A stretch of DNA of 64,000 nucleotides. It comes from Opitutia bacterium (GTDB taxonomy: Bacteria; Verrucomicrobiota; Verrucomicrobiia; Opitutales; T3Sed10-336). The stretch spans positions 96,001-160,000 of the forward strand of contig JBJHCF010000003.1 of NCBI GenBank assembly GCA_050506795.1. The letters are read 5' to 3'. Within the stretch, counting starts at the first letter, position 1. The number at the start of each line of letters is the position of its first letter. The notes under the pieces are model-generated. The model made no database searches. It was given only the letters and a program-made list of their open reading frames with translations, and was not told where the DNA came from. Positions 1 through 64,000 of this stretch are shown here, one piece after another. Made by a program: the position numbers and the translations under genes.

Positions 1-2441
1 AGCGATGCGGTTTCGATCAGGGACGGAGTGCTCCAGTGCTCGCCGTCGAACCTGCGGGCGACGAGAACAGCGCCGGGAGCGACGGCCAACGGCGACGAGT
101 AGGCCGGCACTGACGGCTGCCCTCCGGGGCCCCTGGGATCGCTGCCGTCCGAAGTGACATGGATTGTGTCCGCTTCGTCGGAAGAAAAGGCGACGGAGAC
201 CTTGCCGGCTTCGCGATCGATTTCGAGGGAGGCGACCGGTGGTGAGGGCAGGAGGCCGCCGTCGAGGCGGCGGCGCTCCATCCAGGCGGCCCGGCGGGTG
301 GTCCAGTCAATAATATGGGCGATTTCAGCACGGAAGGTTCCGCCCCAGGGAGGATTCTCGCTCCAGCGGGCGAAGTTTCGCCGGGCGGCGGAGCCGATTC
401 CCCGGATGTCGCGGTCGATCTCGTCGGCCATTCCTTGAATCATCGCCGACAGGGACTCATCCGAGTAGACGGTGACCCGCATTTCCGCCCAACGGTCGTA
501 AAAGGCCTGCTCGAAGTCGGGATCCTCGATCAGGATTTCCCACCAGTGGGGCGCGTGTTCCGGACGGTAGTCGAAATAGCGGGTGGCGTCACCGGTTCCG
601 TGCCAGGTGTTCCATTCGTTGTCGCGGCTGTCGAACGATCCCATGGATCGGTCGAAATCCCAGACCGGACCGGCGGCCAGAGGGCGGTCCTGGGGTTTGT
701 GGAAAAAGGCGCTGAGACGAAGGGCGTCGACGTTTTTGGTGAAGGCGTTGATGATCAAATGATCGACAAATGAATCCCGGTCGATGTAGCGGAGGTATTC
801 CCGAGTGTCGAAACCCGACGCGTGATCTGTGTACAAGGCGTCTTCCATAGCCTGGACGTAGCGGGTGAGGTAATCGACCTGGAGCGAAGCGTTGGCTGCG
901 GACGCGCTGTCGGAGTACGGCCCGCCATCCAGACTGTGCAGCTTGGGGCGGGAAAGCGTCAAGTGATGGTAGCCCGGCACTCCGCGATCGGTATTCCAGC
1001 GGTATTCGTCGGCCGCCGACCGGTCCGCCTTGAAGATGTAGCCCCCGGTGCAGGGACCTTCGCTCAGGGGCTCAATGGGTCCGTCCGGGGGCAGGACGTG
1101 GGAATCGACAACGTCCATTCCCAAACGATGGTCGCCTTGTTTGATGCGCTCGACCACGGCGTAATACCCCATGTAGTCGTCGGGGCTGCTGCCCAGGACT
1201 CCGCCATCGTGGTTGACATAGACCTCGGCGAAACGCGTTTCCGGCGCCCAGCGTCCCATGGCGCGCGACAGGTCGAATGCCAGTGAATTGCGGATACCGG
1301 CACGGTCGTACTGGTAGCCGTTATAAAGAATCCAGTCGGAATCCGCAGCCATACCCAGAAGAGGGAGTGACCGATCGTGGTCGGATTCGTCCCAGAGTTC
1401 GACCGAGTAGTGGCGTTTTGGCCAGCTGCGCGAGCTCGATCCGCGAAAGCGTAACCCCTGTCGGGTGGCCAGATCGGGAACGGACGACAGGTCGCTGATC
1501 CCGGAGCCGTCGCGGTCGAACAGCAGCAGGTAGCCGGCCACCCGCGGCGTGCCCAGCGGAGTGGTCTGGGTGTTCAATTCCTGGTTGCTGGCGCCATGGG
1601 CATCCATGACGATTATGGGGAGGTTGGACCGCTTGGCGGCCAGGGAAGGGGAGACCTGGATGAAGTGGCGGGTCTCGACCTCTCCGGTTGCACCGTGGGC
1701 GTCCGACACCCGGGCGCGCAGGGTCGTGGTCCTGTCGATAAGGAGCGGCGCCTCATAACGGAGACTGTTGATGTCCGGACGGGTGTTGTCGGTGGTGTAA
1801 TAGATTTCCTGGTCCGGAGCGGCTCCCGAGAGCGCGACGGTCAGGGATTCGGAAAAAAGCCGGGATTCGGAGGAAAAGGTTACGGTCTCCGGCAGGTGGT
1901 GGGTGCCGGGACCGCCGTTGGGCTTACCCGGGGTGGGCAGGGCAAAGAATACCCAGCTTTCGGTATCCGCGGCGGACCGGCCGAAGGAGACATCCCGGGG
2001 AATGGAGGTGGGAGGAATCTCGTCGACCCGAAGGCCGTCCGGCCGAGTCAGCAGGATCTCTTCCCCGTCGGAATCGATGCGGAAATTGGTGTGTGGGTGT
2101 CCTCCGGGCGAATCCGAGGCAGGGCGATCTTTGCCGGAGGCCCAGACCAGGAGAAATTCGCCGGGTTTCAAGGTGACTCCCGGGGAGAAGGTCCAGCGGA
2201 AAGGACGGTTGAAATCATCGGAAAGGCCCCAGCCGGAAAGATCGACCGGTGCGGAGCCGGGGTTGTGAAGCTCGATCCAATCCTCGTAATCTCCGTCCTC
2301 GTCAGCCAGGGTGGTGCCGTTGGAGGCCATGATCTCGTTGATCCAAACCCGCCCCTCGAGCGGAACACAGAGCACCAACAGGAGCGCGGCTATCGAAATG
2401 TGAAGAAAAGGGGACAAATTGGCTGCTGGCGACGGGATCAT
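1..2441 (-). CDS. Secreted lamin-tail-domain / CotH kinase family protein (3' end runs off the window)
   Basis: Not in the ORF track because it has no stop in the window; segments were translated by hand from ATG at 2441. Signal-like MIPSPAANLSPFLHISIAALLLVLCV; lamin-tail motif INEIMASNGTTLADEDGDYEDWIELHN...DLSGWGLSDD; CotH-like LLGMAADSDWILYNGYQYDRAGIRNSLAFDLSRAMGRWAPETRFAEVYVN...YMGYYAVVERIK. Confidence 0.85.
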   Translation of the reverse strand, partial: MIPSPAANLSPFLHISIAALLLVLCVPLEGRVWINEIMASNGTTLADEDGDYEDWIELHNPGSAPVDLSGWGLSDDFNRPFRWTFSPGVTLKPGEFLLVWASGKDRPASDSPGGHPHTNFRIDSDGEEILLTRPDGLRVDEIPPTSIPRDVSFGRSAADTESWVFFALPTPGKPNGGPGTHHLPETVTFSSESRLFSESLTVALSGAAPDQEIYYTTDNTRPDINSLRYEAPLLIDRTTTLRARVSDAHGATGEVETRHFIQVSPSLAAKRSNLPIIVMDAHGASNQELNTQTTPLGTPRVAGYLLLFDRDGSGISDLSSVPDLATRQGLRFRGSSSRSWPKRHYSVELWDESDHDRSLPLLGMAADSDWILYNGYQYDRAGIRNSLAFDLSRAMGRWAPETRFAEVYVNHDGGVLGSSPDDYMGYYAVVERIKQGDHRLGMDVVDSHVLPPDGPIEPLSEGPCTGGYIFKADRSAADEYRWNTDRGVPGYHHLTLSRPKLHSLDGGPYSDSASAANASLQVDYLTRYVQAMEDALYTDHASGFDTREYLRYIDRDSFVDHLIINAFTKNVDALRLSAFFHKPQDRPLAAGPVWDFDRSMGSFDSRDNEWNTWHGTGDATRYFDYRPEHAPHWWEILIEDPDFEQAFYDRWAEMRVTVYSDESLSAMIQGMADEIDRDIRGIGSAARRNFARWSENPPWGGTFRAEIAHIIDWTTRRAAWMERRRLDGGLLPSPPVASLEIDREAGKVSVAFSSDEADTIHVTSDGSDPRGPGGQPSVPAYSSPLAVAPGAVLVARRFDGEHWSTPSLIETAS

Positions 2442-3086
2442 AGCCTCACGGGTCGGTGCTTTCGGCTCCGCGCAACGGCGGAAACGGATTCTTTGTATAC
2501 CTTTGCGGACGAATATTCGCTTCGTAACGACCGGTCACCGTAAAATTCATTCATCTAACTATAGCGCTTGGCAAGCCTGTGTTCGGTCGAAATATATAAA
2601 ACATATCGGAGCGAAAATAGGGTGCCGAGGATTCAGAGCATACAGGGAAACATCACTAAGGCAAACATTCAAGCTGCTGATTTATAAATATTAAAACCGT
2701 CGACCCCATTTAATTGTTAATTTCGTTCGTTGATTTTTCTTTGCGTCGCGAGTCTTTTTTGTTGCGTGACGATCCTGTATATATCAAAAGTAATTTCCAT
2801 TCAGTCGGTCCAGGGGTTCGGCGTGCCCCTCAACAGAACCATGACCTTACATACAGGATCTTTTTTTCTCCGTACTGCGCACCGGAAGGTGCAGTTGAAA
2901 GAGGTATTTTTCCTGTCGAATTCGGGCGGGCGTCACAGTCCGTCGTTACGTCGGGTAGGACGCGGCATACCGGTTTTGGGACCGGTATTTTTTGTTTTGG
3001 GCGGTGGTAATCGGTCGACTCTTCGATTCGAAGGTCTTCGCGCAAACGAGCTGAAAGTATAATCGAGCAACCGTAGTTGATCCAGC

Positions 3087-3803
3087 ATGACAAATCGAGC
3101 GAGTAATTATTCCCCGGCGATCAAGCGGGGTTTCACTTTAATCGAACTCCTCACGGTGATAGCCATTATCGGCATCCTGGCGGCGATTCTCATTCCGGTC
3201 GTAAATCAGGTAAGGGACACGGCCCGCCGGGCGGTGTGTTCCTCGAATCTACGGCAGATTTCCCTGGCCATGATCATGTATGCCGATGATCACAATGGAA
3301 TTCTTCCCACCTCGGGGGACATGGACGCCCGTCCAACCGATTGGATTCAGTGGCGTGATGACGGGGAGTTTCACCGGTTGAGTGAAAGCGTCATTGTTCC
3401 CTATTTGGGCGGTCGGCTGGGAACGATGTTTTCCCCGGATATTTTCCGTTGTCCGTCTGACGAAAACATCGCCGAGAATCTCGGGAATCCCATCGGGGGA
3501 TGGGCGGCGTATTCCTACAGTTATACCATGAACATGGGGATCTCCGAGCGCAGTCAGTTGAACGGACGTTTGTACAACGTCAAGGATCCCACTCATATCA
3601 TCATGTTGGTGGAAGAAGGACGACCGAACGACAGCGGAGCCTATTTGAACAGCGATCTCGACTTCCTGACCGAGCGTCACGGGGGGAAGGGGCACGTTTC
3701 CTTCCTGGATGCCCATGTACGGCTGGTTTACCCGGAATTCGCCAAACACCCGTCAAACTGGGATCCGTTCTACACCGGCCGCCCGTACACGGGGCCGCGG
3801 TAA
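3087..3803 (+). CDS. Prepilin-type N-terminal cleavage/methylation protein with H-X9-DG-type motif (DUF1559-like)
   Basis: [24 protein letters not shown]-terminus, [15 protein letters not shown]-terminal [15 protein letters not shown]. Confidence 0.9.
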
Positions 3804-3898
3804 CCTTGGTTCGTTCTCACGACCGGGTGGCAACGTTCCCCCCGGCCGCGGAGTCCGGCTTTTTTTTAAGTTCACACGATTCACCCAAAAACAGACCA

Positions 3899-6800
3899 AT
3901 GAAAAATAGATTCGAACCCAGTTCCCGAGCATGGGGCCTTATGGCGGCCGGAGCCGTCGCGGCTTCGACCCTGTGCGCACCTCTCTTCGCATCCGAAGCC
4001 GAACCGATACTCAACTTCGACGGAATCGAGAGTATTATTCAGACCGATCTGCATCCCGAAGACCTTGGCATCCAGGGAAACAATCCCAAAACGTTCGAAG
4101 CCTGGGCTTACACCCGGGCTTTCACCGAGGGAGGGGTTTTTCATGTCGGCACCTCGAACGCCGGTGAGGAATTCGCCCTGCGCACCCACGGGCTCAACGA
4201 CCGTTGGATGGCGCAGTTCTGGGGAAGCCCGGACCAGGTGTTTTCCGTGATCGGATCGAGCAACAACTGGACCCACTTCGCTTTTGTTTACGACGGGACC
4301 ACTCTGCGGGTTTACGCCAACGGCGAGGTTGTGGTTGACGAGGAAGTGGTGCTGGACACCCAGGGGGATGAATGGCCCCTTCGAATCGGCGCGTGGCGGG
4401 AACAGCATTTCAACGGTGCCATCCGTGATGTTCGGGTTTGGAACGTGGCTCGTACCCAGGCGCAGATCCAGGCGAACATGTCCGACACCTCTTCGCTGCC
4501 GCAGGCCAATCTGGTGGCCTGGTGGCCCTTGGATGAAGGGGAGGGGCGCGTTGCCAACGATGCTTCGGGCAACGGACGTCACGCCGATATTTTTGCCGCC
4601 CAATGGGAAGGGCATCAACTTGCCTACGACCCGGAGATCGAGGCCGACTTTGTCCTGGATTTTGGCGTCGGAGCCGGCCAGGCGAACGAGTCCGGACTGC
4701 TGCGCAATCGTGCGGATCATTTCTCTCTTGAGGACGATTCCCTCCGCATGACCAACACCACGGGCAACTTCATTTCCAGCGGCGCGGTGGCGTCCGTGAG
4801 CAACTACCAATCCGGACAGAGTTTTGTCCTGGAATCCGAGATCACCCTGACCGCTTTTCCGGATGTGCGCGCTTCCCGGCCGGGACTGATTGTACTGGGT
4901 GGGCCTCATGTTCCCCTGGAGCAGCCGTTTAATACCGGGGCGGACCAGAACTTTTACAGTGTATCCTTTTTTCCGGCTCTGCCTCCCGGAACAGTGACTT
5001 CGCTATTTCCTGCGATTGCGCCGGCCGGTGACTCGACCGCGGTGATCGCCATTTCCAACGGATTCAATGGTCCGTTCCTGGCGGCCCAACGTTGGGACGG
5101 TCGCCGTCCCGGGCCGGAGGCTTTGTTCGCCGACGATTTCGAAACTCCGGCCAACGATTCCCAATGGCAACGCGGCGGGCCGCAGGACAGCTGGGAGATC
5201 GGGAGCTTGGGATACCCGTCGGAAACCGTATTGCCGCCGGTGGAAGGCAGCACGCGGGTCGCCGCGACCAACCTGAACAGCCGCGTTTCCGAGAACTCGG
5301 AAGATTGGCTCCGTTCACCCGTGATCGACCTGACCGGGGTGGCGGCCGCGGAGGTCAGTTATCGCGAGGCCTTGTGGATTGATGATCACGTGGAAGACGG
5401 AGTGCAAGTTCACACCGCGACCGTTTCGGTAGTGGATGCCGACGGCAACTTTATCGCCCAACTGGCCCAGGACTGGGGCAACAGTGACGGCTGGCGGAAC
5501 CGATCGTTGAGCCTGCCGCCGGAAGCACTCGGTCAGCCGGTGCGGGTGGAGTTCCTGATGGTGACGGATAACTTCGCCATGAACGACCATTACGGCTGGA
5601 TCATCGACGACTTCGAGGTGAGCGCATTCTCTATGGAGCCGGGTGCGTTCGCCATGCGCGCCGAGGGCGCCTACGGGTTCGGCGGGGAGCTCACTCTTAC
5701 CATGACGCTTACCGATCTGGCCGATGCGGCGGAATACAGCCAATCCGTTTCGACCCATATCCTGAATCCGCGTGAAGGGAACCTTTTCGGGCTGGGAGGT
5801 CGCTTGCAGACCACCCCTTCGGGTGATCCGCAAATCGATTTCGCGAACCTCTCCATGACCCTGGTGGAGTCGCCGGAGTTGGTGCCGACAACGCCTGCGT
5901 CGGCGTTCTATTATCCGTTCGGCTCGGCGGGCACCCGGGTGAGTCCCGGAAATTTCGCCCTATATGCTGCGGAGGACTGGTCTCTGCAGTCCAATTCGCT
6001 GCAATTGACAGCAAGTCCGGCGGCGGAAAATTCACTGGCGGTTACCCGCGTCCGTGAATTCAGGCCGGGCAATGCGATTCACGTGGAATCCGACATCGTG
6101 CTGTCGAGCCTGAATGCCGGCGCCGCGGGCAATATTGGACTGGTCCTTTTCGGGCAGGAGGATTCGGCCGCATTCGATCCAAATGACAGCGGAACGTATT
6201 ACACGTTTCAATACATGGCCGACGCCAACGGCGGCAGCCGAATCGCGCTGAGGGAAGGGACTTCAGGCCCGATTCTTTATGAGTCTCCTTTTGCCGCGCC
6301 GGTCGAAGGAGCGACCTATCGCTTTGAGTTCACGGGAACTCCAAACGGGGACGGGGTTATCGACTTCACGGCCATCCTCTCCGCCGGCAACGGAGCCAAC
6401 GGAACGCTAAGTGGAGAGATACACGCTTCCATGGAAGGGCGCAACCGGTTCGGTTTCGGTTCCTCCCAGGGCGGCGGCGATGTCTGGGACGTCGTAAATT
6501 TCGGCGGCTACACCACGGTGGAGCAGGATGCGGAGTTCCAACTTTATCGTTGGACCCCCCTGCAGGTCAGAGGCGCCAGCAGCATCCAGATGTCCGAATT
6601 CACCTTCTTCTACCAGGGGACCGATATCCTGGAGGCCCGACGGGCGGCGGAACAACCGATGCCGACGGTGACGGGTTCTCACCCCATCGGTCACGAGGGT
6701 CCGCCCCAATTGGTGGACGGTGATACCGGGACGAAATGGTTCGGTAATGACACCTCGCAACCGGTGCTCTTCACCTTTGACGAGCCGGTGCAAATCGACG

Positions 6801-8872
6801 CCTACATGATGTGGACGGCCAACGACGCTCCTGATCGGGATCCGTTGAGCTGGCGTCTGGAAGGCAGTAACGACGGGTTTGACTGGGTGCTCCTTGATAC
6901 GGTCATGAATTTCCCGACACCGACAGACCGGTTTACTCGATTCATGGAAAGCGGCGAATTCGATCTGCCCACGGGAGCGTTGCTGAATGAATTCAATATC
7001 GGAGGCCTCCAGGGAGCCACCTTCCGGGTGGTCCGCAACGGTGAACCCTTTACCCTTGCATGGGATACGACCTTTGCCACGAGCGTCAGCATTCAGCCCG
7101 ATATCGGCCAGGTATCGGCGGCCGGAACGGTCGAGGTGACCGCTCCGGAGGATGATGAAACCGTCTACACGTTGACCGCTGTCGGCGCTGATGGCGCACC
7201 GCAGGTGGCGTCGGTAACGGTCCGTTCGGTGGCGGCTTCGGCACACACTTACCAGTATGTGCGTTTTGACCTGCCGGATGCCACTTCCCGCCGCGGCGCC
7301 GGAAACAGTATCCAATTGGCGCAGTTCCAATTCTATCTCGAGGGCGAGGAAGTTGTTCCGGTCGGGGTAAGCAACCCTGGGGGCAATACTCCGGCCAACG
7401 AACCGGTTTCAAACCTGTTGGTACCAAGCGGGAAATGGCTCGATTTCAACGGTGCAACCCGCATGCCGGGAGCCATTCAAGGCAGTCGCGTGGTCTTCGA
7501 TTTCGGTGAAACCGTATCCATCGACGGGTATCGTTTCGTGACCGCCAACGACGCTCCCGAACGCGATCCCGTGCGGTGGCGGCTTTGGGGGCGGAATGTG
7601 GAGACCGAGGATTGGACACTGATTGAGCACATGGCCGAGGCCTACCCGGTTCCGACGGCGCGAAACACGCCGACCCAGACGTTCCCGCTGGTTTCGGATC
7701 CGGTGCCAACCACCGGAGTGATCGATCGATTCAGCGTGGACCGGATTGGCGGCGAGGAAGTCAACAGCACCTTGTTCGCCATCGTATACGATGGAACCAC
7801 CGTGGGGCTCACCTGGGAAACGATCGGCACGACCAATGCCAGCATCAACCCGACTCCCGGAGCTGTCGATCCGAGTGGAACCAGCGATGTGCTGCCGCCG
7901 CAAAGCGCCAGCACCAACATCACGATTTCCGCTCCGCGCGACGGCGGTACGGATACGGCGACAGCCTGGGTTCGGTCGGTGCCGGAGGATCATTTCGAAT
8001 CGGTGCGTTATGTCCGTTTCGACATTCCGGGGAATGCGGCGCTGCGTAATCCGAACGAGAACAGTATTCAACTCTCGCGTTTCTTCTTCTATCGCAACGG
8101 AACCCGGGTGGATGCGATCAGTGTGAGTAATCCCGGGGGCGATACGCCCTCGGCCGAACCGGCCGGGAACCTGCTGGGCGACAGCGACTCCAAATGGCTT
8201 GATTTCAATCGAGCCAATGTGAACGACAGCCACCTGGTTTTCGACTTCGGCCAGGTGGTCGAAATCGATTCCTATCAGTTTGGGACGGCCAACGATTCCA
8301 ACGGACGCGACCCGTTGCGCTGGCGGCTGTATGGACGGGTCTCGGAGGAGGACGAATGGGAATTGATCGAGAATATGCCGGTGAATTATCCGGTTCCGAC
8401 CGCGAGATTGACCCTCACCAATATTATTCCACTCCCGGGTGCCGCTCTGGCGGTTCCCTCGGGCGCGTCGTTCGCCGACTGGCGTGAGACCTTCTTCGAA
8501 GGCGGCGATCAGACTGACGATACCGTTTCCGGTCCGCTGGCGACTCCGGCGGGCGACGGCGTCGCCAATCTGCTCAAATACGCATTCGGTCTGGATCCCT
8601 GGACTCCGGTAAGCGCGGCGGATATGCCGCAGCCGGAGGTGGACGGCGCGACCTTGCGTCTGACCTACCTCGAACGGGTCGGAGCAACCGATATCCTCTA
8701 CACGCCGCAGAGGTCCTACACCCTGGGCAATGACTGGGATACGCAGGGAATCCAGGAGGTGCCTCCGAGAGTTCCGGTCATGGAAGGCGAGTTCGAATGG
8801 GTCACCGTCGAACTGCCGTTGAACGGGGAAAGCAAAGCCTTCCTGCGGGTTCAAGTGCGGGCGCTGGATTAA
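3899..8872 (+). CDS. Large secreted multidomain glycan-binding protein (LamG-like domain, three discoidin/F5/8-like repeats, verrucomicrobial C-terminal domain)
   Basis: Start reassigned to ATG 3899 (MKNRFEPSS, followed by a signal peptide). LamG-like WTHFAFVYDG...FNGAIRDVRVWN; three TAND(A/S)xxRDPxxWRLxG repeats; C-terminal DGVANLLKYAFGLDP...FLRVQV. Confidence 0.8.
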   Translation: MKNRFEPSSRAWGLMAAGAVAASTLCAPLFASEAEPILNFDGIESIIQTDLHPEDLGIQGNNPKTFEAWAYTRAFTEGGVFHVGTSNAGEEFALRTHGLNDRWMAQFWGSPDQVFSVIGSSNNWTHFAFVYDGTTLRVYANGEVVVDEEVVLDTQGDEWPLRIGAWREQHFNGAIRDVRVWNVARTQAQIQANMSDTSSLPQANLVAWWPLDEGEGRVANDASGNGRHADIFAAQWEGHQLAYDPEIEADFVLDFGVGAGQANESGLLRNRADHFSLEDDSLRMTNTTGNFISSGAVASVSNYQSGQSFVLESEITLTAFPDVRASRPGLIVLGGPHVPLEQPFNTGADQNFYSVSFFPALPPGTVTSLFPAIAPAGDSTAVIAISNGFNGPFLAAQRWDGRRPGPEALFADDFETPANDSQWQRGGPQDSWEIGSLGYPSETVLPPVEGSTRVAATNLNSRVSENSEDWLRSPVIDLTGVAAAEVSYREALWIDDHVEDGVQVHTATVSVVDADGNFIAQLAQDWGNSDGWRNRSLSLPPEALGQPVRVEFLMVTDNFAMNDHYGWIIDDFEVSAFSMEPGAFAMRAEGAYGFGGELTLTMTLTDLADAAEYSQSVSTHILNPREGNLFGLGGRLQTTPSGDPQIDFANLSMTLVESPELVPTTPASAFYYPFGSAGTRVSPGNFALYAAEDWSLQSNSLQLTASPAAENSLAVTRVREFRPGNAIHVESDIVLSSLNAGAAGNIGLVLFGQEDSAAFDPNDSGTYYTFQYMADANGGSRIALREGTSGPILYESPFAAPVEGATYRFEFTGTPNGDGVIDFTAILSAGNGANGTLSGEIHASMEGRNRFGFGSSQGGGDVWDVVNFGGYTTVEQDAEFQLYRWTPLQVRGASSIQMSEFTFFYQGTDILEARRAAEQPMPTVTGSHPIGHEGPPQLVDGDTGTKWFGNDTSQPVLFTFDEPVQIDAYMMWTANDAPDRDPLSWRLEGSNDGFDWVLLDTVMNFPTPTDRFTRFMESGEFDLPTGALLNEFNIGGLQGATFRVVRNGEPFTLAWDTTFATSVSIQPDIGQVSAAGTVEVTAPEDDETVYTLTAVGADGAPQVASVTVRSVAASAHTYQYVRFDLPDATSRRGAGNSIQLAQFQFYLEGEEVVPVGVSNPGGNTPANEPVSNLLVPSGKWLDFNGATRMPGAIQGSRVVFDFGETVSIDGYRFVTANDAPERDPVRWRLWGRNVETEDWTLIEHMAEAYPVPTARNTPTQTFPLVSDPVPTTGVIDRFSVDRIGGEEVNSTLFAIVYDGTTVGLTWETIGTTNASINPTPGAVDPSGTSDVLPPQSASTNITISAPRDGGTDTATAWVRSVPEDHFESVRYVRFDIPGNAALRNPNENSIQLSRFFFYRNGTRVDAISVSNPGGDTPSAEPAGNLLGDSDSKWLDFNRANVNDSHLVFDFGQVVEIDSYQFGTANDSNGRDPLRWRLYGRVSEEDEWELIENMPVNYPVPTARLTLTNIIPLPGAALAVPSGASFADWRETFFEGGDQTDDTVSGPLATPAGDGVANLLKYAFGLDPWTPVSAADMPQPEVDGATLRLTYLERVGATDILYTPQRSYTLGNDWDTQGIQEVPPRVPVMEGEFEWVTVELPLNGESKAFLRVQVRALD

Positions 8873-8903
8873 GGTAGGTCAGCGGCACAGGCAATTCAAT
8901 CAG

Positions 8904-8938
8904 AGGCCCCCGGCGTAGATCGCCGGGGGCCTTTTTTA
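8904..8938 (+). terminator. Rho-independent terminator
   Basis: AGGCCCCCGGCG-tagat-CGCCGGGGGCCT followed by a T-tract, about 30 bp after the stop at 8872. Confidence 0.85.
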
Positions 8939-9033
8939 TTGCCTATGCGGAATCGAAAGGCTTCTTAATCCGGCCTCTGGAGGCCTCGTGAAAAAGGATA
9001 TCCGATCGACGATCTGAAATTTGAGACTATTCG

Positions 9034-9223
9034 GAATGCCACTCGGTTAAGGCGGTGTATAGTTCGACGAAGCGAAAAATAAAGCGGAAATTTGACTCAC
9101 ACGGAGCCACAAAGTCACGGAGATTTTTACAGGACCCACCTCCGTGAGCTCCGTGGCTCCGTGTGAGAACCTTCACCGTTCAGCAACGCTCATTCGGTCA
9201 ATGACCTTAACCGAGTGCCATTC
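9034..9223. mobile_element. MITE (190 bp) with IS4-like terminal inverted repeats
   Basis: 19-bp TIRs GAATGCCACTCGGTTAAGG / CCTTAACCGAGTGCCATTC (1 mismatch); perfect 10-bp target duplication AGACTATTCG at 9024-9033 and 9224-9233; internal hairpin 9096-9167; no transposase. Confidence 0.85.
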
Positions 9224-9374
9224 AGACTATTCGCTAAGAAATAGAGAGATCATAGCTCGGGTCTGGAGGACAGACCGCTACTCGTTTAAGGCGCCCGATC
9301 GTAGCATCCCGCCTTGCCGGAATGAACCCCCGGAACAGGAACCTTCAGCCACAGATCTCGAGCCGTCGGTCTTA

Positions 9375-9515
9375 CAACTAATCTTCACTAATCAGCACTA
9401 ATAAATGCATTACAGACAGCCACAGCTATCGATTTCATTCACCCGGGGCTAAACCACGGCAAGCATCATTTTTGTACCAGGTTTTTGATTAGTGTGAATT
9501 AGTGTCAATCAGTGG
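9375..9515. repeat. Inverted pair of 10-bp-periodic repeats (REP-like hairpin element)
   Basis: caACTAATcttcACTAATcagcACTAAT (9375-9402) and ATTAGTgtgaATTAGTgtcaATCAGTgg (9488-9515). Confidence 0.55.
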
Positions 9516-9706
9516 TTCTCAAAACTCTCGGGAAGGATCTAACGCATTCCGCATCGGACAGTATTCTTAACCTCGCGCCATTCGAATCAGCTCCACGTTT
9601 TCGACACCGAATGGGGTCGGGCCCTGTCTTGGCTTCATTCTTCAGGCCGGCGAGGGAATCATCCGGGCTTTCGACCGCGAGAAGATACCCTTCGTTCTCT
9701 GGAAAC

Positions 9707-9743
9707 AAAAGGGGCGTCACCAATGACCGGCGACGCCCCTTTC
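9707..9743 (-). terminator. Terminator of the MFS gene
   Basis: AAAGGGGCGTC...GACGCCCCTTT stem about 30 bp downstream of the stop at 9774. Confidence 0.7.
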
Positions 9744-9773
9744 TTCAACTATGAACGGTTTTATTCGTGCAAA

Positions 9774-11492
9774 TCAGTCACCGACCTTTTCCAGATGAAC
9801 CGCCTTGTAACCGCCTTTGCGACGATCACTCAGGAACATCAAGCCGAAGAATACCACCATGATAAGCGGAACCCAGGCGAGCTGTTTGATCGCTCGTTGA
9901 CCGGCATAACCTTCGGCCGGTCCCATGATGGTGTTGGACAGGTAAGCGGCGTGGAAGATGCTTTGTCCGGCAAAGGCGGCCACATCGGAGGGATCGCCTT
10001 CCGCCGCGGCTCGAACCCGTTCCCCGAAAGCTTCACGTGCGGCCGCCAATTCGGCGGTGGCGAGCACCGCGGTGTCGTGCCCCTCGGCGACGAGAATTCG
10101 ATCGCCTAAACCGAGCACGGTTCCGCCCACGGCACGCAGAGCCTGTGGAGCCGCAGTGCCGGCGATTTCGCCGTCGGCTTCAATCCCGGCCAAGGCTTCC
10201 GCAGCCATGTTCATGGCGCGTTCAGCGTCCGCCTGGGTGTAACCCAATTCCTCCACCGGGTTTTCCGCTTGTGCCGCCTGTTGAATGTGGGCGGGGAAAG
10301 TCTCGGTGATGGTTTCCAGAAGCGTGACTGTGGTCTCGCGCCGCTCTTCATTGAGGAAGGAAGCGAGCTGTCTGTCCCCCAGGGCGCCAACCCCCATGTT
10401 CCCCAGCGTGCCGGCGGAAAGGAGTCCGATTCCACAGGTCAAAACGATACCAAGCGAACCGGTCTTGGGCAGCCGCTCGGAAACCAGTCCGACAATGGTG
10501 GGGAAGAAGAAGGCAACGCCGGCGCCGAAGAAGGTGGCGGAAAGGAAGCCAACGGCCGTGCTTTCAGCGATGCCGAACAGGAAAATGCCGATGCAGGTGG
10601 AGAGCGCCGCAAGGGAAAGCAACGCGGGAGGGGAGATGCGGGCCAGGATGGGACCAGACATGAAACGAAGGACCATCATGATGCCCGAGACCCAGGCGAG
10701 CATCAGCAAGCCGGGGAGTTCGACGGCGCTGTAGATCGCGGGAATCCAACGGCCAATTCCCAACTCCAGACCGATGGCGATCGCCATCACGATCAAAAAC
10801 GCGTACATCAGCGGGCTGGTAAAGGTGAAGCGGAACATTTCCTTTACCGGCAACCCGGCTTCGGCGTTCTCCGTCTTGGGGAACTTTTGCGGCAGCACCA
10901 TGACGCCGTAGATGATAACCGGGATGTAGATCAGGGCCACATAGAAGGTCCAGTGACCGATGAACGTGCTCGGTTCAAAACGGGCCAGGAAGGTGGCGAT
11001 CAGCGCACCCCCCACGATGCCCAGCGGGAAAAAGGCGTGAAATATATTCAACATGTGCGCCTTCCGCCGCGTATACATGGCGGCTGTCAGCGGGTTGCCC
11101 GAGACCTCGATCATACCGTTGCCGATGGCTAGAAGAGCGGCTCCCAGCATCAAAACCCAGAATGCCATATCCGGCGACTCCCGGAACAATACGGCGCTGA
11201 TCATCACGGTGACTCCGAGCAGGTGTCCCAGAAAGGCCGCCCAGGTGGCCTTTTTCATGCCGAGGCCCTCCAGTAGCGGGCCGATAACCAGCAATGAAAT
11301 CGCCATTCCCCAGATAGCAGCGCCGGCGATGGCACCGACCTGCAGGTTGGTCAGAATGAATTCGACCTTTAATTGGGGGATAATGCTGGCGATCAGCGAG
11401 AAGGATGCCCCCGTTGGAATAAGGGCAAGACAGATACCGGAGAACAAGCGTGTCCGGTGAATACCATTGGATTGGGTCTGAGGTTCGTTCAT
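9774..11492 (-). CDS. MFS transporter (sugar permease) with a large insertion near the C-terminus
   Basis: Many hydrophobic segments; GNGMIEVSGNPL and LNIFHAFFPLGIVGG motifs of FucP-like MFS proteins. Confidence 0.85.
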   Translation of the reverse strand: MNEPQTQSNGIHRTRLFSGICLALIPTGASFSLIASIIPQLKVEFILTNLQVGAIAGAAIWGMAISLLVIGPLLEGLGMKKATWAAFLGHLLGVTVMISAVLFRESPDMAFWVLMLGAALLAIGNGMIEVSGNPLTAAMYTRRKAHMLNIFHAFFPLGIVGGALIATFLARFEPSTFIGHWTFYVALIYIPVIIYGVMVLPQKFPKTENAEAGLPVKEMFRFTFTSPLMYAFLIVMAIAIGLELGIGRWIPAIYSAVELPGLLMLAWVSGIMMVLRFMSGPILARISPPALLSLAALSTCIGIFLFGIAESTAVGFLSATFFGAGVAFFFPTIVGLVSERLPKTGSLGIVLTCGIGLLSAGTLGNMGVGALGDRQLASFLNEERRETTVTLLETITETFPAHIQQAAQAENPVEELGYTQADAERAMNMAAEALAGIEADGEIAGTAAPQALRAVGGTVLGLGDRILVAEGHDTAVLATAELAAAREAFGERVRAAAEGDPSDVAAFAGQSIFHAAYLSNTIMGPAEGYAGQRAIKQLAWVPLIMVVFFGLMFLSDRRKGGYKAVHLEKVGD

Positions 11493-11796
11493 ATCGTTTT
11501 GGTTGATGAATTAAGGGTTTCGACGAATCGCGGAATACTTATATAGATTGATTTCTTTTCCAAGAGAAAATTTGAATCAGTGTATTGAACCGCCACAATG
11601 GTGGATTTCCATGCCCTTGTGACCTTTAACGCCTTGATGCTTTACATTTTTCCGGGAACCGGTCGACACTGAACTGGACTAAAAACGCATTGCGGGTTTC
11701 ACTGAAATGATCGACGGATACATCAGCAAGTAAATTTCACCGGATAACGTCAATCCGCGCCAAAGCATTCGCCTGGCGACGACAAACAAGAATCCA

Positions 11797-12591
11797 ATGC
11801 CAGATATGAAAAACAATCACCTCAATCTCCTTAAGGCGGCCTTCCTCGGGGCCATTGCCTGTGCCGCCGGCACTCAGTTTGCCGGCGCCGAAGAATTGCC
11901 GGCGGACTCCACTGAGCCCATGGGGCAGACGTTTTCCGACCCCGCGGAGGCGGATGTGTTGCGCGTCCTGTTGGCCGGAGCGGGTGATCATCACCACTTT
12001 CCACGTTACTTTTTGGGGACGGACTCCGAGACCTTGAATGCGGTCGAAGGGATTGAAACCGCGGCGACTCCCAACCTTCGGGAGACGCTGGAATTATTGC
12101 CTCAGGCCGATGTTGTCGTTTTCAGCGGAAATCACCGGATGTACGGCCGAGGGGCTTTCCAGGATGCGTTGCGCGCTCATGCCGACGCGGGGAAAGGGAT
12201 CGTGCTCGTACACGCGGCGGTATGGGTGCACGACTGGGACGGATACAATGAACGGTTCGTGCAGGGCGGTTCCCGCAGCCACGGTTTTGGTGAAATCGAG
12301 GCGACGGTCCTGAAATCCGACCACCCGGTGACGGCAGGAGTCCCGGAAACGTTCACCATCGTGGACGAGAGTTACCACCATTACTTTCAGGAGGGCGCTG
12401 ATGTCGAGGTTCTCGTCGAGAACGCTCCGGACGGTCAAACCGACCGCCCGCACGCCAGCGTTTGGGTGGTAAACGATTCCGAGGCGCGAATTGTTTGCAT
12501 CACCTTCGGACACGATGGACGGGCTCATGACAATCCCGCGTATCAGACCTTGTTGACGAATGCCGTCAAATGGGTCGCCGGTAAAGAATGA
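11797..12591 (+). CDS. ThuA-like (trehalose utilisation, class I GATase-like) secreted protein
   Basis: Signal peptide; GKGIVLVHAA, HPVTAGVPETFTIVDESY, ITFGHD motifs. Confidence 0.85.
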   Translation: MPDMKNNHLNLLKAAFLGAIACAAGTQFAGAEELPADSTEPMGQTFSDPAEADVLRVLLAGAGDHHHFPRYFLGTDSETLNAVEGIETAATPNLRETLELLPQADVVVFSGNHRMYGRGAFQDALRAHADAGKGIVLVHAAVWVHDWDGYNERFVQGGSRSHGFGEIEATVLKSDHPVTAGVPETFTIVDESYHHYFQEGADVEVLVENAPDGQTDRPHASVWVVNDSEARIVCITFGHDGRAHDNPAYQTLLTNAVKWVAGKE

Positions 12592-12826
12592 GGCGGTGCG
12601 TTTTGGTTTGCGCTGACGTGATTCCCCGTCACGCGGCCCGCAGCGCCATTTTTCCTTTTTTCAGCGAATCTTCTGAGCGTCGCAAAAATACAAGAATCAG
12701 TCGGAAATTTACAAGCTATATCCCGTTTCCATAGGGTAGGCTCTTCTTTTGTTCTTAATTTCTTCTTAAGTCGCCCGGTTTGTGTTGTTTCATCCGGGTT
12801 TTCACCCTCAATCAAAGCATACCGAT

Positions 12827-13684
12827 ATGTCTTCCCTCACTTTTGGCGCCAGCACCTGGCTATGGACTTCGCCGTTTAAAACCGCCGCCGCGGAAGAGCT
12901 CTTTCCCCGGATTCGGGAAATGGGTTTCGGCTTGGTGGAATTGCCGATCGAGGATCCCGGCTTGATCGATGTCGATCGTGTGCGATCTCTTTTGGATGAG
13001 AATGGCTTGAAAGCAGTGGTCTGCGGCGCTTTCGGGCCCGGCCGCGATCTCACCCATCCCGAGGCGGCCGTCCGGCAGGAGTCACTGGGCTACATCGAGC
13101 GCTGCCTGGATATCTGCTCCGGGGTGGGCGCGGCTTTTTTCGCCGGTCCGATGTACTCCCAGGTCGGAAAAGTGCGCCAACTTTCTCCCGAGGACCGGCA
13201 AAAGGATTGGGATATGGCGGTGGATGGGATTCGTCAGGCGGCGGAAATGGCCGCGGCACGCGACCTTTCCCTGGCGATCGAGCCGCTCAATCGCTTTGAA
13301 AGCGACCTGGTGAACACGGCGGCGGACGCGGTCCGCATGGTGAACGATATTGGGCATCCGGCGGCGCGGGTGATGCTGGACAGTTTTCACATGACGATTG
13401 AAGAGGAGGACCTGGAGGCGGCCATCCTTCATGCCGGCGATCAGCTGTTGCACGTGCAGGTTTCGGAGAATCACCGCGGGATTCCGGGAACCGGTCTCAC
13501 CGATTGGGCGGCGTTCGCCCGCGGTCTGAAAGGCGCCAATTACCGCGGTGCGGTCGTGATCGAAAGCTTTACACCGGAAAACCGGGATCTCGCGGCTGCC
13601 GTTTGTATTTGGAAGCGCCGGTGCGATGATCAGAACGTGTTTGCCCGTCAGGGGCTGGACTTTCTGAAAAAGGCCCTGGCTTGA
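12827..13684 (+). CDS. Sugar epimerase, D-tagatose/D-psicose 3-epimerase family (TIM barrel)
   Basis: EPLNRFE, LDSFHMTIEE, SENHRGIPGTG and IESF metal-binding motifs; ATG 12827 preferred as start. Confidence 0.85.
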   Translation: MSSLTFGASTWLWTSPFKTAAAEELFPRIREMGFGLVELPIEDPGLIDVDRVRSLLDENGLKAVVCGAFGPGRDLTHPEAAVRQESLGYIERCLDICSGVGAAFFAGPMYSQVGKVRQLSPEDRQKDWDMAVDGIRQAAEMAAARDLSLAIEPLNRFESDLVNTAADAVRMVNDIGHPAARVMLDSFHMTIEEEDLEAAILHAGDQLLHVQVSENHRGIPGTGLTDWAAFARGLKGANYRGAVVIESFTPENRDLAAAVCIWKRRCDDQNVFARQGLDFLKKALA

Positions 13685-13724
13685 GTCATAACCTTAACCC
13701 TACACGAAGAAAATAAGGAACCGT

Positions 13725-14855
13725 ATGAGCGATAAGAAATTCAATGTAGCCATTGTGGGTCTCGGCTTTGGCGCCGAGTTTATCCCCATCTATCAGAAGC
13801 ATCCGAATGCCAATATGTACGCCATTTCTCAGCGTACCAAAGAGAAGCTCGACGCGGTAGGCGACCAGTTCGGAGTGGAAAAGCGCTACACCGACTACGC
13901 GGAACTGCTGCAGGATCCGAATGTGGACTATGTTCACATCAACAGCCCGATCGGCGATCACGGGCGGATGAGCATTGAGGCTCTGAAGGCCGGCAAGCAT
14001 GTGGCGTGCACGGTGCCGATGGCCACGACGATCGAGGAGTGCGAGCAGATCGTGGACCTGGTTAACCAGACGGGCCTGAAGTACATGATGATGGAGACGG
14101 TGGTCTACAGCCGTGAGTACCTCTTTGTGAAGGAGCTTTACGACAAGGGCGAACTCGGCCGTATCCAGTGGCTGCAGGCATCGCACCCCCAGGACATGGA
14201 GGGCTGGCCCAGTTACTGGGAATCGATGATCCCGATGCACTACGCGACGCACGTGGTGAGTCCGATGCTGGGACTGACCAAGGGCGATGCGGAGTTCGTC
14301 TCATGTTTCGGTTCAGGAAGAATCGAGGAGCGGCTGGCCAAAAAGTCCGGCTGTCCGTACGCGGTGGAGTCGTGCCACATCCAGCTCAAGGACTCGGACG
14401 TTTCGGCGCATATCTACCGGTCGCTTTTTGACACGGCGAGGCAGTATCGCGAGTCGATCAATGTGTACGGCACGAAGAAGAGCTTCGAGTGGCCGCTGAT
14501 CGAGGGAGAGGACCCGGTGATCCACACCGCGAAGAAACCCGAGCCGGAGATTCCCGAGCGGGTGAAGGTCCCCGATTACGGTCATTTGCTGCCGGATGAG
14601 ATCGCACCGTTCACCCAGGCGGGGGTGTACGACGCGGAGGACCACGCCCACCTGTCGTTTGTGCAGGGTGGCGGACACGGCGGGTCGCACCCGCACATGT
14701 GCCACGAGTTTCTGATGGCGCTGTTGGAGGATCGCGATCCGTTCCCCAACGCGCGGCAATCGGCGAACTGGACTTGCACCGGGCTGTGTGCGCACGAGTC
14801 GGCAATGAAAGGCGGGCAGATCGTGAAACTGCCGGCATTCACCCTGTCGAAGTAA
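13725..14855 (+). CDS. Gfo/Idh/MocA family NAD(P)-dependent oxidoreductase
   Basis: VAIVGLGFG Rossmann motif, ALKAGKHVACTVPMA. Confidence 0.9.
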   Translation: MSDKKFNVAIVGLGFGAEFIPIYQKHPNANMYAISQRTKEKLDAVGDQFGVEKRYTDYAELLQDPNVDYVHINSPIGDHGRMSIEALKAGKHVACTVPMATTIEECEQIVDLVNQTGLKYMMMETVVYSREYLFVKELYDKGELGRIQWLQASHPQDMEGWPSYWESMIPMHYATHVVSPMLGLTKGDAEFVSCFGSGRIEERLAKKSGCPYAVESCHIQLKDSDVSAHIYRSLFDTARQYRESINVYGTKKSFEWPLIEGEDPVIHTAKKPEPEIPERVKVPDYGHLLPDEIAPFTQAGVYDAEDHAHLSFVQGGGHGGSHPHMCHEFLMALLEDRDPFPNARQSANWTCTGLCAHESAMKGGQIVKLPAFTLSK

Positions 14856-14888
14856 ACCGGACCGCGTCCGCGAGTTACCGGGAAAGTG

Positions 14889-14928
14889 AAAAGAATGCCG
14901 CCGCTTGTCGAAGCGGCGGCATTCTTTT
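14889..14928. terminator. Bidirectional terminator between convergent genes
   Basis: AAAAGAATGCCGCCGCTT-gtcg-AAGCGGCGGCATTCTTTT perfect stem. Confidence 0.85.
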
Positions 14929-15008
14929 GTTTCCCGCCCAGGGTGCGAAGGGGGGATTTGTCGGCGCCTCCGGCCGGGGAAGGTCATGCGCGTTGCGATT
15001 TCGGCCGG

Positions 15009-16214
15009 TTAGCCGCCGCGTTGTCGAAAGGTGCTGGGTGCGGTTCCGTTCAATCGTTTGAAGGCGCGGGAAAAGGAAAAAGCGTCCGAATACCCGGTCA
15101 TTTCGGCGATCCGTTCGAGCCGGTAGTCCGAATTGAGCAGCAGTTCGCGGGCCTGACGGATTCGGATTTCCTCGATGAGGCCGCCCGGGGATTTGCCGAA
15201 CAGCCTTTCACTCTCCCGGTAAAGGCGGGAAGTTGATATTCCCGCCAGGCGAGCCAGATCGTTCACGGACGGGCGTGAGGTAAGGTTTTCCTCAAGCTCG
15301 CGGAGAGCGGCGTTCAGACGCTCGCGGGAGGCGTTGAGCTTTCGGGGCATCCCAAGCGCGCTGACACGGCGCTCGATGCACAGTGCGATGAGTTCCGCCA
15401 AATGAGTGAGGGCGGCATCGCCATACGCTCCCGGTTGGCGAACTTCGGCGCGGAAGTACTGGCAGTAATCGACCAGGTCCTGAAGGGGGAACAGGTTGCT
15501 GTGCCTTAATTCCCCGATGATGTCCTGCCCAAAGCTCATGGCATCGATATGAAGCCAGAGAAATTCGGTCGCGTCCTCCGCGCGATACGATCCGATCGTT
15601 CCCGAAGGAATGAGGAAGGTGCAACCTTCGTCCAAAGTGCGGTGGGCGGATGGGTCCGTGGTAAAAACCAGGCTTCCGCGGATAACCATGCTCAGAAAGT
15701 GAAATCTGGCCGGATGGCGCTCCACGCTGTAGCCTTTATGGGTGTGGGTGAATCCGCCCAACAGGATACCCTTGGCCCGCAATTGAGCCAGGCCACGGGT
15801 TCCGGAATGGAGAAATCGTTCGTTGCTGCCGCGGGGGATGGAAATCTTTTCCTGGACCGATTGATTGCGGTAACGGATATGGGTCACTTCGACCGAACCG
15901 GTGCCGCGGATGAGCGTCAGGTGTCCTTCAAACTGAATTTCCGTCGCTTCGCTCAGGTGGGGCAGGACCCACTTGGAGAATCCGGCGGCGGTCCGGGTGG
16001 CGGCGTCCAGGGCGATTATGCCATGGACGCTTTCCGGCTGCGGAGCCTGTGCCGCGATTCGTCTGTTTTCGATCAGGAGAATTCGCCGCTCCCTTTCGGA
16101 AGTGCGAAAGAGTGCTTCGAGAGACGTTTCGCCGGTGAGAGCAATGTCGAATTTCATCGTCCGCAGGGAGCGGACGATGTGACCGGGCAGGCTCTCGGGC
16201 AGGAGCATTCTCAT
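15009..16214 (-). CDS. AraC family transcriptional regulator with an extra N-terminal domain
   Basis: C-terminal HTH IAEMTGYSDAFSFSRAFKRLNGTAPSTFR; central cupin-like region; about 120 aa N-terminal extension. Confidence 0.9.
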   Translation of the reverse strand: MRMLLPESLPGHIVRSLRTMKFDIALTGETSLEALFRTSERERRILLIENRRIAAQAPQPESVHGIIALDAATRTAAGFSKWVLPHLSEATEIQFEGHLTLIRGTGSVEVTHIRYRNQSVQEKISIPRGSNERFLHSGTRGLAQLRAKGILLGGFTHTHKGYSVERHPARFHFLSMVIRGSLVFTTDPSAHRTLDEGCTFLIPSGTIGSYRAEDATEFLWLHIDAMSFGQDIIGELRHSNLFPLQDLVDYCQYFRAEVRQPGAYGDAALTHLAELIALCIERRVSALGMPRKLNASRERLNAALRELEENLTSRPSVNDLARLAGISTSRLYRESERLFGKSPGGLIEEIRIRQARELLLNSDYRLERIAEMTGYSDAFSFSRAFKRLNGTAPSTFRQRGG

Positions 16215-16496
16215 CGATTACTTGATCGCGTCAGGAAAGATTTTGACATGGAAATGGATTCAATTCAACTAGACGGAAAACGCCGGAATAGCAAGTTTTA
16301 ATGGATACTGCTGATGTTGCGTTGTTTTCGCAACAAACACCGGTGCAATAAATTGACATGCATTCGGGAAATTCAGCCATTCCGGAAAGTGGGAGAAATC
16401 GGTAGGCTGACGGTTATGTTGATTTTCCGTCGTCGATCGACGGCTCGAAGCGGTTCACAGCTCCGAAGCTGGAAATCAACGCTGTTCCTGAAACGA

Positions 16497-18524
16497 ATGA
16501 TCCTGAAAACAGAAAGTCAGTGTGAGGTCGGCGCCGGATCCGGGCGCGTTCGATGCGACCGGAGCCTCTGTGTTTGCGGCGTTGTTTCATGCGTCTTGGC
16601 TACTTGTCTTATCGAGGGATTCGCCGGCACCGCGGCCTATTGGACACTGGAGGAAGGTCCGCCGGCTTACAACGTTCCGGCGGAGGCGGATGCCGTTTGG
16701 GATGTTTCCGGGAACGGAAATCACCTTCGCCCGTTTGCCGATTGGACGTCGCCGGCCTACCTGTCCGACACCCCCTTCAATCCCGTGCCCCAAACTGGGG
16801 AGGCCAATCACCTTTCGGTACATTTCACTCCCAATCGCGATTTGTTCACCGATGGAAAGCCGATCAATTCCAGGACCTTCAGCGCCTGGACCATCGAGGC
16901 CTCCTTTAAACCTCACGCGACGAATCGCTGGCAGGTAGTGGTGGGCAAGGACGGCAATCCCATCGGTACGGCGCCGCCCGTGGCCTTGAAGATCCGGGGC
17001 AGCGACGGCCGCCTGGAAATGGGGGTGGTCGACGGTTCCGCAGTTTCGCGAACGGCTTCCAGCCGCGCTCCATTGCAGTCGGGGGAATGGTACGCCGCTG
17101 CCGGGGTCGCTACGTCTTTGTCCCTGGCGCTCTGGTTAAAGGAACCGGGGGATTCGATGTACGTCTTGCAAGAGACGGTTCCTATAAACGGCGCCTTTTA
17201 CAATGGCTATTCGGGAATCAACCGGACCTGGACTGTCGGGCGCGGGATGTGGGCTGGCTCGCTGGCCGACTGGTTCGACGGGGCGATAGGGCAGGTGAGG
17301 ATTTCAGAAGTCGCCCGTGACCCCGCTGAATTTTTGGGCCATTGGGAGCCCGCGACCGAACCGGATAAGCTCGCACCTGAAGCCGTGGTCGTCCCGGTTA
17401 GGGAGGGGCGAGGTCTGACGCGATATCTGGGCATGGAAACAGGAGTGGCCAAGCCGGGAGAACTGCTTTTACTCGATCGGTCCGCCGACCTCTTAACCTG
17501 GAACCGGGCGTCCGTCGTCTTCGAGGAAGCGAGCGATGACGATCGGGTGCTGTTGGTCAGTAATGTCCGAATCGACGACCATATGCGGCATCATTTACGC
17601 GCCCGGGTGGTGCGGGAGACGCCCGTTATGGATCCGGCGAATCCTTTCCTCCAGGGCGCCGATCCCGATGTGCTCCTCGTGGGAGACACGGTCTGGGTTT
17701 ATCCGACCTATCGCTCGGGCGACCGGCGGTTTTTCGCGTATTCGTCGACGGACCTCGTGCATTGGAACGTCCACGGCCCGGTTCTGGATTACGAGAACGT
17801 CGATTGGATGCCTTCGGACAAACACGCCTGGGCGCCGGGTGTCGCTGAGAAAGACGGCCAGTATTTCCTTTATTTCTCCGGCGGACCAAAACCCTCCTCC
17901 ATCGGGGTCGCGGTGGCGGATTCTCCCGCCGGCCCCTTTATCGACAGCGGACAGCCCCTGTTGCAGGACCGCGGGGACCCCGGATTTGAAGCGATTGACG
18001 CCATGGTATTCACCGATCCCAAGTCGGGTGTATCATATCTTTACGCCGGGGGCAGCGCCGGGGCCACGTTGAGGGTCTTCAGGTTGAGCGACGATAGGGT
18101 TGCCTTGAGCCGCGAACAGTCGGTGGCCACCCCCCAGAATTTCACCGAAGCGCCCTTCATGCATTACCGCGATGGCACGTACTACATTTCCTACAGCCAG
18201 GGTTACTGGAGGGACGCCTCTTACCGGGTCCATTACTCCACTGGTTCGAGCCCTACGGGTCCTTGGACTTACCGGGGAGTGATCCTTGAAAGCGACGATC
18301 AACACAAAGGTCCCGGGCACCATTCCGTTCTGCTCAATCCTCATTCCGACGAGTGGTACATCATCTATCACCGCTGGAACAATCGAACCGGTTCCGGTCC
18401 CTACGACGGCGAGCGAATGGTGGCCATCGATCGTCTGGAGTACGACGAGGAGGGTTTGATTGTTCCGGTGACAATGACCGACACCGGCGTGGGCCCCGTG
18501 TCCCTGGGAACGGAGGAGAATTGA
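16497..18524 (+). CDS. LamG-like domain plus GH43 glycoside hydrolase
   Basis: LamG-like WTIEASFK...WFDGAIGQVRIS; GH43 GADPDV, WAPG, EAID, FTEAP, GPGHHS. Start uncertain (ORF is open from 16314). Confidence 0.85.
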   Translation: MILKTESQCEVGAGSGRVRCDRSLCVCGVVSCVLATCLIEGFAGTAAYWTLEEGPPAYNVPAEADAVWDVSGNGNHLRPFADWTSPAYLSDTPFNPVPQTGEANHLSVHFTPNRDLFTDGKPINSRTFSAWTIEASFKPHATNRWQVVVGKDGNPIGTAPPVALKIRGSDGRLEMGVVDGSAVSRTASSRAPLQSGEWYAAAGVATSLSLALWLKEPGDSMYVLQETVPINGAFYNGYSGINRTWTVGRGMWAGSLADWFDGAIGQVRISEVARDPAEFLGHWEPATEPDKLAPEAVVVPVREGRGLTRYLGMETGVAKPGELLLLDRSADLLTWNRASVVFEEASDDDRVLLVSNVRIDDHMRHHLRARVVRETPVMDPANPFLQGADPDVLLVGDTVWVYPTYRSGDRRFFAYSSTDLVHWNVHGPVLDYENVDWMPSDKHAWAPGVAEKDGQYFLYFSGGPKPSSIGVAVADSPAGPFIDSGQPLLQDRGDPGFEAIDAMVFTDPKSGVSYLYAGGSAGATLRVFRLSDDRVALSREQSVATPQNFTEAPFMHYRDGTYYISYSQGYWRDASYRVHYSTGSSPTGPWTYRGVILESDDQHKGPGHHSVLLNPHSDEWYIIYHRWNNRTGSGPYDGERMVAIDRLEYDEEGLIVPVTMTDTGVGPVSLGTEEN

Positions 18525-18597
18525 ACAAGTCCGGGTTTGGCTCACAAGGGCCGTTGTATTCGCCCGACCTTTTTTCGAACCAACACAAAGACACCTT

Positions 18598-20355
18598 ATG
18601 ACTATGAATACAATCGATTCCGCTAAGAGCTATGGCTCCCTGAAAACGCCCTGGGCTGACGAGGTCGACCGGAAGCATCCGCTGCCGGAATACCCGCGTC
18701 CACAGATGGTGCGTGAAGACAATTGGATCAACCTGAACGGTGAATGGGACTTTGCCGTGACGGCGTCGGGAGCTTCCCGCCCGATGGGCTGGCAGGGCCG
18801 GATCCTGGTGCCGTTCGCCATCGAATCCCAGTTGTCCGGGGTGCAGCGGGTGGTTGGTCCGAATCAGGAACTCTGGTATCGCCGTGCCTTCACAGCCCCT
18901 AAAGGCGAGCGGGTTCTGCTCCATTTCGGCGCGGTGAACTGGCGCGCCACCGTTTGGGTGAACGGCGTCGAGGTCGGCCGCCACAAAGGCGGTTATACGC
19001 CCTTCAGTTTTGATATCACGGAAGCCCTGACGGTGGCTGATGCGCCGGAACTGGTGGTTCGGGTCTGGAATCCGATCGACAGCGAGCCTCAACCGCGGGG
19101 TAAACAGGTGCGCAAGCCGGAATCGATTTACTACACCGCGGTGACCGGCATCTGGCAGACCGTCTGGCTTGAAGCGGTTCCGGCCGTTTCCATCGATAAC
19201 GTTCAACCGGAGGCCGACCTGACCGGCAACCTGGTACGCGTTTCGGTGGAAGGGCGGGGAGCCGACACCGAAGAACGGGTTCGCGTGCGGGCGTTTGACG
19301 GCGACCGGCTGGTTGGGGAAGGGGAAGGTTTTCTGGGCGACGCCATCGATGTTCCGGTGCCGAACGCCCGGTTGTGGAGTCCGGACGATCCCCACTTGTA
19401 TCAACTGGAGGTTTCTCTGGTCGACGGAGAGGATGTGGTGCGGAGTTATTTCGCCATGCGTGAAATCTCCACCGCCAAGGATGCGCAGGGCGTGCCCCGT
19501 TTGTTTCTCAACGGCAAACCGCTGTTTCAATTTGGTCCGCTGGATCAGGGCTACTGGCCGGACGGCCTTTACACCGCTCCCACCGACGAGGCCTTGCTTT
19601 GGGACATCGAAATGACCCGGAAGATGGGATTCAACCTGATCCGAAAACACGTCAAGGTGGAGCCCGCCCGTTGGTACCATTATGCCGATAAACTTGGGCT
19701 TCTGGTTTGGCAGGACATGCCCAGCGGAGGCAACGATCCCAGCCAGTCCGCCCGCGACGGGTCCGGCAAGGAAGGTAAAATGCCCGCTCTGTGGAGCGAG
19801 AACTTCCGCACCGAGTTGCGGGCGATGATCGATGCTTTGCGATTCTTTCCTTCGGTGGTGCTGTGGATGCCCTTTAACGAAGGCTGGGGGCAGCATGACA
19901 CCAACAATATCCTGCAATGGACGGCTGACTACGATCCGACCCGGTTTGTGGGCGGACCGAGCGGCTGGGAGGATATGGGTTGGGGACATACCCATGACCG
20001 GCATTCCTATCCGGGACCGGACATGTTCCCGGTGAGTCCGGACCGGGTTTCGGTTCTGGGGGAGTTCGGCGGCCTTGGGCTGGTGCTTCCCGGTCACCTC
20101 TGGCAGGAGGACCGCAATTGGGGCTATCAGAGTTTCGCCGATAAAAAGGAGCTGTTGGAGCGTTATCGGCAATTGATGGACGATCTGCGTCCGCTGATTG
20201 AAAAAGGCCTTGCCGCCGCGGTATACACTCAAACCACCGACGTGGAGATCGAGGTTAACGGACTGATCACCTATGATCGGCGTGTGATCAAGATCGATCC
20301 CGAAACCCTGCGCGAACTCCACCGGCCGATGTACGCCGCTTCTCCGCAGGAATAA
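18598..20355 (+). CDS. GH2 family glycoside hydrolase
   Basis: PEYPRPQMVR, LHFGAVNW, GPLDQGYWPDGLYTAP, PFNEGWGQ, LGEFGG. Confidence 0.9.
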   Translation: MTMNTIDSAKSYGSLKTPWADEVDRKHPLPEYPRPQMVREDNWINLNGEWDFAVTASGASRPMGWQGRILVPFAIESQLSGVQRVVGPNQELWYRRAFTAPKGERVLLHFGAVNWRATVWVNGVEVGRHKGGYTPFSFDITEALTVADAPELVVRVWNPIDSEPQPRGKQVRKPESIYYTAVTGIWQTVWLEAVPAVSIDNVQPEADLTGNLVRVSVEGRGADTEERVRVRAFDGDRLVGEGEGFLGDAIDVPVPNARLWSPDDPHLYQLEVSLVDGEDVVRSYFAMREISTAKDAQGVPRLFLNGKPLFQFGPLDQGYWPDGLYTAPTDEALLWDIEMTRKMGFNLIRKHVKVEPARWYHYADKLGLLVWQDMPSGGNDPSQSARDGSGKEGKMPALWSENFRTELRAMIDALRFFPSVVLWMPFNEGWGQHDTNNILQWTADYDPTRFVGGPSGWEDMGWGHTHDRHSYPGPDMFPVSPDRVSVLGEFGGLGLVLPGHLWQEDRNWGYQSFADKKELLERYRQLMDDLRPLIEKGLAAAVYTQTTDVEIEVNGLITYDRRVIKIDPETLRELHRPMYAASPQE

Positions 20356-20383
20356 CGCGATGCGGCGACACCTTCCTCCCGAA

Positions 20384-20426
20384 TTCCCGCGGTCGAATCC
20401 TTAAAACATGATTCGGCCGCGGGGAA
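20384..20426. terminator. Hairpin between convergent GH2 and GH43 genes
   Basis: TTCCCGCGGTCGAATC...GATTCGGCCGCGGGGAA imperfect stem. Confidence 0.5.
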
Positions 20427-20463
20427 CTTCGCGATGGAATCGTCCGATGTCCTGGTCCACCGG

Positions 20464-21414
20464 TTATTCGGCGGACGTCGGCCAGTCGGTGATGCCCTCG
20501 TCGGTCATGGTGATGGGTTTGATGACGCCGTTTTCCCCATGCTCGAGCCTGTCGATGGCCGTCGAGCGGGAGCCGCGGAAGGGTCCGTTGTCCTCCCGAT
20601 CGTTCCAGCGGTGATAAACGATAAACCACTCATCGGAATGCGGGTTCTGGATTATCGAGTGGTGCCCCGGACCTTTGTGACGCTCGTCACTTTGCAGAAT
20701 CACTCCGCGATAGGTCCAGGGGCCGGTGGGTCCGGGCGCGGTGGAGTGGTGGACGTGATAGGTGGCGTCGCGCCAGTATCCACGACTGTAGGTGAAGTGG
20801 TAAAGGCCGTCGTGGTAATGGATGAACGCGCCCTCGGTGAAATATCGGGGGGTCTCTACCTCGATTTCGCGTTTAAAGGATACCAGGTCTTCGTTCAGCT
20901 CGAAAACGCGCAGGGTGGCGCCCGCGCTGCCGCCGGCGTAAAAATACGGTGTGCCGTCGGCCGGATCGATGAACACCATGGCGTCGATGGCTTCGAAGCC
21001 GGGTTCGCCGTGATCGGAAAGCAGCGCCTGGCCGCTGTCGGAAAATGGACCTTCCGGGGAGTCAGCCACCGCCACCCCGATATGGGAGGGCTTCGGGCCG
21101 ACCGAATAGTACAGGTAGTATTTGCCGTCCTTTTCCAGGATGCCCGGCGCCCAGGCGTGTTTGCCTTCGGGGATCCAATCGATGTCGGCGAAATTCAGAA
21201 TGGGACCGTGCTGAGTCCAGTTGACCAGGTCGGGCGAGGAAAAGGCGTAAAAATGTTCGCGATGTCCGTGGGTCGGATACACCCAAACGACGTCATCGAC
21301 GACGATGGCATGGGGATCGGCGCCGTCGAATACCGGATTCTGAGCGGCCAGGAAGCTGGGAAATGATGGCATGGCTAGGATGAGGGTGAGTAAAAGCGGG
21401 CGAAAAGTGTTCAT
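20464..21414 (-). CDS. Secreted GH43 glycoside hydrolase
   Basis: Signal peptide; GADPH, WAPG, EAID, FTEG, GPGHHS. Confidence 0.9.
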   Translation of the reverse strand: MNTFRPLLLTLILAMPSFPSFLAAQNPVFDGADPHAIVVDDVVWVYPTHGHREHFYAFSSPDLVNWTQHGPILNFADIDWIPEGKHAWAPGILEKDGKYYLYYSVGPKPSHIGVAVADSPEGPFSDSGQALLSDHGEPGFEAIDAMVFIDPADGTPYFYAGGSAGATLRVFELNEDLVSFKREIEVETPRYFTEGAFIHYHDGLYHFTYSRGYWRDATYHVHHSTAPGPTGPWTYRGVILQSDERHKGPGHHSIIQNPHSDEWFIVYHRWNDREDNGPFRGSRSTAIDRLEHGENGVIKPITMTDEGITDWPTSAE

Positions 21415-21506
21415 GGTCTGTTATATATATCGTTTACCGCGATGTGTAAAGGGGACAATGTTCATTCGAGTCGGTCCGGGGGATTATCAGGCGGAAAAAT
21501 ATTCCG

Positions 21507-22988
21507 TTGCGGTTCGCCGCAAACCGCTTGCTTTGGGATAAGGTTCTGAACACGATCTCCCGCTTGAATTCAGTGGTTAAAACGAATCGGACCGCCGGCC
21601 GGCTAAAAAGGAACCTCCGGATCTGTACCTGGGAAGGGGTCGTCGCGCTTCCCATCGTTTTCCTGTCGTTGCCGGGTAACTTCGTGATTGCCGCCCTTTT
21701 GACCAGGAACTTCGGACTCAGCGAAGGGTGGTTTGGTTTGATCGCATCTCTGCCGGCCTGGTGCAATGTGGTGCAGATCGTTTTGATGCCTGTCCTGGCC
21801 CGGCACTTTAATCCCAAGGCAACCACGATCGCCATGGCCTGGCTGCATCTGGCCTGCTGGACCGCCCTTGCTTTTGTCCTTCCGTTCCTCCCGGTCGACG
21901 ACCCGGGGAAAGCGGCGCTTTTCTTTGTGGTTTTCTTTCTGCTTTCCAGTCTGTTGGCCTCGATGACGGGGGTCAGTTGGACCTCATGGATTCAGGAGTG
22001 GATTCCCGAAAGGGTTCGCGGCAAGTACTTTGGTTATCGCAACCGTTTGATTACCTTCGGATCGGTGTTGTTTCTCCTGGGCGTGGGAAAACTTCTCGGT
22101 TTGCTGGATAACGCTTTGATCGGTTACCAGGTCGTCATTTTGTTCGGAGCGGTTTTGCGCTGTGTTTCGATCGTCGGACAGCACTTTATTCTCTCGGACG
22201 ATGGCATGGGCAAACCGAAGGAAAGGGTGGCGTGGAGCCGTTACCCGGCGATCCTGACCAGCTCGCCCGGGCTCGGTCTTTTTGTGGCATTCGGAGCGGT
22301 ATTCGGTTTCGCCACCGGCGTGGTAGGGCCGTTTTACAACGTGTTCATGTACGAACTGCTTGAGCTGTCGGTCAGCAAGGTGAGTTTTCTGGTGATCCTC
22401 TCCAGCGTGGGTGGCGCGGTGTCCTTTCCCGCATGGGGGGGCATGTTGCACAAGCACGGCAATAAACCGGTCCTGATTTTCTGCCTGGCGGCCTGGCAAT
22501 TGCAGAATTACCTGTGGTGCGTGTTAACGCCGGGCACCGCATGGATCCTTTATTTCATGTGGGCGTGGGGAGGGATCTTCGCGGCGGGCTATTTCATGGC
22601 TTCATTCAATCTCCTGCTGAAACTGGTTCCGGCCAAAACCAAGACCACCGGTATAAGCATTTATGTCGCAATCACTTCGTTTGCGGCGGCGGTCGCCCCG
22701 GTGATCGGCGGCCAGATCTATCGCATCGCTTTTGCGGCCGACCTCGATCCCTTGTTGACCTACCGGGTCACGTTCCTGCTGCAGCCGACCCTCTGCCTGC
22801 TGGGCTGCCTGATTCTGATCCGAATCCATGAACCGAGGTCCGCTTCAGTCCGCACCGTGATCGGCGCCATGCGGTCCATGCGACAGATCGGCACTCTCCT
22901 TGGCCTTTCGTTCCTGGTCAATTATACCTTCCTTCGCCAGCGCGGCGGCAAAAAGGGCGGTGTCGCCGGCCGGAATGGTCACGCTTGA
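21507..22988 (+). CDS. MFS transporter
   Basis: About 12 hydrophobic segments, WIPERVRGKYFGYRN loop; start uncertain. Confidence 0.8.
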   Translation: MRFAANRLLWDKVLNTISRLNSVVKTNRTAGRLKRNLRICTWEGVVALPIVFLSLPGNFVIAALLTRNFGLSEGWFGLIASLPAWCNVVQIVLMPVLARHFNPKATTIAMAWLHLACWTALAFVLPFLPVDDPGKAALFFVVFFLLSSLLASMTGVSWTSWIQEWIPERVRGKYFGYRNRLITFGSVLFLLGVGKLLGLLDNALIGYQVVILFGAVLRCVSIVGQHFILSDDGMGKPKERVAWSRYPAILTSSPGLGLFVAFGAVFGFATGVVGPFYNVFMYELLELSVSKVSFLVILSSVGGAVSFPAWGGMLHKHGNKPVLIFCLAAWQLQNYLWCVLTPGTAWILYFMWAWGGIFAAGYFMASFNLLLKLVPAKTKTTGISIYVAITSFAAAVAPVIGGQIYRIAFAADLDPLLTYRVTFLLQPTLCLLGCLILIRIHEPRSASVRTVIGAMRSMRQIGTLLGLSFLVNYTFLRQRGGKKGGVAGRNGHA

Positions 22989-23015
22989 GCCGACCCAAAG
23001 GTTAAGCGGCCACCG

Positions 23016-24176
23016 TCAGAACCGATCCACAATGCGGAGCATCGCCGCTTCCTGATCCTCGATACTCCTGACCATGGCCAATTGTTTTCGGCAGCGGTCG
23101 AGGTTCTGCCCAGGATAAGCCGTCTTGAAATAGATATCTCCCTCAAGAAAGTCGGTGAGAAATCTCATTCCCGCCTCCAGCGCGATCAGTTTGCCGGAAA
23201 ACACCAGGTGGGCCTTTTCAGCCTCGTTCAGCGATTCGCCGTTGCCGGACAGGTACCCTCGGACCAAGGCCTCGAACAGCGGAATTTCGATCTTGGCGCC
23301 TTCCGGATCGGTGTCGTCTTCGGGGGAGTGGCTGGCGGTGCTGCGCACCAGATCGCCGAAATCGTAAAGCGCAAGCCCCGGCATCACGGTATCCAAATCG
23401 ATCACACAGATCCCTTCGCCGGTGAAATCGTCGATCATGACGTTGTTCAATTTGGTGTCGTTGTGGGTGACCCGTTCGGCAATTTCTCCCCGGGCATGCA
23501 GGTCCAGCAGCACGTCCACCCACGCTTCCCGTTCGCGGATAAAGGCCCACTCGGCGGCGGCGCTTTCGATGAGCGCCCGCGGCTCTTGGCGGGTGGAAAC
23601 GGGCGCCGGATGCGATCCCGGCGGGGTTTCCCGACCCGTGATCGCCGCCACCTCGCGCAGGCGCTCGAAGCGTGATCGGGTGTCGTGGAACCCCGGAATG
23701 GTCACGTGCAACGGGTGTCCGGGAATGCTCCCCATTTGCTCCCGGAAATCACCGAAGGCTCTGGCGGCGGCGAATGCCTGGTCGGGCCCCTGGGTCACAT
23801 TGTAGGTCCGGGCGCGTTCGATAAAGTGGTAACACCGCCAATAATTCCGATCCTCAGTCACCAGGCAGGGGGAGCCGTCGGTGGTGGGGACGAGGTTAAG
23901 AGCCCGCCGGAAAACATCCGGCGAACCGGATTCCGTCAACTTGCGCCGCTGTTCCGCGGTGACCCGCTGGATGTTTTCCATTACGGCGATCGGGTCGGCG
24001 AAGACATGATGATTGATGCGCTGGAAGATGTAGCGGAAACGGCTGCCGTTGGTTTGAAAACAGGCCAGGAAGGTGTCGTTGATGTGTCCGGATCCATAGG
24101 GCCGACTTTCAAACAAGGAACCCTCAAGATCGAACCCCGAAACCACTTCAGGGGGCAAGGTGTTGATGATCATCAT
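23016..24176 (-). CDS. Aminoglycoside-phosphotransferase-fold sugar kinase (N-acetylhexosamine 1-kinase-like)
   Basis: GSGHINDT, VTHNDTKLNNV, VIDLDTVMPG, DFGD. Confidence 0.85.
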   Translation of the reverse strand: MMIINTLPPEVVSGFDLEGSLFESRPYGSGHINDTFLACFQTNGSRFRYIFQRINHHVFADPIAVMENIQRVTAEQRRKLTESGSPDVFRRALNLVPTTDGSPCLVTEDRNYWRCYHFIERARTYNVTQGPDQAFAAARAFGDFREQMGSIPGHPLHVTIPGFHDTRSRFERLREVAAITGRETPPGSHPAPVSTRQEPRALIESAAAEWAFIREREAWVDVLLDLHARGEIAERVTHNDTKLNNVMIDDFTGEGICVIDLDTVMPGLALYDFGDLVRSTASHSPEDDTDPEGAKIEIPLFEALVRGYLSGNGESLNEAEKAHLVFSGKLIALEAGMRFLTDFLEGDIYFKTAYPGQNLDRCRKQLAMVRSIEDQEAAMLRIVDRF

Positions 24177-24599
24177 TGAATCTCAGCCGGCGTTTTAAAG
24201 GCCTCACGCCGCTCTTCGGTTCGGAAAACAGTTCGAGCCTTGTAGCGTACAAACCTCATGTCGAATCAGTTAACTCTGTGTCCTGCGCAAGACGGAAGAT
24301 GATTCAGATTTGCGATTGCCGTATCAAGATTCTTTTTGGCTGTGGAAAACGAATTCCAGCGGAGTTTTGGGTTGTGTCGGATGGACGAATTGCTTTTATA
24401 CGTGCTTGACGGATTTATATATATAAAATCGAGTTTTTTAGGTATGATAAAACCCGCCTCCATTAAACCATCAAACTGCCCTTTACCGCTTTGAAGACGT
24501 CACGGTTTGTCCCGGGCCGGGGCGTTGTGGCCTCCAACCCCTTGGGTCAAGCACTTCGGTTTCAAGGCCAATGGCTCTTTTCATCTCAATGCTGCATTC

Positions 24600-24848
24600 A
24601 TGAAGAAAACCAAATCGATTCACACAATAACGGCCCTGGCGGCCTTCATGGGAATGATGATGCAGAATGCGACGGGCGCGGAAGGTGACCGGGATCCGAG
24701 AGGTCGGTATCCCCGGCGTTGGGACCGTCCGCAGAACAACCCTCTCCGGCAAATCGAGATTCTCGATATGGCCAGCGCCTCGCGCGGTTTCCTCATGGGC
24801 GCTCTTGCTTTCAAGGCCCCCGGTGACGGTTCGAACGCGGAGGATTGA
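24600..24848 (+). CDS. Small hypothetical protein with signal-like N-terminus
   Basis: MKKTKSIHTITALAAFMGMMM...; its TGA overlaps the ATG of the GH4 gene (TGATG). Confidence 0.35.
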   Translation: MKKTKSIHTITALAAFMGMMMQNATGAEGDRDPRGRYPRRWDRPQNNPLRQIEILDMASASRGFLMGALAFKAPGDGSNAED

Positions 24849-26161
24849 TGAGAAAGATCGCTCTCATCGGCGCCGGCTCGGTCGTTTTCGCCAAGCAGCT
24901 GATTTCCGATATTCTTCGGTTTCCCGAGTTGGCCGATTCGCATATTTGCCTGATGGACATCGACCGGGCTCGCTTGAAGGTTGCCGAGGTCATGACGCGG
25001 AAATTGGTGGATCGGCTCGGCGTGGGCGCCCAGGTCAGCGCGACCGAGGATCGCACCGAAGCGATTCGAGACGCGCGTTACGTCATTTGCACCATTCAGG
25101 TCGGAGGTTACAAACCCGCCACCGTGACCGATTTCGAAATCCCCAAAAAGTACGGTCTGCGTCAGACCATTGCGGATACGCTGGGCATCGGCGGTGTGTT
25201 CCGGGGATTGCGCACGATTCCCGAATTGCTGAAAATCGCCCGCGACATTGAATCCGTGGGCGATCCGCGGTGCCTTTTTCTCAACTACACCAACCCGATG
25301 GCCATGAACTGCATGGCGGTCGACCGGGCGGTCGGCGTGCCCGCCGTCGGGCTCTGTCACAGCGTCCAGGGCACGTCCCGGGAACTGGCGGGTTACCTGG
25401 ACGTCGATCCCAATGAGGTGAACTACCGGGTGGCAGGTATCAATCACATGGCGTTTTTCCTGGAGTTCCAACACCGCGGCCAGGATCTTTACCCCAGGCT
25501 TTTCGAACTTGCCGAGAAGGGCTTCGAGAAGGACAAGGTGCGATTCGAGATGATGCGACGATTGGGATACTTCGTCACCGAGTCGTCGGAACACCAGAGC
25601 GAATACGTTCCTTATTTTATTCATCACGGAGAGGAAATAATCCGGCGGTTTGATATCCCGCTCGACGAATACCTCAGACGTTGCGAGGCGATTATCGAGG
25701 AGTGGGAGAAAACGGAAAAGGACCTGCTCGGCGCTGACGGCGAAATCGAAGTCAAACCGCGTTCGCACGAATACGGGTCCTACATTATCCACTCCCGCGA
25801 AACCAACTCCCCGCGAGTGATCTACGGAAACGTCCCGAATACCGGATTGATCTCCAATCTGCCGGCCGGGTGCTGTGTCGAGGTCCCGGTCCTGGTCGAC
25901 GCCCAGGGAATCCAGCCGACGTGCATCGGCGACCTGCCGCCACAACTGGCGGCCATTTGCCGGACCAATATCAACGTGCAGGAATTGACGGTTGAGGCCG
26001 CGCTTACCGGAAACCGCGAGCACATCTATCACGCCGCCATGCTGGATCCCCATACCGCGGCGACGTTGCCCCTGGATCGGATTTGGGCGCTCTGCGACGA
26101 GTTGATTGCGGCCCATCAGAAAGATGGATTTTTAAAGGAATTCCCGGAATCGACCGGTTGA
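24848..26161 (+). CDS. melA: GH4 alpha-galactosidase/glucosidase (NAD+/Mn2+-dependent)
   Basis: KIALIGAGSVVF, QTIADTLGIGG, NYTNPM, GLCHS, AGINHM, TESSEH. Confidence 0.9.
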   Translation: MRKIALIGAGSVVFAKQLISDILRFPELADSHICLMDIDRARLKVAEVMTRKLVDRLGVGAQVSATEDRTEAIRDARYVICTIQVGGYKPATVTDFEIPKKYGLRQTIADTLGIGGVFRGLRTIPELLKIARDIESVGDPRCLFLNYTNPMAMNCMAVDRAVGVPAVGLCHSVQGTSRELAGYLDVDPNEVNYRVAGINHMAFFLEFQHRGQDLYPRLFELAEKGFEKDKVRFEMMRRLGYFVTESSEHQSEYVPYFIHHGEEIIRRFDIPLDEYLRRCEAIIEEWEKTEKDLLGADGEIEVKPRSHEYGSYIIHSRETNSPRVIYGNVPNTGLISNLPAGCCVEVPVLVDAQGIQPTCIGDLPPQLAAICRTNINVQELTVEAALTGNREHIYHAAMLDPHTAATLPLDRIWALCDELIAAHQKDGFLKEFPESTG

Positions 26162-26211
26162 GCAGCCACCTTGGGAAGCGGCGACCGGTCCGGCGAGATT
26201 TCACAGTTTTT

Positions 26212-29200
26212 ATGGAAAAATTCAGCAGAATTTATGAAAACCGCTACGCTCGTGTTATCGAGCAGATGACGGCTCATATTTACACCGGCCGGGCGGACGT
26301 TTCCGTGGAGGCCTTTCAACCGCGCGGGGAACCGGTGTCTCCGGAAGAGGCGCTAAACGCGACCTATCACCCGTTCTCCGTGGGCGATACCTGGGGCGGC
26401 GCCTGGAATACGGCCTGGTTTCGTATTACCGGCGCCGTGCCGGCGGAGTGGGAGGGGCGACAGGTGGTTGCCCTGATAGCCCTGTCCCCCTGGGAGCACA
26501 TTCCGTTTTCCGGAGAAGGGTTTGCCGGCGAGGGCCTGGTTTGGCAGAACGGCAAGCCGGTGCGGGCCATCAATATCAATCGCCGCGACGTTCCCATCGC
26601 TTCTCCGGCCAAAGGCGGTGAGACGTTCGAGTTCTATGTCGAGGCCGCGGCAAATCCCCAGGCCACCTCAATCGGGGCGAAAATGATGGTCAGTCCGGAG
26701 CCGGACGGCGCCCGGAAATTCACATTGGACAGGGCCGAGCTCACCTGTTTCGACCGCGAGGTCTGGGATCTCTATCGCGATTATCTCGCTTGTTACGAGG
26801 CCATGCGGGCACTGCCGGAACAGACGCCGCGCCGCGGCCAACTGCACTACGCGCTGAACGAGGCTTCAAACCGGTTGGACATCGAGAATTCCGAAACCTA
26901 CGAAGGCGCCCGAGCCGCATTGCGCGAGGTCATGTCCCGCACCAATTCCGCCACCACCCACACCATTTCCGCGGTGGGCCATGCCCACATCGATACCGCC
27001 TGGCTTTGGCCGCTGCGGGAGGCCATTCGGAAGTGCGCCCGCACCTTTTCCACCGCGTTGCGGTACATGGAGGAATACCCGGACTACAAGTTCAGTTGTT
27101 CCCAGGCCCAGCATTATGCGTGGATGAAGCATTATTACCCCTCGATCTACGCCGATATCAAAAAGGCGATAGCGCGAGGCGAGTGGGAGCCGATCGGGTC
27201 GATGTGGATCGAGGTTGATTGCAACATCCCTTCGGGCGAGTCCCTGGTGCGTCAGATCCTCCAGGGAAAACGCTTTTTTGAAAAGGAACTCGGGGTGGAG
27301 ACCACCGATGTCTGGATTCCCGATGTTTTCGGATACAGCGCGTCGATGCCTCAGATCATGAAAAAAGCGGGTATCCGCTACTTCATGACCAGTAAAATCT
27401 CCTGGAACGAGATCAATCGGTTCCCGCATCACACTTTCCTCTGGGAGGGAATCGACGGAACCCGGGTGTTTTCGCACTTCCCCCCCGCCGACACCTACAT
27501 GGGCAAGATGACGGGTCCGGAAATGATTCGTTGCGTTTCCCGCTTCACCGAGAACGATCGGGCGACGCGTTCCCTTTATCCCTACGGTTTCGGCGACGGG
27601 GGCGGTGGTCCAACGCGGGGCATGCTGGAAACCGCGCGGCGCTGGAAGGATTTTGAGGGGATTCCACGGGTGGAGCTCGACCGGGTGCGCGATTTTTTCC
27701 CCAAGGCCGAAGCGGATGCCAAGGACCTCCCGGTCTGGAGCGGCGAACTCTACCTGGAGTTTCACCGCGGCACCTACACCAGTCAGGCCGCGACCAAACG
27801 AGGCAATCGCAAGTGCGAGTTCCTGCTGCGCGAGGCGGAATTCTTCGATGCCGTTTCGCTGGCAATCTCCGGTCGGCGTCCCGAGGCCGGGGAGATGCCG
27901 CCTCACGCGGCCTACGATGTGGTGGCCCGGGACCGGGTCGACGCGGCCGGAGCCCTGGAGCGGGCTTGGAAGCTTTTGCTGCTGAATCAATTTCACGACA
28001 TCATCCCCGGGAGCTCCATCAATTGGGTTTACGAGGACGCGGCCCGGGACTACCAAACGATCGAAGCGTTGGGCGCCCCGATCGTCCGTCACGGGCAGAC
28101 CAGCCTGGAGTCCCGTATCCAAACCGCGGACTTTTCCGAACCGACAGTGATCTTTAATACCCTGGGCTTTGAACGCGCCGAGGTCGTATCCGACTCGTCC
28201 GGACACCCGTTCTGGGCGCAAGCCCCGTCCTGCGGGTACCGTGTGGTGGAAAAACGCGAGGAATTACCGGAGGCAGTGGCGCCGGTGACGGTGAAACAGG
28301 AGGACGGTGAATTCCGACTGGAGAACGGTCTGCTGCGGGTGATGGTGGATGGCGAAGGGCGTCTCTCCAGCGTCTATGACCTTGGTGCGAAACGTGAGGT
28401 GCTGGCGCCGGGGAAGAAGGGAAATCAGTTTCAGTTGTACGGCGACACACCGAGTCAATGGGATGCCTGGGACATCGAGGTTTTTTATGGCGAGGTGGGG
28501 TATGAGCTGCACGAGATGGACGTGGTGGAAATCGTCGAGTCCGGACCGCTGCGGGCCGTCCTGCAAGCCAAGCGTCATTTCCGGAATTCCTGGATCAGCC
28601 AGCGAATCGTCCTGCGGGCCGGATCGGCCCGAATCGATTTCGAGACCGAGGTGGACTGGCAGGAGGAGCGCAAGCTTCTCAAGGTCGCGTTTCCGGTCAA
28701 TGTCCGTTCACCCCGGGCTACCTATGAAATCCAGTTCGGGCACACCGAGAGACCGACTCACCGCAACACGAGTTGGGACGCGGCCAAGTTCGAGGTTTGT
28801 GCGCAGAAGTGGGCCGACCTTTCGGAAGGCGATTACGGGGTCGCCATTCTCAACGACTGCAAGTACGGACACGACATCCTGGACAACGTGATGCGTTTGA
28901 GTCTGCTGCGCGCGCCCAACGCTCCGGATCCTCTGGCCGACCGGGGCAGACATCGCTTTACCTATTCCCTCTTTCCTCACAGCGGAGGGAACCCGCAAAC
29001 CGGCGGGGTGATCGAGGAGGCGTTTGCCCTGAACGTTCCTCTGAGCCTGGTTGAAACCGAACCCCACCCGGGCGAACTGCCGGCGGTGCAAAGCTTCTTC
29101 CAGACGGATCGTCCGGGGCTGATGCTCGACACGGTGAAGGTCGCGGAAGACGCCGATGCCGTTATCCTGCGCGCCTACGAAGCCTACGGGACCCGGGGGC

Positions 29201-29355
29201 CCGCGCGTATCCGCACCGGTCTGCCACTTGAATCGGCGCTGATGGCCGATTTGCTGGAACGCCCGGCGAAATCCCTCGAAATGAATGACGGGGCGGTGGA
29301 AGTCGATGTGTCGCCTTTTGAAATCGTCACTTTGAAGTTTCCGATCACCAACTGA
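26212..29355 (+). CDS. GH38 alpha-mannosidase
   Basis: GHAHIDTAWLWP, WIPDVFGY, GDGGGGPT, GELYLEFHRGTYTSQ, NQFHDIIPGSSI. Confidence 0.93.
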   Translation: MEKFSRIYENRYARVIEQMTAHIYTGRADVSVEAFQPRGEPVSPEEALNATYHPFSVGDTWGGAWNTAWFRITGAVPAEWEGRQVVALIALSPWEHIPFSGEGFAGEGLVWQNGKPVRAININRRDVPIASPAKGGETFEFYVEAAANPQATSIGAKMMVSPEPDGARKFTLDRAELTCFDREVWDLYRDYLACYEAMRALPEQTPRRGQLHYALNEASNRLDIENSETYEGARAALREVMSRTNSATTHTISAVGHAHIDTAWLWPLREAIRKCARTFSTALRYMEEYPDYKFSCSQAQHYAWMKHYYPSIYADIKKAIARGEWEPIGSMWIEVDCNIPSGESLVRQILQGKRFFEKELGVETTDVWIPDVFGYSASMPQIMKKAGIRYFMTSKISWNEINRFPHHTFLWEGIDGTRVFSHFPPADTYMGKMTGPEMIRCVSRFTENDRATRSLYPYGFGDGGGGPTRGMLETARRWKDFEGIPRVELDRVRDFFPKAEADAKDLPVWSGELYLEFHRGTYTSQAATKRGNRKCEFLLREAEFFDAVSLAISGRRPEAGEMPPHAAYDVVARDRVDAAGALERAWKLLLLNQFHDIIPGSSINWVYEDAARDYQTIEALGAPIVRHGQTSLESRIQTADFSEPTVIFNTLGFERAEVVSDSSGHPFWAQAPSCGYRVVEKREELPEAVAPVTVKQEDGEFRLENGLLRVMVDGEGRLSSVYDLGAKREVLAPGKKGNQFQLYGDTPSQWDAWDIEVFYGEVGYELHEMDVVEIVESGPLRAVLQAKRHFRNSWISQRIVLRAGSARIDFETEVDWQEERKLLKVAFPVNVRSPRATYEIQFGHTERPTHRNTSWDAAKFEVCAQKWADLSEGDYGVAILNDCKYGHDILDNVMRLSLLRAPNAPDPLADRGRHRFTYSLFPHSGGNPQTGGVIEEAFALNVPLSLVETEPHPGELPAVQSFFQTDRPGLMLDTVKVAEDADAVILRAYEAYGTRGPARIRTGLPLESALMADLLERPAKSLEMNDGAVEVDVSPFEIVTLKFPITN

Positions 29356-29358
29356 GCC

Positions 29359-31713
29359 ATGCCACGCCTGTCCAGCATTCTTATGGGGTTGTTCGTACTG
29401 GTGCTTCTCCTCCCAACAGCGGGAGCGACCACCAGGAAGCTGGATCTTTTCGGGCCGGCGCCATTGACGCAGCCATTGTCCCACCTCCTGGAACGTTTCG
29501 AGCAGGCGAACCCGGGGGTGCGGGTGGTGGTGGCGCAGAACGCCTCGGGCGACCAAACCGCCGACCCGACCCGTTTCCTGGTTTCGGTGGCCGGCGGACA
29601 GCCGCCGGATTTGATCATCTTCGACCGTTACGCGGTCGCGGAATGGGCGGCGCGCAACGCTTTTCTGCCGCTGGACGAGTTTATCGAACGGGAGCGGGAA
29701 AGCGGTGACGGCTGGATTGTTCCGGAGAACTATTTCCTGACCGCCTGGGACGAGGGCACCTGGGAGGACCGGGTATATGGAATTCCCATGACGGTGGACG
29801 TGCGACTGCTGTTTTACAATCGCGACGAACTTGCCGCCGCCGGGTACGTGGACGAACGGGGCGAGGCGCGCCCTCCGGCCACCTGGAGCGAACTGCGCGA
29901 AATGGCGGTCGAGTTGTCGCAGTGGGGACCCCGGGGGAATCTGGTTCGGGCGGGCTTTATCCCCACTGTCGGTGACGCCCACCTTTACCTCTATGGGTGG
30001 CTCAATGGCGCCCGGTTTGTGGACGATTTGGGGCGGCCTTCATTTCAGGATCCAAGGATACTGGAAGCGCTCACCTTCATGACCGACCTCTACGAGGAGC
30101 TCGGGGGGTACCGCGACGTGACGGCGTTCGAACAGACCTTCCGTTTTGGTACCGGGGATCCTTTTGTTAATGAGCAGGTGCTCATGATGATCACCCACAG
30201 CATGTACTTTGAAACCATCTCGGCCTATGCCCCGGATTTCAACTGGGGTGTGGCGCCGCTGCCGCTTTCCGACTCGATGGCGGCCGCGGGAGCCGATCCG
30301 GTCACGTGGTCGGGCGGGTTCTGTTTTGCCATTCCGGTGAACTCCCGCGATCCCGAACTGGCCTGGGAATTGATTCGCTGGCTGACCTCGGAGGAAGCGG
30401 CCCTGCTGCAAGGGGAAATCCAGGTGGAGCATCAGCGGGCGCAAGGTCGCCTGGGGTTGGTGTCGCCAAGCCCCAACATTCATGTGAACCAACTTCTGAT
30501 GGAGCGTTTCACCCGTGACCTGCCGCCGGCGTTCCGGGCCGGTTACGAGCTGTTTGAGGAACTCATCCCGCACAGTCATTTCCGTCCCAAGACTCCCGTG
30601 GGACAGCGCATGTGGCACGAACAGCTCAACGCTACCGACCAGGCCTTGTATGGGAACCTCACTCCGGCGCAGGCATTGCTCCGCGCCCAGGAGAATCTGG
30701 AGGAGGCACAGGAGCAGTTCGCTTTTTTCCAGGAAAGCGGAGCCATCATTCGCTGGGGACTGGTGTTGCCGGTATTTGGAATCCTGATCGTGATTTGTTT
30801 CGCTTCCATTTATCGATTCGGCGGCGGGCAATTGAGCGGAGAACAGTATATGCGCGAGGGTTGGGCCGGGTACCTGTTCGCTTCGCCATGGTTGATCGGT
30901 TTCTTCTTCCTGACCTTCGGAACCATGCTCTTTACCATCCTGATCAGCTTTGGTCGTTACGACCTGATCAACCCCGCCGAATGGATGGGCACCCGCAATT
31001 ACAGTTATCTGATGCAGGACGAGTTGTTCTGGAAATCACTGTGGAATACCACCTTCATGGTGATTGGCGTGCCGCTCGGCATGGCGCTCGGACTGGGATT
31101 CGCATTGCTGGTCGTGCGGGAGATCAAATTCGCTCCCATGTGGACCACCCTGATCTACCTTCCCAGCATTATCCCGATTGTGGCCGCCTCGATCGTGTGG
31201 ATCGAGATTCTGGGCGCCAACACGGGTCTGATCAACCAGATGCTGGCCGCGGTTGGCGTCGACGGCCCCAACTGGCTCGGCGATGCCCGCATGAGCAAAC
31301 CGGCGCTTATCATGATGGGATTGTGGGTGAGCGGCGGAAGTATTGTTATATGGATCGCCGGATTGCGGGAGATTCCGCGCAGTTACTACGAAGCGGCCGA
31401 ACTCGACGGGGCCGGTTACTGGCGGCAACTGTTTGCGGTCACCCTGCCATTGCTGACGCCCTACATTCTTTTCAATTTGATTATGGGTCTGATTGGAACC
31501 TTCCGCATCTTCGACCAGGCTTACATCATGACTTCCGGCGGTCCGGTGAACTCGACGCTGTTCTATGCGTATTACCTGTTCAATCAGGCTTTCCGTTTCT
31601 TGAATATGGGAGTCGCGTCGGCGATGGCGTGGATTCTTTTTATCGTGGTGGTCTCCCTGACCATCTGGCAAATGGTCCTTTCCAGGAGGTGGGTGCACTA
31701 TGAAGGGTCGTAG
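29359..31713 (+). CDS. Sugar ABC transporter: substrate-binding domain fused to permease
   Basis: N-terminal extracellular solute-binding region (YGIPMTVDVRLLFYNR, WSGGF); C-terminal permease with EAA motif YYEAAELDGA. Confidence 0.88.
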   Translation: MPRLSSILMGLFVLVLLLPTAGATTRKLDLFGPAPLTQPLSHLLERFEQANPGVRVVVAQNASGDQTADPTRFLVSVAGGQPPDLIIFDRYAVAEWAARNAFLPLDEFIERERESGDGWIVPENYFLTAWDEGTWEDRVYGIPMTVDVRLLFYNRDELAAAGYVDERGEARPPATWSELREMAVELSQWGPRGNLVRAGFIPTVGDAHLYLYGWLNGARFVDDLGRPSFQDPRILEALTFMTDLYEELGGYRDVTAFEQTFRFGTGDPFVNEQVLMMITHSMYFETISAYAPDFNWGVAPLPLSDSMAAAGADPVTWSGGFCFAIPVNSRDPELAWELIRWLTSEEAALLQGEIQVEHQRAQGRLGLVSPSPNIHVNQLLMERFTRDLPPAFRAGYELFEELIPHSHFRPKTPVGQRMWHEQLNATDQALYGNLTPAQALLRAQENLEEAQEQFAFFQESGAIIRWGLVLPVFGILIVICFASIYRFGGGQLSGEQYMREGWAGYLFASPWLIGFFFLTFGTMLFTILISFGRYDLINPAEWMGTRNYSYLMQDELFWKSLWNTTFMVIGVPLGMALGLGFALLVVREIKFAPMWTTLIYLPSIIPIVAASIVWIEILGANTGLINQMLAAVGVDGPNWLGDARMSKPALIMMGLWVSGGSIVIWIAGLREIPRSYYEAAELDGAGYWRQLFAVTLPLLTPYILFNLIMGLIGTFRIFDQAYIMTSGGPVNSTLFYAYYLFNQAFRFLNMGVASAMAWILFIVVVSLTIWQMVLSRRWVHYEGS

Positions 31714-33283
31714 TTGGTTTGTGGAGGCGGTTCTGTACGGACTGCTGATTCTCATCGGGGCCGTGTTTTCGCTGCCTCTGATCTATATGATGCTGATCTC
31801 GGTCAAGGTGGATCGGGAGTTCATGGAGGTGGGACGTGTCTTTCCGGCAATTCCGAATCCGTCAGCGTACTCTCCCTTTCTGGCCGATGAAATTGCGGAC
31901 GCCGAGGAGATGTGGAGAGACCGGTGGTTACGGGAATTGGAGGAGGTGCACGGCGCCGCTATTCCCCGGGACCTTGCGCTGGCGGTGGCCGCGGAGGCGG
32001 CGGAGCTCAATCGCGGCGCCGAGATCACTTCGCGGGAGCAGGTCGAGTTTGTTCTCGACCGGGCCTGGCGGCGTCAGGTGCGGGAACTCCTGGTAGCCCA
32101 GCCTGTATTGCGTTCCCGCGATCGCCAGACTTTCCTTTACGAATCGGAAGGGTGGGTAATCGCCGGAGACGGGCCTGAGGCGCGGGTGGCGCCCCCGTAC
32201 CGGGAGATGGCGGATCGGGTGTTGGTGGAGTACGATTTCCGCGAAGGAGGTGACGCCTTCGCACTGAGGATGCGTCTGCAAATGAATGAAGAGGATACCG
32301 GGAGTATCGACGAAATCGTACTTCCGGTACACGCGGATGATTCGTGGCACCGGACCTACATCACCCTGGAAACAGAGGAAGGCGTTTGGCGATCCCCGGC
32401 GCCGTTTTATCTGCTCCTGAGCAGCGGAGGCTGGAGCGATCTCACCTGGCGCAAGCCCGACTTTACCGGTTCGCGTTTCGCCTTCGAGTATTTCAAACCC
32501 ATGCGACCTTCCGGCATGCCGCGTTCCGACCTTCAGCCGGGAGAAGTGATTCTGACCCTGGAGGTGGAAAAAAGCAGTCGCTTGCGGGCTATATGGGGGA
32601 AGGCGGCGCGCAATTACGAAATGGTGTTCGCGGCAATGCCGTTCGCCCGTTACCTGGTCAACAGTTTCATTCTGGTTATTCTCAACATAATCGCGGCGCT
32701 CATCAGCTGTTCGCTGGCCGGGTACGCTTTCGCCCGGCTCCGCTGGCGCGGGCGTCAGGTGTATTTTATCATCATGTTGGCCACCATGGCGATTCCCCCG
32801 CAGGTGACCATGGTCCCGACCTTTATCATCATGCGCCACCTCGGGTTTTATAATACCTATTTGCCGCTGGTTCTGCCCTCGATGATCGCGGTGCCGTTTT
32901 TTGTGTTCCTGCTCCGCCAATTTCTGATGAACGTGCCGCGGGATCTGGAGGACGCGGCGGTGATGGACGGGTGTTCGCACTTCCGCATCTATTGGAATGT
33001 GATGCTTCCGTTGATTCGTCCCACCCTGGTCATTGTGGCGCTGTTCAGCTTCATTTTCGCCTGGAACGATTTTCTGGGTCCCCTGATTTATCTCAGTGAC
33101 CAGAATCTCTACCCGGTTTCCCTGGGCATCTTCGCTTTTCAGAGTTATGCCACCGAGATCGGTTTGGGCAGTCCGGCGATCATGATGGCCGCCTCCACCC
33201 TGATGGTGGTGCCGGTGATCCTGGTGTTCTTCTTCGCCCAGCGCTACTTCGTGCAGGGAATCAAGATGACCGGATTGAAGTAA
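31700..33283 (+). CDS. Sugar ABC transporter permease with large extracytoplasmic insertion
   Basis: AGYAFARLRW, LEDAAVMDG, WNDFLGPLIY. Confidence 0.88.
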   Translation: MKGRSWFVEAVLYGLLILIGAVFSLPLIYMMLISVKVDREFMEVGRVFPAIPNPSAYSPFLADEIADAEEMWRDRWLRELEEVHGAAIPRDLALAVAAEAAELNRGAEITSREQVEFVLDRAWRRQVRELLVAQPVLRSRDRQTFLYESEGWVIAGDGPEARVAPPYREMADRVLVEYDFREGGDAFALRMRLQMNEEDTGSIDEIVLPVHADDSWHRTYITLETEEGVWRSPAPFYLLLSSGGWSDLTWRKPDFTGSRFAFEYFKPMRPSGMPRSDLQPGEVILTLEVEKSSRLRAIWGKAARNYEMVFAAMPFARYLVNSFILVILNIIAALISCSLAGYAFARLRWRGRQVYFIIMLATMAIPPQVTMVPTFIIMRHLGFYNTYLPLVLPSMIAVPFFVFLLRQFLMNVPRDLEDAAVMDGCSHFRIYWNVMLPLIRPTLVIVALFSFIFAWNDFLGPLIYLSDQNLYPVSLGIFAFQSYATEIGLGSPAIMMAASTLMVVPVILVFFFAQRYFVQGIKMTGLK

Positions 33284-33297
33284 AGAGCGAAGGCCGG

Positions 33298-35673
33298 CTA
33301 ACGGAAAAGAAAGACGCCCTGCCTTGGGGTTTCAGTTTCCGGATCCTGGTTGTTCTTTTCGTAGCGGCCTTCGTTTGCGGAATCGAAGGTCAGCAGGAGT
33401 TCATCCTCCAGGATTGCCCCGGGGTCGCCGACCGGGGCGAGAAGGAGCGTGATTTGCGCCCGGCGGGAATCGATAATCTCATAACGGTAGCTGCCGGCCT
33501 CGTCGGAAAGGGGGACTGTGATTTCACCGTCCTCACCGAACTCGATCGTGTACCTCAGGCCCGGCCCGGTTTCCTGGTCCGCGTCCTCCAGGAGGATAAG
33601 CTCGAGGCCCGGTTCGAAGGCATTAGGATCGAGCCGAAACGCGGTCACATCGTTTCTGGCATGATGAAACAAGCGTACCCAAACATCCGGAACCTGTGCG
33701 CCGTTTTCCTCGCGGTAACTGCTGAACCACTGTCGCCGCGGGAAAAGGGGAGAGTCCGGGTAAAAGTAGAACCAGCCGACCTGGTGGACGTACACGAATG
33801 GGTAGGTCTCCCCGGTCATGTAGGTCCAGCGCTGTTGGCTGTGTCGCCAGAACCAACCGGTTCCGGACCAGTAGAGCCAGCCGTGTTGATCGTGGAATAA
33901 CCAGCCCTCGACAGCATCGATATCGAAGGTGTTGTTGAGCGCCAAGGTTCCGAGCCAGCGGGATTCGACCTGTCGGCCGGCGGTCATCCGGTCCGGCTGT
34001 TCCAGATCGAAGAAGGAAGCGATTCTTTCTTCCGGGGACGAGGAGTCGGGTGGAAAGGCGGTCTGAATGGAGCCGTTGTTTCTCGGGCTGTATCGAAATT
34101 TTGGCCACGGTCCTGCAAACAGCGGGCCTTCGCCGTTGAGAGCGTAAACGCGGTGGTTCCAGGAGCCGAAATAGATGGTCCCGTCGTCGCCGATCGCCGG
34201 AGCCGACTCGATCCGGGCGGCGGTTTCAAAGGACCAGATCGGCTCGCCGGTATCGCCGTCAAGGGCGTAGAGATGCCGGTCGCTGGAGCCGATGTAAACC
34301 GTGTTGTCGGCGCCGACTGCCGCTGAGGCCTGGTCAATGACGCCGCCGGTCTCATAACTCCAGATCGTTTCACCGTTACTCGTATCTATCGCGTAGATAC
34401 GACGATCGTTAGATCCCACAAAGAGTCTTTCGCCACTTCCCAGAACCGGTGACGAGTACACGGCCCCGCCGGTTCTCACCGACCAGAGCTCTTCTCCGGT
34501 CTGTCCGTCGAGGGCGTAGAGATGCCGGTCTCCGGAGCCGATGTAAACCGTTCCGTCGCTCCCGATGGCCGGGGACGAATAAACCAGACCAGAAGTGTTG
34601 AACGTCCAGATCTCTTCACCGGTGGCGCTGTTTAAGGCGTAGACGTTGCGATCGGCCGAGCCGACGTAAAGAATTCCGTTCCGGCCGATCGCGGGTGAGG
34701 ATCTCACGTTGTCCCCGGTGGCAAAGGTCCATAATTCCTCGCCAGTCGTTCCGTCAATGGCGTAAACGTAACCGTCGGCGGAACCCACGTAAACCGCGCC
34801 CGTCATTCCGATGGCCGGCGACGACTCCACCTGTCCCCCGGTTTCGAAGGCCCACAGTTCTTCTCCCGTGGCCCCCGCGATGGCGTAAACATGCCGGTCG
34901 GAGGAACCGACATAAACCGTGCCGTCCGTACGAATGGCCGGGGTGGAATTCACCATCCACCCGGTGGGAAAGGCCCAGCGTTCCTCGCCACTGACACCGT
35001 CAAGGGCGTAAAGCCGTCCGTCGCGGGACCCGATGCAAACCGTTCCGTCGGGACCGATCGCCGCCGAGGACTGGATGCCGCTGTTCGTTTCAAAGAACCA
35101 TTTCAGCGATCCGGGCCCGATCGTGTTCGCCACTTCGGTTCTCCCGCCCATAAATTCGTCGGTATCGCGGATTACGACGGTCCAGGCGAGTATAGAGCCC
35201 ACCTCAAAAATTTCATCGACGGTATCGTAAACGAACAAGCCTTCGAAGGCGTCGCCCGGAGCGATAGTGATGTCGGTCAAGGTGGCATCGATCTCGCGGC
35301 CGGTTCCACTGAGCCTCAGGTCGACGAAGGGAATTGTCCCGGCACTTCCGCCGGAGTTTGTGATCACGAACCGGACCTCCAGGGGGTCTCTCAAATCGAT
35401 GAACACCGGACTGGTGGCCTCAGTCAGGGTAAAAAAGCCCGGCAAACCCTGAACGGATGCCGCGTGGCCTATGGGTTCGCTGTCAATCTGCGGAAAAAGA
35501 TTGGGTTCGCAGTTCGTGACCAAATCCGATCCCTCGCTCCGGATGGTTGCCGGGGACAGTATTTCATCTTCGGTGAGTAAAGACCGTTTCTCCGTAACCG
35601 GCTCGCCCGGCAGTGTCGGGGAAAGGGTCAGCAAACCGAAGGCGCTGAGGCAGAGGAGCAATGTGGATTTCAT
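33298..35673 (-). CDS. Secreted PQQ-like beta-propeller repeat protein with Trp-rich C-terminal domain
   Basis: Start ATG 35673 (MKSTLLLCLSAFGLL); about eight SSPAIGxDGTVYxGSxDxxxYAxD repeats; GWLFHDQHGWLYW...TYPFVY...GWFYF. Confidence 0.85.
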   Translation of the reverse strand: MKSTLLLCLSAFGLLTLSPTLPGEPVTEKRSLLTEDEILSPATIRSEGSDLVTNCEPNLFPQIDSEPIGHAASVQGLPGFFTLTEATSPVFIDLRDPLEVRFVITNSGGSAGTIPFVDLRLSGTGREIDATLTDITIAPGDAFEGLFVYDTVDEIFEVGSILAWTVVIRDTDEFMGGRTEVANTIGPGSLKWFFETNSGIQSSAAIGPDGTVCIGSRDGRLYALDGVSGEERWAFPTGWMVNSTPAIRTDGTVYVGSSDRHVYAIAGATGEELWAFETGGQVESSPAIGMTGAVYVGSADGYVYAIDGTTGEELWTFATGDNVRSSPAIGRNGILYVGSADRNVYALNSATGEEIWTFNTSGLVYSSPAIGSDGTVYIGSGDRHLYALDGQTGEELWSVRTGGAVYSSPVLGSGERLFVGSNDRRIYAIDTSNGETIWSYETGGVIDQASAAVGADNTVYIGSSDRHLYALDGDTGEPIWSFETAARIESAPAIGDDGTIYFGSWNHRVYALNGEGPLFAGPWPKFRYSPRNNGSIQTAFPPDSSSPEERIASFFDLEQPDRMTAGRQVESRWLGTLALNNTFDIDAVEGWLFHDQHGWLYWSGTGWFWRHSQQRWTYMTGETYPFVYVHQVGWFYFYPDSPLFPRRQWFSSYREENGAQVPDVWVRLFHHARNDVTAFRLDPNAFEPGLELILLEDADQETGPGLRYTIEFGEDGEITVPLSDEAGSYRYEIIDSRRAQITLLLAPVGDPGAILEDELLLTFDSANEGRYEKNNQDPETETPRQGVFLFR

Positions 35674-35864
35674 GGGATCGGGCTGATCGCAAGATCGGGA
35701 AGCGGGTTGACCGAAGGTTTGGAGCCTGCGGACGACAGGAAGGATTATGGGCGTATTGGAATAGGAATTGGGTCTGGTGGCAAGGCAATCCGATCGATAC
35801 AGTCTCCGGGCCCGAGGCTGTATCATTTGGTATCTGAAGGACGGATGAAAAAGCATTTTAGATC

Positions 35865-36048
35865 GAATAGCCTCGGTTAAGAGCCTGTGTCGTAGTAACG
35901 CCGGCAAAGGCGTCGCCTCCGTTGCAGGTAAAAAACCAAAGATTCTTTTTCTCTCACGGAGGCACAAAGCACACAAAGAATGCCTCCGTGCCTTGGTGCC
36001 CTTGTGAGATAATCAGACCGTATGAACCGCCTTAACCAAGTACCATTC
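35865..36048. mobile_element. Second, more degenerate copy of the IS4-like MITE family
   Basis: Ends GAATAGCCTCGGTTAAG ... CCTTAACCAAGTACCATTC; internal CTCACGGAGGCAC...GTGCCCTTGTGAG hairpin; no clear target duplication. Confidence 0.65.
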
Positions 36049-36155
36049 ATCCCAGTGCCATTGGGAGTCGTGGTTTCCAGCAGGCCGATTGTAACGGACC
36101 GGCCAAAATTAAGTTGAGCCCGGCTCCCGGCCCCGGCACAAAGGAGGGCGTTGCT

Positions 36156-38993
36156 ATGGGAGTGGAACGTTGTTTTCTGGCGCCGGAAATACCCCTGCCG
36201 TCATCCGCGGTGGAATTTCTGGCCCGTGAATGGACCTCCGGTCACCTGGATTTGCGGGAGTGGCTGGTGGTGGTGTCGAGCCGTCAGGCCGGGAGGCGTT
36301 TGCGCGAGGGGCTGGCGGCGCTGGCGGCCGGACGGGGGGCGGCGGTTTTCCCACCGCTGGTGGTGACGCCCGAGTTCCTGCTCACCTTCGGCGAGCAGGG
36401 AGGGAGGGTAGCGACGTCCCCGGATACTTTGCTGGCCTGGACAGAGGTTTTGCGGGGGATCGACTTTTCCTCCTTCGGCGCACTCTTTCCCGCGCCTCCG
36501 CGACGTCCCGATTTTTCCTGGGCTTTGGCCACCGGGAGGGAACTGGCCCGGGTCAAGCGGCTGTTGGCCGAGGGCGGGCTCGGTATGCGGGATGTTGAGA
36601 CGCGGGCGCCGGACGGATTTGGCGAGAACGAGCGCTGGCGCGCCCTGGCGGAGTTGGAGCGTCGTTATCGGGAAATGCTGAAAACCCATGGCCTGACGGA
36701 TCCGGACGAGGCCAAGATCGCGCGGGCGGCGAATCCGGTGACGCCGGATTCGGTGAAACGAATTGTGCTGCTGGCGGTGCCCGATCCTCTGCCGCTGGCG
36801 GTGGAGGCGCTGCAAAAGCTGAGTGAAACGCTTCCCGTCGTGGTGGCGATTCACGCCGACGCGAAGGACCGCGACGCTTTTGACGGGTGGGGGCGCCCGG
36901 TGGCGGAAGTGTGGGAGCAAAGGGTGGAGGATTGGGATTCGGGTGAGGATATGTTTTTCCCCTGCAGCGATGCAGCCGCGCAGGCGCGAACCGCCGGGCT
37001 CCTGCTCAGTGAATGCCAGGACCCGGCACGATCCGCCGCGCTGGGTGCGGCCGATCCCACGGTGATTCCATTCCTGGACCGGTCCTTGCCCCGCGATTGC
37101 GACCTGGAGGCTTACGATCCGGAAGGGCGCCCGGTGAAGGCGGAGGAACTGTATAACCTGCTCGCTTGTTTTCGGGATTTGTTGCGCGTCCGCGACTATG
37201 GATCCTGCGGTGAGTTGATTCGTTGTCCGGTGGTGATCCGTTACTTCGACCGTCTGTCCGGTTTGCCGCCGTTTCCCGCCTGGCTGCGTATTTGGGAGGA
37301 GTTCGGCGCGGACCATTTGCCCGGAGATCTCGCGGCCGCGCGTGGTTTGGCCCATGCCGAAGCGCGGAGAAATGTCGCGGTTCTGCGAATACACGAAGCC
37401 GTTGAGGAAATGCTCGGGCAATTGGATCGAGCCCCGGTCTGGGAGGCGTTGCCATCGGTGTTGCGGACGTTGCACGGCGACCGCAGTTTCCGCGAAGATG
37501 CGCCGGCGGATCGGCGTTATCTCGCAACCGCGGAAGCGATGATAGGAGTTCTGGAGGAACTGCGCGATTCACCCCTGACCGCCGAGCAGGGGGCGGTTGG
37601 CGGCGACGGCCTCGATCTGTTGCTGGGGCTTCTGGGAGACAAGCATATCGAGGAGGATCGACCGGAGACGGCGATTGACGTGCAGGGGTGGCTCGAGTTG
37701 CCCTGGGAGGAGGCGCCTTTTTTGGTCTTGACCGGCATGAACGAACACCATGTTCCGGAAACCATCGCCGGGGATCCGTTTGTTCCCGAGTCTTTGCGCC
37801 GGCCTCTGGGGTTGAAAAGCAACCGGATGCGCTTCGCCCGCGACCGTTATCTGCTGGAGTCTTTGATTAAGTGTCGACGGGAGAAAGGGAAGGTGGCCAT
37901 TCTCTTTGGAAGATTCGGACCCGAGGGAGAGCCGATGCGTCCGTCGCGCCTGCTGATGCGCTGCTCCCGCGAGGAGCTTCCTCAGCGCGTCAAACATCTC
38001 TTCGCCGACCCTCCAGCGGTTGACCGCCGGTCGGCCTGGAGTCATCCGTGGCGCTTGCGACCTGGCAGGGCGGCGGCGCCGGAAAGGATAAGCGTAACCC
38101 AATTCGGGGCCTACCTGCGCTGTCCTTTTCGATTTTACCTGTCGAATCTGCTGCGAATGGAACCGGTGGATCCTCGCAAGACGGAGATGGACGCGGCGGA
38201 ATTCGGCAGCGCCTGCCATCGGATTCTGGAAGCGTTTGGGCGGGATGAGGAGCTCCGACGCAGTCAGGACGCCGCGAAAATTCGGGCATTCTTCGACGGC
38301 GAATTGGACCGCTTTTTCCACGTTCGCTACGGTCGCGATTTACCGGTGCCGCTTGTGATCCAGAAGGAAGCGATTTCCGGGCGCCTGGCCCGGTTCGCCG
38401 AGGTACAGGCGGAGGAACGGCGGCGCGGCTGGATAATCGAGGAAGTGGAATGGCAATTCCCTGACGACAACACGCTTTGTATCGGAGGTCTGCCGGTGCG
38501 GGGAGTGATCGACCGTATTGAGCGAAACGAAACGGACGGGGCGTATCGGGTCTTGGATTACAAGACCGCCGATCAGGATCGGGAGCCGGAAAAGGATCAT
38601 TTCGTTGAGATCAAAAAAGACGAGGATGCTGAAGGGGTTCCGGAATACGCGCGTTTTGAGCTCGACGGCAAAGCCCACCGGTGGATCGGACTGCAATTGC
38701 CGCTTTATCTGTGGGCCTTGCGCGGGCGCTGCGGTGAGAAAACGGTCTGCGGCTATGTCAATTTGCCGAAAGCGGTGACCGAAACCGGGATCAGTCTCTG
38801 GCGAAACCGCTCGCGGGAGTTGGAGGAATCGGCCCATCGTTGTGCCGAAGGGGTGGTCGCGGATCTGCGGGCGGGAGTTTTCTGGCCGCCCGCTGCAAAA
38901 GTGACGTTCGATGATTTTAAAGAATTATTCTTCGGTGATATCGAAGGCCTGACCGACCCGAGTGACCTGCGCTTCCAGAACTTCGAATCATGA
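36156..38993 (+). CDS. addB: AddB-like inactive helicase / PD-(D/E)XK nuclease subunit
   Basis: RBS AAGGAGG before ATG 36156; ISVTQFGAYLRCPFRFYL, RGVIDRIE, VLDYKT; overlaps addA (ATGA). Confidence 0.8.
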   Translation: MGVERCFLAPEIPLPSSAVEFLAREWTSGHLDLREWLVVVSSRQAGRRLREGLAALAAGRGAAVFPPLVVTPEFLLTFGEQGGRVATSPDTLLAWTEVLRGIDFSSFGALFPAPPRRPDFSWALATGRELARVKRLLAEGGLGMRDVETRAPDGFGENERWRALAELERRYREMLKTHGLTDPDEAKIARAANPVTPDSVKRIVLLAVPDPLPLAVEALQKLSETLPVVVAIHADAKDRDAFDGWGRPVAEVWEQRVEDWDSGEDMFFPCSDAAAQARTAGLLLSECQDPARSAALGAADPTVIPFLDRSLPRDCDLEAYDPEGRPVKAEELYNLLACFRDLLRVRDYGSCGELIRCPVVIRYFDRLSGLPPFPAWLRIWEEFGADHLPGDLAAARGLAHAEARRNVAVLRIHEAVEEMLGQLDRAPVWEALPSVLRTLHGDRSFREDAPADRRYLATAEAMIGVLEELRDSPLTAEQGAVGGDGLDLLLGLLGDKHIEEDRPETAIDVQGWLELPWEEAPFLVLTGMNEHHVPETIAGDPFVPESLRRPLGLKSNRMRFARDRYLLESLIKCRREKGKVAILFGRFGPEGEPMRPSRLLMRCSREELPQRVKHLFADPPAVDRRSAWSHPWRLRPGRAAAPERISVTQFGAYLRCPFRFYLSNLLRMEPVDPRKTEMDAAEFGSACHRILEAFGRDEELRRSQDAAKIRAFFDGELDRFFHVRYGRDLPVPLVIQKEAISGRLARFAEVQAEERRRGWIIEEVEWQFPDDNTLCIGGLPVRGVIDRIERNETDGAYRVLDYKTADQDREPEKDHFVEIKKDEDAEGVPEYARFELDGKAHRWIGLQLPLYLWALRGRCGEKTVCGYVNLPKAVTETGISLWRNRSRELEESAHRCAEGVVADLRAGVFWPPAAKVTFDDFKELFFGDIEGLTDPSDLRFQNFES

Positions 38994-41900
38994 AAACGTC
39001 GATACAGAACGAGATGATTCTCGCCTCGGCCGGATCGGGCAAGACGTACCGTCTGACCAATCGCTACCTTCGGCTGATGGCCCTGGGGGCGGAGCCGGAG
39101 CGTATCGTGGCGTTGACCTTCACCCGCAAGGCGGCGGGCGAGTTCTTCGATGAGATTCTGAAAAAACTGGCTTGGGCGGCGGAAGATACTTCCGCAGGGG
39201 CCGCTCTGGCGGAAGGCATTGGTTGTCCCGATCTCGATTCCGTCGCGGCAACGGAAATGTTGGCGACCCTGGTCGATCGAATGCACCTGTTGGAACTGGG
39301 AACCCTTGACGGTTTTTTCTATCGCATCGTGCGCAACTTTCCTTTCGAACTGGGACTTTCGGCCCCTCCGGAACTGCTTGATGAAAACGCCATGCGGACG
39401 GAGAAGCGCCGGGTGTTCCGGCATGTGTTCAGAACTCCGGGGCAAAGCGGAGAAGCCGCCCGGCGCGAGTTCATCGAAGCGTTCAAACAGGCCACCTGGG
39501 GGTCCGAGGAAAAACGGTTGTCTTCCAAACTCGACCGGTTTGTCGACGAGCATCATGAGGTTTACCTGGCGGCGCCCGAAAGAGAATTGTGGGGCGTGGA
39601 ACGCCGCATCTGGCCCGAGGGTTGCCGTTGGCTTGGCTCCCGTGTCGATCACCGGAAGGCGCTGGCCGTGCTGGAGGAAAGTTTCCGCAGGAGGGAACTT
39701 ACCGAGGGACAGCGCAAGGCCTGGGGCAAGCTTTTCGCCGCGGCGGAGGAATGGGAGCCGGGGTCACCCTGGAGGGCCGAGTTCAAAACCCCGGTGGGCA
39801 ACGCGCTCAAGGTTTGGCCCGATCTGGAAGCCGGGTCGGCTGAGTTTATGATCGGACGCAAGGCGCTGCCGCTCGACCGGGCCGAATGTGCCGCGTTGAG
39901 GGATCTGGTGCGTTGCCTCTTTGCGTCGGAACTGGAGAAAAAACTGCAGATCACCCGCGGCCTTTATGAGATCCTGCGCGGGTTTGAATCCGCTTATGCG
40001 GACCTGGTTCGGTCGGGGGGGCGTTTGACCTTCGGGGATATCCTGATACTGCTCGCCGGCGGCGGAGACCAGGGACAGCGCCCCCGATTGAGTCAGGATG
40101 ACCACGGTCCGGGCCGGCTGGCGATCAATTACCGGATCGATGGACACTACGATCACTGGCTGCTGGACGAGTTTCAGGATACCAGCTTCGTGCAGTGGCG
40201 CGCGTTGAGCGACCTGATCGATGAAGTCGTGCAGGATGCGGAAGGGCGACGCAGCTTTTTCTACGTGGGTGACGTCAAGCAGGCGATCTTCGCCTGGCGG
40301 GAGGGGGATTCCCGTTTGTTCCGTGAGATCTATGATCATTACAACTGGGCGGGGTCCGGCGCCGGTATTGTCGAGCAGCGCATGAGCGAATCGTGGCGCT
40401 CCTCGCCGGCGGTGATCGAAAGCGTCAACCGGGTTTTCGGAGATCATGAGATTCTCAAGACGCTGTTTCCCTCCGACGCGGTTGTCCGATGGACCGATGG
40501 TTGGGATTCGCATCGGGCGCGTCACGAAGAACGTCAGGGCTGCGTTCGATTTTTTCAGGCCCCCGACCGGGAGAGTCGTCACGCCGCGGTATTGGCCCTC
40601 CTGCGGGAAGTCGATCCGCTGGCGCGGGGCCTTTCCTGTGCCATCCTGGTGCAGAAAAACGATCAGGCCGCGGAAATTCTGCAGTACCTTCGGGCGCATG
40701 GTGAATTTCCCGTGGCCGGTGAAATGGATGTTCGACCGGGAACTGACAATCCGTTGGGCATGGCGCTGATATCCCTTTTTAAATGGGCGGCGTATCCGGG
40801 TGATACCTACGCCTGGGAGCATATTCGCATGACCCCGATCGGATCGGTAATTGAGGCGAGGCAATCTTCCGCCGGGTGGGATTCGGTGGCGCGCGGGATC
40901 CTGGAGTCGATTCACCGGGACGGTTTCGCCGTCACGGCTGCCGAATGGATCGCGCAGTTGGAGAGGATAAACGGCATGGACCCGTTCAACCGGGAACGGG
41001 GAGAAATCATCGTGACCGCAGCGCGAGCCTTCGACGCTTTGGGAAGGCGATCGGTGGCCGACTTTGTTGAGTTTCTCAGCGATTACTCCCGGCACGAAAC
41101 CGGCTCGGATGGCACGGTGCGGGTAATGACGATTCACAAATCCAAGGGCTTGGGATTCGATGTGGTGATCCTCCCCGAATTGCAGGGGGAGCGGCTGGAT
41201 GCCCGCCGGCGAAAGCTGGCCGTGAGCCGAACGGCGGCGCGCGAAGTGGAGTGGGTATTGGATCCTCCCGCCAGGCAGATCGTGGAGCACGATGCCGTCT
41301 TGGCGGCCCACGACCGGACGGCGGGTGCCGACGCCTGTTACGAACGCTTTTGCCAGCTGTACGTCGCTATGACGCGCGCGAAACGGGCGACGTATCTGGT
41401 GGCGGAGCCTCTGAAGAAAAGCGCTTCCTCGGCGAACTTCGTCCGGTGGCTGAACACCGCGTTGGCAAAAGGCGATCCGGTAAACGTTTCCTGTGGAGAT
41501 ACCGTCCTGGAATTGCTCTACGAGACGGGAAATCCCGAGTGGTACGGCGAATTCACGCCGCCGCCGGAGGCAGTGATCGCGGAAAGCGGACGGCGGGAGG
41601 CGCGGGAATACGGGGTGCGCGAGCGACGTCGCCGTGGAACCCCGTCGCGGGCCAAACCGCGGGCGGTTGGCGCGGAAGGGTTGTTTTCGCTGGACTCCCA
41701 TCGAAGCCTGGAATTCGGCAGCCGGGTCCACGAGATCTTCTCCCGTGTTGGCTGGATTGAATCCGGTACCGTGGAGGAGTTGGAGCGCATGCGGAACGTC
41801 GAGGCCGATTCGCCTTTGATGGTCCGGGCCTTTGATGAGGTGCTTGCCTGTTTGCGGGATCCGGCGGTTCGCGCCGCTTTGACCCGGCCTGAAGGCGAGG

Positions 41901-42181
41901 TGGAGGTCTGGAGGGAGCGGACTTTCGAAGTGATTCTCGACAAAGAATGGTTAACTGGAACCTTTGACCGCGTGACGCTGGTCAGCGGGCCGGAGGGAAC
42001 GATTCAGCGGGCGGAAATCATTGATTTCAAGACCGACAAGGGCGAAGGCGATCTGGCCGCATACACCCGGCAATTGGCTGCCTACCGGCGGGTTCTCGCT
42101 TTTATGACCGGTCTGCCGCCCAAGGGTATTCTTTGCCGTCTCCTTTACACCCACCACCGGGAATTGGTGACGGTTTTTTAG
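38990..42181 (+). CDS. addA: AddA-like UvrD helicase-nuclease
   Basis: ASAGSGKT, LTFTRKAAGE, LDEFQDTS, VGDVKQAIF, MTIHKSKGL, LYVAMTRA, GTFDRV...IIDFKT. Confidence 0.9.
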   Translation: MKTSIQNEMILASAGSGKTYRLTNRYLRLMALGAEPERIVALTFTRKAAGEFFDEILKKLAWAAEDTSAGAALAEGIGCPDLDSVAATEMLATLVDRMHLLELGTLDGFFYRIVRNFPFELGLSAPPELLDENAMRTEKRRVFRHVFRTPGQSGEAARREFIEAFKQATWGSEEKRLSSKLDRFVDEHHEVYLAAPERELWGVERRIWPEGCRWLGSRVDHRKALAVLEESFRRRELTEGQRKAWGKLFAAAEEWEPGSPWRAEFKTPVGNALKVWPDLEAGSAEFMIGRKALPLDRAECAALRDLVRCLFASELEKKLQITRGLYEILRGFESAYADLVRSGGRLTFGDILILLAGGGDQGQRPRLSQDDHGPGRLAINYRIDGHYDHWLLDEFQDTSFVQWRALSDLIDEVVQDAEGRRSFFYVGDVKQAIFAWREGDSRLFREIYDHYNWAGSGAGIVEQRMSESWRSSPAVIESVNRVFGDHEILKTLFPSDAVVRWTDGWDSHRARHEERQGCVRFFQAPDRESRHAAVLALLREVDPLARGLSCAILVQKNDQAAEILQYLRAHGEFPVAGEMDVRPGTDNPLGMALISLFKWAAYPGDTYAWEHIRMTPIGSVIEARQSSAGWDSVARGILESIHRDGFAVTAAEWIAQLERINGMDPFNRERGEIIVTAARAFDALGRRSVADFVEFLSDYSRHETGSDGTVRVMTIHKSKGLGFDVVILPELQGERLDARRRKLAVSRTAAREVEWVLDPPARQIVEHDAVLAAHDRTAGADACYERFCQLYVAMTRAKRATYLVAEPLKKSASSANFVRWLNTALAKGDPVNVSCGDTVLELLYETGNPEWYGEFTPPPEAVIAESGRREAREYGVRERRRRGTPSRAKPRAVGAEGLFSLDSHRSLEFGSRVHEIFSRVGWIESGTVEELERMRNVEADSPLMVRAFDEVLACLRDPAVRAALTRPEGEVEVWRERTFEVILDKEWLTGTFDRVTLVSGPEGTIQRAEIIDFKTDKGEGDLAAYTRQLAAYRRVLAFMTGLPPKGILCRLLYTHHRELVTVF

Positions 42182-42471
42182 GTTCTGAAAAATCAGCGTT
42201 CGTTATTTCAAACGAGTGGCGAAAGGACAGGTAAACAAAGTATAAAAAGTGGGATTCTGTTTGACTGCGAAGTGGTTTTCCCTCCGTTACCGGCATTGGG
42301 ATGCTTCGTTAGGTTCTATGGATGAACGACTTGGCTTGGATAAACGATCGTATTTGACCGGAATGTTCCAACGTGATGTCCCTAACGTTAAAAGCTGGAT
42401 TACAGTTGCGAAACAAATGACTTGGCTGCAAATATCGTGCTTGTTTCCCACTTAAGTGATAGGAGTAAGTT

Positions 42472-43131
42472 ATGATCAGACGACATGCGGCAGCTATTGT
42501 GACTGCTTTTCTCGTGCCTGTGGCATTGGGCGCCCAGCTTGCGTTCGAGCAAACGGAGATTCGTGTGGAGCTTGATTTTGGCGCCGAACGAGTCAGCCGG
42601 GATTTTGTCTTTACCAACGAGGGAGATTTTCCGGTGGAGATTCTGGAAGTGCGCAGCAGTTGCGGGTGCACCACGGCGGCCCTGGATAAGACCGTTTATG
42701 AGCCGGGAGAAAGCGGCAGGATAACGGCGGAGTTCGAGGTGGGTCAACGGGTGGGCGAGCAGTCCAATCCCATTATGATCCGCACCGACAATGCCGAGCG
42801 GTCCATTCATTCGCTTGTGCTGTTTGTGGACATTCCCAGGGCGCTGACGCTTTCTCATCGATTTCTGATCTGGCAACGCGATGCCGACCCGGATACCCGT
42901 CGGGTGGAGGTCGTTTTCCATCCGAATGCACCCTACCGCCTGGAAGAGGTAGAAGTCGAAGGCGAAGCTTTCCGGGTCGAACTGACCAAGGACGAGGACG
43001 TGGAAGGCCGTTATTATCTTGATGTTACACCGCTGAACCTTTCGGAGTCCGACCGGGCGGCGATCGTTCTTCGTACAGATCCCGAGCCCTCGACTCCCCG
43101 GGCCTTCTCGCTTTACGCCTACGTCCGTTAA
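42472..43131 (+). CDS. DUF1573 domain secreted protein
   Basis: FVFTNEGDFPVEILEVRSSCGCTTA...PGESGRI. Confidence 0.85.
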   Translation: MIRRHAAAIVTAFLVPVALGAQLAFEQTEIRVELDFGAERVSRDFVFTNEGDFPVEILEVRSSCGCTTAALDKTVYEPGESGRITAEFEVGQRVGEQSNPIMIRTDNAERSIHSLVLFVDIPRALTLSHRFLIWQRDADPDTRRVEVVFHPNAPYRLEEVEVEGEAFRVELTKDEDVEGRYYLDVTPLNLSESDRAAIVLRTDPEPSTPRAFSLYAYVR

Positions 43132-43172
43132 GCAGCAAAGCTCTTACGATCCACGGTGTGGCAAACAATTGT

Positions 43173-43206
43173 CCGCCAGATGTCTTGGCGGCATCTGGCG
43201 GTTTTC
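43173..43206. terminator. Terminator between convergent genes
   Basis: CCGCCAGATG...CATCTGGCGG followed by TTTT. Confidence 0.65.
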
Positions 43207-43222
43207 GTTTAGTGGGTGGCTA

Positions 43223-44365
43223 TCACTCGCGGGGCAGGAATTCGACATGCAGTCGAATGAACCGCCGGGGTGTTTCGCTTGAGATCGGCTCGGGGTCGGT
43301 GACACGATAGCGGGGAACGCCGTCGTGGTCGGGTTCGACGCTTTCCCAGGTACCGTTCAGGGGTTGCCAGGAAACCAGATCCTCGCTGACCTGGACTTCG
43401 TAAAGGAGGTCGCTGCGATCGTCGCGTTCCGCTTCACCTTCCGGCCGGCGTACCACAAGCGAGAGAAAGCTTTCCTCTCCGTTGCTCACAATCTCGGGTT
43501 GCGGCAGGTAGGGGGCGGCGTTTTCCGCGGGCGGGTATCCAAGGGCGTAGGCCAGGAGATTGGGGTGACCGTCGCCCGAAATATCGGCCGTAAGGGCGGC
43601 GTGAGGCTCGCGGGCTTCTTCCCGAAAATGACTCACGATCCACCAGTCGATCGGCGCGGGATCGACGAGAAAATAGAACGGGTGCGGCTGGCCCGAGGTT
43701 TCCTCACCCGAAGTCAGAACACCGTGGGGCCGAAACCAAAGCAGGTAGATCCCGGGATCGCGAAAAATCCAGTTCTGATGGGAATGTCCGCCGGCGAATT
43801 CCCGCTTCGTCCCATAGGGCGGTTCGGCGGAGGTGCTGTCCATTAGGAGGTCGAGATTGTTCGGGCCGCCGGTGTAGAGGAAGAAGTCTCCGGCGCCGTC
43901 GAAGTCGGACAATTCGATAAAAAACTCCCCGCCAGATGGCCCCTGGAAAACGCCCTGACCGACCCCGTAGCCGTTGAACCCGAGGAAAACTACGCCCTCG
44001 AGTTCCGTGGTGATGACGCGATAGTAGCTGTCACCCGCCTGTCCGAGAAAGGAGAGGGTGGGGGGCGGATCGGATTCCAGGGTCCGTTTGGACGCTTCGG
44101 TCAGGTGGAGAATTGTCCGGTCGGGGGTCAGAATTTCACCCGTTTCGCCGGGGACGTTGAAGGCCCCGCGGTCGACCGTCATGGTCCATTCGTCCTCCAC
44201 CGGATCGTATCCCGTGCTCAAGTCGGTGTGTTCTTCGAAAACGACCACCCAGTCTTTCCAGGCGACCGCACCGGCCCACGCCGGCACCGGCAGACCGACC
44301 GCAGTAAACAGGTGGCCCAGTCCGATCAAAAAGACGACCGCCGATCTGATACTCTGCTCCCTCAT
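43223..44365 (-). CDS. Secreted protein with choice-of-anchor-M / TIGR03769-like domain and verrucomicrobial C-terminal domain
   Basis: EHTDL...VFLGF...GGHSHQNWIFRDPGIY; C-terminal DGHPNLLAYALG...SEDLVSW...FIRLHV. Confidence 0.7.
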   Translation of the reverse strand: MREQSIRSAVVFLIGLGHLFTAVGLPVPAWAGAVAWKDWVVVFEEHTDLSTGYDPVEDEWTMTVDRGAFNVPGETGEILTPDRTILHLTEASKRTLESDPPPTLSFLGQAGDSYYRVITTELEGVVFLGFNGYGVGQGVFQGPSGGEFFIELSDFDGAGDFFLYTGGPNNLDLLMDSTSAEPPYGTKREFAGGHSHQNWIFRDPGIYLLWFRPHGVLTSGEETSGQPHPFYFLVDPAPIDWWIVSHFREEAREPHAALTADISGDGHPNLLAYALGYPPAENAAPYLPQPEIVSNGEESFLSLVVRRPEGEAERDDRSDLLYEVQVSEDLVSWQPLNGTWESVEPDHDGVPRYRVTDPEPISSETPRRFIRLHVEFLPRE

Positions 44366-45081
44366 TTCGCCCGGGCTTCCGGAGGCAGGGCAATATTGAT
44401 GCCGCTTTCGATCTGGCGGCGAACCTCCGCCGCGGGAATGGTTTCGACATGGCCGTCGGCATACAAATAGTTTGCCGTGCCCTGGGTGCGATCCGTGCTG
44501 CGGCTTCCCGCGTGATGGCGATCGGGGGCGATGTCGTTGATGACCGCGGCCCAGTTATTGGCCCAGGATGAGGCATGAGTGTGGTCTTCGGTGACGGCAA
44601 GCCCGCGCGAATCGGAGCCGATAAAAGCGAGTTTCGTCTGGGACGGAGATCGCAGCCGGTCGAGGCGACGAAAATCGTTGCCCACGGGTTGACCAAGTTC
44701 GTCCTCGGCGGCGAAAAAAACCAGGTCGTTCATCAGATAACTGGTGGCGTAGTCGATCCGCCGCATTTCATCAGCCCGCGGATCGGCGGGGCAGATGCGA
44801 ACGTCGTCCACATCGTCGAGATAGGGCCGCAGGGAATAAATCCACGACTCTTCGGGGTTAATGTGGGCCGTGCCCGGAAGCCATCCGTTATGGTCGTCCG
44901 CGAATAACCGCAGGGCGGTCCCCAGTTGCCGCATGTTGGACGCGCATTTGGCCCGGTGAGCGGATGCCCGGACCTGACCGACCACCGGGATCAGGATCGA
45001 CGCCAGGATCCCTATGATGGCAATCACGGTCAGGAGTTCGATCAGGGTGAACCCGGCCCGCGGTTTTCCGGTGGTGGTCAT
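44362..45081 (-). CDS. Prepilin-type N-terminal cleavage/methylation protein, H-X9-DG type
   Basis: [46 protein letters not shown]. Confidence 0.9.
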   Translation of the reverse strand: MTTTGKPRAGFTLIELLTVIAIIGILASILIPVVGQVRASAHRAKCASNMRQLGTALRLFADDHNGWLPGTAHINPEESWIYSLRPYLDDVDDVRICPADPRADEMRRIDYATSYLMNDLVFFAAEDELGQPVGNDFRRLDRLRSPSQTKLAFIGSDSRGLAVTEDHTHASSWANNWAAVINDIAPDRHHAGSRSTDRTQGTANYLYADGHVETIPAAEVRRQIESGINIALPPEARAK

Positions 45082-45218
45082 TTATCGCAAAAAGTTGGCA
45101 ATATGTGGCAAGAGTGCAAGTGTCTTTTTTAATAAGACCTCGGCGGAGCGGAAAAATTCCACGTTTCCGTGGTGGATTTCGGTTATAGTTAACCTGCGAA
45201 CGATAATGACGATCGGTC

Positions 45219-46124
45219 CTATTCCCGCAGCTTTCTTCCGGTAGACAGCAGGTAATAGGCGGCGGCGCCGAAAACCGCGACCGAAGCCGCTACCAGAAGC
45301 AGTCCGAGTCCGACCGGAACGTCGCTGACCCCGGTCATGCCGTAGCGTAGCCCGTTCACCATGTAGAGAATCGGATTGGCCAGCGATAGGGTGTCCCACG
45401 GGGCGGGAAGCATTTCGATGGAGTAAAAAACGCCACCCAGGAACGTCAACGGCATGAGAAGAAACGCCGGGAACAGGTTGATGTGATCGAAATCTTCCGC
45501 CAGGATGGCCACCGTCAGCCCGAAAAGCGCGAAGGCGGTCGAGGTCAGGATCATAAACAGCAGGGTGAATGCCGGGTTGTGCAGAGTGGATGCGCCCATG
45601 ACGCCCGCAACCAGCCAAATCATGCAACCGATGATCATTGCCCGCAACAGCGAGGCGGCGATGTAACCGACAATGAGCTGGATTGGAGTCAGGGGGGTCA
45701 GAAGCACGTCCACCACCGAACCGTGCACCTTGGAAATAAAGAGGGAAAATCCGGTATTCAGGAAGGCGTTGTTGATCAGGTTCAGCATGATCAGCCCCGG
45801 GACCAGAAAGTCGACGTAGGGCACGCCTTGAATCTCCTCGAGGCGGCTGCCGAGGGAATAACCGAACACCACGAACCAAAGCATGGTGGTGAGAACCGGG
45901 CTCACGATGGTTTGTCCGGCGACTCTCATAAACCTCGCCAGTTCGCGACGAAACAGCATCCAGGTCCCCAACCAGCCGCGGTTGTCGAGGGCGCGCTGTT
46001 CGACGCGGCTGATGTGTCGGCGCGCGGCCTCTTCCACAGCGGGGGGCAGCACACCCTCGTCGCTGTCCGTCGGCGAGGACTGCTGCCTGAAGGTGAGTTC
46101 GGTGGCGGGATTGTTAGTATTCAT
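45219..46124 (-). CDS. ABC-2 type exporter permease (YadH-like)
   Basis: QTIVSPVLTTMLWF, YVDFLVPGLIM, PLTFLGGVFYSI, NPILYMVNGLRYG; start uncertain. Confidence 0.88.
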   Translation of the reverse strand: MNTNNPATELTFRQQSSPTDSDEGVLPPAVEEAARRHISRVEQRALDNRGWLGTWMLFRRELARFMRVAGQTIVSPVLTTMLWFVVFGYSLGSRLEEIQGVPYVDFLVPGLIMLNLINNAFLNTGFSLFISKVHGSVVDVLLTPLTPIQLIVGYIAASLLRAMIIGCMIWLVAGVMGASTLHNPAFTLLFMILTSTAFALFGLTVAILAEDFDHINLFPAFLLMPLTFLGGVFYSIEMLPAPWDTLSLANPILYMVNGLRYGMTGVSDVPVGLGLLLVAASVAVFGAAAYYLLSTGRKLRE

Positions 46125-46158
46125 GGTCGGGGGATGGTATTCGCATATCGTGGCCGTT

Positions 46159-47115
46159 TCAGGAATCCGCGTGCACGACCTCGCGGAAGATATCTTCCAG
46201 GCGACTGCGGCCGCCATCCAGGGTTTCAATTTCCAGACCGGCGCCTTGAATGGCCTGGGTCAGACGACGAACGGGGGCGCCGTCACCGCCGGTGCCGTGA
46301 TCCCGTTCGGGAAAGCTGATACGCACCCGGTCGGGTTGGGGCGTTTCCGGATGTAGACCTTCAAGGGCGTTAAGCAGTTCTCCGGTAGCCGGAGCCGAGA
46401 GGCGAACCTCGATCCAACGTCTGCCGAAATCCCGCATCAGGCTTTCCCGCGTGTCGACCCGCAGCAGGCGGCCGCGATTCACGATGCCGATTCGGTCGGC
46501 CAGGTTCTCCGCCTCCTCCAGGTAATGAGTGGTCAGCACGATGGTGGTGCCGGTATCGCGAAGTTTCTGAATGTAGGCCCAGAGCTCCTCGCGCAGATCC
46601 ACGTCGACTCCCGCGGTGGGTTCGTCGAGGAAAAGCAGGGCCGGCTCGTGCATCAGGGCTTTGCAGACCATTAGCCGGCGCTTCATGCCGCCGGAGAGTT
46701 TACGGGTATTCGCCTGGGCTTTTTCCGTAAGGGCAAAGGTTTTCAACAGATTCTCGGTGCGACGGCGAAGGTCCCGGCCACCAAAGTAGCCGCCCTGATA
46801 ACGAACCGTTTCGGCGGTGGGAAAGAAGCCGTCGAAGTTCAATTCCTGCGGCACCAGTCCCACCAGTTGGCGGGTGATACGATAATCGGTGCGCACATTG
46901 TATCCGGCGACGCGGATTTCGCCTTCGTAACGCGATATTAGTCCGGTAATGCAGCCGATCATCGTGGTTTTGCCGGCACCGTTCACCCCGAGCAGGGCGA
47001 AAATCTCGCCCGGCGCGATGTCCAGAGAAACGTTGTTTACCGCGGTGAGATCGCCGTAGCGTTTGGTCAGGTTGCGAATGGAAAGAAGGTGGGATTGCGA
47101 ATAAGGTTCGACCAT
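46159..47115 (-). CDS. ABC transporter ATP-binding protein (YadG-like)
   Basis: GVNGAGKTT, LSGGMKRR, LDEPTAGVD, TTHYLEEAE. Confidence 0.93.
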   Translation of the reverse strand: MVEPYSQSHLLSIRNLTKRYGDLTAVNNVSLDIAPGEIFALLGVNGAGKTTMIGCITGLISRYEGEIRVAGYNVRTDYRITRQLVGLVPQELNFDGFFPTAETVRYQGGYFGGRDLRRRTENLLKTFALTEKAQANTRKLSGGMKRRLMVCKALMHEPALLFLDEPTAGVDVDLREELWAYIQKLRDTGTTIVLTTHYLEEAENLADRIGIVNRGRLLRVDTRESLMRDFGRRWIEVRLSAPATGELLNALEGLHPETPQPDRVRISFPERDHGTGGDGAPVRRLTQAIQGAGLEIETLDGGRSRLEDIFREVVHADS

Positions 47116-47210
47116 TGTACTGAACGGCGCTGTTGATCAGGATTTGGCATTGAGGCCGCGACCGGCAAAGCCTTTACTTCTTACCTGAATCGAGGGGAAA
47201 CGCAAGAATC

Positions 47211-49214
47211 ATGGATCTTAAGGAGTTTTGGGACGAACTGAACGCTCCCGCCAAACCATTGCTGGAGCAGCGCTGGCCGGAAAACCGACGTTTCGGGTTC
47301 GTTGACGCGTTGCGGGAGATTCTTCCCGAGAAGCAAAGCCGTCTGGCGACCACCTTTCGCATTGCCCGGGAATTTGGTGACGTGCCCATTCTCGCGGTGG
47401 CGGGTCCCATCAACGGCGGCAAGTCCTCCCTGGTAAGCACTTTTCTAAGCGAGCGCGGTCGCGACAGGATCCCTACCGGATTGAGCGGTCGCGACGGAAC
47501 GCAGCGATTTGTTTTGTGGATTCCGCGTTCCTGGGAGCAGGACGAGGCGGTCTACACCCGGTTGGAGGAAATGCTGGCATTGGTCTTCGATGCGCTTCCC
47601 GAAAGACTGCCGGAGGACCCGGAGGAAGCTCGTGCGCTCTACGCGGATGTGGAAGCGTTTTCCCGCCCTTTGATTGCCTCCGATTCCGAACTCGATCGGC
47701 ATGGAATCGCGCTGATGGATTGTCCCGACATGCAGCGTCAGCATTCCGGGGAGGAGACGGGAGAAAACCGGCGATTGGAGGCGATCGTCAGGGCGTCCGA
47801 ACTCTGCGCCGGGGTAATTATCGTCACCCCCCGTTCTCAATTGGAAATCCGCGACCTGGCCGAACTCGTGCGCCGGCGTCTGCCTCAGGCGGTCCGGGTT
47901 TACGCCGTCAATCTGATCCGTCCGCCCGAACCCCCGGAAGTGGTTTACCGCGAGTTGCTCCTGGCCTTGGGAAAAGAGGAAGAAGACGTCATTTGCTACG
48001 GCGCCTATGATTTCCTGGTGCCGTCGTCCCGCGATTTCGCGCCTCCCTGGGACGAGTCCCCGAACCGGCCGGAGGAACTGCGCACGCCTTGTTTTTTTCG
48101 GGTTTTTCCGCAGGCGGATAAGAATCGTCCGGAAAGTGTTGCTTCCGACCGATCCATCCTGAGGCTGGCGGAGTGTATCCGTCCGGCCATGATGCGACAG
48201 AGGCGCCGGCAGGAGATTGTGGAGGATCTGTCGCGCCAGGTGCGCGAAGGCATCGAGGGACTCGAAAAACGGTCGGAAGCGGACCGGGAGCGAATGGCTC
48301 TGGCGGCTGAAGAACTTTACCTCCTGGCGCGGGACCTGATGCACGACGCCGACGGGCGTTTGCGTATCAAAATCGATCCGGCCATTGTCATGAGCTTTAA
48401 GGAAAGTATGGAACGGACGGCGCCTCTGCACCTGAAGCCGGTCATGGCCATGCGCCGCCGCATGGTCGATCGAGCGGCCGAGGCGGTTGGGCGAGGCCGC
48501 GACGCCATCGTGCGTGCTTTTCCCTGGATGCGCGTGCGCGGCGGACGGTATGAGACCATAAAAAGCCGGCTGCAGAAACGATTGATCCAGGAGGAGGACA
48601 TTCGCCAACTTCTCGAACGCTGGGCGGTGGCGGCGAAGGTCGACGCTCTGGACCGCGCCTGGGATACGGAAGCGCGTGAAATCCTGGAGCGTTATCGGGT
48701 AGAGGAAAGTACCGACATGACTCCGGAGGATTGGGACCGAATCACGCGCCGGATCTGGAAAAGCACCGGAAGGTTGCGGGCCACGGTGACGATTTTCGGT
48801 TCCTTCTTTGCCGGATTGGTCGCGGTGATTCTGATTCCATTCGACGGAGGCGTCTCGGTGCTCGGTATCACGGCCCTGGAATTGCTTGGAGTGCTCGGCT
48901 TCAGCGGCCTGATCGCCGGCGGTACCCTCAAATTGCTGGAAGAAGAGATGAAAGAAAAAATCGGCTACCGCCAATTCGGAAACTTTCTCGCCATCGCCGG
49001 GGATCGTATCGGAGTGCCTCGCGAGATGACGAACGAGGTCCTGCACCAACACAGTTTCCTGGAGCCCGCCATGGAGACGGCCCCCGCAGACCGAACTTTC
49101 GGCGCCGCGGAGGTCGGTTGGCGGCTTTGCCGGGTCGATCCGCAACGCCGGAAAGCGCTGTTCCGCACGCTTGACCGTTTTACCCGGGAGGAACATGTCG
49201 CCCACACCGCTTGA
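47211..49214 (+). CDS. P-loop GTPase with C-terminal hydrophobic segments (dynamin-like)
   Basis: G1 GPINGGKS, G3-like DCPD, helical middle region, hydrophobic C-terminal segments. Confidence 0.6.
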   Translation: MDLKEFWDELNAPAKPLLEQRWPENRRFGFVDALREILPEKQSRLATTFRIAREFGDVPILAVAGPINGGKSSLVSTFLSERGRDRIPTGLSGRDGTQRFVLWIPRSWEQDEAVYTRLEEMLALVFDALPERLPEDPEEARALYADVEAFSRPLIASDSELDRHGIALMDCPDMQRQHSGEETGENRRLEAIVRASELCAGVIIVTPRSQLEIRDLAELVRRRLPQAVRVYAVNLIRPPEPPEVVYRELLLALGKEEEDVICYGAYDFLVPSSRDFAPPWDESPNRPEELRTPCFFRVFPQADKNRPESVASDRSILRLAECIRPAMMRQRRRQEIVEDLSRQVREGIEGLEKRSEADRERMALAAEELYLLARDLMHDADGRLRIKIDPAIVMSFKESMERTAPLHLKPVMAMRRRMVDRAAEAVGRGRDAIVRAFPWMRVRGGRYETIKSRLQKRLIQEEDIRQLLERWAVAAKVDALDRAWDTEAREILERYRVEESTDMTPEDWDRITRRIWKSTGRLRATVTIFGSFFAGLVAVILIPFDGGVSVLGITALELLGVLGFSGLIAGGTLKLLEEEMKEKIGYRQFGNFLAIAGDRIGVPREMTNEVLHQHSFLEPAMETAPADRTFGAAEVGWRLCRVDPQRRKALFRTLDRFTREEHVAHTA

Positions 49215-51018
49215 ATCCTGCCGGCAACTGGCCGACGATGTGGAACGGCATGCCGGCGTTCTCGGGCTGGAATGGGAGGACCTTGCCGTCGTCCTGCGGA
49301 TGTGCGAGGATTTCCGGCGCTCCTGCGAAGAGGTCGCCGGAAACCGCGGCATCGATCATGTCACCATCGCGTTCACCGGTCCAAAAAATTCCGGCAAAAC
49401 CCGTCTGTTGTCGCTTTTCCTCACAGGGGAGGGCGTCCGGCGGCGATTGCGGGTCGGGTACGGGCGTTCCGACGCCACCGAAAAAGTCACCTGGATCGGG
49501 CCGCGTCCCCCCGGCGACCTGCTCGAAGAGAGCGAAGCTCACATCCCCTGCCACCAGGAGGATCTGGTCGACCTGGGATTCCCCTATACCCTGGTTGATG
49601 TGCCGGGCCTGAACGAAGCGGAGGAGCGTCGGTCGGAGGCCGCGGTACGCGCGCTGGACAGCGCGCTGGTCAAGGTGTTGGTCACCGCCCAGCGCGAACT
49701 GGAAGACAAGGCGCTGGGAAGCTACCTGGCGCGGGCCGATGGCAGCATGATCCTTCCGGTAATCAATTTTGTGCGCGCCGAACCGCCTCGGGAGGATATC
49801 GACGAGTTTCAGGCCATGTTGCGACAGGTATTGCCGCACAGCGAGGTGCGACCGCCGGTGTTGGTGCGTGACGGAGCCATCGCAGGTCGCGAGGAGGGAG
49901 GCGCCGGCGGCGGGGAGATCCTCCAGCGAGACGCGGATAATCTGCGCCGCGCGATACGCGAAGCGGCCGGACCGCGGCGTTTGCGGGATTTACCGCAGGC
50001 GCGGTTGAATCGGAAGTATCGGCAGTTTAAGGACGACATGGGCCGTTTTATGGCGGAGCGCCTGCCCGCCAGCCGGCGGGCATTGGAAGCTTTGCGCGAA
50101 TCGGAGGAAGGGTTGCCGCAGGAGACCCTGGGGCATTTGTTGGGGGCGGACCGGAACCTCCGCGCCGGGGTTCGCCAGCGGCTGCGCGCCACCCTGTTGC
50201 AGCGCACGCCATACGTTTTGTTTCCCTGGCGGGCGGCGCTGGCGCTGGCGAACCTGCTGCACGGTGCGGTGGAGCGGGTTCCGCTCGCTCTCATGGGCAG
50301 CATTCCGGCCTGGGTTTCCGGCGCCTTTACCGCCGCCCGCAATGTCAAGGGGGCCCGCGATTTCAACCGAGGCGTGGAAAGCGGTGTGCGCGGTTACGTG
50401 GAGGGCGCCGTGCGCGAAAAGATCCTCCCCAAAGTCCGCGACCTGGAATTTGTGCTCCAACGTGAGGTGCGGGCGGGCCGTGAGGAAATTCCGACCACCC
50501 CGACGGATCTGCAGGTGAAAATATCCGGGCTGGACAACCTGCAATCACGCTCTTCGGAAATCTTTCATTCCGCGGTGGAGCGGTGGTCCCCCTCCCGCGG
50601 CGCGGCGACTCTGATTGGTCTTGTCGGATTTCTGGTTTTCTGGGGATTCTTTGCCTGGCCGGTCTACGGGTTGTATCTGGATTTCTTCGACGCCGTGCGC
50701 GGACTTTGGGTTGACGAAGGCGGCGCCTCCGGCCGTTTTCCTTCGGCGCCTTTCGGGATGCTGGGAACCAGTTTGCTGCTGGCATTGTTGCCCATGGGAT
50801 TCTTCATGCTCGCTTCGGTTTCGCTTTTGATCCGGCCCGGAAGGGTGACTTCCTGCCTGGAGCAAATCCGTAGCGGACATAGCCGCGCGGTGGCCGAACT
50901 GGTCGATGCCGGACTTCTGAGAATCAAAGTCGAACAACCGCGCATCGACGCCTGCCTTTTCCTGCTCAAGCTGGCTCCGCAGGAAGCGGAGGAGAACTCC
51001 TCGGACCATCAGGCTTGA
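49195..51018 (+). CDS. Second P-loop GTPase with C-terminal TM segments (dynamin-like)
   Basis: RBS GGGAGG before ATG 49195; G1 GPKNSGKT, G3 DVPG, two TM helices near the C-terminus; overlaps the upstream gene. Confidence 0.6.
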   Translation: MSPTPLESCRQLADDVERHAGVLGLEWEDLAVVLRMCEDFRRSCEEVAGNRGIDHVTIAFTGPKNSGKTRLLSLFLTGEGVRRRLRVGYGRSDATEKVTWIGPRPPGDLLEESEAHIPCHQEDLVDLGFPYTLVDVPGLNEAEERRSEAAVRALDSALVKVLVTAQRELEDKALGSYLARADGSMILPVINFVRAEPPREDIDEFQAMLRQVLPHSEVRPPVLVRDGAIAGREEGGAGGGEILQRDADNLRRAIREAAGPRRLRDLPQARLNRKYRQFKDDMGRFMAERLPASRRALEALRESEEGLPQETLGHLLGADRNLRAGVRQRLRATLLQRTPYVLFPWRAALALANLLHGAVERVPLALMGSIPAWVSGAFTAARNVKGARDFNRGVESGVRGYVEGAVREKILPKVRDLEFVLQREVRAGREEIPTTPTDLQVKISGLDNLQSRSSEIFHSAVERWSPSRGAATLIGLVGFLVFWGFFAWPVYGLYLDFFDAVRGLWVDEGGASGRFPSAPFGMLGTSLLLALLPMGFFMLASVSLLIRPGRVTSCLEQIRSGHSRAVAELVDAGLLRIKVEQPRIDACLFLLKLAPQEAEENSSDHQA

Positions 51019-51166
51019 GTCGGATAAGAGTTCGTGAAGGGCTTCAGTTTCGCATTTCACGAAACCTTTGGAATTGAGTTTCGAAATCGCGGAAAGAACG
51101 ATCAGGTCCTCTTTGGCCTACGGCGGGATCTCCGAAGACTCTTTTTGTCCTAGGGATTGTTCCAGT

Positions 51167-54100
51167 GTTTCCAAGCCACTTGGGTGCGATAGCGACAACC
51201 GGGCCAAGGCGGCATGGGACCGGCTCAAGAGGTTTCCAAGCCACTTGGGTGCGATAGCGACGGATTGCCGGAAGGGCTGGCGGCCATGTATTATGGAGTT
51301 TCCAAGCCACTTGGGTGCGATAGCGACGCTTCCGGGACTTGCTGCTGCTGATCCGTCTCTTGAGTTTCCAAGCCACTTGGGTGCGATAGCGACGGGAAAC
51401 GCATACCTGTTTAACTTTTCGTGCGAGGATGTTTCCAAGCCACTTGGGTGCGATAGCGACGATGCAGCAGTCGATCCCCGGGATAGGGCAATACGTGTTT
51501 CCAAGCCACTTGGGTGCGATAGCGACCGAACGCGGGCTATTTGCAGACGCTGAAGCGTACGGGTTTCCAAGCCACTTGGGTGCGATAGCGACGGCCGGCC
51601 GCTACTCACCAAAGCCGGAGCGCTGAAAAGTTTCCAAGCCACTTGGGTGCGATAGCGACCGTTTTCCCTTCGCGCCGGGAGGGGCGGGTTTCACCGTTTC
51701 CAAGCCACTTGGGTGCGATAGCGACACGACCCCGGCCGCGTTCCGCGTCAATGCGGTAAACGTTTCCAAGCCACTTGGGTGCGATAGCGACCCTGGAGTA
51801 CAAGCGTGCTGCCTGGCATCCCGCAACGTTTCCAAGCCACTTGGGTGCGATAGCGACGCAGGAACTGCGTCAGGCGGTGGCGGCGGATCCGTTGTTTCCA
51901 AGCCACTTGGGTGCGATAGCGACACCGACGAGGATTTCGTGCGCTGGGATGGCGCGATCGTTTCCAAGCCACTTGGGTGCGATAGCGACGCAACTTTCGT
52001 AGTCAGGGCGGGTTGGGTCTTGGAGCGTTTCCAAGCCACTTGGGTGCGATAGCGACGATTCGGGGTTGTTCCTGCTCTTTCTGGAGAGTTCGGGTTTCCA
52101 AGCCACTTGGGTGCGATAGCGACGGCCTCGGAAGGGAAAGGATGGATGAGAATTAGGGAGGTTTCCAAGCCACTTGGGTGCGATAGCGACGATTCGGGGT
52201 TGTTCCTGCTCTTTCTGGAGAGTTCGGGTTTCCAAGCCACTTGGGTGCGATAGCGACTTACCGACGATTTCGACCATGACGACGGCACGTTCACGTTTCC
52301 AAGCCACTTGGGTGCGATAGCGACGGTCCAAAAGGTGGTTTCTTTGCGCTGGCGGGCCAAGTTTCCAAGCCACTTGGGTGCGATAGCGACGGCGCCATCG
52401 CCGAGTGGATGAATGTCCAGAGCGAAGTTTCCAAGCCACTTGGGTGCGATAGCGACCCGGAACATTTGATGGGGCGCGATCCGACATTGAGATGTTTCCA
52501 AGCCACTTGGGTGCGATAGCGACGAGCCATACAAGGGAACCCTGGCACTGACGGTTCTAGTTTCCAAGCCACTTGGGTGCGATAGCGACCCGGCCGTCGC
52601 CGCGATGGACCAGGCGCTCACCAACAGTTTCCAAGCCACTTGGGTGCGATAGCGACGGAGAGCGTCGGCGGCCCGGTAGTAGAGATCCGTATGTTTCCAA
52701 GCCACTTGGGTGCGATAGCGACGACGAGCAGCCCATCACCCCGCAAAACCTTTCCGAGGTTTCCAAGCCACTTGGGTGCGATAGCGACAGGTTGTCCACC
52801 ACCGGCGCGTCGCCGCCCGTCGGGGTTTCCAAGCCACTTGGGTGCGATAGCGACTTCCCGCTCCATGGCGGGCGGATCGGCGAGAGTTGCAGTTTCCAAG
52901 CCACTTGGGTGCGATAGCGACCGTGCTGATGCCCACCAAAACGGCCAGGATCTGGTGTTTCCAAGCCACTTGGGTGCGATAGCGACCACGCACCTCCCTC
53001 AGTGTTTTGTAGGCGCTCCTGGGTTTCCAAGCCACTTGGGTGCGATAGCGACATCCCGAGGTAAATGAGATTGCGCAGTTCTGAAGGAGTTTCCAAGCCA
53101 CTTGGGTGCGATAGCGACCCCACCTGGTCATTCGGCCGCGAGGGCAACCAGATAAGTTTCCAAGCCACTTGGGTGCGATAGCGACCTGAGAGCGGCGAGG
53201 ACGAAGAGGAAGAGGATTACAGTTTCCAAGCCACTTGGGTGCGATAGCGACGGAGATTCGGTGAGATCGTAATTCAAACTCTCCAATGTTTCCAAGCCAC
53301 TTGGGTGCGATAGCGACATCGAGGAGAGGCGACGGACGGACGGGCAATACACGTTTCCAAGCCACTTGGGTGCGATAGCGACCCTGGCCGCCGATCTCCG
53401 CGAGGCGATCGATCACCGTTTCCAAGCCACTTGGGTGCGATAGCGACCAAGTGAGAGAGGATGCGGCTCTGCGTCAACAAATGTTTCCAAGCCACTTGGG
53501 TGCGATAGCGACGACCGGTTTCGGGGTGCCCTGGTTGCCGGTGATCGGGGTTTCCAAGCCACTTGGGTGCGATAGCGACGAGCCTTCCGTTGCTCACGAA
53601 GGATCGGCTCAATCTGTTTCCAAGCCACTTGGGTGCGATAGCGACGGCAAACTCGCTCGGATTCGCGCCGCCATTGCCGGAGTTTCCAAGCCACTTGGGT
53701 GCGATAGCGACGCGGTCGCGGGCGTGTTTGCGGGTGAGTTGTTCGAGTTTCCAAGCCACTTGGGTGCGATAGCGACGGTGAAAAACCCGCCTCTAAACGG
53801 GCAGGAACGCAAGTTTCCAAGCCACTTGGGTGCGATAGCGACCCGCGCAACCCTCGGCGTCATCATCCCAGACCTTCATCGTTTCCAAGCCACTTGGGTG
53901 CGATAGCGACTCGGAACGATGCTCGCCCTGACCCGAACCGTTTCGCGTTTCCAAGCCACTTGGGTGCGATAGCGACCCTGGGAGGTTTTGCGGAGTTTTG
54001 AGTGGCTGTCTGTTTCCAAGCCACTTGGGTGCGATAGCGACTACGGGTCCGGGGATCGGTCTGGGCGATTACCTGGGTTTCCAAGCCACTTGGGTGCGAT

Positions 54101-54306
54101 AGCGACTCAAACAGGCGGAGCCGGTCGACTCTCCCGGATCGGTGTTTCCAAGCCACTTGGGTGCGATAGCGACGCGCGAAACGTCGGGGACATGCGGGGA
54201 GGCGGGAGGAGTTTCCAAGCCACTTGGGTGCGATAGCGACTTCGGCAGCTTGGCTCGGGATCGAATTGTTTCTTTTGTTTCCAAGCCACTTGGGTGCGAT
54301 AGCGAC
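51167..54306 (-). CRISPR. CRISPR array: 48 identical 30-bp repeats and 47 spacers of about 35-38 bp
   Basis: Repeat GTCGCTATCGCACCCAAGTGGCTTGGAAAC (minus strand; GTTTCCAAGCCACTTGGGTGCGATAGCGAC on plus), counted by hand. Orientation inferred from the GAAAC 3' end and the leader next to cas2. Confidence 0.98.
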
Positions 54307-54452
54307 CCCGCGATTCTGGCGGGATCTGGATAGCAAAAGCCTTTTGGAATGCGGTTTGCGCGGTATGTTCGATTTAGGTTTGACTCAATTTTCTCTGTCG
54401 ATCCCCGGTGATGTTTTCACGTTCCCGTTCAGTCATAATGTGCATTGGTTGG
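54307..54452 (-). promoter_or_regulatory. CRISPR leader
   Basis: Non-coding segment between cas2 and the first repeat; contains TGTCGATCCCC, resembling type I-B leader motifs. Confidence 0.7.
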
Positions 54453-54713
54453 TCAGAGGATATTGGAAACATGTCCTTCGCCCGTGCCAAGTTCTTCTTT
54501 TTCGAGCATCTTTTCGTTATCGACCTTAAAGAAGACGATGTAGCTACTCGGATGGCGTACTTTTTTCAGGAGATGCTTGATTTCAACATATTGAGCTTCA
54601 GTCACGTTTCCTTCGAAAACGGAACGTTGATTCCACATCAAATGCTTTTTCAGTGACTTGTGGAGCTTCGCGCAGTTTTTCCGGTCCGTGTCGTAAACAA
54701 TAATCAGATACAT
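54453..54713 (-). CDS. cas2: Cas2
   Basis: MYLIIVYD...KHLMWNQRSVFEG. Confidence 0.95.
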   Translation of the reverse strand: MYLIIVYDTDRKNCAKLHKSLKKHLMWNQRSVFEGNVTEAQYVEIKHLLKKVRHPSSYIVFFKVDNEKMLEKEELGTGEGHVSNIL

Positions 54714-54752
54714 CGAGAATACGGTTCAAAGTTTCAATTCTCAGGTTCGTGT

Positions 54753-55799
54753 TCAGTAGTTGATTCGGTGAGGTTCGTAGGGCGCGTCTTCCAAAAGGTG
54801 CTTGATCAGCTTGTAGCAGTCGAGCCGGAGCAATTGTCGGTAGGAAACATGACGATTCAGCCGCGGGTGCGCGACAGTCGTCTTCAAGAGTTCGTCCCAG
54901 CGTTCAAGGATTTTCTTCCGCGAGGCATCCTTGAGAAGGACTCCGTTTGAGTGGGCGTGAAAATCGGAGGCGCCGATCTCCTGTCGGTCCCATAGGCGGA
55001 ATAGAAGGCGGTCGACCAGCATGGGTTTGAAGGGTTCGACCAAATCGAGGGCGAGGGAGAAGCGACGAGACTGGGGGGAATGGAGATAGCTGATCCCCGG
55101 GTAAAGGGCGGTCCGGTAGAGTTCGGACACCATGGCGGTGTAGAGAAGAGAATTCAGAAACGAGATGAGGGCGTTGAGGGGGTTGTCGGGCGGGTGGTAC
55201 TTGCGAGTGAATTTTTGGCCGGAGTCCGGGAGCCAATGTCTCCAGCATCCGTAGTAGTAGCGGCGTGCGGAGCCTTCCAATCCCATTTGACCGTCGGTAT
55301 CCGGGGTCTGGTCGATCTGGTTCCGGAGGGCTTCGCTTTTCGATATTTCGGCGGCGACATCGGCGCCGCGTCGCTGATAGTACCGGAGATTCGACAGGAG
55401 ATTCCGAAAGGTTGCGTGCAGAATCTTTCCGGAAATATGAAGGCGCCGTTGCGGATCGCGGAACGCCTCCCCCTGGCGGATCACAAGGTCGCCGGAGAGT
55501 TGTTCTCCGTGGGGCAGAAACGTCCCGGAATGGTGACCGTAGTAATTAAAGAAGTGAACGGGAATTTTCTTTTGGGCGAGAAAGTTGAGCAGCTTCGAAT
55601 TTAGGGAGGTTTCGCCGAAAACGTAAATCGCATCGACGCTTTCGACCGGGAGGTGAACGCGTTTGTCGTGAGCGCCGTCTTCGAGTATGGGCGAATCTTC
55701 GTCGGAAAAAACGCTGTCTTCGGACAGGGTAACCAGTTCGAAGGTCAGACTGTTGTCTTTACGCCGCAGCCGTCCGGATCGTGTCAGGTAAAGGTTCAT
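54753..55799 (-). CDS. cas1: Cas1 (type I-B)
   Basis: FFNYYGHHSGTF, MGLEG, PPDNPLNALISFLNSLLY, SYLH, SLALDLVEPFKP. Confidence 0.95.
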   Translation of the reverse strand: MNLYLTRSGRLRRKDNSLTFELVTLSEDSVFSDEDSPILEDGAHDKRVHLPVESVDAIYVFGETSLNSKLLNFLAQKKIPVHFFNYYGHHSGTFLPHGEQLSGDLVIRQGEAFRDPQRRLHISGKILHATFRNLLSNLRYYQRRGADVAAEISKSEALRNQIDQTPDTDGQMGLEGSARRYYYGCWRHWLPDSGQKFTRKYHPPDNPLNALISFLNSLLYTAMVSELYRTALYPGISYLHSPQSRRFSLALDLVEPFKPMLVDRLLFRLWDRQEIGASDFHAHSNGVLLKDASRKKILERWDELLKTTVAHPRLNRHVSYRQLLRLDCYKLIKHLLEDAPYEPHRINY

Positions 55800-55911
55800 T
55801 CGGGCTTTGAATTTTGGATCGCGGATTTTCGATTACACAAGGGGAACGGATGTATTGATGGCGGAGGGCAGATGAACGTTCAAGCAAGCTGGAAGCATGC
55901 TCAACTTTCGT

Positions 55912-56418
55912 TCAGGAAAAACAAAATTCGAAGAAGGCGCAGCTCTTGCAGTAAGGAAGTTTCACGACCGATGGAGGGCGGTCCCGGGAGATGACTTGCC
56001 GGGCTTCGGCCAGGGCGTCCTCTACCTCCCGATGGAACGCGCCGTTCCACTCGATCTCCTTCGTTCGTTTTTGTTTGGGATAATGAATGCGGGCGCCGCG
56101 GATGTCGATGCCGTGGTCACGCATCCACACCATGTAGTACTTGACCTGAAGCTCGTCGGCGTAAGCCGGCGTTTTACCTTTCTTGGTCTCGTGAAGTATC
56201 CCTTGTTTGAACTCCGCCCAATCGATCACGCCGACATCGCCGAGGGGAATGTCCTTTTCCTTCCGGTCGAAAGTCGAGTTTTGGATGTGCTTCCCGATCT
56301 TCACGTTGACGTGAGCGTTTTCCGGCTTGATGCCGTGTGTGTGCAGCCAGAGTTTGCGGCGGCAGATTTTCAGGTAGGTCAGCGCCGTGGCGGTAACGGG
56401 AGCGGGCGGGCTTGACAT
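55912..56418 (-). CDS. cas4: Cas4
   Basis: ICRRKLWL, GKHIQ, ETKK, QVKYY, CKSCAFFEFC Fe-S motif; start 56418 or 56424. Confidence 0.93.
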   Translation of the reverse strand: MSSPPAPVTATALTYLKICRRKLWLHTHGIKPENAHVNVKIGKHIQNSTFDRKEKDIPLGDVGVIDWAEFKQGILHETKKGKTPAYADELQVKYYMVWMRDHGIDIRGARIHYPKQKRTKEIEWNGAFHREVEDALAEARQVISRDRPPSVVKLPYCKSCAFFEFCFS

Positions 56419-56449
56419 GGCCATGTTTTTAGAGGAACCTGGCCATGCG

Positions 56450-56785
56450 ATGCAAGTGAAAACCGCGGAGTTAAAAAACAACCTGAGCAAGTATCTGCGA
56501 CGAGTGCGGGAGACCGGGGAGTCGATAACCGTTTGCGACCGGGACAGGCCGGTGGCGGTTCTTTCGCCGTTGCCGGCGGAGCAAGTCGAGGTGGTGGAGA
56601 ATCGCGAATGGCTGAAGGAGCGGGAACGGATATTGAAGAAAGCGAAGCGGTTCGGCGTTCGCCTCACCATGCCCAAAAAGAAGCCGCGACCGATGCGGGA
56701 ACTCGGGATTTATCCGACGGTGGCGCCGGACGGGCGGACGGACATCAAGACGATCGACCTGGTGCGCGGCGGACGCGATTATTGA
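56450..56785 (+). CDS. vapB: Phd/YefM family antitoxin
   Basis: MQVKTAELKNNLSKYLRRVRETGESITVCDRDRPVAVLSP; directly upstream of a PIN gene. Confidence 0.85.
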   Translation: MQVKTAELKNNLSKYLRRVRETGESITVCDRDRPVAVLSPLPAEQVEVVENREWLKERERILKKAKRFGVRLTMPKKKPRPMRELGIYPTVAPDGRTDIKTIDLVRGGRDY

Positions 56786-56791
56786 GGAGCG

Positions 56792-57193
56792 ATGGTAACC
56801 TACTGGGACACGAGCGCGCTGCTCGCCTTGCTTTTCGAAGAAGTGCATTCCGCTCGGGCAAAGGCGGCCAACGACCGGACTGATTCCTTCCTTGCCTGGC
56901 GATGGATCGAAGTTGAGGCGCGCCTCGGGTGCGACCGACGAAACGCAAATCCGATCCAGCTGGATTTTCTCGACCGGTGGTTGAGCAACGCGGAATACGC
57001 AAATCTTCAGGAAGACGACTATCCCGTACTGATCGACCTCGGTCTCCGCCACAAACTCCGCGCTGCCGACGCCGGACACCTGCACTCCCTTCTCCAGGTC
57101 CGCCGCCTCTTTCCCGAGATCGCTTTTGTCTGCTTCGACGAAGCCCTGACCGCCGCCGCGAAGGCGGAAGGAGTTGCGGTTTGGGAGGGGTGA
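56792..57193 (+). CDS. vapC: PIN-domain VapC toxin
   Basis: YWDTSALLALLFEE, LRAADAGHL, FVCFDEALTAAAKAEG. Confidence 0.9.
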   Translation: MVTYWDTSALLALLFEEVHSARAKAANDRTDSFLAWRWIEVEARLGCDRRNANPIQLDFLDRWLSNAEYANLQEDDYPVLIDLGLRHKLRAADAGHLHSLLQVRRLFPEIAFVCFDEALTAAAKAEGVAVWEG

Positions 57194-57207
57194 GTGGGCG
57201 CAGTCAG

Positions 57208-59562
57208 TTATATTACGATTCCTGGGCCTCCCACAGGCGTTTCAGAAAATTCCAAACCTCGATCAGCACTGTAAGGCTGGTCCGCCAACATAATTCGGTG
57301 TTCGGAACAGCGTGTGATCAATTGCTTGGCGCTCAGCATCCTGAAATGACCGTGCGAAATTGGAACCGTTAACATCCCGGCCTCAAGGTATCTTCCTTCG
57401 GCATGAAGCTCCAGGAATTCCTGGAAGAGAGATGATGGAAGAATTTCAGTTCCGTCGAAAAGGGCTTCGAACTGCTCAACGGCATCTTCGTCGGACTGGA
57501 ACGCGATCAGCCGCTTCGAACCACAAATGCTCTCGAACGCTTCAATACCATTTTCAATACACTCTTCGATTATTTGCCGTTCCGGAGCGTAGATTTCATC
57601 CAGCCATTCCGACACCGTTGCTTCATCCAAGATTTCCCCATCATGTTTTTTTAAGTGTTCGACCGTCCGATGAAGCAGAGCCTCCTGCCCATAAGGACGT
57701 CTCCAATCCACAGGTTCATTGAAAACGATGACAGGGCGGTGATCGTGTAACCGCCGGCGATTAACCCGCCCAAAACGCTGAAAGAGAGCTTCCAATGGGG
57801 CGGGTTCGGTGAACAGAACATCAAAGTCCACGTCCAGGCTTACCTCGACAACTTGCGTAGCTGCCACAATCAACCCCTTTCCGTCCTGAGAATTCGTGCA
57901 TTTTAAAACGTAATCCTCTTTTTCAAAGCGATCACGTGCGGTAAACCGGCTATGAAGCAGCAACACTTCCAGTTGATCCTCTGATTCGCGAAGCGCTGAA
58001 AAAACCTCTTGCGCCGTCTTAACCATATTGGCGACGACCAGAACTTTCATTCCTAGCCGGGCTTTTATCAGAATTTCTTGTATTGATGCCTCAGCCGTTA
58101 CTGGACCACTTATGACCGTCATGCGATGCCGCTTGAATTCTTCGAATAATGCAGGCGCTGCTTCCACTTTCGCGCATGGGGCTAGTGCCTCGGCGCAGCG
58201 TTCGTTGAGCCAAGTCGGCATGGTAGCCGACATGCAAAGGATCCGGCCCTGGCACTGCTCGCGTAGAGCTCGAAGCAGCCCGAGTATCAGGCCAAGGCGC
58301 TTCGGCTCGTAGCCATGAATTTCGTCGAGGATGAACCGGCCATGTCGCAGCATAAGCCATTGGGCTTCGTAACCGGGCAGCCGAAATGCCGCTCGCAGGA
58401 GCTGGTAAGGAGTGGCGACCATCACGGGGTTTGTGGCCAATTTCGAAAGCGAACGACTTTGCTTTGCCCGATGAGACGCTGTAAGAAAGTCCACACCCTG
58501 TTCGTCCAGGTCCCGATAAAGCGCAGCCGTGGCGCGACTGTGTAAAAGAGCGGTTTGTGCTTCGCCAAATTCGTATCTGTCACGAATTCGTTGATACATG
58601 GCATTGATGCTCGCTTGAAACGGAAGGACATAAAATAGTGATGGCGCACCCGCCGCCGTTTCCAGATTCCGTTTTGCCCAGAATAGAGCCGCTTCGGTCT
58701 TGCCACTTCCCGTCGGAGCTCGCAGGAGGACGTTTCCTTCGATTTCTCCACACTCGCGTTGGTGTTCAAACCAGTCGGTCCGTGTGCGCGCCAAGAATTC
58801 GATTCTCTCCAAATTTGGCTTGGAAAGCGTCTCGGCACCAGCACTGGCGAGACGGTCGGCTTCGAGGATTAGCCCGCGCAGGACTAGAAGCTGACGACGG
58901 AGACGGGGGTTACCGTTCCTGTTGCGAAAAGACGATTTCTGTTCTTTGAAAAGGCAATCGAAAATTCTCAAAGCCGCTTGGATCAGTTCAGGTGCTTTCT
59001 GAAAGAAACCAGCAAGCTCCTTTTGGCTGAAAGCTAAGCACGTCGCCGGAAGATCTCCGACAACGGCAGATCGAGCGGTGTCTGCCTCTTCCACCGTCCA
59101 CCGCCAAAGAGCGTCGATAATATCGTAGGAGATTTCCGAGCGCCATCTTTCATCTATAACGGATTCGGAAATCTCCGGTTGATCGGTTATGTAAGTTCGT
59201 TCGATAAAATCATGGTCGCGGTGATGGGAAACGACCGCCGCGGCCGCGAACTTGAACTCTTCGCTGTCCGGCTCAAACACCCAAGCTAAGAACGGCAGAG
59301 ACAAAACCTCATGGCGATATCCCCAAGGGGTCTTCGTCCGCAGTTGGCGCTGGAACCCGGGAGCCGCTTTCCCGAAATCATGAAACCAAACTGCCCAAGA
59401 GACGATTTGCCATAGTTGCGGGAGTTCGATCTCGTCCGCTAAAGCCGGTAATCGCTGGCGCAACTGCCCCAAGCGACGCATTACTTGCCGGGTATGTTCA
59501 GGTAGCGTCTCGCCGCCTGGCACAGGGCTTTTGGCGTAGAACCTTTCTGCCTCAATCGGCAT
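57208..59562 (-). CDS. cas3: Cas3 HD nuclease-helicase
   Basis: FHDFGKA, RHEVLS, SHH, EADRLAS; APTGSGKT, LDEIH, MSAT, QRFGRVNR; start 59562 or 59583. Confidence 0.95.
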   Translation of the reverse strand: MPIEAERFYAKSPVPGGETLPEHTRQVMRRLGQLRQRLPALADEIELPQLWQIVSWAVWFHDFGKAAPGFQRQLRTKTPWGYRHEVLSLPFLAWVFEPDSEEFKFAAAAVVSHHRDHDFIERTYITDQPEISESVIDERWRSEISYDIIDALWRWTVEEADTARSAVVGDLPATCLAFSQKELAGFFQKAPELIQAALRIFDCLFKEQKSSFRNRNGNPRLRRQLLVLRGLILEADRLASAGAETLSKPNLERIEFLARTRTDWFEHQRECGEIEGNVLLRAPTGSGKTEAALFWAKRNLETAAGAPSLFYVLPFQASINAMYQRIRDRYEFGEAQTALLHSRATAALYRDLDEQGVDFLTASHRAKQSRSLSKLATNPVMVATPYQLLRAAFRLPGYEAQWLMLRHGRFILDEIHGYEPKRLGLILGLLRALREQCQGRILCMSATMPTWLNERCAEALAPCAKVEAAPALFEEFKRHRMTVISGPVTAEASIQEILIKARLGMKVLVVANMVKTAQEVFSALRESEDQLEVLLLHSRFTARDRFEKEDYVLKCTNSQDGKGLIVAATQVVEVSLDVDFDVLFTEPAPLEALFQRFGRVNRRRLHDHRPVIVFNEPVDWRRPYGQEALLHRTVEHLKKHDGEILDEATVSEWLDEIYAPERQIIEECIENGIEAFESICGSKRLIAFQSDEDAVEQFEALFDGTEILPSSLFQEFLELHAEGRYLEAGMLTVPISHGHFRMLSAKQLITRCSEHRIMLADQPYSADRGLEFSETPVGGPGIVI

Positions 59563-60277
59563 TGGAGAAATGGTGAAACTCAATCAAGTGAGGTTCCCCG
59601 GGCGACAGCGCCGCATCCGCCCAGAGTTCCAGCGATCCATCAAGGCAAACAGCGCGATTTGGTCCGGCCAATAGAAATTGGGAGACGGCGATGTACAAGC
59701 CCCACGATCTATTTTCCCGATTCGTAGGGTCCATCACCCTTGGCATTCGGAGCATTTCACCGGCGGGGAGAACCTCGGCCATCTCAGGAGAAAACAATCC
59801 GGGACCCAAGCGACCATGGTTCGCCTTTTCCAGCGTAACCTTCGTGACCGTTCTGATCGAAGCCAGATCCTGAGATCGTCCCAAAACCGGCGGATAGCGA
59901 GGGGAACGAAAAGCATTTATCCAGAAATCCAGAGATTCACCCGCCAAATACAACGTCAATCGGGGAAAGATCAACCATTCGCGCGGCAGGATATTGCTGT
60001 TCCCCTCGAGGTTGAATTCTTTCGATGGACCCCGGGTCGATTTGTTTGGCTCCAAAAACCAAATTTTTTCGATATCGTCGATCCGCTCACCTTCGCATTC
60101 AAAGCGATAAGCGAATGAAATACTGGCCGGGTCCGGAGGGATTCCGGCAGCACAGGTCAACAGACCGTAAATTGTCGAAGGAGGCGGCATCGGGAATGTT
60201 GGCTGCCGCCCAATCAGAAAATGCGGAAAGCGAAACGAGGCGGTAGGGCCGCTAATTTCAATGCGCAAGGCATTCAT
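59552..60277 (-). CDS. cas5: Cas5 (type I-B)
   Basis: TASFRFPHFLIGRQPTFPMPPPSTIYGLL, LGRSQDL. Confidence 0.93.
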   Translation of the reverse strand: MNALRIEISGPTASFRFPHFLIGRQPTFPMPPPSTIYGLLTCAAGIPPDPASISFAYRFECEGERIDDIEKIWFLEPNKSTRGPSKEFNLEGNSNILPREWLIFPRLTLYLAGESLDFWINAFRSPRYPPVLGRSQDLASIRTVTKVTLEKANHGRLGPGLFSPEMAEVLPAGEMLRMPRVMDPTNRENRSWGLYIAVSQFLLAGPNRAVCLDGSLELWADAALSPGEPHLIEFHHFSNAD

Positions 60278-60288
60278 ACTCTCTTAAA

Positions 60289-61362
60289 TCAATTGAACCA
60301 ATCCGGGTTTTTATCGACTAAATCGGCGAGACGCTCAAAGGCATGCCGCGGATGGCAGAGTTCCAGTCCATGGGGGAAACTGCTCTGAAGTTTTTCGAGG
60401 TTCGATTTGAGTTTCAGACGGCCTTCCTCGCAATATCCGGTCGTCCATCCGACGAATACGGGAGAAAGAGTTTGATCTCCCCACACTTCCCCGGCTTCCC
60501 GGAGTGAATCGAGCGCGGGGGTAATCTCTCCGTTTTCCATTGCCTGAACGCTGTATTGGAAAGGGTTGTTCGCACCCTTGAACGCGGCGGCAATGACGAT
60601 GACCGGCGATACGTCCGTATAATGCAATCCCAGTTTGGCACCACCAGACACATGCGGCACAGCTCTGAGCAGCATTCCGACACGGTTTTGCCTTGTTTTG
60701 ATAGGAAGCCGGAATGCCTTATTCGGTTCGTCGTTTTCAAGGTTCTTTTCTTCGCAGAGCTTCCTTCGTTCCTTATCCAGATTCAGATGCCCGGTCTGGT
60801 TAAGGTAGGAAAACGAGCCGGAGGTCGAAAGGTCGAGGGAAAACAATCCTTTTAGCGCGGTCTTGTAGAACTGATGCTCGTGCGGCACCGCATCGCCTTC
60901 ATGCCGGCTCATGGTTCCGAAGTCAGAGGTGATTCCATCGGTCATTCCGACTAAAGTTCCCACGCGAAAGGGAGAAACACGCGTTATGGTGACTTTCGCC
61001 TCAACCGGGGTTGCGCCCACCATCGTTGCCCGGCTTTCAGCTGCCTCGACCTTCTTTCCTGGCGCTCGCATATAACCGAAAAGGTCGTCGTCACTATAAC
61101 GGATAGGATTGGCATCGGTGTAGGCTACCTTTGCCTCTCGATAAATCGGGGCTCGTTCCCATTCGTCCGGGTAGAGCCTCTCGACGGTCTCGCGAAGCCA
61201 CCGTCGATAAGCTTGGGCGGAAACATAGGGATATTGTTTGCGACCGACACGAAGAAACTTGGTTGCGACAGCATTCTCCATTGTCGTGCCAGACGCTGCG
61301 CCAGCATTGTTCAATGCGCTCCCAGGGGCGTCGATAATTTGAATTCCGGTTATATGGGCCAT
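60289..61362 (-). CDS. cas7: Cas7 (Cst2/DevR type)
   Basis: APGSALNNAG, YPYVSAQAYRRWLR, DDDLFGYMRA, TRVSPFRV. Confidence 0.93.
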   Translation of the reverse strand: MAHITGIQIIDAPGSALNNAGAASGTTMENAVATKFLRVGRKQYPYVSAQAYRRWLRETVERLYPDEWERAPIYREAKVAYTDANPIRYSDDDLFGYMRAPGKKVEAAESRATMVGATPVEAKVTITRVSPFRVGTLVGMTDGITSDFGTMSRHEGDAVPHEHQFYKTALKGLFSLDLSTSGSFSYLNQTGHLNLDKERRKLCEEKNLENDEPNKAFRLPIKTRQNRVGMLLRAVPHVSGGAKLGLHYTDVSPVIVIAAAFKGANNPFQYSVQAMENGEITPALDSLREAGEVWGDQTLSPVFVGWTTGYCEEGRLKLKSNLEKLQSSFPHGLELCHPRHAFERLADLVDKNPDWFN

Positions 61363-61411
61363 GACTATTTTTTCTCGCTTGTGTTTATAGAGCTAAAAGC
61401 CTCGCAAACGG

Positions 61412-62896
61412 TCAACGAAGCTCATCGATTGTTTCAATTGCAATTTCGTCCGGGGCGACAACCTCATCGTCTTCCTCACGTCTGAGCGCGGGCCAATTCT
61501 TGAGTTGCTCAAGGCAGCGTATGCGGATCATATCACGCGCTAGGAAAAATCCTCCGTGAGGAACGTTTTCCTCGTCCTCGAAGATCTCCGTAAAATCGTC
61601 CAGGGTGAGGAGAAGTTTGGGTTCGTTCTTCAACAGCTTCAGCGCGGTCCGAACAAGAATTGCGCGGAACGCCGTATAAGAATTGGTGGACTGAGTCCGT
61701 CCCATGATCTGGCTGAAGAGCTTCTTATCGTTTGTTTTCTGGATGATGCCAGAAAGTTCATCGGCCAGGAGTCGTATTTTCTCAATTTGTTCTTTTTTCA
61801 TAAGGATTACAATTCGCAGAAAGACGGAAAGTAGATCCCAGAGCTGAATAGGAGTCGCATCCAGATTCTTTCGGTACCCCGCCAGGTTTTCGGCATAACT
61901 TTGAAAATAGCGTCGAAGGAAGGCTTGGACATTGGCGGGAAGGCTGTAGAGATCATCGTATAAGGAGTTGTTGGAAACCCGATTTTTCTCGTTGGTCAAA
62001 ACATCGTCGGAAGACTCCGTTTTACCCTTCCACCAAAACGCATTGACAAAGGTCAGCCACGACTGCCGAAGGTCTGCCATGTTCACTCGGATTAGGAATC
62101 GTGAGACCATGGGCTGCAGCGAATAAATATCGATGGCGCAACCCTGACTGCTGTTCGACAGAAAGTAGAGAATTACGCCGGGGCGTTTAGTCGAACGCGA
62201 CAAATCCCGTGTGAGTTTGGATTCCGCTGCGAAAATATCATCCAATCGTTGGGCTACACGAGTTTTTTGACCCTTCCTGTCGGGTAACGCTGTTCCATGA
62301 AGTCGAGCTTTCGCGAGATCGGTTTGTTGCTGTTCATACCAACCGAACAAGAAGGAAAGCAGGAGATCTTTGCTTTCCATGGCGACAACCGGCATTCGTC
62401 CGCTTACCACGGGAAGTACTTGAGGAATCGCGAGCAGACAGCCATAGGCGATTCCTGAAAGTGGAATCTCCGCACGGCCGCTAGGATAGAAATTCACCTG
62501 GTTTCGCCCCTGAACCATTGGAAATTGATCCCTCGCCGCCCGGATGACCGCAGGAAACTCCTGGAAGAAAGCACAACGATCAACCGTCGTGTCTTCGATG
62601 TCCGACAGACTGTTCACGAACCCAAACGCTTCCTCAATCGCCTTCTTTCGTTTTTCCCCTTTGAATGCCGGATTATCGAAGCTGTTTGTGGTAAAGAGGA
62701 TTCCAGTTGGCTTCTTCAACAAGCCATCGAGATAATCCTCTTTGATGCGGTTCATCGTTTTTACCCAATCAGTCCAAGTCACCTCGCAAGGATTTCCCAC
62801 CTCACAAGCCAAAACGACTGAGGCCACGCCCGTGTCGATTAGGGGCTCGCCAGTCCACCGGAGGAACTTAGAGCGGTTGGTTCTGGTATCGGTCAT
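61412..62896 (-). CDS. cas8: Cas8 large subunit (Cst1-like)
   Basis: WTGEPLIDTG N-terminal motif, NFYP, LSNSSQG; lies directly upstream of cas7. Confidence 0.8.
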   Translation of the reverse strand: MTDTRTNRSKFLRWTGEPLIDTGVASVVLACEVGNPCEVTWTDWVKTMNRIKEDYLDGLLKKPTGILFTTNSFDNPAFKGEKRKKAIEEAFGFVNSLSDIEDTTVDRCAFFQEFPAVIRAARDQFPMVQGRNQVNFYPSGRAEIPLSGIAYGCLLAIPQVLPVVSGRMPVVAMESKDLLLSFLFGWYEQQQTDLAKARLHGTALPDRKGQKTRVAQRLDDIFAAESKLTRDLSRSTKRPGVILYFLSNSSQGCAIDIYSLQPMVSRFLIRVNMADLRQSWLTFVNAFWWKGKTESSDDVLTNEKNRVSNNSLYDDLYSLPANVQAFLRRYFQSYAENLAGYRKNLDATPIQLWDLLSVFLRIVILMKKEQIEKIRLLADELSGIIQKTNDKKLFSQIMGRTQSTNSYTAFRAILVRTALKLLKNEPKLLLTLDDFTEIFEDEENVPHGGFFLARDMIRIRCLEQLKNWPALRREEDDEVVAPDEIAIETIDELR

Positions 62897-62919
62897 GGTT
62901 TGGCGTTGTCCGCATTGAC

Positions 62920-62988
62920 GGGAAAGGAGCTTAGTTCTTTTTTAATGAGAAACATGTTTTCAAGCCACTTTAAGGTACGATAGATTAC
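62920..62988 (-). ncRNA. Putative crRNA-like RNA (solitary degenerate repeat plus promoter-targeting spacer)
   Basis: Pseudo-repeat GTAATCTATCGTACCTTAAAGTGGCTTGAAAAC (62988-62956; 25 of 30 repeat positions match in a gapped alignment), then ATGTTTCTCATTAAA..., which matches 63223-63209. Confidence 0.75.
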
Positions 62989-63173
62989 TATGGCTCCTTT
63001 CCCGTCAGATCGCGGCAAATCTTTCGTGCAAGGCGTTCTGGTATCTCGTTATGGCGAGGGACAGCTTGCCATTCTCCTGTCTTCGTATTCTCCCAGAGGC
63101 TGTGTCTTGACCCTTCACGTCGGAGGCGACATCCATGGCGACGAAGAAACCGGAGAAGTAGCGCTCTCTTCAT
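62988..63173 (-). CDS. hicA: HicA family mRNA interferase toxin
   Basis: 61 aa; LRREGSRHSLW (catalytic His retained), VPRHNEI, LARKICRDL. Confidence 0.9.
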   Translation of the reverse strand: MKRALLLRFLRRHGCRLRREGSRHSLWENTKTGEWQAVPRHNEIPERLARKICRDLTGKEP

Positions 63174-63206
63174 CCTGACTTGAAAACCTTTCCGTTTGAA
63201 AAATCC

Positions 63207-63236
63207 AATTTAATGAGTAACATTGGATCTTTTCAA
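63207..63236 (-). promoter_or_regulatory. Predicted sigma70 promoter of hicA (and probably cas8-cas3), containing the crRNA-like RNA target
   Basis: TTGAAA (63236-63231), N18, TAAATT (63212-63207); CCA plus protospacer at 63226-63209. Confidence 0.65.
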
Positions 63237-63289
63237 TCGAACGCAACCAGACAAGTCAAGCACTTCTTGGGGTTAAGTCACCGTTATTA

Positions 63290-63502
63290 TCAGGAGATGG
63301 CTTCGATAACCACGGACTCGGTCTTCGCTCTGCCGATCTCCGTGTTTCTTCTTTCTTCGAAGATTAAGTCGATCGCCGCCTTCAGATCTTCGATACACTC
63401 TTCGCGTGTCTTTCCCATCCCGTTGGCAGCGGGCACTTCGGCACACGTGGCTGTCCACCAATCGCCTTCCTCGCGTAATATGGCTGTGAAAGTTTGGATC
63501 AT
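63290..63502 (-). CDS. hicB: Short HicB family antitoxin (no DNA-binding domain)
   Basis: 70 aa; FTAILREEGDWWTATCAEVPAANGMGKTREECIEDLKAAI. Confidence 0.85.
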   Translation of the reverse strand: MIQTFTAILREEGDWWTATCAEVPAANGMGKTREECIEDLKAAIDLIFEERRNTEIGRAKTESVVIEAIS

Positions 63503-63556
63503 AGTTCTCCATTACAATGGCTGATTCATTCGCGGGAAGCAAATGGATTTCCTTCA

Positions 63557-63808
63557 TCAACCCCAATCCTGTGCGCGGTTCAATTTTTTGAGGATCCGAT
63601 CAATGCGAGGATCGGACGGGTCGGGTTCTGGAACGGATAGCCGGCCAACCCATTTCCTTACGAAGCTGCCGTCGAATTCGCCTTCCTCCACAAAAGCCCG
63701 AAGATCCTTCTCGACTACTGCGGAAAGGGAAATTCCTTCATTCCGTGCCATCAATCGGGCTTTGCGAAGCACCTCCGGATCGATTCTAACGGTGAGATTC
63801 TTTTTCAT
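63557..63808 (-). CDS. Ribbon-helix-helix / DUF6364-like antitoxin-type protein
   Basis: MKKNLTVRIDPEVLRKARLMARNEGISLSAVVE. Confidence 0.7.
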   Translation of the reverse strand: MKKNLTVRIDPEVLRKARLMARNEGISLSAVVEKDLRAFVEEGEFDGSFVRKWVGRLSVPEPDPSDPRIDRILKKLNRAQDWG

Positions 63809-63847
63809 TGGAGTAAGAATCAAGTGCATTTGCCTTCCTGAACATTT

Positions 63848-64000
63848 TCATCCCGCGTCCACCGCTCCGAAGCCCATGGAGTTCATTTCGCCGAGGCCGG
63901 CGGACCAGATGAGGCGCTGGAGTGGGATTGGGGCGGTGACTTTGACCGGTGCGGCCCAACTGCGGACGGGGATATTTTTGATGTGAAAGAGCCGGGTTCG
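63848..64000 (-). CDS. cas6: Cas6 C-terminus (5' part lies outside the window)
   Basis: Hand translation ...APIPLQRLIWSAGLGEMNSMGFGAVDAG* contains the Cas6 G-rich loop GhGxxxxxGhG. Confidence 0.85.
   Translation of the reverse strand, partial: RTRLFHIKNIPVRSWAAPVKVTAPIPLQRLIWSAGLGEMNSMGFGAVDAG

Follow-up and report, generated by a model that had tools for sequence, protein, structure and literature searches.

The window analyzed here, a 64,000-nucleotide stretch of DNA from an Opitutia bacterium (contig JBJHCF010000003.1, positions 96,001 to 160,000), carries, apart from the 5′ part of cas6, a complete CRISPR-Cas locus of type I-B in its Cas8b1 (Cst1) variant, comprising cas6, cas8b1, cas7 (Cst2), cas5t, cas3, cas4, cas1b, cas2 and an array. 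The gene order is cas6, a gene for a ribbon-helix-helix protein, a hicB-like gene, a 116-nt spacer, hicA, a degenerate repeat (psiR) followed by a pseudo-spacer (psiS), then cas8-cas7-cas5-cas3-cas4-cas1-cas2 and the array. The features of the locus are collected in Table 1.

Table 1. Positions of genes and sequence elements, in window coordinates.
Feature	Position	Strand	Description
cas6, 3′ end	63848..64000	-	Pfam Cas_Cas6_C, E 1.7e-8; TIGR01877; gene continues past the window to ~64975 (window-equivalent)
Ribbon-helix-helix protein (DUF6364)	63557..63829	-	90 aa; PF19891, E 4.2e-8; ribbon-helix-helix part of Pfam HicB PF05534, E 8.9e-6
hicB-like antitoxin gene	63290..63502	-	70 aa; N-terminal (UPF0150/HicB) domain only
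hicB-hicA spacer	63174..63289	-	116 nt; AT-rich (38% G+C); occurs once in the genome
Palindrome TTGAAAAGATCCAAT-N12-ATTGGATTTTTCAA	63196..63236	.	Near-perfect, 14/15 bp; covers -35 box, PAM, target and -10 box
Promoter-like TTGAAA-18 nt-TAAATT	63207..63236	-	Predicted; 9/12 consensus positions
CCA at PAM position	63224..63226	-	5′ of protospacer, non-target strand
Partial protospacer ATGTTACTCATTAAA	63209..63223	-	15 nt
hicA toxin gene	62988..63173	-	61 aa, intact; PF07927, E 1.8e-8, 34.8 bits against a cut-off of 27
Bracket stem, 5′ arm	62993..63007	-	15-bp perfect inverted repeat; inside hicA 3′ end
Degenerate repeat (psiR)	62956..62988	-	Begins at last base of hicA TAG stop; same orientation as array
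Predicted 5′ handle TTGAAAAC	62963-62956	-	Last 8 nt of psiR; Cas6 cut inferred from the type I-B 8-nt handle rule
Pseudo-spacer (psiS)	62931..62955	-	First 15 nt pair with target; 25 nt precede bracket stem
Bracket stem, 3′ arm	62916..62930	-	20 nt upstream of cas8 start
cas8b1	62896-61412	-	Block 57208..62896 (cas8b1-cas7-cas5-cas3), profile set TIGR01908, TIGR02585, TIGR01895, TIGR01587/TIGR01596
cas7	61362-60289	-	Same block and profile set
cas5	60277-59552	-	Same block and profile set
cas3	59583-57208	-	Same block and profile set
cas4	56676-55912	-	Block 54453..56676
cas1b	55799-54753	-	
cas2	54713-54453	-	
CRISPR array	51167..54306	-	48 identical repeats GTCGCTATCGCACCCAAGTGGCTTGGAAAC and 47 spacers of 35-38 nt each

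The HicA family profile matches Escherichia coli HicA (6hpb_A; E 0.0038), and the window protein keeps 15 of the 15 invariant family columns, with the Gly-x-x-His and Pro-Arg-His motifs conserved; the histidine of the HicA motif is presumably catalytic. The HicB-like protein of the window itself gave no Pfam match, and its AlphaFold model (pLDDT 56) was too poor for a fold search and was left out. An 81%-identical homologue is called HicB-family by one source. The profile of the HicB-like family matches HicB chains in the PDB (E 0.0013-0.05) and TTHA1756 (E 1.1e-6), and Pfam UPF0150 and HicB_lk_antitox were detected in 6 and 4, respectively, of its 11 members. Judged by family and synteny, HicA and the HicB-like protein would constitute a cognate pair. 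This gene, 116 nt upstream of hicA, contradicts the reading in an earlier note on this DNA insofar as HicA is treated there as a lone toxin under CRISPR control only. The ribbon-helix-helix protein is a possible DNA-binding partner or operator binder. Both of these genes had been missed in that note, as had the palindrome at the target and the 15-bp inverted repeat bracketing the guide.

Among related loci, hicA lies directly 3′ of hicB in 13 of 19, and 10 of these 13 pairs overlap by 4 nt, whereas here the two genes are separated by 116 nt holding a promoter-like site and the target described below. The spacer uncouples hicA from hicB, which is counted in favor of a guide function for psiR-psiS. 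The promoter-like element is the sole minus-strand match between positions 62700 and 64000, and the promoter scan of the region returned 3 matches compared with 0.9 ± 0.9 in shuffled sequences. The start of hicA (63173) lies 34 nt downstream of the -10 box, placing the toxin gene directly 3′ of the targeted promoter-like site. Because this site matches the consensus at only 9 of 12 positions, the guide interpretation is weakened. As RNA, the palindrome that spans it folds at -15.3 kcal/mol (z -1.9), and it is possibly a protein operator or a hairpin. As an operator it could regulate the promoter by itself, which suggests control by protein and counts against a guide.

Local alignment of psiR with the array repeat gave 23 identical bases of 26 aligned, with one 2-nt gap and a score of 30. 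When the 91-nt hicA-cas8 spacer was shuffled, 0 of 1000 sequences reached this score, and for the 12.3-kb cas locus, both strands, 0 of 200 did so (top shuffle, 28). It is the best repeat-like match in the cas locus; the runner-up scores 22 and lies inside genes. Over the 3′ half, which contains the handle, identity is 14/15, and in the handle itself it is 7/8, the handle being 8 nt long in type I-B according to the relevant passages of PMC9458426. In plain edit distance, 8 edits separate psiR from the repeat, and the genome contains 28 off-array sites that are at least as close. Given these figures, recognition by Cas6 is not assured, and the repeat likeness is persuasive only in its place. 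Two further results count against a guide: no second repeat is recognizable, and the promoter scan found no promoter belonging to the guide. By contrast, no terminator-like site occurs between hicA and cas8, in favor of a guide carried on a shared transcript. The hicB-hicA spacer also gave a sequence resembling the repeat, but it was dismissed, as 168 of 1000 shuffles reach its score.

The beginning of psiS, ATGTTTCTCATTAAA (62955-62941), and the sequence upstream of hicA, ATGTTACTCATTAAA (63223-63209), are identical at 14 of 15 positions, and the window contains no further match. The match begins at psiS position 1, its sole mismatch is at position 6, and identity ends after nt 15. Among local alignments of the two intergenic spacers it ranks first, a level reached by 2 of 1000 shuffles. 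Across the 4.9-Mb genome, 54 sites match at least 11 of the 13 paired positions, and all 13 are matched only in the guide itself and the target. The two 15-mers also form a direct repeat on either side of hicA, spaced by 268 nt. In the Cas8b1 Cascade of Thermotoga, guide position 6 is unpaired and the PAM is YYD, Cas8b1 systems preferring a pyrimidine at -3 and -2 (PMC13199841). The CCA at the target fits both the preference and the YYD motif, a PAM borrowed from another system, and the AAC adjacent to the repeat is the disfavored “self” triplet, as in Thermotoga. All of the sequence statements of the earlier note proved correct, namely the pseudo-repeat at the hicA stop, the 14/15 match with its mismatch at position 6, the CCA and the TTGAAA/TAAATT boxes.

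A PAM was also sought through the array. The 47 spacers had no more than partial matches in the genome itself. The whole array gave 2 records against phages (best E 0.3) and 5 against plasmids (best E 0.07), and realigned matches in 401 genomes of the order had 19-31 identical positions of 35-37, with no common flank. Three of the 47 spacers, tried as patterns, had no match in IMG/VR. Given that no credible protospacer was found among phages, plasmids, the 401 genomes or the genome itself, no PAM was derived for this system, a point that counts against a guide. Neither guide nor repeat was matched in viral contigs.

The inverted repeat that brackets the guide (the bracket stem) folds with a z of -5.41, matched by 0 of 200 shuffles. 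A bracket stem, purine-rich on one side and pyrimidine-rich on the other, is present around the guide both in the window locus and in L002, the closest relative locus found (Cas8 39% identical). This stem, 15-23 bp long, probably sets the guide 3′ end or keeps the hicA portion of the RNA apart from the cas8 portion.

Close relatives of the locus are scarce. A set of 5.8 billion proteins contained only 3 homologues of Cas8 besides itself, one of them 89% identical; the relatives from genome and metagenome scans are all at most 39% identical, and hicA, hicB and the ribbon-helix-helix gene were found in 0 of 29 of these loci. L002 is laid out alike, with elements made from a different repeat that belongs to that locus: a CCT-flanked target, a small ORF, a pseudo-repeat and pseudo-spacer, and then cas8. 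In L002, psiR1 and psiR2 are derived from the L002 repeat and psiS is 32 nt long. Over positions 1-17, this psiS matches a site 315 nt upstream whose flanking CCT, like CCA, fits YYD; of the 15 paired positions 14 agree, a match reached by 0 of 2000 shuffles, and mismatches are at positions 6, 12, 14 and 18. The 59-aa ORF between target and guide belongs to no Pfam or PADLOC family, shows no toxin signature and is an orphan; against 1.84 billion representatives it matched itself and one weak sequence (482 aa, 36% identity, E 1e-5). A sigma-70 scan found no promoter in L002, the scan being uninformative for that phylum. A filtered pair scan, which overlooks the pair in the window owing to a handle ending in GAAAAC, detected a guide/target analogue in 1 of 27 distant loci, a low count that weighs against a guide; the unfiltered scan was swamped by G+C-rich noise.

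No RNA run was among the public runs found to contain this stretch. Contigs from four public runs are fragmentary and do not cover 62966-63052. One of them, from run X5, carries a hicA relative upstream of which the CCA and target positions 1-6 are kept and positions 7, 8, 9 and 12 differ, which counts against a guide. This contig does not cover the guide region; its target is CCA-ATGTTAACAATAAAA, and a guide there, if present, is predicted to read ATGTTNACAATAAAA. A contig from run X4 may join the ribbon-helix-helix gene to cas8 with ~480 nt less than in the window locus, although the indication is weak.

The reading that we prefer, with a probability of roughly one half, is that psiR and psiS would encode a working crRNA-like guide RNA of the CreA/CreR type, co-transcribed with hicA and the Cascade genes. 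It is supported because the repeat likeness, taken in place, exceeds that of shuffled sequences (0/1000 and 0/200); because the match starts at psiS position 1, is unique at 13/13 and has its mismatch at the non-pairing position 6; because CCA agrees with YYD and AAC, next to the repeat, is the “self” triplet; because L002 carries an independent analogue; and because of the published CreA precedents. The proposal of the earlier note that the guide is aimed at the hicA promoter gains from every sequence test run on it: the register of the match, its uniqueness in the genome, the mismatch at position 6, the class of PAM and the independent L002 analogue.

In the proposed mechanism, Cas6 would cleave psiR 8 nt before its end, and an RNA consisting of UUGAAAAC and ~25 nt would enter Cascade. 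The complex would read CCA and form a short R-loop across the spacer between the -35 and -10 boxes and the -10 box itself, of a length presumably insufficient to license Cas3. Bound Cascade would then stop initiation at the hicA promoter as well as read-through from cas6. Negative feedback on cas8-cas3 is predicted, with the same switch governing hicA, and repression should be lifted when array crRNAs or anti-CRISPRs draw Cascade away. The hicB-like gene is predicted to be expressed from an upstream, Cascade-independent transcript, its product buffering basal HicA, and strong derepression, on loss or inhibition of Cascade, would allow HicA to exceed HicB and cause growth arrest. Because HicB is present, the toxicity of HicA upon derepression is uncertain, and any part it plays in addiction or abortive infection is conjectural.

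In a second explanation, the guide would only autoregulate the cas8-cas3 operon in the manner of CreR, and hicBA would be passenger cargo in which HicB fully neutralizes HicA with no toxic or abortive effect. Toxin-free autorepression by CreR is the commoner published case in the relevant passages of 10.1101/2023.03.10.532045 and PMC12737573, an intact hicB lies upstream, and the L002 ORF in the corresponding position has no toxin signature; the shortened X4 contig points weakly to relatives lacking hicBA. Passive cargo, however, would be expected to remain an intact hicBA unit, whereas the translational coupling usual in relatives (10/13) is broken here, and the promoter and target are placed exactly between hicB and hicA such that only the toxin comes under Cascade control. 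We regard this explanation as somewhat unlikely. The possibility that the whole arrangement is a relic or a coincidence is improbable. On this view, psiR would be a decayed remnant of array or recombination history, the 15-nt repeat would be chance or an insertion scar that guides nothing, and the palindrome would serve as operator for the ribbon-helix-helix protein or the HicAB complex. The 28 genome sites that are equally repeat-like by edit distance, the placement of the 15-mers as direct repeats around hicA, and a 14/15-bp palindrome that is typical of toxin-antitoxin operators and overlaps the promoter are in keeping with this view. Against it, register, position-6 mismatch, pyrimidine-pyrimidine PAM, genome uniqueness and promoter overlap would all have to coincide, L002 shows the same geometry in unrelated sequences, and an insertion scar leaves unexplained why one copy abuts the repeat handle.

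The position of psiR at the hicA stop codon also recalls Leptotrichia, in which a CRISPR array lies directly downstream of hicA and the crRNA, part of a HicA-HicB-crRNA complex, suppresses the toxicity of HicA, according to the relevant passages of PMC13448076. By analogy, the repeat-like RNA after hicA might inhibit HicA or HicAB directly, with or without repression by Cascade. Given that the CRISPR type and repeat differ from those of Cas13a-HicAB, that one degenerate unit replaces an array, and that the PAM-flanked target match is left unexplained, this is very improbable. A broader proposal, which we consider doubtful, is that hicA would be a true guardian toxin of the type I-B system under three-layer control. 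HicB from a Cascade-independent upstream transcript would provide the first layer; Cascade and the guide, closing the promoter inserted between hicB and hicA, would provide the second; and the third would fall to the repeat-like RNA from the 3′ end of hicA, acting directly on HicA or its mRNA or, alternatively, through a 12-nt pairing with the hicA ribosome-binding region. The bracket stem would then be an undescribed, Cas6-independent maturation signal that replaces the second repeat and fixes the ~25-nt guide. If true, nature would here have combined type II, type III-like and type VIII toxin-antitoxin logic in one hybrid.

Comparison with known systems returns to the preferred reading of psiR-psiS as a guide. 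As far as the relevant passages of the published accounts describe them, the nearest likeness is to CreTA/CreR of the Haloarcula hispanica type I-B system, which shares the Cas8b1 subtype class and the cas6-cas8 position (10.1101/2023.03.10.532045; PMC9458426). The placement between these genes likened to CreTA in the earlier note agrees with the former account, in which CreA so placed represses both PcreT and Pcas8. Also shared are a degenerate repeat and a seed-first partial match, here to a promoter-like site beside a putative PAM, and, as predicted here, the use of one guide for the toxin and for cas8 onward. The differences are that the toxin is a protein, the RNase HicA, and CreT is a tRNA-sequestering small RNA; that toxin, guide and cas8 run in one direction, on a single predicted transcript, and not divergently; that a single psiR is present with no recognizable psiR2, a form described as possible for CreA (PMC9458426); that the guide is not the only antitoxin, HicB being a protein antitoxin; and that the host is bacterial, not haloarchaeal.

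In the corresponding passages on CrePA of the Acinetobacter baylyi type I-F system (10.1101/2024.01.05.574328), psiS matches the PAM-adjacent promoter of a protein toxin gene, as is predicted for hicA here, with a mismatch at a sixth-type position, and the toxin CreP is repressed by Cascade. Mature CreA there retains 25 nt of psiS, and here 25 nt separate psiR from the bracket stem. The CRISPR type differs, and the CrePA toxin is a phage-derived KilAC-domain protein with no protein antitoxin, whereas the window locus has a classical type II toxin and retains its antitoxin gene, albeit uncoupled. Guides in cas loci are also predicted or shown to target promoters of toxin-antitoxin or defense cargo in the pertinent passages on mini-arrays (Shmakov et al. 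2023; 10.1101/2023.03.03.530964, in which mini-array control of toxin-antitoxin cargo is predicted) and on CRISIS (10.1101/2024.12.27.630466), and addiction and abortive-infection logic is proposed by the authors. Their toxin-antitoxin cases are mainly type I-D and named only “TA,” in contrast to HicA/HicB in a type I-B locus. HicA/HicB go unnamed in both main texts and in two supplementary files of the Shmakov preprint, and the passages concerned do not describe a toxin-antitoxin pair split by a targeted promoter. In CCTA (Cas13a-HicAB; PMC13448076, in part), HicA and HicB lie inside a CRISPR-Cas locus with repeat RNA directly after hicA, and their adjacency is interrupted, there by CRISPR-derived sequence. 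That system is type VI, and the passages on it describe control through Cas13a-HicB protein contact and crRNA-HicA RNA contact, with no promoter targeting and no PAM-flanked partial protospacer, whereas the window locus has a target match. Being type I-B, the window locus falls outside CCTA. The statement in the earlier note that such an arrangement was not recognized as described can thus not be kept, since in principle it is already in print as CreP, mini-arrays with toxin-antitoxin cargo and type VI HicAB.

Given that the class of mechanism is already known, what is gained is new wiring and testable details and not a new principle. The conserved bracket stem is a possible substitute for a second repeat in guide maturation. 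Compact modules of the CreTA-like kind are reportedly used for stabilizing CRISPR tools and as kill switches. If the circuit works, RNA-guided self-regulation would extend to bacterial Cas8b1 type I-B systems, beyond haloarchaea and clostridia. The CRISPR system would then have recruited an ordinary type II toxin as guardian, the means being a self-targeted promoter placed between antitoxin gene and toxin gene. Toxin-antitoxin cargo carried as a passenger could by this simple evolutionary path become a CreTA-like device of the addiction or anti-anti-CRISPR type.

A complete type I-B system occupies the end of the window on the minus strand. G+C content is 59% for the genome, 53% for the cas region and 38-40% for the two intergenic spacers flanking hicA. 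The terminal array repeat is identical to the rest (48/48 same), and one 37-mer occurs twice, as array spacers 32 and 34. Between cas3 and cas4, a 204-aa open reading frame (56471-57085) overlaps the cas4 frame, has no NCBIfam match and is probably spurious. An array with a repeat one base off that of the window was observed at a contig end in a genome of the same family (L032, G006:C19); no cas7 relative was found in the 96%-complete bin carrying it.

Features of the type I-B locus, in locus order (window positions)
Feature	Position	Strand	Remarks
cas6	extends past window end	-	first gene in locus order
Ribbon-helix-helix (RHH) gene	63829-63557	-	90 aa; 3' of cas6
hicB-like gene	63502-63290	-	70 aa; 3' of RHH gene
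Intergenic spacer		-	116 nt; between 70-aa gene and hicA
Palindrome	63196-63236		around target
Promoter-like site	63236-63207	-	TTGAAA-18-TAAATT
CCA triplet	63226-63224	-	precedes target
Target	63223-63209	-	15-nt partial protospacer
hicA	63173-62988	-
Intergenic spacer		-	91 nt; between hicA and cas8b1
Bracket stem	63007-62993 / 62930-62916		inverted repeat
psiR	62988-62956	-	degenerate repeat
psiS	62955-62931	-	pseudo-spacer
cas8b1/Cst1, cas7/Cst2, cas5t, cas3, cas4, cas1b, cas2		-	in this order, 3' of 91-nt spacer
CRISPR array	54306-51167	-	48 identical 30-nt repeats

The coordinates and letters that the earlier note had assigned to repeat, guide and target all proved correct on recheck. 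The degenerate repeat psiR is identical to the array repeat at 23 of 26 aligned bases with one 2-nt gap (local alignment, score 30), and its 3' half, including the 8-nt handle, at 14 of 15. Shuffling the 91-nt spacer 1000 times never gave this score, nor did 200 shuffles of the 12.3-kb locus searched on both strands (maximum there, 28); psiR outscores every other repeat match across the locus, and all of the others lie in genes. Given that 28 off-array sites genome-wide lie, like psiR, within edit distance 8 of the repeat, its likeness is persuasive solely through its location and the sequence that follows. The 3' end of psiR, TGGCTTGAAAAC (62956-62967), could pair with the hicA leader sequence GTTTTCAAGTCA (63176-63187, just 5' of the start codon) over 12 positions including one G-U, by count alone not beyond chance (4 inverted pairs found in 600 nt); such pairing might block the hicA ribosome-binding site or, in uncut RNA, the Cas6 site.

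The first 15 nt of the pseudo-spacer psiS match a site 268 nt upstream at 14 of 15 positions. The match begins at psiS position 1, has its sole mismatch at position 6 and is preceded at the target by CCA. It is the top alignment between the two intergenic spacers and was equalled by 2 of 1000 shuffles. Genome-wide, 54 sites reached at least 11/13 paired positions; 13/13 was attained by the guide itself and the target only, and one further site has CCN (11/13 pairing). The target lies between the hexamers of TTGAAA-18-TAAATT and across its -10 box. This is the sole minus-strand promoter-like match in 62700-64000; taken alone it is a weak prediction, since it fits the consensus at 9/12 and the region gave 3 matches against 0.9 expected. 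The target also falls in the middle 12 nt of a 14/15-bp palindrome, TTGAAAAGATCCAAT-N12-ATTGGATTTTTCAA (fold z of -1.9 as RNA). Because of this palindrome, a promoter-like match, TTGAAA-16-TAACAT, is also present on the plus strand (63196-63223), antisense toward hicB.

The PAM of this system could not be derived from its array spacers. Among Cas8b1 systems profiled biochemically, that of Thermotoga maritima alone has a repeat ending in AAC; its PAM is YYD, AAC is disfavoured, and its seed comprises positions 1-5 and 7, position 6 being ignored (PMC13199841). Ten of ten I-B systems profiled there prefer a pyrimidine at -2, and the Cas8b1 and Cas8b2 systems at -3 too. Both the CCA of the window and the CCT of L002, the closest relative Cas8 locus, fit these preferences, and next to the guides themselves both loci have AAC or AAG-type "self" triplets. 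Thus, the PAM incompatibility that the earlier note had named as grounds for rejection was not found, and by analogy CCA may serve as a PAM for the window Cascade.

By sequence, HicA is intact: it matches PF07927 above cut-off, its family profile matches E. coli HicA (6hpb_A), and all invariant family columns are retained. An upstream hicB-like gene had been missed in the earlier note. The 70-aa protein alone has no Pfam match; an 81%-identical homologue is named HicB-family by one source, and a profile of 11 family members matches TTHA1756 (E 1.1e-6) and the PDB HicB chains 6hpb_B (E 0.0013), 6u0i_A and 6g1c_V. Among these members, 6/11 match Pfam UPF0150 and 4/11 HicB_lk_antitox. The gene is, on this profile evidence, a hicB-like antitoxin. 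Of Pfam HicB (PF05534), it is the DNA-binding part that the RHH protein matches, and the 70-aa protein corresponds to the N-terminal domain only; the pair resembles one HicB divided over two genes with reversed domain order.

Of 401 genomes sampled across the phylum, 48 carry relatives of the 70-aa protein, its own genome included. hicA lies 3' of hicB in 13 of 19 other loci compared, with a 4-nt stop/start overlap in 10 of the 13 pairs (the rest -1, +7 and an uncertain -28). Given this usual overlap, the HicB identity and the intact HicA, the window pair is, as judged from sequence, an ordinary hicBA module whose two genes have been separated by 116 nt. The insert holds the promoter-like site, PAM and protospacer; no other feature within the locus points as strongly to hicA, rather than hicB, having come under separate control.

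A perfect 15-bp inverted repeat, extending to ~23 pairs, encloses psiR and exactly 25 nt of psiS (fold z of -5.41; equalled by 0/200 shuffles). This bracket stem would fix the guide 3' end or separate the hicA and cas8 RNAs. Mature CreA of A. baylyi, a crRNA-like guide, is reported to retain 25 nt of psiS after its 8-nt handle, through an unexplained mechanism (10.1101/2024.01.05.574328); no mention of a comparable stem was found in the parts of the literature consulted.

Besides itself, Cas8 has 3 homologues among 5.8 billion proteins. Whole-collection Cas8 scans gave 28 genome loci and one metagenome locus at 24-39% identity, and hicA, hicB and the RHH gene were found in none of these 29. 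The closest, L002, is from an Ignavibacteria MAG (Cas8 39%, Cas7 58% identical); its repeat is a different one, GTCTTAATCGCACTACTATAGAATTGAAAC. Immediately 5' of its cas8 come the 3' portion of a repeat (ATAGAATTGAAA, then G), a 32-nt pseudo-spacer and a second repeat copy matching at 18/19. The first 18 nt of this pseudo-spacer match a CCT-preceded site 315 nt upstream with mismatches at 6, 12, 14 and 18; without positions 6 and 12 the match is 14/15, equalled by 0/2000 shuffles. An analogous stem of ~14 bp, one arm purine-rich and the other pyrimidine-rich, surrounds the mini-array (z of -2.63; equalled by 3/200 shuffles). Between target and mini-array, a basic 59-aa open reading frame (5674-5853 of L002) with a strong GGAGG ribosome-binding site is an orphan with no family assigned; against 1.84 billion representatives it retrieved only itself and, weakly, one protein of 482 aa (36% identity, E 1e-5). 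It could encode a small toxin or be no gene at all. The two loci are unrelated in sequence and share the order pyrimidine-pyrimidine PAM with partial protospacer, small gene, guide, cas8. No other case at the L002 level emerged when 27 loci were scanned with a filter: 6 pairs reached at least 11/15, against 0-4 in 20 shuffles, and 14 was reached by L002 only. By eye, and uncounted, a gene of ~320-360 aa seems to lie directly upstream of cas8 in many of the more distant loci (L003-L030); that in L002 encodes HTH-WYL-WCX (Pfam; this locus only), and none was seen in the cas6-cas8 interval of the window.

Contigs of relatives were obtained from two public sequencing runs; among the public runs found to contain this stretch, none is an RNA run. 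In X5, a hicA relative from another study (99 nt, 10 differences; window 63200-63230 flank) retains ATCCAATGTTA on its upstream side, the PAM and positions 1-6, and differs from the target at positions 7, 8, 9 and 12; it covers the target side, the guide region lying outside. This run also has cas6, RHH and hicB fragments, and no cas8 at 80% likeness. Run X4 gave a 184-nt contig with 4 differences spanning 62771-62954. Another X4 contig (window 62739-63629) seemingly joins the RHH gene to cas8, ~480 nt shorter than the window; its far side is just 45 nt at the 80% likeness setting, a weak hint of relatives that may lack hicBA.

The observation in the earlier note is confirmed and its interpretation supported in part. 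The psiR-psiS guide is probably functional, and a probability of about 0.5 is assigned to its controlling hicA as well as cas8-cas3, with toxicity as a result. Transcription would start from the promoter-like site and run on through cas8, Cas6 would cut at 62963/62964, and Cascade would bind the target without Cas3 action; on derepression, HicA would exceed HicB. Autoregulation only, with the same guide and target, is unlikely; the split of hicBA by the targeted site points to control of hicA as well.

That the elements are a relic, a chance match or an operator is more doubtful still. The palindrome is the chief structural argument for protein-based control: it surrounds the target and may serve the RHH protein or the HicAB complex as operator, or form a weak hairpin at which the upstream transcript would end. 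A direct RNA-antitoxin role, by analogy with the crRNA in a Cas13a-HicAB system (PMC13448076), appears very improbable beside the PAM-flanked match at the promoter-like site.

The earlier note had not recognised such an arrangement as described. The principle of a guide-controlled toxin or cas promoter is already known from CreTA, an RNA toxin system of type I-B between cas6 and cas8 whose CreA also represses Pcas8 (10.1101/2023.03.10.532045) and has a single or double psiR (PMC9458426); from CreP, a type I-F protein toxin (10.1101/2024.01.05.574328; review PMC12737573); from mini-arrays predicted computationally to regulate toxin-antitoxin cargo, chiefly in type I-D, with explicit addiction and abortive-infection logic (10.1101/2023.03.03.530964); and from defence systems supervised by crRNA-like RNAs (10.1101/2024.12.27.630466). 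Full-text searches returned no paper connecting HicA with promoter control by Cascade or of the crRNA-like kind; HicA and HicB are unnamed in part of the supplement to the Shmakov preprint (10.1101/2023.03.03.530964), whose larger tables may list such loci. What looks new is that the controlled gene encodes a classical type II toxin, that the targeted promoter splits a hicBA pair, that a bracket stem encloses the guide, and that toxin, guide and Cascade genes share one predicted transcript.
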